A stretch of 19,885 nucleotides of DNA from an archaeon (GTDB taxonomy: Archaea; Nanobdellota; Nanobdellia; Pacearchaeales; GW2011-AR1), in the NCBI GenBank assembly GCA_030620045.1, contig JAUXAD010000015.1, positions 1-19,885 of the forward strand, in the 5' to 3' direction. The notes under the pieces are model-generated. The model worked only from the letters and a program-made list of their open reading frames with translations, ran no database searches and was not told the DNA's origin. How positions within the stretch are numbered: position 1 is the first letter of the stretch; each line of letters opens with the position of its first letter. Of the stretch, positions 1-19,885 are shown piece by piece. The position numbers and the translations under genes are program-made.

Positions 1-1533
1 ATTAACCAAATCACATCTCTGATTATATTCTATTAAATCATTAATTAAAATTGAAGCATTCTTTCTCGCTTCATCAACTTTATGCGGATTTGATTTGCCT
101 TTTTTAAATTCTGCTCTTGCACTAACAATATCTTTTAAAATTCTCAAATGTTGTGGAGAAAACTTTCCTTTCTTAACAAAATTTTTTTCAAACTCAGAAA
201 TAATTATCGCTTGAGATTTATTCCCAAACATGGTTTTCAAAAGACCAAATGTATCCTTGTATATTTGTTCTATTGTTTTTTCTGACGTTCTCTTCTCAAT
301 TTGCTCTCTTAATTCTTTAAGTCTTTTCAAATAATCTTCAGTATCCTTAAGTAACTTATCAATTTCTACACCCTTAATATCTTTTATCTTTTCATGTTCA
401 TAATCCTTATAAATTCCAACAATCTTTTCAAGAATAGTAATATATTTTTTCTCTAACATTTTTTCTTTGTCAACAAAAACTTTTTTCATTTCTGCAACAA
501 GATGTTTTGGAGCAGGAGGAGGTAAACCATTCAACATTAAAAGAGCCTGACTAGGAGTTGAAATCCCCCAAAAAAGATCCTGGATTACTATATCAAGCAA
601 AGCCATCTTTGCTCTTTTAACAGTTTTATCACCCAAAGACATAAACATATCAATAGCTTCAGGAGAAGGTTTTAACTTACCCATTTTCAATAAAGCTTTC
701 CATGGCATAAATGTTCCTCTGTCATAAATCGGGATACCATCTCTAATAAAAGTAAAAATCACCGGATGAGCATCTTTAACAGATTCCCAAAAATCAGTCA
801 AAAGATAAATTTGCGGAGAAAGTTTATTCTTCACTCCAGCAAGAGCAGAAGCTTCAGCAACATATTGATAAATTATTCCTCTCAATCTTTCTTTTAATTC
901 AAGCCTTGGCATTCTTTTAACATCAGTATCATTAATAATCACAAAAACATCAACATCAGAAGTTTTAATTGCCTCCCCTCTAACCAAACTCCCGCCAATA
1001 ACATAACTCACAACATATTTCTCAAACTTTTGCAAAACCAATGATTTATGAATCTCAGCAACTCTTAATGCCCCTAAAATCCCCTTATCATAAAGTGTAA
1101 AAGACATAGCAATCGCACTAGTCAACTCAAATTTACTATCTAAACAATTTTCCCAAACATCCACAGGAGTTTTAATCTGAACCCAAATTTTCTGCTTTCC
1201 TATTTGTTTAATTACCTCTTGTTTTATTTTCGGAACTTCCTTAAGCTTTTCTTCAGGAATAATCATGTAAATGTGAATATGTTTTTCAGTTTCTTTCGGA
1301 ATCTCCTCCTCATCAATAAATTTCTTAATAGCCACTGGAGGCAAAATACTTATTGCTTGAGTATAAGAATATTTCTTCATGATAAAAGACTTTAATTTTT
1401 CAAGCTCTTTTTTAGTTTTCTCCATATCTTTTTGTGATTTCTCAGAACTTTCAGGGACTATTGGTTTCTTGTCAGAATATTTTTTATCAATATTCATTTC
1501 TGGAATTTCTTGGTTACTGTTGTCATTATCCAT
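1..1533 (-). CDS. Pol-beta-superfamily nucleotidyltransferase domain protein, C-terminus cut by the window edge (at least 511 aa)
   Basis: Absent from the supplied ORF track because it runs off the window. I checked all 511 triplets from 1533 down to 1 and found no in-frame stop. ATG at 1533-1531, with an in-frame upstream stop at 1554-1552. VIGGSLVRGEAIKTSDVDVFVIIND fits the NTase motif hG[GS]x9-13Dh[DE]h. The long helical K/E-rich C-terminal part looks like an NTase-associated helical/HEPN-like region, but no Rx4-6H was seen. An A/T box lies about 25 nt upstream. Confidence 0.75.
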   Translation of the reverse strand, partial: MDNDNSNQEIPEMNIDKKYSDKKPIVPESSEKSQKDMEKTKKELEKLKSFIMKKYSYTQAISILPPVAIKKFIDEEEIPKETEKHIHIYMIIPEEKLKEVPKIKQEVIKQIGKQKIWVQIKTPVDVWENCLDSKFELTSAIAMSFTLYDKGILGALRVAEIHKSLVLQKFEKYVVSYVIGGSLVRGEAIKTSDVDVFVIINDTDVKRMPRLELKERLRGIIYQYVAEASALAGVKNKLSPQIYLLTDFWESVKDAHPVIFTFIRDGIPIYDRGTFMPWKALLKMGKLKPSPEAIDMFMSLGDKTVKRAKMALLDIVIQDLFWGISTPSQALLMLNGLPPPAPKHLVAEMKKVFVDKEKMLEKKYITILEKIVGIYKDYEHEKIKDIKGVEIDKLLKDTEDYLKRLKELREQIEKRTSEKTIEQIYKDTFGLLKTMFGNKSQAIIISEFEKNFVKKGKFSPQHLRILKDIVSARAEFKKGKSNPHKVDEARKNASILINDLIEYNQRCDLVN

Positions 1534-1581
1534 AGTGAAAATAGGATTTATTTAATATATAAAGGTTACTAATACATAAAC

Positions 1582-1588
1582 TTTAAAA
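1582..1588 (+). promoter_or_regulatory. TATA-like box (TTTAAAA) for tRNA-Val
   Basis: The box ends 25 nt before the mature tRNA 5' end. Equivalent boxes sit 24 nt before tRNA-Gly and tRNA-Asp. Confidence 0.45.
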
Positions 1589-1612
1589 CAATAAATTTCT
1601 TATTCATTCTAA

Positions 1613-1684
1613 GGTCCCGTGGTCTATTGGCATGACATCTCGTTTACACCGAGAAGATAGCAAGTTCGATTCTTGTCGGGACCA
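1613..1684 (+). tRNA. tRNA-Val (anticodon UAC)
   Basis: Hand-folded cloverleaf. Acceptor GGTCCCG/CGGGACC, anticodon stem TCTCG/CGAGA with loop TTTACAC, T-arm GCAAG-TTCGATT-CTTGT, discriminator A. No encoded CCA and no intron. A T5 run follows. Confidence 0.88.
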
Positions 1685-1733
1685 TGTTTTTGAGTATATA
1701 AATTCTTAAAAACTAAAAATTAATAAGAACTAA

Positions 1734-2123
1734 ATGGTAGAAACAATACAAGGAAATGGTTTGTGGCATGTTACACTAGCAGGAAGGGATTTAATTGAAC
1801 AAGCAGGACTTAACCAAGAGGATTTTGAACAAGATTTTGGATTTTTTAAATACAAAGGAAGACCTGTAATTATAAGCCACATTTTTAATCAACATTTAGT
1901 TGTTAGTATTGAAGGAAAGGAAGATGAAAATATGAGAACTTTAATGGAGGGTTTTTCAAAAGTTATTGGCTATCAACCCTTTTGTAAATATACTTTAATG
2001 CTTTCTAACAGAAGCAAAGCACCTCCACTCCCAACTTATGAATGGGATAAGGTAGACCCAAATTCAAGATATGAAGAATTATCTAAGAAAGAAACAACCT
2101 CAGATTTGACTAGGTTATTATAA
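1734..2123 (+). CDS. hypothetical protein (129 aa), between two tRNA genes
   Basis: ATG-initiated ORF with non-low-complexity composition and A/T boxes 20-35 nt upstream. No family recognised. Confidence 0.55.
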   Translation: MVETIQGNGLWHVTLAGRDLIEQAGLNQEDFEQDFGFFKYKGRPVIISHIFNQHLVVSIEGKEDENMRTLMEGFSKVIGYQPFCKYTLMLSNRSKAPPLPTYEWDKVDPNSRYEELSKKETTSDLTRLL

Positions 2124-2170
2124 AAACTCACATTACTGCTCGCTTCGCTCGCATATTATCTCAATTAATC

Positions 2171-2177
2171 TTAAAAA
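2171..2177 (+). promoter_or_regulatory. TATA-like box (TTAAAAA) for tRNA-Gly
   Basis: Ends 24 nt upstream of the tRNA 5' end. Confidence 0.45.
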
Positions 2178-2200
2178 CTATTTCTCATTTAATTAAACAT

Positions 2201-2272
2201 GCGTGAGTAGTATAGTGGTTAGTATATCTCGTTGCCAACGAGGTGACCCGGGTTCAATCCCCGGCTCGCGCA
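2201..2272 (+). tRNA. tRNA-Gly (anticodon GCC)
   Basis: Acceptor GCGTGAG/CTCGCGC (one G-U pair), anticodon stem TCTCG/CGAGG with loop TTGCCAA, T-arm CCGGG-TTCAATC-CCCGG, discriminator A. A T5 run follows. Confidence 0.88.
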
Positions 2273-2334
2273 TGATTTTTAAAAAATTTGAGGTCACAGA
2301 TAATGTTTATATATCTCTTTTTCCTTTATGAAAA

Positions 2335-5307
2335 ATGGTGAAAAAGAGGGAGAAAACTTTTAATTTTTTAAAAGGTAAGAATATTTTGATTGTTATATTA
2401 CTAGTCTTTTCTATTGTGGCGTTATATTTTTTCTTTGGTGGAAAGATAGGAATGATTGGATTTGCGACATGGACATATAATTCTTCATCAAGCTTTAACA
2501 ATGGAACATATAGTCAAACAGCCTATAACACATCAATAGATGCAGTAATTTTAACAACAAATCATACAGAGCCAAATATGATAGCTTTTTTCAATTCTAC
2601 TCCTGGTGGAGATTGGAATGTGCTGAATGGTGTTGATGATTCTCTTAATTTAATAGGGCAGTATCTTCGGGGTTCGAATAATCAGGGAACAGTATCAGGG
2701 AGTAATACTCATGAACATACGCCAAGTGAATTTGAAGTTGAGTATAATGCAGCTATTAATTATGGTGGAACACCTGGAAATCAACAATTTATATTAAGAG
2801 TTCATAGAACCCATAAGAGTACTCATGGTCATTCAGGAGATGACAATCAACCTCTATTTTATGAAATGATTCCTGCTGTTGGAGGCAGTGAACTTCCTGC
2901 TAATACATTGTTATTTTATGATGGTGATGTAGCTCCTGTAGGTTGGACAGCTTGGGCCGATGTTTATGATAAATTTATAAAATGTGCGAGTTCTGCTGGG
3001 GGAACTGGAGGAGCAGCAAGTCATTCACATAGTTATAGTGGTTCATCAACTAATAGTGTATCTACTCCTGATTTTCAGAATGACCAAACTGGTGGGGATA
3101 TGCAGAGTTATCTTCAACATAATCACGCTATGGATCATACTCATACAGAAGGAAACAATTATCCAGAATGGTATAGTCTAATCCCTATTATAAATAATGA
3201 GGGAACTACAGAGATTCCTGTAGGAGTTGTAGCTTTCTTTAAGGGTTCTAGTTGTCCAACTGGTTGGAGTTTATGTGATGGCACTGGAGGAACTCCTAAT
3301 CTTCAGAATAAATTTATATTATTAAATTCTACAAGTGGTACAACAGGTGGTGCTAATAGTCATACACATAGTCATAGCGGAATGATTAGTGGTCCAGGAT
3401 ATTATGGACTTGCAGTTGCTGCAACTATTGGATGGTGGATTACCAAAGATTATCCTCATACTCATCCTTGGCCTGCTGATAATCATAATAGTGGAAACAA
3501 TATATTAAGTCATGTTCCTTTATTAATTTGTAAAAAGTCTAGTACAAAATATGTCCCTACAGGAAATTACACATCAGAGATTTTTGATGCAACTCTTATT
3601 TCTAAATGGAATAATATTTCCTGGGAATCATCTCTACCTCCAAACACAAATTTGGATTTAAAAGTAAAGAGTTGTGATGATAGTGCATGTGACGAAGAAA
3701 GTTTTGTAGATGTTACAGATACATCTCCACAAGACTTATCAATTGCAAATAATCAATATTTTCAATATAACTTTGTTTTTGAAACTACAAATACAAGTTC
3801 TACTTCCAAATTATATAATGTTACAATTGATTATACTCCTGATACTTTTGCCCCTGTTATTAACCTCACATCCCCAACAAATAATGCAGGAGATAATGAT
3901 GGGAATGTAACGTTTAGTTATAATGTTAGTGATGATAGTGAGATAACTAATTGCAGTTTGATTATTGATGGTGAAATAAATCAGACAAATTCAACTATAA
4001 TACCAGATACAACTATGAACCTCACATCAAATAACTTGGCTTCTGGAAGTTATACTTGGAGTATAAATTGCACTGATGAAGTTAACAATGTTGGTTCAAG
4101 TGAAGAGAGAAGCTTGAGTGTGGTCTTATCCACTGAATTTTCAGGAGATACTACTGATTTTTCTGATGTGGATGTAAGTAATATAACTAATTTAATTATA
4201 GACCAACCAAGTGATGGAAAAATTAGTTTTGATGAGGATGTTAATTTTTCTGCAGGAGCTGATTTAGATACTTATGTTAATATAAGTTTTAATAGGATTG
4301 AATTAGATTCAATTACATTATCTGACTTAGATAGTAAAACAGCAACCTTATACTTGTATAATTTAACATTTAGTAATCCAAGGATTTTGAAAGATGGAAG
4401 TGTTTGCTCTTCTACAATTTGCACTAAAAATAGTTATTCTGATGGGACTTTAAACTTCAGCGTTACAGGCTTTAGTGTTTATTCTGCTGAGGAAACTCCT
4501 GTTACTACAACAACACCTTCTGGAAATGGGGGGAATGGTGGTGGAGGTGAAGTAATCAAATTCACCATTAACCCTGAGTTATATGAAAAAACAATGGCAC
4601 CAAATGGAATTTCTTTTGATGAAATAAAAATTACTAATAATGAAAATTCAGAAAAAAGTTTTAATGTTCAAGTAGAAACCCTTGAAGAGATTATTTCTTT
4701 TGAAGAAATAAGCGTAAACATAAGCTCAAAAAATATGAAGCGTCTTGAGTTTAAGATTAATGCTCCAAATAAATCTGGAATTTATGCAGGAAAAATCATT
4801 GTAATTTCCAGTTATATAAGAAAAGAAGCACTTGTAATAATCAATGTTGAATCTGAAAAAAGTTTATTTGATATTACAGTATCAATTCCAATAGCCATGA
4901 AAACAATAAATCCAGGAGAGAACTTAAAAGTCCAAGTAGAGTTATTGGAAATGGGAATACAAAAATACAAAGATGTGACTCTCAATTATGTAATAAAAGA
5001 TTTTGATGGAAATATTTATTTAACAGAATCTGAAACAATTGCAGTATCTGACCAAAAAACATTTAGCAGAGAGGTCTATACAGAACATCTCTCTAGTGGG
5101 GATTATATCCTTGGAGTTGAATTAATTTATCCAGATGGTGTTGCTGTGGCAAGTTCTTATTTTAGAGTAAAGGAAAAATTTGAAGTAGAAAGAGATCAAA
5201 TAATACTCACCAGTTTAATCTTTCTTGCCTTGTCTTCTATATTTGTAGGAATGATTTTGCTGATTAAAAGATATAAGAAAATGATAAAAAAAGTAAAAAA
5301 TTATTGA
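2335..5307 (+). CDS. large membrane-anchored surface protein (990 aa) with an N-terminal triple tail-collar-like HxH module
   Basis: N-terminal hydrophobic signal/anchor at aa 16-35. Three HxH-rich modules at aa 82-400. These are followed by beta-sandwich/Ig-like-looking segments, a T/G-rich linker (TPVTTTTPSGNGGNGGGGE, nt 4489-4548) and two further beta-sandwich-like segments. The C-terminus has a TM helix plus basic tail (LIFLALSSIFVGMILLIKRYKKMIKKVKNY). More than 20 N-x-S/T sequons by eye. TATA-like GTTTATATATC lies about 25 nt upstream of the ATG. Confidence 0.9.
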   Translation: MVKKREKTFNFLKGKNILIVILLVFSIVALYFFFGGKIGMIGFATWTYNSSSSFNNGTYSQTAYNTSIDAVILTTNHTEPNMIAFFNSTPGGDWNVLNGVDDSLNLIGQYLRGSNNQGTVSGSNTHEHTPSEFEVEYNAAINYGGTPGNQQFILRVHRTHKSTHGHSGDDNQPLFYEMIPAVGGSELPANTLLFYDGDVAPVGWTAWADVYDKFIKCASSAGGTGGAASHSHSYSGSSTNSVSTPDFQNDQTGGDMQSYLQHNHAMDHTHTEGNNYPEWYSLIPIINNEGTTEIPVGVVAFFKGSSCPTGWSLCDGTGGTPNLQNKFILLNSTSGTTGGANSHTHSHSGMISGPGYYGLAVAATIGWWITKDYPHTHPWPADNHNSGNNILSHVPLLICKKSSTKYVPTGNYTSEIFDATLISKWNNISWESSLPPNTNLDLKVKSCDDSACDEESFVDVTDTSPQDLSIANNQYFQYNFVFETTNTSSTSKLYNVTIDYTPDTFAPVINLTSPTNNAGDNDGNVTFSYNVSDDSEITNCSLIIDGEINQTNSTIIPDTTMNLTSNNLASGSYTWSINCTDEVNNVGSSEERSLSVVLSTEFSGDTTDFSDVDVSNITNLIIDQPSDGKISFDEDVNFSAGADLDTYVNISFNRIELDSITLSDLDSKTATLYLYNLTFSNPRILKDGSVCSSTICTKNSYSDGTLNFSVTGFSVYSAEETPVTTTTPSGNGGNGGGGEVIKFTINPELYEKTMAPNGISFDEIKITNNENSEKSFNVQVETLEEIISFEEISVNISSKNMKRLEFKINAPNKSGIYAGKIIVISSYIRKEALVIINVESEKSLFDITVSIPIAMKTINPGENLKVQVELLEMGIQKYKDVTLNYVIKDFDGNIYLTESETIAVSDQKTFSREVYTEHLSSGDYILGVELIYPDGVAVASSYFRVKEKFEVERDQIILTSLIFLALSSIFVGMILLIKRYKKMIKKVKNY
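2578..3534 (+). repeat. three tandem, diverged protein-level repeats (about 100 aa each) of a phage tail-collar-like module
   Basis: Modules at aa 82-183, 190-287 and 296-400. Each has a hydrophobic strand (IAFF / LLFY / VAFF), then GDW/GW, then (N/D)x(Y/F)(L/I), then a G-rich stretch. An HxH follows (THEHT / SHSHS / SHTHSHS), then a second His cluster (THGHS / HNH..HTHT / HTH..NH). Each ends in (D/N)N-x-P-x-(F/W)Y-x-(M/L)IP or NNILSHVPLLI. Confidence 0.6.
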
Positions 5308-5314
5308 GTTATTT

Positions 5315-6538
5315 TTATTCAACTATCTCACCCCAACCAATAAGTCTCCAATGGCTGTTTATGTTTCTTGCAATTCCGACATTGTCACCTTTTAATGCTA
5401 CTATTGGGATATTTAGATTTAATTCAATTTCATCTTCTTCAGAGGGAAGTTGACGGTCAAGAAACCGTAGGTGTCTTACCTTTTCTACAGTTCCTACTGT
5501 GATTGTAGTATTGACACTCAACATTAGCATTTCTTTTGTTTTTAGAGATTCAACTTCTTGGTGGTCCTTAGTTCCTAAAACTTCTTCGAACAGTTTTGTT
5601 TTGATTTTAACATTATGGGTAATCTCTGGCAATTTTCCTTTTAAACTAACAAGACATCCTGTTAAAGAATCTGTTTTTGTTAAGAATGGGTCGAGTTCTG
5701 TTTCAATAGAAATGCTTGCTCCTGGAAGGACGTTTGTTACTGATTTATTTCCTTTGTATAAAGAGAGAATTTTTGTTGTGAGAGTTCGGTAAATTTGTTG
5801 GTTAGCTTTTGTAGAACTTAAACCAGGTTTTATTTCAATTTCATCATTAACTTGGAGTTTTCCTTTTTTTAAAATTCCTCCCAACACTCCCCCATGTAAT
5901 TTTTCTATTGTTGTTCCTGGTTTATTTATATCAAAACTTCTTGCTATTAAGAAAACTGGTTCTGTATCTACTTGTTTTTCTGGCATTTCTAGTTTGCAAA
6001 GTTCTTCTAAAATTTTATCTATGTTAATTTCCTGTTGTGCTGACACAGGGATTATTGGAGAGTTTTCAGCTAAAGTTCCTTTAACAAATTCTTTAATTTC
6101 TTTGTAATTTTTTACAGCCTGTTCTTTGTTTACTAAATCTATTTTATTTTGAACTATGATTATGTTCTTGATTTTTTTTGCTTGTAGAGCCATGAAGTGT
6201 TCTTTTGTTTGAGGTTTTATTCCTTCGTTTGCAGCAATAACCAAGATAGCAGCGTCGATAATTGCAGCTCCAGAAAGCATTGTTGCCATGAGCATTTCGT
6301 GTCCTGGTGCATCTATGAAACTTATATATCTAACAGGTTTTCCTTTTTTTTGATTATTAAATCCATTTTTATCCTGAGAAATTGTCATATCTGCATAACC
6401 TAATTTGATTGTTATCCCTCTTTTCAATTCTTCAGAATGAGTATCTGTAAACTTGCCAGTAAGTCCATGAAGTAAGGTTGTTTTTCCATGATCAATGTGT
6501 CCTACAACACCGACATTTAATTCTGGTAATTCTTTCAT
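5315..6538 (-). CDS. eif2g: translation initiation factor aIF2 gamma subunit
   Basis: N-terminal GTPase motifs VGHIDHGKTTL, DAPGHE and NKID. C-terminal SHWRLIGWGEIVE is typical of aIF2-gamma. TATA-like TTAAAAA (6560-6566, minus sense) lies about 22 nt upstream of the ATG, suggesting a leaderless mRNA. Confidence 0.95.
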   Translation of the reverse strand: MKELPELNVGVVGHIDHGKTTLLHGLTGKFTDTHSEELKRGITIKLGYADMTISQDKNGFNNQKKGKPVRYISFIDAPGHEMLMATMLSGAAIIDAAILVIAANEGIKPQTKEHFMALQAKKIKNIIIVQNKIDLVNKEQAVKNYKEIKEFVKGTLAENSPIIPVSAQQEINIDKILEELCKLEMPEKQVDTEPVFLIARSFDINKPGTTIEKLHGGVLGGILKKGKLQVNDEIEIKPGLSSTKANQQIYRTLTTKILSLYKGNKSVTNVLPGASISIETELDPFLTKTDSLTGCLVSLKGKLPEITHNVKIKTKLFEEVLGTKDHQEVESLKTKEMLMLSVNTTITVGTVEKVRHLRFLDRQLPSEEDEIELNLNIPIVALKGDNVGIARNINSHWRLIGWGEIVE

Positions 6539-6630
6539 ATAAATTTGAGAAATGGTTTGTTTTTAAGAGTTTTGATTATAAAAATAAAAAAGAAAAGAAA
6601 AAGAATAAGAAGAAAAAATAAAAAATTAAA

Positions 6631-7455
6631 TTAATATAGTTTTTGTATTCCAGCAATGTCACCAGTATTCAAATCTCTTTTAGAAGTTTCTTCATAATTA
6701 GAATATCCATACATTGTTTCATCTGCACAGACTGTATCGTATAAATCTCCTAAGCCAGCACCATGCCCTATTTCATGAGTTGCTATATTCTGTAAGTCCA
6801 TTACTTCTGGATTAACTATTGCATCTCCCCATGTAAAGTCTGTGTCGAAGAGTATATCAAATTCAACAATTCTTCTTTTGCTTGGTCTTCCGCTGAAATA
6901 TCCCCAGATTACTGTTACTGCAATTACTCCATCTTCTTTATAATTTCCAAAAGCAATAGCATTTTCAAAGTTTTGAATACCATATTTTGCAGTACTGTCA
7001 ATTGTATAAGCATTGTTAAACAATTCTGCTAATGTTGCATCATCCCATGTTTCTGCAGATGTTGATATTGCATTAGTTACAAATTCTTTTGACAAGCCAT
7101 TTGGATTAGTTGGATTTATTACATAATCCACAGATAAGTCTCTCCACTTTGCTCCTAAAAATGCATAGCATGAACTTGTGTCTGGTTCTTCTGGATCTTC
7201 TCCATTTTTCTTACAATCTGCACAACTTGGGTTTTCTTTAGGGTCACAAACTCCATCATTGTCACAAACTCTTCCATATCCTTTTTTATAATGTATAAAT
7301 ACGACCTTTTCTAAACCAGGCGGTGTTATTGATGCTTTTTTGTTTGGGTTTGCTTTGTCTGATCTTGGAATAAGCATTGAAGCTGCAATTATAGAAGTCA
7401 TTAAAACTGTTATCACTAAAATAGAGATTATTAGTTTTGTTTTTGTTCCTTTCAT
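6631..7455 (-). CDS. secreted zinc metalloprotease, metzincin type (HExxHxxGxxD)
   Basis: N-terminal signal/anchor (KLIISILVITVLMTSIIAASML). HEIGHGAGLGD encoded at 6745-6777. Downstream Met-turn-like ETMYGY. Cys-rich segment CDNDGVCDPKENPSCADC near the N-terminus. Confidence 0.8.
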   Translation of the reverse strand: MKGTKTKLIISILVITVLMTSIIAASMLIPRSDKANPNKKASITPPGLEKVVFIHYKKGYGRVCDNDGVCDPKENPSCADCKKNGEDPEEPDTSSCYAFLGAKWRDLSVDYVINPTNPNGLSKEFVTNAISTSAETWDDATLAELFNNAYTIDSTAKYGIQNFENAIAFGNYKEDGVIAVTVIWGYFSGRPSKRRIVEFDILFDTDFTWGDAIVNPEVMDLQNIATHEIGHGAGLGDLYDTVCADETMYGYSNYEETSKRDLNTGDIAGIQKLY

Positions 7456-7459
7456 TTTT

Positions 7460-7465
7460 ACCTCC
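7460..7465 (-). promoter_or_regulatory. Shine-Dalgarno GGAGGT, 4 nt upstream of the metalloprotease ATG
   Basis: Minus strand reads GGAGGTAAAAATG. A TATA-like TTTTTTATATAGG lies further upstream at about 7473-7485. Confidence 0.6.
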
Positions 7466-7503
7466 TTGCACCTATATAAAAAAGATATTGAAAAAGGGTT
7501 TAA

Positions 7504-8031
7504 TTATTTTTCTGTACTTTTTTTCTCTTCTTTCTTTTCAATTTCCTTTGTTTCTTCTTTTGGTGTTTCTTTGGTTTCCTCTTTAACTTCTTCTTTTACC
7601 TCTACCTCTTTTCCTTTACATTGTTCAGGAAAAACTTCTGCAAGTTTTTTGTTTCCTTGTTTCAAAATCTTGAGATTAATTTGAGTAATTGCTGGAGAAA
7701 TAATCTTGCCTCTCACAGTTTTTCTTAATCTTAATCCTTTTGGTCTGTTTTGCGAACGCTTTTTTTTACCTTCTAATCTTGGCTTTTTTTTCATACCTTT
7801 ACCATATGTTAAGAGAACTTTTTTTAACCCAACACCTTCAACATTTTTCATTGAAGTAAATCCTGCTTTATCACTTGCTCCTGTGATTTCAAATTCATAA
7901 CCAACTAAATCTGGGGAAATATCTTTTCCTTGTATTTTATTATGAAGTTCTTTTCCAACAAGTTCTTCTCCTTCTATTTCTAAATGAAATGTTTTCCCTG
8001 TTTTTTCTGAGATGTTTATTTTGAATGGCAT
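7504..8031 (-). CDS. rps6e: ribosomal protein S6e with a K/E-rich C-terminal extension
   Basis: MPFKINISEKTGKTF...GYEFEITGASDKAGF...RLRKTVRG matches archaeal S6e. I prefer the ATG at 8031 over the track start at 8085, because the homology begins at this Met and TTATAAA lies about 27 nt upstream. About 40 extra C-terminal residues are rich in K, E and T. Confidence 0.9.
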   Translation of the reverse strand: MPFKINISEKTGKTFHLEIEGEELVGKELHNKIQGKDISPDLVGYEFEITGASDKAGFTSMKNVEGVGLKKVLLTYGKGMKKKPRLEGKKKRSQNRPKGLRLRKTVRGKIISPAITQINLKILKQGNKKLAEVFPEQCKGKEVEVKEEVKEETKETPKEETKEIEKKEEKKSTEK

Positions 8032-8141
8032 GATAATAAATTGGAGGATTAGTTTATAAGGGTTTTTATTGTTTTTTAAATCCACAAATGGTGAGGACGA
8101 GTTAGGGAAGATTTTTAAAATAGAGATTTCTTTATGTTTTT

Positions 8142-8363
8142 ATGAAACCATTACAATGGACTACATTTGGAATTATCTTTTTCTTAGGATTTTTGTATTT
8201 CTCTACTATGGGTTGGATGTGGAGTACAAATTGTTCAGTTAGTTCAAATACTTTAACTGCTTGTTATATCAAAACGCAATCTTATATTGTTCCAGCATTT
8301 ATTTTATTTTTTCTAGCTATTGGATTTGTAATTTGTGCTTGGTTAGAAAAGAAGAGAAATTAG
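8142..8363 (+). CDS. small membrane protein (73 aa, two predicted TM helices)
   Basis: ATG ORF with two hydrophobic stretches. TTTTTAAAA box lies about 26 nt upstream. No family recognised. Confidence 0.5.
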   Translation: MKPLQWTTFGIIFFLGFLYFSTMGWMWSTNCSVSSNTLTACYIKTQSYIVPAFILFFLAIGFVICAWLEKKRN

Positions 8364-8366
8364 TAT

Positions 8367-8786
8367 TCATTCAATTTTCTCTTTTGCCAATATACTTTTT
8401 CTTTTTTCCAATATTTCTCCTAATTTCTTTATTGTATTATCCACATCTTTTCTTTTTATTTCCACGTTTTCTTTATCTAAAAAATTATGATAAAAATTAG
8501 CATGTAAAACTTCTCCAGTTTTAATTCCTATAAATATATTTTCATCTCCTTCAATAGTAGATAATTCTCTTGCAAATTCTATTACTTTTCTATGTTCTGT
8601 TAACTTTTTTTCATAAGTTAGAGCAATAGCAAATAAAAGAGAGTGAATAGCTCCCCATAAAAATTCTGTTGATTTTGATAAATTATTCAATCTAAAATTT
8701 TTTTCAAAATTATGATAATAATGATCAAACAATTTTTCTTTTTCTTCTATTTCAGAATATTCTTTTTTATCCATTAACTTCAACAT
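8367..8786 (-). CDS. PaREP1-like (HEPN-related helical) protein
   Basis: EFLWGAIHSLLFAIALTYEKKLTEHRKVIEF...GEVLHANFYHNFLDKENVE fits my recollection of the PaREP1 pattern (WGA...A, SH..L, LH.NFYE). The start overlaps the stop of the upstream ORF by 20 nt, or by 8 nt if Met5 at 8774 is used. Confidence 0.55.
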   Translation of the reverse strand: MLKLMDKKEYSEIEEKEKLFDHYYHNFEKNFRLNNLSKSTEFLWGAIHSLLFAIALTYEKKLTEHRKVIEFARELSTIEGDENIFIGIKTGEVLHANFYHNFLDKENVEIKRKDVDNTIKKLGEILEKRKSILAKEKIE

Positions 8787-9159
8787 TCCCCTTTGAGTAT
8801 ATTTTCATTGATTCACTACCTTTTAAAACCTCATCAATTTTAAAACTTATTATTACCTCATCTGCTAAAACTCCATAATCTCTTAATTTTGGCCAATCAT
8901 CTTTATGAATAAGCAGATAATCTTTAGAAACTGTTCCTTTTATTAAAACTAATTTTATTTTTTCTCCTTTAAGACCAACAAATTCTTTTTCGTCTTTAAT
9001 ATTTTCTATATTCATTATTTCAGCATTGACTATGTTCCCAGATACCAAATCGTAAGGAATAGACAATATTCTCTTCTCAATTGATATCCCTAATTTAGAA
9101 GCTATCCCCCAAGTAATTCCAATATCTCTTAGTAATGCTTCATTTATTATTAGTACCAT
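8767..9159 (-). CDS. hypothetical protein (130 aa), upstream partner of the PaREP1-like gene
   Basis: The track start at 9168 is TTG. ATG at 9159 is preferred, with AATTTATAAATAAT about 25 nt upstream, immediately after the infB stop. No family recognised and no minimal-NTase motif. Confidence 0.55.
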   Translation of the reverse strand: MVLIINEALLRDIGITWGIASKLGISIEKRILSIPYDLVSGNIVNAEIMNIENIKDEKEFVGLKGEKIKLVLIKGTVSKDYLLIHKDDWPKLRDYGVLADEVIISFKIDEVLKGSESMKIYSKGNVEVNG

Positions 9160-9196
9160 TATTCTCAACTTTATCTATTATTTATAAATTTATCTT

Positions 9197-10918
9197 TTAA
9201 AACCCTTTTATCTCAGCAATTTCCTGAAGAACTTTAATTTCATTTTGGCTCAATAAATCTTTATTTTTCTTAAAATTCTTGAATTGTGATGCGGTTATTT
9301 CAGAATATAGAAATTCTTTATCTTTTATTTTCCTTTCAAAATTAGTTCCTGGAATCGATATTGCTATTTCCATTTCCTCTGTTGCTTCTTGAACTGATTT
9401 ATTTTCAGACTGGATGTTTTTTACTCTTCCAACTTTTTCTCCTTTTTTATCTATCAAATTTAATCCTGAAATTAATTTTCCTGCTTCTACATTAACTCCA
9501 AAAATAGCTGGTTTTGTATTTCTAAAAACATATTGCGGAAGAATTTTTAATTTGCAAAGTGTTGTTAATCCCATCATTCTTTTCTTTTCTATTTCTTTTC
9601 TTTTTTCTGTTCTGAATTCAACTAAGTCTTCAATTAATTTGTAAATAACTTCATCAGTCAATATTTTTATATTTCCTTTTATCTGCTCAGCTTCTTCGTC
9701 GATAGAAACATTGAACCCAGCAATTACAGCATCTACCTCATTTATTTCTAAATTTGCTTTTGCTGAAATTATATCTGTTTTGTTTATATTTCCTATACTT
9801 GCTTTTACAACTGGTATTTTATTTTGTTTTAACATTAATAAAAGTGCTTCTAAGCTTCCGAGTGAATCTGCTTTAGCAATAATTCCTTGTTTTTCTGTTT
9901 GGATATTTTCAGAAATTTCTTTTTTGAATTCTTTTTTTATTTTTTCTTTGTTTCCCTTATAAGTCGCAAAAGGCATGCCTGGAAGGATTTCATTTTTTGC
10001 GATAAGTTGCAATCTTAATCCTGTTGAAGCTTGGACATTATCTTTGGGTTTAAATTTTGAAGATAAAGGTTCTATTTCTTCAAGAATTCTTATTTTACTT
10101 ATTGTTGGTTCTCCTTCAAAATTAGCGATTGCTATTTCATCTTTCTTTGAAAGTTCCCCGTTATGCAGAATTGCTTCTGTATAATTGGTTGATTTTTCTT
10201 TTTTTATTTCAAGTATAACCCCCCTGGCTTCTTTACCTAAGACAAGTTTGTCTGATAAATATTTTTGACTTAATCCACAAAGCATCATTATTAATTCTGG
10301 AATTCCTTCTTTTGTTTTTGCAGAACAGGGGATTAAAGCTATCTTTTTCGTAAAATCATTTATATTATAAAATAAATCTGCGTCGAATCCATGCGCATTT
10401 AATGAGCCGATTAAAGTCAAATATTTTTCATCAAAAATTTGTTTTACATTTTGAGATTGTGATTCAACGCTTTTTTGCAAGGTATCGTCTAATTTTCTCC
10501 ATCCAGAAATATTATCTATTTTATTTAATGCGATTAAAAAAGGTGTTTTGTTTAATTTTAAAATCTGAATTACTTCAGCTGTTTGTGGTTTTATTCCTTC
10601 GTTTATATCTATTACAAGAACTGCTATGTCTGCTAGACTTCCTCCTCGTTTTCTTAAATTAGTGAAGGCTGCATGTCCTGGTGTGTCGATGAATAAAAAC
10701 CCCGGGATATTTAGTTTTATTCCAGACTTTTCTATTAAAGGGCAGGCTGTTTTTAACTGGTTCATTGGATATAATGTGAATGAAATTTTTTGTGTTATTC
10801 CTCCTGCCTCTCTTTTTTGTACAGAGCTATCTCTAAGACAATCTAGGATTGAAGTTTTTCCATGATCTACATGTCCGCAGACAGTCACAATTGGCTGTCT
10901 TATTTTGTTTGATTTCAT
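9197..10918 (-). CDS. infB: translation initiation factor aIF5B (IF-2)
   Basis: GHVDHGKTSILD, DTPGH and NKID motifs. The length and four-domain layout are typical of aIF5B. No intein. Confidence 0.95.
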   Translation of the reverse strand: MKSNKIRQPIVTVCGHVDHGKTSILDCLRDSSVQKREAGGITQKISFTLYPMNQLKTACPLIEKSGIKLNIPGFLFIDTPGHAAFTNLRKRGGSLADIAVLVIDINEGIKPQTAEVIQILKLNKTPFLIALNKIDNISGWRKLDDTLQKSVESQSQNVKQIFDEKYLTLIGSLNAHGFDADLFYNINDFTKKIALIPCSAKTKEGIPELIMMLCGLSQKYLSDKLVLGKEARGVILEIKKEKSTNYTEAILHNGELSKKDEIAIANFEGEPTISKIRILEEIEPLSSKFKPKDNVQASTGLRLQLIAKNEILPGMPFATYKGNKEKIKKEFKKEISENIQTEKQGIIAKADSLGSLEALLLMLKQNKIPVVKASIGNINKTDIISAKANLEINEVDAVIAGFNVSIDEEAEQIKGNIKILTDEVIYKLIEDLVEFRTEKRKEIEKKRMMGLTTLCKLKILPQYVFRNTKPAIFGVNVEAGKLISGLNLIDKKGEKVGRVKNIQSENKSVQEATEEMEIAISIPGTNFERKIKDKEFLYSEITASQFKNFKKNKDLLSQNEIKVLQEIAEIKGF

Positions 10919-10942
10919 AATATATTTTGAAGTGTAGATTTA

Positions 10943-10950
10943 TTTAAAAA
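10943..10950. promoter_or_regulatory. single central A/T box (TTTAAAAA) in the 53-bp divergent spacer between infB and the 10972 ORF
   Basis: The box centre is about 28 nt from the minus-strand ATG (10918) and about 26 nt from the plus-strand ATG (10972). Confidence 0.4.
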
Positions 10951-10971
10951 GGTTGAGATTTGATAGATTAG

Positions 10972-11262
10972 ATGGAAAAAATAAAAAAAGCCGTTGAGAA
11001 GTTGCATATTGAGGAATTAAGGGAAATTGCACAGAGATATTATAATAGTTTAGTAACAGATGTAACAGATGTAATATCAGGTATAAATAGAGCTGTTGAT
11101 CGAGGGGGCATTGATTTTGCATCAATGGGAATTAGTTGTTATAATTCATTGAAATTAGAATTAGACGCAAAAGGTTTGTGGGATAAAAGATATGATGAAG
11201 GATATGAAGAAGCTATAAAAGGAGAATTAGATTTAGAAAAATTATTGGGTGTTAAAGTATAA
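10972..11262 (+). CDS. hypothetical protein (96 aa)
   Basis: ATG ORF with a well-placed A/T box and balanced composition. A T5 run follows the stop directly. No family recognised. Confidence 0.5.
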   Translation: MEKIKKAVEKLHIEELREIAQRYYNSLVTDVTDVISGINRAVDRGGIDFASMGISCYNSLKLELDAKGLWDKRYDEGYEEAIKGELDLEKLLGVKV

Positions 11263-11276
11263 AAATTTTTGAAAAG

Positions 11277-11343
11277 AATCAGTTAAGGAAAAAGGCGTCC
11301 GAAGCCAGCAAAACTAAATCCGAAGATCAAGCTTTAACTGATT
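11277..11343. repeat. 10-bp perfect inverted repeat enclosing a relatively GC-rich 47-nt core
   Basis: AATCAGTTAA (11277-11286) pairs with TTAACTGATT (11334-11343). The core contains two CCGAAG hexamers, at 11299-11304 and 11320-11325. Confidence 0.5.
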
Positions 11344-11442
11344 ATCCCGCCTTATCCTCAATTAAATATATGATAATTATGTTCTATTTAAGGTTTTCTT
11401 ACTACCCAAAAATTATAAAAATGCCAGATAATTTTGTGAATT

Positions 11443-11733
11443 ATGAAAAATAAAACAATTGAAGAAATTCAGGAGAAGTATGATTTGGAATTAGACAAAA
11501 TTATTTCTGAAATTAAAAATAAGAAATCTAAATTAGTTTTATTGCAGTTTCCCGACGGATTAAAACCTTATGCAACTGTTGTTATAGATTATTTAGAAGA
11601 AAAAACAAATGCTGAATTTTTGATTTGGATGGAAAGTTGTTTTGGTGCATGTGATATTCCTGTTGGAATTGAAAAATTAAAAATAGATTTGGTAGTTCAA
11701 TTTGGGCATTCAGAGATGATGCCTTGTTATTAG
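11443..11733 (+). pseudogene. dph2: N-terminal fragment (96 aa) of diphthamide synthesis protein Dph2
   Basis: KLVLLQFPDGLKPYA...YLEEKTNAEFLIW..SCFGACDIP....LKIDLVVQFGHSEM aligns with the first domain of archaeal Dph2, which is about 330-340 aa. The ORF stops 6 residues after the GHS motif. The convergent dCMP deaminase gene ends 1 nt later, so no room remains for the other two domains. An intact TATA-like AATTATAAAA lies about 27 nt upstream. Confidence 0.6.
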
Positions 11734-11734
11734 A

Positions 11735-12205
11735 TTAATAGTTTTCAGTTTCTTCTGGATTTAGAATTTTTAATTCTATTCCTACTTCTTTAAACATCTG
11801 CTCTGATTCTTCTCCAGCATGATACTTCCTTTCACAAACAACCCTTTCTATCCCACAGTTAATTAAAAGCATGGCGCAAGTTCGACAAGGAGTCATTTTA
11901 CAATATAATGTAGCACCATAAATAGAAATTCCTTGCTTAGCTGCTTGACAGATTGCATTTTGTTCAGCATGGACAGTTCGCATACAATGTTCTGTGGTAT
12001 GCCCATCTTCATGAGTCACTTTCTTAATGAGATGTCCTACATCATCACAATGAGGTAAACCAGATGGAGCACCAACATAGCCTGCAACAAGTAGTTGGTT
12101 ACCTCTGGCAATTACACAGCCACTCCTACCCCTATCACAAGTAGCTCGTTTAGAAACAGCTTCTACTATTTCCATAAAATAATCATCCCATGGTGGTCTA
12201 GCCAT
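11735..12205 (-). CDS. deoxycytidylate (dCMP) deaminase, ComEB type
   Basis: WDDYFM..., zinc motifs HAEQNAI and PCRTCA, and the length are typical of dCMP deaminase. Confidence 0.9.
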   Translation of the reverse strand: MARPPWDDYFMEIVEAVSKRATCDRGRSGCVIARGNQLLVAGYVGAPSGLPHCDDVGHLIKKVTHEDGHTTEHCMRTVHAEQNAICQAAKQGISIYGATLYCKMTPCRTCAMLLINCGIERVVCERKYHAGEESEQMFKEVGIELKILNPEETENY

Positions 12206-12249
12206 AATTCTAAAATAGAAAAGGGTTTTTTAAGAATTTATATACTCAA

Positions 12250-12954
12250 TTATAACCAACCCATTAATAATGCAAAACCAACGGCAAACAATAAAATTCC
12301 TGCAATTAGATGAAGTGTTTTTATGTTCCTTTCTTTCCAGCCTGAGACTTCATTAACTTTTGTGAATCCATAATATATTACTGCAACAATAATTAACATT
12401 GGCAAGACAAACAATAAATTATAATATAAAAGCCAAGGAAGTGCTCCTAAAGTGCCTAATTCAGATAATAATCCTGAGGCAATAATATAAGGGCCAATAG
12501 TGCAAGGCAATAAAAACAAGGTTACTAAAAATCCAACTATAAATGCTCCTGAAGGAGAAGTTATTTTTTGTATTATTTTTTTTACTCTTGGTCTCATGAA
12601 CAAAGGCATCTCTGTAGCTATTCCGCCTTTTTTATACATGAAAAAATCTTTTATATTTAATGCTCCAATAATCATTGCGAAAATTGCCAACCCACTATAA
12701 ATGTAAGTTGAATTTTCTCGTAGAATTTCTGCAAACCCTTTAAAGAGCTGAATAATTACTACTCCGTAAAATAAATATCCAATATAAATAGATGCAACAA
12801 ATGCAAGTCCTCCGTAAAGTACTTTTTTTCTTTTTTCTGGATTCTGGATTAAAATTGTCATTAGAACCATAGTTAAAACCGCAATAGCACACGGGTTGAC
12901 AGAATCTGCTAATGCAAGTGTTGTTATTCTCCAAAAATTTATATCATCAAGCAT
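12250..12954 (-). CDS. ccdA: CcdA/DsbD-family transmembrane thiol:disulfide electron transporter
   Basis: Polytopic membrane protein with the two hallmark intramembrane Cys motifs, SVNPCAIAVL and LLPCTIGPY. The start lies 1 nt after the stop of the thioredoxin-like gene. Confidence 0.8.
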   Translation of the reverse strand: MLDDINFWRITTLALADSVNPCAIAVLTMVLMTILIQNPEKRKKVLYGGLAFVASIYIGYLFYGVVIIQLFKGFAEILRENSTYIYSGLAIFAMIIGALNIKDFFMYKKGGIATEMPLFMRPRVKKIIQKITSPSGAFIVGFLVTLFLLPCTIGPYIIASGLLSELGTLGALPWLLYYNLLFVLPMLIIVAVIYYGFTKVNEVSGWKERNIKTLHLIAGILLFAVGFALLMGWL

Positions 12955-12955
12955 T

Positions 12956-13288
12956 TTAATTACAACCTGTTAAGTTTTTTAGTTTTTCAATACTTTGAAC
13001 TCCAGTATATTTTTCTCCTTTTATAATCCACGTCGGGACATGAGTTATCTCTAAACATTTTTCTCTTTCAAACCAGCAATCAATTATATTTAAATATTGG
13101 CTGTTTTTTCCAAACATGTCTTCCTGGGACTGGCAGGCATTACATCCAAGTTGAACATATAATTCAGAATTTTGTCCGATACATGTTGCTGTTTCTTTTG
13201 AAACACCATTACCACGACTTAAAATTATTGCTGAAAGAATTATTATTCCTAAAATAATTGATAGAGTTATTAAAGTTCTCTTTTTCAT
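12956..13288 (-). CDS. membrane-anchored thioredoxin-fold protein (CxxC)
   Basis: N-terminal anchor, GCNACQ (CxxC) and a cis-Pro-like VPTW typical of the thioredoxin fold. ATG at 13288 is preferred over the TTG at 13294. Confidence 0.7.
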   Translation of the reverse strand: MKKRTLITLSIILGIIILSAIILSRGNGVSKETATCIGQNSELYVQLGCNACQSQEDMFGKNSQYLNIIDCWFEREKCLEITHVPTWIIKGEKYTGVQSIEKLKNLTGCN

Positions 13289-13393
13289 AAACAATATTAT
13301 AGAAATATTTTTTTAAATGTTTTGGTGTGATTGGTTTCAATAAATTTACAACAACGATTAAATTTATATACTCATTATTTTTTCTCAGCTTTA

Positions 13394-13702
13394 ATGGGAG
13401 TAGAAATATTAACACAAGAAGAAAGAGATGGGCATTTATTTTTTCATAAAACAATTGATAGACTGCAGATTGCTGCATTGTGTCATATGAATGCTGAAGA
13501 AGGTGGAAGACTAAATACTAAAACTGTTAGGGCAGCAAAATATCTTTTTCGAGAATTCTTAAAAGGAATTATAAAAGGGAAAAGAAAATTACATTTACCT
13601 CCAAATTATGAAATAGGGGCTTTAAAAGAGATTTATCGCAAATCAAAATTTAATTGGAATAATAGAGAACAATTTTATAAATTTTCGACAGATTTTGAAT
13701 AA
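13394..13702 (+). CDS. hypothetical protein (102 aa)
   Basis: The track ORF begins at a TTG (13331). ATG at 13394 is preferred because TTTATATA (13363-13370) lies 24 nt upstream. No family recognised. Confidence 0.45.
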   Translation: MGVEILTQEERDGHLFFHKTIDRLQIAALCHMNAEEGGRLNTKTVRAAKYLFREFLKGIIKGKRKLHLPPNYEIGALKEIYRKSKFNWNNREQFYKFSTDFE

Positions 13703-13720
13703 ATGTTTTTTCTTACTTCT

Positions 13721-14110
13721 TTAATAATCCGGCAAACTTTCTTTTTCTTCTTCAGACTCACCAGGTTTTTCTACCTTAATTTCTTCTTGAGGAGTCTCAG
13801 TAGGAACTTCTTGTTCTTCAGGCTTAGGAACTTCAGGTATTTCTGATGATTCTAAAGTTTCTTGTCCTTGTTCAGGTTGTTCAACTGGAACCTCTTCTTT
13901 CATGTCTTCTTCTGTTATAGAATTAATCATTTCTTTAAATTTTGTGAAATCAGCTGCCATAATTTTCACACCAGATTTTGTAAAACCAGTATATCTATCG
14001 CTTGTCACAAATTCTCTTATTGTAAGTCCTCTTCGTTCAGCAAAGTCGTCAACTCTTAGGACAATGTCTGTTGTTTCATTTTTGTTTATTTTTCCAATAT
14101 CTTTTTCCAT
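13721..14110 (-). CDS. PC4/Sub1-like ssDNA-binding domain protein with an acidic P/E-rich tail
   Basis: DIVLRVDDFAERRGLTIREFVTSDRYTGFTKSGVKIMAADFTKFKEMI parallels the PC4 C-terminal domain pattern (V.V.DFKG...DIREY....G...P.KKGISL....W..L...I). The C-terminal 60 aa are highly acidic. Confidence 0.55.
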   Translation of the reverse strand: MEKDIGKINKNETTDIVLRVDDFAERRGLTIREFVTSDRYTGFTKSGVKIMAADFTKFKEMINSITEEDMKEEVPVEQPEQGQETLESSEIPEVPKPEEQEVPTETPQEEIKVEKPGESEEEKESLPDY

Positions 14111-14161
14111 ATTAAATTGAATAGTTAATTATATTTAAAGATTTGTATTATAAAAAATTAA

Positions 14162-14214
14162 AAGAGAGAAATAAACCGAAGTTCATAACTCTCTTCACCT
14201 AACCGAAGTCAGGC
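14162..14214 (-). ncRNA. two adjacent UUCG-tetraloop hairpins followed by a U-tract (structured terminator or small RNA)
   Basis: Minus strand reads GCCUGAC-UUCG-GUUAGGU, then AAGAGAG-UU-AUGAAC-UUCG-GUUUAU-UU-CUCUCUU, then UUAAUUUUUU. Three positions are G-U pairs on the minus strand but A-C mismatches on the plus strand. Confidence 0.45.
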
Positions 14215-14252
14215 AAATTTAGTAGGATATTGGGATTTATAAGGTTTTGGGT

Positions 14253-15014
14253 TTATTTATTTTCATATATTTCAATGGCTTGTTCTTTGGTTGCTTCTTC
14301 TGAAATTCCTGCATCTAAATAAGCAACTCTTGTTCCATGTTTCTCAAATAATTCCTTAATCCAAGAGTCTTCATAAAAAGGTTTTAGTTTTCTTTGAAAA
14401 TTTAAATTCTCGAATTCACATTCATCTTTCTTTTCTCTATTTTGCAAACGTTTTATTAATTCAGAAACATCGTTTATCGTAGAAATTATTAAGAGATCTG
14501 GCGCATATTCAAGTTCTATTTGACTTCCAGGATGTTTTAATATTCTATTTCTTACATCTTCTATTGAACTGCCTTCTTCTAATGCTTCAAGAGACTGATA
14601 ACAAAGAGTTGATACAAAATTTCTTGATTCGATTACATCCTGACCATGTTCTAAAAAAGGGATGATGCATTTTCTCATTAAGATTAGTCTGTCTAATGAG
14701 TATGCTTGTATTTTTATTTCAGAAGGATAATTCCGGGTATTATTTGCTATTATCTCTTGTCTTATTGCTTTCCCAACCCCCCAGTAAGTAGGTTCGCAAC
14801 AATCTAAAATATATTCTCCTGGTGGAGCATTGGATAAGTTTTTATTTTCTTCAAAAAGTACTTCAAAATCTCTTAGAGATCCTGAAAAATCTGTTGGAAG
14901 AGTTCTTTTTCCCCCCCTCTTTCCTTCAAATTCTAAAATTGTTTTTTGAACTAACCCTTTCCCAATTCCATCTAATCCTTCAAGAACTGTGAGATTTCCT
15001 CTTTTTTGTGGCAT
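14253..15014 (-). CDS. tmk: thymidylate kinase-like protein with an atypical P-loop
   Basis: LEGLDGIGKG (P-loop encoded at 14955-14978), EPTYWGVGKAIRQ, SLDR and SRNFVSTLCYQ parallel the Tmk motifs (EG.DG.GKST, REPGGT..G..IR, DR, DRY..S..AYQ). ATG at 15014 is preferred. The track TTG start at 15050 would overlap thyA by 26 nt. Confidence 0.75.
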   Translation of the reverse strand: MPQKRGNLTVLEGLDGIGKGLVQKTILEFEGKRGGKRTLPTDFSGSLRDFEVLFEENKNLSNAPPGEYILDCCEPTYWGVGKAIRQEIIANNTRNYPSEIKIQAYSLDRLILMRKCIIPFLEHGQDVIESRNFVSTLCYQSLEALEEGSSIEDVRNRILKHPGSQIELEYAPDLLIISTINDVSELIKRLQNREKKDECEFENLNFQRKLKPFYEDSWIKELFEKHGTRVAYLDAGISEEATKEQAIEIYENK

Positions 15015-15024
15015 TTTAGAATTA

Positions 15025-15996
15025 TTAAGGTTTGAATTCTCCTGATTCAAATGTTTGAATTAAGTAGTCAATTAACTCTATTAATTTTCTTGGAAAATTC
15101 CATGTTTTTTCTTCTTTAAGTTCTTTTAATTCTTCTATCATATTATCATTTAATGGTTCTTGTTTCTCAGCGGTTTTTGCTAAGAAATCCTTTAAAGTAG
15201 GATTAACTTCAAAAAAATTATCCATGCCTTTTTCAGAATAATCTTGACCATAAATATGCAGAGATCCATTTTCTTCTGTATAAGGACCAATAATAACTTC
15301 TTTTCCTGTTTTATTTTGTAAAGGAATAGCAACTTTGAATCTGATTAGATTTCTTAATCCAACCAAATTATCACACCATGCTTTGTATAGGTCTCTGCTT
15401 CTCCATCTAGCATCAGTGTTTAATACTAGTCTTCCTTGATTATCTTCTATTGCTCTAAATTGTAATTCTCTTAAACAAGGAGCATCAGACTTCATGAAAG
15501 TATCTATTTCTGGAAGACCTGTCATTGCTATAGCTCTTCTTGTTATTGGGTCTCTCACTAATTTGTCCACAGACTTCTCTAATTGATTAACTGTAATACC
15601 ATTTGACATCGGATAATTTGTTAATCTTTGATGATATGCATAGGGCCATTGAGTTGGCTCAAATTCTTCATTTCCTGAATGAATCATTCCGAATAGCTCA
15701 TCATGTGGGACAACTAAGTGATCTTTAGCTCCTAACATTTCTGCTATATATTTTCCAACATTCATATAGCTAATTATTGGAATTCTTGGTTCAGCAAAAA
15801 GATTTTGTATTCTTATCATTACTTTTGCATCTTTGCTTGGAGGATCAAGATAATTTCCGTTTTCTTTTCTGTCATATTCTGTTCTAAGAGATAGACCATT
15901 TTTATCAACAGCTTTTAACACTTTGTAAAAAGTGTCAGAAATTCCTTGTCCACTACGATACAAAGAAGGTATTTCAGCTTCACATCTTTTTTTCAT
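15025..15996 (-). CDS. thyA: thymidylate synthase (ThyA-fold) family protein, 323 aa
   Basis: It aligns by eye with E. coli ThyA. DPITRRAI matches DPDSRRII, and DAPCLRELQF matches LAPCHAFFQF, which holds the catalytic Cys. WRSRDLYKAWCDN matches YQRSCDVFLGLPFN with the Asn retained, and GSLHIYG matches GDTHLYS. It has its own TTTAAAAG box about 26 nt upstream. Confidence 0.8.
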   Translation of the reverse strand: MKKRCEAEIPSLYRSGQGISDTFYKVLKAVDKNGLSLRTEYDRKENGNYLDPPSKDAKVMIRIQNLFAEPRIPIISYMNVGKYIAEMLGAKDHLVVPHDELFGMIHSGNEEFEPTQWPYAYHQRLTNYPMSNGITVNQLEKSVDKLVRDPITRRAIAMTGLPEIDTFMKSDAPCLRELQFRAIEDNQGRLVLNTDARWRSRDLYKAWCDNLVGLRNLIRFKVAIPLQNKTGKEVIIGPYTEENGSLHIYGQDYSEKGMDNFFEVNPTLKDFLAKTAEKQEPLNDNMIEELKELKEEKTWNFPRKLIELIDYLIQTFESGEFKP

Positions 15997-16048
15997 ATAA
16001 TAGAAAATTTATTAGTACTTTTAAAGAAATCTATACTCTAGAATACAT

Positions 16049-16357
16049 TTAATCTTTCATCTCAATTTTTATATTGACATTTTTTGGAATTTGCATCCTC
16101 ATTATATGATGAAGGATTTTTTCATTTGCCGGCAAATCAATCAATCTTTTGTGAATTCGCATTTCATATCTATCAAAAGTTGCTGTTCCGTCACCGCAAG
16201 GAGATTTTCTGGTAGTTATTTTAAGTTTTTTTGTTGGTAATGGTACAGGACCAGAAATAGTTATTCCTGATTTTTCAGCTATATCTTTAATAGAATTACA
16301 AATATCATTAAGCATTTTTATGTCTGTGCTATTTAGCTTGATTCTTACTCTTGGCAT
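16049..16357 (-). CDS. rps10: ribosomal protein uS10
   Basis: MPRVRIKLNSTD...GPVPLPTKKLKITTRKSPCGDGTATFDRYEMRIHKRLIDL is canonical archaeal S10. It has its own A/T box about 25 nt upstream. Confidence 0.95.
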   Translation of the reverse strand: MPRVRIKLNSTDIKMLNDICNSIKDIAEKSGITISGPVPLPTKKLKITTRKSPCGDGTATFDRYEMRIHKRLIDLPANEKILHHIMRMQIPKNVNIKIEMKD

Positions 16358-16400
16358 AAAAGAAATATAAGAAATTGATTTAAAAAACTTGTGTTAACTT

Positions 16401-17009
16401 TTATAAAATTTTTAATGCTAGAAGAATACCCATGATAATTATTATTGTTCCTCCAATTCTTTCTGGGTGGGGGAATCTTTTTAACTTGCCAGCTAAAAAA
16501 TGAGCTATTATTAAAGATACAAATGTAGCAATTAATACTCCTGCGCAAATTGCTACCCAATTTCCTTTAGCCATTATTAAATTTGAATAAGCGATTATAT
16601 CATCTATACCTGTGGCGAAAAAGAGAATCATACCTAATCCAATAAATTTCAAACTAACAAATCTTTGAGGTTTTGAAACTTGCAAATGTTTTTTTACTTC
16701 AGCGTGAGTTCTTTTGTGATGTTTTTCTTTATGATTTCCTTTAATAAAAGTAAGTATTCCCAATGTGACTAATACTGCGCCACCGATTAGATGTCTTGAT
16801 GGTAGAGCTTCCATTAACGAACCTGCAAAAATTGCTATGCCCAGTGCAATAATTGTTCCAAGTATTATTCCAAAAGATATAAATTTTTTATGGTCCCTTG
16901 TTTTATTTTTTAGGTAAAGACCAGCATATGCTAAGGTATCATCTATACCTGTTGCAAAAAATGCTATGAATCCAAGTCCGAAAAGTATAAGTGTTTCTAT
17001 CAACCCCAT
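16401..17009 (-). CDS. internally duplicated integral membrane protein with a His-rich loop, putative metal/ion transporter
   Basis: Two homologous halves each begin with FFATGIDD(T/I)(L/I)AY. The central loop KGNHKEKHHKRTHAEVKKH is His-rich. It is reminiscent of CadD-like transporters, but the family assignment is uncertain. Confidence 0.65.
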   Translation of the reverse strand: MGLIETLILFGLGFIAFFATGIDDTLAYAGLYLKNKTRDHKKFISFGIILGTIIALGIAIFAGSLMEALPSRHLIGGAVLVTLGILTFIKGNHKEKHHKRTHAEVKKHLQVSKPQRFVSLKFIGLGMILFFATGIDDIIAYSNLIMAKGNWVAICAGVLIATFVSLIIAHFLAGKLKRFPHPERIGGTIIIIMGILLALKIL

Positions 17010-17678
17010 TTATTCACCTCCTGTTCCTTCTTTTTGATTTTCTTCAATTTTTTCTTCTTCTAATCCAAAAAGAGAAAAGATAAAATCAAAAAATCTTAAG
17101 ATTATTTCAATAACAATTATGAATAATAAATAATATGCTATGTTTCCAAAAAAGTTAGGGAGGTTAGTGAAATGAGTGAAAATTCTTTCAATATTAAAGA
17201 AATTTGGAGTAAGAATTGAAACTGCCAATAAAGTGAAAGGTAAAAGTTTTGCGACATCTTTAGATAAATCTTCTTTATAATATGAAGTTATTCTAATTGC
17301 TGCAATTATTGTGGCTGAAACAATTAAAAGGGTTGAGATTTCCAAGTCTGTTAAAAACATTAAGAAGAAAGTAAATACTACAAACCAAAAGAAAATTAAA
17401 AATGGCAAAATTATTATATATTCTGCAAAGTAAAGAGCTCCTGCAAGTAGTTTTGTGAAAAGAGGATGCTCAGATTTATTGTACTTGTTTAAATCTAAAC
17501 CAAGAATATTTTTTTTAGCAATAAATTTATAAAATTTCCATATAAAGATACAATATACAACCACTAATAAAACAAGAATTAAAAAATTGAAAAAATTTCC
17601 TGCAATTGGAGGAAGACTTGAAATAAAATCTTGATAAAATCCCATTAATTCTGTTCCAAGATTTTCAACCCCTTCCAT
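17010..17678 (-). CDS. polytopic membrane protein (222 aa), function unknown
   Basis: ATG ORF with about five hydrophobic helices and an acidic C-terminal tail. It directly abuts the downstream transporter gene. Confidence 0.65.
   Translation of the reverse strand: MEGVENLGTELMGFYQDFISSLPPIAGNFFNFLILVLLVVVYCIFIWKFYKFIAKKNILGLDLNKYNKSEHPLFTKLLAGALYFAEYIIILPFLIFFWFVVFTFFLMFLTDLEISTLLIVSATIIAAIRITSYYKEDLSKDVAKLLPFTLLAVSILTPNFFNIERIFTHFTNLPNFFGNIAYYLLFIIVIEIILRFFDFIFSLFGLEEEKIEENQKEGTGGE
17015..17021 (-). promoter_or_regulatory. Shine-Dalgarno GGAGGTG, 5 nt upstream of the 16401-17009 gene
   Basis: Minus strand reads GGAGGTGAATAAATG. The site lies inside the 3' end of the upstream gene, whose stop abuts the ATG, indicating a translationally coupled operon. 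Confidence 0.6.
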
Positions 17679-17752
17679 AAATTAATTGAGGAATTATTGT
17701 TTTTAAAAGTGTCGTTGATAAGATTTAAATAGAATGTTTTTTTTAATGTATT

Positions 17753-19027
17753 ATGATTGATATAAAACTAATTAGAGAAAATCCTGAATTAGTTAAAAAA
17801 AATATTAAGAAAAAATTTCAGAATGAAAAACTTATTTTGGTGGATAAGGTAAAAAAATTAGATGAAGGGTGGAGAAAGCTGAAATATAAAGAAGATAATT
17901 TAAGAAGTGAAAGGAATAAAATTTCTGAACAAATTAATCAAGCTAAGAAACAAAAAAAGGATGCTTCTAAATTGATTAAAAAAGCAAAAGCTATTCCTGA
18001 AGAAATTGAGAGAGTTAGTGGAAAGAGGAAAAAACTTGAAGAGGAAATAAACCAAATTATGTATAAGATTCCAAATATAATTCATAAATCTGTTCCTATT
18101 GGGAAAGATGATTCTAAAAATGTTGAGATTAAGAAAATTGGGAAGCCGAAGAAATTTAGTTTTCCTGTTAAGGGGCATGTGGAGTTAGGGGAAAAATTAG
18201 GGATGCTTGATTTTGATGTTTCTGCAAAAGTTTCTGGGAAAGGATTTTATTATCTTAAAGGAGATTTGGCTTTGTTGAATATGGCGTTGATAAATTTTGC
18301 AAGAGATTATATGATTAAACAGGATTTTGAATATGTTGAGCCTCCTTTAATGATAAGAGGGGAAATACTTAGAGGAGTTTATTCTAACAAAGAAATTGAT
18401 GCAATGGTGTATAAAGTTGATGGTGAAGATTTGTATTTGATTGCTACTGCTGAACACCCTTTGATTGGGCAGTTTATAGATAAGACAATTAATGAAGATA
18501 ATCTACCAATTAAACAAACTGGATATAGCATGTGTTTTAGAAAAGAAATTGGCAGTCATGGTATTGATGAAAAAGGACTTTTTAGAACACATCAATTCAA
18601 TAAGCAAGAGATGATTGTTATTTGTGAACCTTCTGAGTCCTACAAATGGTATGATGAGATGTTAAAAATGTCTGTTGATATTTTTAAGGCTTTGGAAATT
18701 CCAATTAGAGTTTTAGAAATTTGTTCTGGAGATTTAGCTGATTTGAAAGCAAAGTCTTGTGATATTGAGTTCTGGAGTTCAAGGCAGAAAAAATATTCTG
18801 AAATGGGAAGTTTAACAAATATGGAAGAAGCACAGGCAAGGAGATTAAACATAAAAATTGAGGATAAAGGTAAAAGATATTTTGCTCATACTTTGAATAA
18901 TACTGTCCTTGCAACTTCAAGGGTTTTGGTTGCTTTAATGGAAAATAATCAGCAAAAAGATGGAAGCATAAAAATTCCGAAAGTTTTGCAGAAATATTTG
19001 GGTGGAAAGGTGATTGGAAAAAAATGA
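17753..19027 (+). CDS. serS: seryl-tRNA synthetase
   Basis: N-terminal coiled-coil arm, class II motifs (FRKEIGSHG...GLFRTHQFNKQE, TAEHPL) and C-terminal GSIKIPKVL. This is the standard, non-methanogen type. Confidence 0.95.
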   Translation: MIDIKLIRENPELVKKNIKKKFQNEKLILVDKVKKLDEGWRKLKYKEDNLRSERNKISEQINQAKKQKKDASKLIKKAKAIPEEIERVSGKRKKLEEEINQIMYKIPNIIHKSVPIGKDDSKNVEIKKIGKPKKFSFPVKGHVELGEKLGMLDFDVSAKVSGKGFYYLKGDLALLNMALINFARDYMIKQDFEYVEPPLMIRGEILRGVYSNKEIDAMVYKVDGEDLYLIATAEHPLIGQFIDKTINEDNLPIKQTGYSMCFRKEIGSHGIDEKGLFRTHQFNKQEMIVICEPSESYKWYDEMLKMSVDIFKALEIPIRVLEICSGDLADLKAKSCDIEFWSSRQKKYSEMGSLTNMEEAQARRLNIKIEDKGKRYFAHTLNNTVLATSRVLVALMENNQQKDGSIKIPKVLQKYLGGKVIGKK

Positions 19028-19197
19028 ATAAAGGAAATTTAGTTATTGGAGCAGTTTCAGGGGGCATTGCTGGGGCAGTAGGAGCTTGGTTGGTTAGTGA
19101 TTATGATTTTAGTTTGTTGTCTGTTGTATTGATTGGAGCTGTTATTGGAATTTGTGTTGGGTTTGTTGCTAATTTGTTTAAGAGGAAGAAGAAATAA
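19024..19197 (+). CDS. small Gly-rich membrane protein (57 aa)
   Basis: Not in the track (under 60 aa). ATGA overlap with the serS stop. An AGGTGA lies 10 nt upstream. Two hydrophobic G/A/V-rich helices and a KRKKK tail. Confidence 0.4.
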   Translation: MNKGNLVIGAVSGGIAGAVGAWLVSDYDFSLLSVVLIGAVIGICVGFVANLFKRKKK

Positions 19198-19211
19198 ACC
19201 TTGGTAGTAAG

Positions 19212-19220
19212 TTTTAAAAA
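19212..19220 (+). promoter_or_regulatory. TATA-like box (TTTTAAAAA) for tRNA-Asp
   Basis: Ends 24 nt upstream of the tRNA 5' end. Confidence 0.45.
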
Positions 19221-19243
19221 TTGATTTCTATAAAGTAAATTAT

Positions 19244-19315
19244 GCCTACGTGGTCTAACGGCTATGACATGTCCCTGTCGCGGACATAACCCGGGTTCGA
19301 CTCCCGGCGTGGGCG
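19244..19315 (+). tRNA. tRNA-Asp (anticodon GUC)
   Basis: Acceptor GCCTACG/CGTGGGC (one G-U pair), anticodon stem TGTCC/GGACA with loop CTGTCGC, T-arm CCGGG-TTCGACT-CCCGG, discriminator G. Confidence 0.88.
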
Positions 19316-19354
19316 CTTACATAATTATTTAAATCTCTTTTTCTTCTTATTCTC

Positions 19355-19885
19355 ATGAAAAAGAGTTTGATATTCATAGCAATTTTTATATTGTTGGCTA
19401 TGCCTCTAACATCTGCTGGAGAAATGACTACAGAGATAACTGGAGAATGTACAAATTATGATAGAGGAATAGAATATGAAAGATGTTGTCCGATGGGTGA
19501 AAAAATAAACTGCGTGAGTTGCAGAGACACTGATGGCGGCAGAAATTATTATGTAAAAGGAGAGACAATGGAACGGCACTGGAATCGTTTTGAAATGGGT
19601 ATGCTTGTTAGTGGAGGTCCTGGGATAAAAGAGGGATGTATAGAAATTATTCCTCTTACAGAATGTCCTGGAACTATTATTAAAGAAGCAACTGATGATA
19701 GTTATGGATTATGTGAACTTTATCAGCAAATTAAGCTTTATGGAGAAGTAGAAACTCCTGGAGAAGAAGAACAATGTGAAGTAAACTGTAGAACAAATGT
19801 GTGTTTTGAAGATGATGAATGTCTTGGTAGATGTCTTTCTGAATGCTGGAGAGATGATGGAGTAACTGTTCTTACAGAAGGTTAT
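19355..19885 (+). CDS. secreted cysteine-rich protein, C-terminus cut by the window edge (at least 177 aa)
   Basis: Not in the track because it runs off the window. I read all 177 triplets and found no stop. Signal peptide MKKSLIFIAIFILLAMPLTSAG. 14 Cys residues, including a CRDTDGGRNYYVKG motif. An A/T box lies about 25 nt upstream. Confidence 0.7.
   Translation, partial: MKKSLIFIAIFILLAMPLTSAGEMTTEITGECTNYDRGIEYERCCPMGEKINCVSCRDTDGGRNYYVKGETMERHWNRFEMGMLVSGGPGIKEGCIEIIPLTECPGTIIKEATDDSYGLCELYQQIKLYGEVETPGEEEQCEVNCRTNVCFEDDECLGRCLSECWRDDGVTVLTEGY

What the first reader, a model, noticed from the sequence alone, without database searches (positions are those of the whole stretch)
2578..3534. 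Three tandem phage tail-collar-like HxH modules in one chain at the distal end of an archaeal surface protein
Seen directly: aa 82-400 of the 990-aa protein form three diverged modules of about 100 aa with the same motif order. That order is a hydrophobic strand, then GW, then (N/D)x(F/Y)(I/L), then a G-rich stretch. An HxH follows, then a second His cluster, then NxPx(F/W)Yx(M/L)IP. There are at least 8 HxH motifs in about 320 residues. The best copy (VVAFFKGSSCPTGWSLCDGTGGTPNLQNKFILL..GGANSHTHSHSG...NNILSHVPLLI) matches my memory of the phage tail-collar / MdpB consensus. That consensus runs P.GW..CDG ... LPDLRGRF ... GG...H.H ... N.QPY..LNYII. Established: in T4 short (gp12) and long (gp37) tail-fibre tips, HxH motifs from three identical chains coordinate Zn or Fe on the threefold axis of the receptor-binding domain. 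Inference: three copies fused in one polypeptide could fold into a pseudo-trimeric, metal-stapled receptor-binding head. The module follows the N-terminal signal/anchor and is separated from the C-terminal TM anchor by Ig-like segments and a T/G linker, so it would be the membrane-distal tip. In a small-genome archaeon this is a plausible host or partner attachment adhesin with viral-fibre ancestry.
Basis: partly seen in the sequence, partly recalled or inferred. Interest (0 to 1): 0.75.

Follow-up and report, generated by a model that had tools for sequence, protein, structure and literature searches.

The report
Viral tail-fibre tip on archaeal surface protein
A tiny symbiotic-type (DPANN) archaeon carries a membrane-anchored surface protein whose outer end is a virus tail-fibre receptor-binding tip, rebuilt as three fused copies in one chain, which makes it a concrete candidate for how such cells grip a partner.

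Summary
Residues 82-400 of the 990-aa ORF (window 2335-5307, +) form three diverged ~105-aa modules with the same motif order. There are 8 HxH motifs (1.07 expected by shuffling), and 19 of the protein's 21 His lie here.

The modules belong to the phage tail-collar (T4 gp12-like) superfamily. A profile-profile comparison gives 99.1% probability, although the direct Pfam hit is below threshold.

Several lines point to an obligate three-module unit:
- Relatives carry 3, 6 or 9 modules.
- One phage splits the unit 2+1 across adjacent genes.
- The number of HxH layers is matched among the three modules.
- AlphaFold2 packs the head as one body (pTM 0.76, against 0.44 for the Ig-like stalk at equal pLDDT).

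The nearest relatives (42-51% identity) are ~365-aa proteins. The one with long context sits at the fibre position of a tailed virus whose portal resembles a methanogen virus. The archaeal head nests inside that clade in an unbootstrapped neighbour-joining tree. The stalk is a common DPANN scaffold that carries other heads elsewhere.

Not shown: His clustering geometry (no coordinates, and the His hairpins have low confidence), metal binding, adhesion, and signal-peptide cleavage. I rate it a new variant of a known kind.

The parts
2335..5307 (+). Whole gene: 990-aa surface protein made of signal/anchor, triple tail-collar head, Ig-like stalk and C-terminal TM anchor
   Evidence: ORF list and translation. 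A 70%-identical 979-aa orthologue, P0060, has the same architecture.
2380..2439 (+). N-terminal hydrophobic segment (aa 16-35), preceded by a basic n-region. It is either a signal peptide or a signal anchor; cleavage is unknown.
   Evidence: There are only two Kyte-Doolittle hydrophobic segments in the protein, spanning aa 9-45 and 954-980.
2440..2571 (+). Spacer (aa 36-79) with 4 N-x-S/T sequons
   Evidence: Sequon count and sequence.
2572..2892 (+). Module M1 (aa 80-186). His layers: H126/H128, (H157)/H160 and H164/H166.
2893..3210 (+). Module M2 (aa 187-292). It lacks the CDG...TP(D/N)L loop. His layers: H230/H232, H262/H264 and H268/H270.
3211..3540 (+). Module M3 (aa 293-402), the copy most like the canonical tail collar (IPVGVVAFF..CPTGWSLCDGTGGTPNLQNKFIL). 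His layers: H343/H345/H347, H375/H377 and H384, plus H393 in the last strand. It ends PLLICKK, like the C-terminus (..LLxCKKD) of the viral relatives.
   Evidence: Pfam Collar at aa 297-317, E = 0.018. PHROG tail-fibre families at E about 1e-5 to 1e-6. tblastn to phage tail-collar fibres. Module alignments.
3541..3834 (+). Domain aa 403-500, shared with some DPANN surface proteins. Poorly modelled.
   Evidence: tblastn to Nanoarchaeota, Micrarchaeota and Methanosarcinales MAG loci. pLDDT below 50.
3835..4497 (+). Two Ig-like beta-sandwich domains (aa 501-601, Big_7; aa 611-721)
   Evidence: Pfam Big_7, E = 4e-5, 24.6 bits against a cutoff of 24.1. The AF2 model is all-beta with pLDDT above 90. 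Foldseek matches tandem Ig/FnIII/macroglobulin domains.
4498..4551 (+). Thr/Gly-rich linker PVTTTTPSGNGGNGGGGE (aa 722-739)
   Evidence: Sequence. pLDDT below 50.
4555..5172 (+). Two further beta-sandwich domains (aa 741-841 and 845-946)
   Evidence: AF2 model and Foldseek. Conserved in 198 DPANN homologues.
5200..5304 (+). C-terminal TM helix (aa 956-978) plus a basic cytoplasmic tail, RYKKMIKKVKNY
   Evidence: Hydropathy and sequence.

Best explanation
The gene encodes a mosaic cell-surface protein of a DPANN (Pacearchaeota/Nanoarchaeota-like) archaeon.

Its stalk and C-terminal membrane anchor (aa 403-990) are a scaffold common in DPANN archaea: four Ig-like beta-sandwiches and a T/G linker.

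Its head (aa 80-402) is a receptor-binding tip of the phage tail-collar (T4 gp12 short-tail-fibre) superfamily, in a single-chain form. The classical fibre tip is built from three identical chains. Here three diverged modules are fused in tandem and pack as one pseudo-trimeric body.

Each module contributes one HxH to each of two or three layers of histidines. By analogy with gp12 (Zn) and gp37 (Fe), these layers would form hexa-His metal sites that staple the three hairpins together (inferred).

The head was most likely captured from the tail-fibre gene of a tailed virus. Its closest relatives are ~365-aa proteins, and the one seen with long context lies at the fibre position of a tailed virus.

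Displayed on the stalk, the head most likely binds a surface glycan or protein of another cell, serving as a host or partner adhesin (inferred).

Shown: the repeat, the homology, His conservation, the fixed copy number of three, compact packing in the prediction, nesting among virus-type fibre proteins in an unbootstrapped neighbour-joining tree, and the generic stalk. Inferred: metal binding, the axis geometry, signal-peptide cleavage and the ligand.
For: Repeat and His statistics.

Tail-collar homology:
- hhalign of the module profile against a single-module tail-collar/MdpB profile that includes gp12 330-527 gives probability 99.1%, E = 1.2e-18.
- PF07484 is found in 12 of 31 aligned homologues, best E = 7.9e-8.
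- PHROG tail-fibre families match, and tblastn hits 'tail collar fiber protein' and 'short tail fiber'.
- gp12 has the same motif order: IPVGAIMMW at 341, LPDMRGLF at 392, HKH at 445-447 and WNISLNYII at 515.

The unit of three:
- Of 205 proteins, 140 have 3 modules, 22 have 6 and 1 has 9.
- The two-module protein P0023 is followed 2 nt later by a 139-aa single-module gene in two phage contigs.
- HxH clusters per module are matched across the three modules in 91 of 184 units, against 38 +/- 4 when shuffled.

Compactness: the head has pLDDT 79.2 and pTM 0.76. The stalk has pLDDT 80.4 and pTM 0.44. The whole head superposes on predicted phage proteins Pas28 and Pas29 (E = 8e-17 and 1.5e-16, TM 0.60-0.63) and on tail-collar or tail-fibre proteins.

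His conservation.

Viral origin:
- P0004 (46% identical) is encoded after terminase, portal and major head genes.
- The window protein and P0060 are nested at least 10 nodes deep in a 66-member clade, of which 56 are short fibre-type proteins.
- The portal's best hit is a Methanomicrobiales-associated virus (E = 2e-88).

Generic stalk: there are 198 homologues, and every one that carries a source name is DPANN or an unclassified archaeon. Other heads occur (LamG, beta-helix and others). Only P0060 shares this head among the 120 listed.

Receptor-binding-like evolution: the head is 57% identical to the orthologue and the stalk 80%, while 18 of 19 head His are kept.

Extracellular stalk: 19 N-glycosylation sequons lie in it.
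Against: - The direct Pfam Collar hit is sub-threshold.
- A profile search of PDB sequences found nothing, and Foldseek against the PDB found nothing below E = 0.67. The profile against gp12 alone gives only P = 0.011 over 22 columns.
No geometry of the His residues was measured.
- Module counts come from hits to a three-module profile, so there is ascertainment bias against 1- and 2-module proteins.
- The His-layer correlation is not corrected for phylogeny.
- The tree is neighbour-joining without support values, and only one member of the nearest clade has a long, clearly viral context.
- If the N-terminal segment is not cleaved, the head sits near the membrane rather than at the tip.
- No ligand, partner or metal is known.
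Confidence: 0.65

Rival explanations
1. Receptor masking or an antiviral decoy. The captured viral receptor-binding tip binds, in cis or on neighbouring cells, the same receptor that the related viruses use. It would then block adsorption, giving superinfection exclusion in the way that captured viral envelope genes do in animals. It would not attach the cell to a partner.
For: The head is nested within a viral fibre clade at 42-51% identity. It evolves faster than the stalk (57% against 80%), as expected in an arms race. The gene is not syntenic in two relatives, so it behaves as an accessory gene.
Against: Nothing shows that these viruses infect this archaeon. The one long viral contig has 47% GC against 31% for the window. 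A long Ig-like stalk that projects the head away from the cell's own surface suits trans binding better than cis masking. Sister stalks carry lectin-like LamG heads, which suggests adhesion.
Confidence: 0.12
2. Three independent tail-collar-like lectin modules arranged as beads on a string, each binding on its own. In this reading there is no pseudo-trimer and no shared metal sites.
For: Tandem binding modules are common in surface proteins. The His hairpins are poorly modelled. There is no PDB analogue for the whole head.
Against: Copy number is 3, 6 or 9, with almost no contiguous arrays of 4 or 5. A 2+1 split across adjacent genes completes a set of three. The number of His layers is matched among modules. 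Head pTM is 0.76 against 0.44 for the truly beaded stalk at the same pLDDT. The solved relative gp12 needs three copies around an axis (established knowledge).
Confidence: 0.1
3. A His-rich metal-capture or catalytic domain, for example Ni/Zn/Fe scavenging or a metallo-hydrolase, rather than a binding head.
For: His makes up 6% of the head against 0.3% of the rest of the protein. The HxH motifs are invariant.
Against: The homology is to structural fibre tips. There is no Pfam, NCBIfam or PDB match to any enzyme. In the homologous fibres, the metals bound by HxH are structural (established for gp12 and gp37; PMC11705849 summarises gp37).
Confidence: 0.05
4. A decaying remnant of an integrated virus with no present function.
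For: A tRNA-Gly gene lies 61 nt upstream, and tRNA genes are common integration sites.
Against: The 990-codon frame is intact. A 70%-identical full-length orthologue keeps 18 of 19 head His. The flanking genes are housekeeping, with no integrase or other viral gene. GC3 of the head (0.15) matches that of the stalk (0.18). The head is fused in frame to a cellular stalk.
Confidence: 0.03

Closest known systems
T4 gp12 short tail fibre receptor-binding domain (collar plus head; Pfam PF07484 'Phage Tail Collar Domain')
   Same: The motif order is the same: strand, P..W..C.G, LPD(M/L)RG.F, G-rich stretch, HxH, then N..P(W/Y)...(L)NYII strand. Profile-level homology of the N-terminal half of each module is strong. 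In gp12 the HxH binds Zn on the threefold axis (established knowledge), and the only HxH in gp12 is at 445-447.
   Different: gp12 is a homotrimer of one 187-aa unit per chain, with a single HxH. Here three ~105-aa units lie in one chain, with 2-3 HxH each. The insert between the collar strands is a short hairpin rather than a ~120-aa head. There is no detectable match to the solved structure. The protein is anchored to a cell, not to a baseplate.
MdpB / 'microcystin-dependent protein' and other single-module tail-collar proteins of bacteria and phages
   Same: They are direct phmmer hits to the window head (P0051 and P0056, E about 1e-4). They have the same module, including HxH and the PPYY.L.YI(M/I)K end.
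   Different: They have one module per chain and are presumed to be homotrimers. Their functions are largely unknown.
Uncharacterised ~365-aa fibre-type proteins from marine metagenomes (P0001-P0008 and about 70 cluster representatives); one (P0004) lies on a clearly viral contig
   Same: They carry the same three-module head, collinear over 97% of it at 36-51% identity, with all His layers and the terminal PLLxCKK motif.
   Different: They have three N-terminal 14-aa 'VSGxWK' repeats instead of a signal peptide, and they end right after the head. P0004 is encoded at the end of a virion structural gene block. The window protein instead continues into a 590-aa stalk and anchor.
Pas28 / Pas29 of Actinoplanes phage phiAsp2 (predicted structures in BFVD)
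   Same: They are the best whole-head fold matches (E = 8e-17 and 1.5e-16, TM 0.60-0.63, 19-21% identity). The single-chain three-module fold therefore also exists in a cultured bacteriophage.
   Different: They are much larger phage proteins (1291 and 936 aa). They are uncharacterised, and the comparison is between two predictions.
T4 gp37 long-tail-fibre needle tip (HxH-Fe sites)
   Same: Repeated HxH motifs lie on strands. In gp37, seven iron ions are coordinated by paired His (PMC11705849, citing the crystal structure).
   Different: I found no sequence or fold similarity. The resemblance is limited to the motif and the proposed principle.
DPANN Ig-like stalk surface proteins (hypothetical or LamG-domain proteins of Nanoarchaeota, Pacearchaeota, Woesearchaeota and Aenigmarchaeota)
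   Same: aa 403-990 are 31-60% identical in the best local alignments to the listed homologues, apart from the 80%-identical orthologue P0060, with the same domain order and C-terminal anchor.
   Different: Their N-terminal heads differ (none, LamG, beta-helix/NosD, Sortilin-type). Only the orthologue P0060 has the triple tail-collar head.

Membership tests
Phage tail collar domain (PF07484) / gp12-like receptor-binding domain superfamily | Match to the Pfam Collar HMM at or above its gathering score | tested here: not met
   The window protein scores 15.4 bits, E = 0.018, at aa 297-317 only. The cutoff is 24 bits.
Phage tail collar domain (PF07484) / gp12-like receptor-binding domain superfamily | Homology detectable by profile-profile comparison or through intermediates | tested here: met
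   hhalign gives probability 99.1%, E = 1.2e-18 over 50 columns against a profile of tail-collar/MdpB proteins plus gp12 330-527. 12 of 31 aligned homologues hit PF07484, best E = 7.9e-8. PHROG tail-fibre families match at E = 7.6e-6 and 2.5e-5.
Phage tail collar domain (PF07484) / gp12-like receptor-binding domain superfamily | Motif order: N-terminal strand, P.GW..CDG, (L)P(D/N)L...F, G-rich stretch, variable insert, then a returning C-terminal strand N.P.Y..(L)..I | tested here: met
   The order is present in all three modules and in register across 27 modules. The same order occurs in gp12. AF2 predicts terminal strands at region positions 101-108, 205-213 and 319-327.
Phage tail collar domain (PF07484) / gp12-like receptor-binding domain superfamily | Assembly from three identical chains (homotrimer) | tested here: not met
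   Three different modules lie in one chain. The unit of three is kept through fusion instead. This is the respect in which it is a variant.
Phage tail collar domain (PF07484) / gp12-like receptor-binding domain superfamily | Fold similarity to solved gp12 (PDB 1H6W / 1OCY) | tested here: inconclusive
   Foldseek against PDB chains gave no hit below E = 0.67. A one-chain pseudo-trimer cannot be aligned to one chain of an intertwined trimer, so the test is weak. BFVD predictions annotated as tail collar or tail fibre do match (E = 9e-5 and 4e-4).
Phage tail collar domain (PF07484) / gp12-like receptor-binding domain superfamily | Metal ion on the (pseudo-)threefold axis bound by HxH from three units | not testable with these tools
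   No coordinates were returned, and the His hairpins have pLDDT about 46-66. Indirect evidence: the HxH layers are in register, and the number of layers is matched among modules.
T4 gp37-type needle tip (HxH iron sites) | Sequence or fold similarity to the gp37 tip | tested here: not met
   The profile search of all PDB sequences found only two chance hits at E above 3. Foldseek against the PDB found none.
T4 gp37-type needle tip (HxH iron sites) | Several HxH motifs on beta-strands, conserved in relatives | tested here: met
   There are 8 HxH motifs, and most lie in or next to predicted strands. 17 His are invariant. This shows a shared principle, not membership.
DPANN Ig-like stalk surface-protein family | Collinear homology of the stalk, T/G linker, two C-terminal beta-sandwiches and the TM anchor | tested here: met
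   There are 198 homologues at E <= 1e-5. The best after the orthologue are 54% and 50% identical, from Nanoarchaeota or unclassified archaeon MAGs. A 2212-aa Nanoarchaeota protein matches aa 410-990 at 42%. AF2 and Foldseek show tandem Ig-like domains.

The most novel reading that the evidence does not exclude
A DPANN archaeon has co-opted the receptor-binding tip of an archaeal tailed virus as the business end of its own surface adhesin. Symbiont and virus would then recognise the same kind of receptor on a host cell. Alternatively, the cell uses the stolen tip to mask that receptor against the virus. Beyond this one gene, the head would exemplify an undescribed design principle: trimeric fibre tips converted into single-chain pseudo-trimers. 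All three stages are visible in nature, namely 1x3 homotrimer, 2+1 adjacent genes, and 3-in-1 fusion. The design is used in thousands of viral and CPR/DPANN/Asgard surface proteins.
Probability: 0.3. Interest if true: 0.85.

Novelty: new variant of a known kind. Interest (0 to 1): 0.68.

Why it matters
How DPANN archaea recognise and hold on to their hosts is an acknowledged open question. PMC11329633 states that the molecular details of host recognition remain unknown. This gene offers a specific, testable candidate: a compact, roughly 320-aa head with a known evolutionary source (viral receptor-binding proteins), mounted on a scaffold whose relatives carry other heads. It could be expressed and used as a probe to find the partner cell or receptor.

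It also points to a large family that the domain libraries do not annotate as a unit. The profile search found 2243 cluster representatives at E <= 1e-3. There is no NCBIfam model, and Pfam sees only fragments. In this family a trimeric phage fibre tip has become a single-chain pseudo-trimer.

That matters for annotating phage receptor-binding proteins and for structure prediction, because these are monomers and should not be modelled as trimers. It also matters for engineering, since a one-chain binding tip with three non-identical faces can evolve asymmetric specificity.

Tried and rejected
- Self-BLAST of the head found no internal repeat. Smith-Waterman scoring with shuffles was needed.
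- A profile search of all PDB sequences gave only two chance hits.
- Foldseek of the head against the PDB gave nothing significant. The top hit, 6ov6, had E = 0.67 and rmsd 46, and I did not follow it.
- hhalign of the module profile against gp12 alone gave only a 22-column match (P = 0.011), although at the right place, gp12 341-364.
- With the single protein, the scan found only stalk relatives, not the source genome.
- IMG/VR scans with the head and with an alignment of the viral-type proteins found essentially nothing: one 38-residue hit, then none.
- Exact look-ups of the window protein and of P0060 are not on record.
- NCBIfam has no model for the head.
- Four literature searches found no description of a single-chain or tandem tail-collar pseudo-trimer, nor of tail-collar domains in DPANN surface proteins. 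Only open-access papers and bioRxiv preprints are covered.
- I tested whether M1, M2 and M3 are each orthologous to the same position in the giant-protein (CPR/DPANN) type of unit. They are not; the score matrix has no dominant diagonal. I therefore make no claim of one ancient triplication. Independent triplications or excessive divergence both remain possible.
- I considered integration at the upstream tRNA-Gly. There is no integrase, and only 7 nt separate the gene's stop from the convergent aIF2-gamma gene, which leaves no room for a second att site.
- Synteny in two relatives of the archaeon was uninformative or absent.

Full report
**The observation**

The window holds a 990-codon ORF at 2335-5307 (+). 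The finding's coordinates, 2578-3534, are aa 82-400. HxH motifs start at aa 126, 164, 230, 262, 268, 343, 345 and 375. That makes eight, against a mean of 1.07 and a maximum of 6 in 20,000 shuffles of the same residues. Nineteen of the protein's 21 histidines lie in this third of the chain (P = 4.6e-8).

Three modules (M1 aa 80-186, M2 187-292, M3 293-402) are similar to each other far beyond shuffled controls, with z = 6.1, 8.6 and 13.2. They are too diverged for BLAST. I cut the modules out of the window protein and eight homologues and aligned all 27 together. So do three successive histidine positions: HxH after the G-rich stretch, a second HxH, and a third HxH that is reduced to a single His in M3.

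**Setting**

The neighbouring genes are archaeal housekeeping genes: aIF2-gamma, aIF5B, ribosomal proteins S6e and S10, SerRS, dCMP deaminase and thymidylate kinase. There are also three tRNA genes. Nothing nearby is viral, and no other ORF in the window has a tail-collar module.

The aIF2-gamma is 77-80% identical to proteins named Candidatus Pacearchaeota or Nanoarchaeota. The stalk of the target protein has relatives in Nanoarchaeota, Micrarchaeota and Pacearchaeota MAGs, plus one Methanosarcinales MAG.

**What the modules are**

Direct library hits are weak. Pfam Collar scores 15.4 bits against a cutoff of 24, and only for the start of M3. PHROG tail-fibre families match at E = 7.6e-6 and 2.5e-5. 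tblastn hits phage 'tail collar fiber' and 'short tail fiber' genes at E about 1e-4 to 1e-5.

The link becomes solid through relatives.
- 12 of 31 aligned homologues hit PF07484, best E = 7.9e-8.
- The 27-module profile matches a profile of single-module tail-collar/MdpB proteins plus gp12 residues 330-527 with probability 99.1%, E = 1.2e-18.
- T4 gp12, read from the T4 record, has the same motif order: IPVGAIMMW at 341, LPDMRGLF at 392, its only HxH at 445-447, and WNISLNYII at 515.

From established knowledge, His445 and His447 of the three gp12 chains bind a Zn ion on the threefold axis. The gp37 tip binds seven Fe ions through HxH pairs; this is summarised in PMC11705849.

No match to a solved structure was found, either by sequence profile or by Foldseek. 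A profile against gp12 alone gave only a short match at the right place. So the modules are members of the tail-collar superfamily by homology. The comparison with gp37 rests on the HxH principle only.

**Is it a pseudo-trimer?**

I could not obtain model coordinates, so the geometry was not measured. Four indirect tests all point the same way.

1. Copy number. In 205 proteins gathered by the searches, a module HMM finds 3 modules in 140, 6 in 22 and 9 in one. The 6-module cases are two triplets, adjacent or far apart. Counts of 4, 5 or 7 are rare and mostly reflect split detections. The hits were gathered with a three-module profile, which biases against 1 or 2 modules but not against 4 or 5.
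2. A natural split. The two-module protein P0023 is followed, 2 nt downstream, by a 139-aa gene that is exactly one module (E = 7e-19). This is seen in two phage contigs that also carry a GH25 lysozyme. Homotrimer (1x3), 2+1 and 3-in-1 forms thus all exist.
3. Matched His layers. Lineages differ in how many HxH clusters each module has (2, 3 or 4), but the number is matched among the three modules of a unit. It is equal in 91 of 184 units, against 38 +/- 4 after shuffling, with r about 0.66-0.70. This is not corrected for phylogeny. It is what one expects if each layer needs a contribution from all three modules.
4. Prediction. AlphaFold2 on aa 75-405 with 31 sequences gives pLDDT 79.2 and pTM 0.76. 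The stalk (aa 402-960) gives the same pLDDT (80.4) but pTM 0.44, as expected for beads on a string. The whole head also superposes on predicted phage proteins: Pas28 and Pas29 of phage phiAsp2 (E = 8e-17 and 1.5e-16, TM 0.60-0.63), a 'tail collar domain containing protein' and a 'tail fiber protein'.

One caveat applies. The confident parts (pLDDT above 90) are the three collar cores. The His-bearing hairpins have pLDDT about 46-66. The packing of the collars is therefore supported, but the His 'staple' is not.

**Conservation**

Seventeen His are invariant among nine sequences at 36-51% identity. Eleven stay invariant when more distant three-module proteins are added.

A 979-aa orthologue, P0060, is 70% identical overall and has the same architecture. 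It is 80% identical in the stalk but only 57% in the head, yet it keeps 18 of the 19 head His. A fast-evolving surface around a fixed core is typical of receptor-binding domains.

**Where the head came from**

The closest relatives of the head (42-51% identity over 97% of it) are ~365-aa proteins. They have no signal peptide, carry three N-terminal 14-aa 'VSGxWK' repeats, and end right after the head in ..LLxCKKD.

One of them, P0004, lies on a 23.8-kb Tara Oceans contig, after the large terminase, portal and major head genes and near the end of that co-directional block. The portal's only strong match in GenBank phages is a virus assigned to Methanomicrobiales (E = 2e-88, 31% identity over 90%; the next hits are around 1e-6 to 1e-8). 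This suggests, but does not prove, an archaeal virus. Two other members sit in short, densely packed, unannotated contigs.

In a neighbour-joining tree of 184 three-module units, the window protein and P0060 are nested at least ten nodes deep. The enclosing clade has 66 members, of which 56 are such short fibre-type proteins. The tree has no support values.

Single-chain triple heads are also phage receptor-binding-type proteins elsewhere. P0035 is the last tail-module gene before an amidase endolysin.

Codon third-position GC of the head (0.15) equals that of the stalk (0.18), so the capture is not recent.

A second, distinct clade of triple units sits inside giant surface proteins of archaea and other microbes. 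Named examples are from Woesearchaeota and Helarchaeota. Others are a T9SS-sorted protein and a protein in a cellular gene context. I could not show position-by-position orthology between the two clades.

**The rest of the protein**

Only two hydrophobic segments exist, at the N-terminus and at aa 956-978. The stalk is predicted as four all-beta domains, with a disordered T/G linker at aa 722-739. It matches tandem Ig-like, FnIII and macroglobulin domains in the PDB, with 484 hits at E <= 1e-3. Pfam Big_7 is just above its cutoff. The stalk carries 19 N-x-S/T sequons and the head only 2.

The stalk has 198 homologues, and those that carry a source name are DPANN or unclassified archaea. Many are ~590-aa proteins with nothing but a signal peptide and the stalk. 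Others carry LamG, beta-helix/NosD or Sortilin-type heads. Only P0060 carries the tail-collar head among the 120 listed. The protein is thus a mosaic: a generic DPANN display scaffold plus a virus-derived binding tip.

**Mechanism proposed**

Inference. In gp12-like domains both ends of each unit lie in the collar, and the insert points away from it (established for gp12). A single-chain head can therefore be tethered by either terminus: by its N-terminus in the viral proteins, and by its C-terminus in the archaeal protein. In both cases the hairpin end faces outward.

If the N-terminal segment is a cleaved signal peptide, the head is the membrane-distal tip of a stalk several Ig domains long. 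There it would bind a glycan or protein on another cell. If the segment is not cleaved, the head is held near the membrane.

The main rival is that the captured tip masks a viral receptor. Independent lectin beads, a metal-scavenging or catalytic role, and a dead viral remnant are each contradicted by specific results (see rival explanations).

**Novelty**

The tail-collar domain and HxH metal sites are known. What I could not find described is the obligate single-chain triple form, its fusion to an archaeal cell-surface stalk, and the 1x3, 2+1 and 3-in-1 series. Four searches of open-access papers and bioRxiv found nothing. Pfam sees only fragments and NCBIfam has no model for the unit.

The family is large: 2243 cluster representatives at E <= 1e-3 and 108 at E <= 1e-30. 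I rate it a new variant of a known kind. Interest is moderate to high, because host recognition by DPANN archaea is an open problem (PMC11329633) and this head is a directly testable candidate.

Noticed in passing
window 2200-2273 (+), 1613-1684 (+), 19244-19316 (+): tRNA-Gly(GCC) ends 61 nt before the start codon of the surface-protein gene. tRNA-Val lies about 500 nt further upstream, and tRNA-Asp is near the right end. tRNA genes are frequent integration sites, but there is no integrase and no room for a second att site, because the gene's stop is 7 nt from the convergent aIF2-gamma stop.
   Followed up: partly
L016 6001-7270 and L017 6001-7270: In a phage-like contig with a GH25 lysozyme downstream, a two-module tail-collar protein (P0023, 282 aa) is followed 2 nt later by a 139-aa gene that is one further module. 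The set of three is split 2+1 across adjacent genes.
   Followed up: yes
P0001-P0008, residues about 1-45 (e.g. L001 10001-10135): The viral-type relatives begin with three tandem 14-aa 'K(V/I)SGxWK' repeats. These match PHROGs 25859 and 36019 (function unknown) and the N-termini of hypothetical proteins of Ralstonia, Burkholderia and Rhizobium jumbo phages. The attachment end, like the head, appears to be triplicated within one chain.
   Followed up: partly
L012 (P0003 contig) and L013 (contig of an archaeon with 85%-identical aIF2-gamma): Both come from the same metagenome assembly (ERZ23486227, BAEC19-1). L012 has the lowest GC of the viral-type contigs (0.376, against 0.45-0.53 for the others). 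This co-occurrence could hint at a virus of this archaeal lineage or of its host.
   Followed up: no
L001 11095-11502, L010 4182-4481, L012 1534-1884: A small gene directly downstream of the viral-type fibre gene is weakly conserved between contigs (tblastn E about 1e-4). It may be an assembly factor or a second fibre component. The window has no counterpart.
   Followed up: partly
window 11443-11733 (+): A 96-aa ORF matches only positions 1-60 of the 302-position diphthamide synthesis family (PF01866, E = 7.5e-15). The gene is truncated, split or misassembled. It abuts a dCMP deaminase gene on the other strand.
   Followed up: no
window 8367-9168 (-): A PaREP1/PaREP8-family protein (139 aa) overlaps a 133-aa ORF with no family match. 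The pair lies between S6e and aIF5B, is compact, and has the lowest GC of the window (0.25).
   Followed up: no
window 6631-7455 (-); L013 8510-9373: A matrixin-type metalloprotease (Peptidase_M10) sits next to aIF2-gamma, both here and in the 85%-related contig. The adjacency is conserved, while the surface-protein gene is not.
   Followed up: partly
window about 1-1550 (-) and about 19325-19885 (+): Open frames run off both ends of the window. On the minus strand at the left there is a stretch of at least 517 aa. At the right there is a stretch of at least 187 aa that is Cys-rich and signal-peptide-bearing. Neither appears in the ORF list because both are cut by the window ends.
   Followed up: no
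P0067, P0073, P0075, P0094, P0121, P0176 and similar (proteins of 1,800-6,500 aa): Giant surface proteins carry one to three triple tail-collar units each; one named example is from Woesearchaeota. Pfam found nothing in the three I scanned (P0067, P0090, P0097). The units in this clade show no position-by-position orthology with the viral-type units, so the triplication may have arisen more than once.
   Followed up: partly
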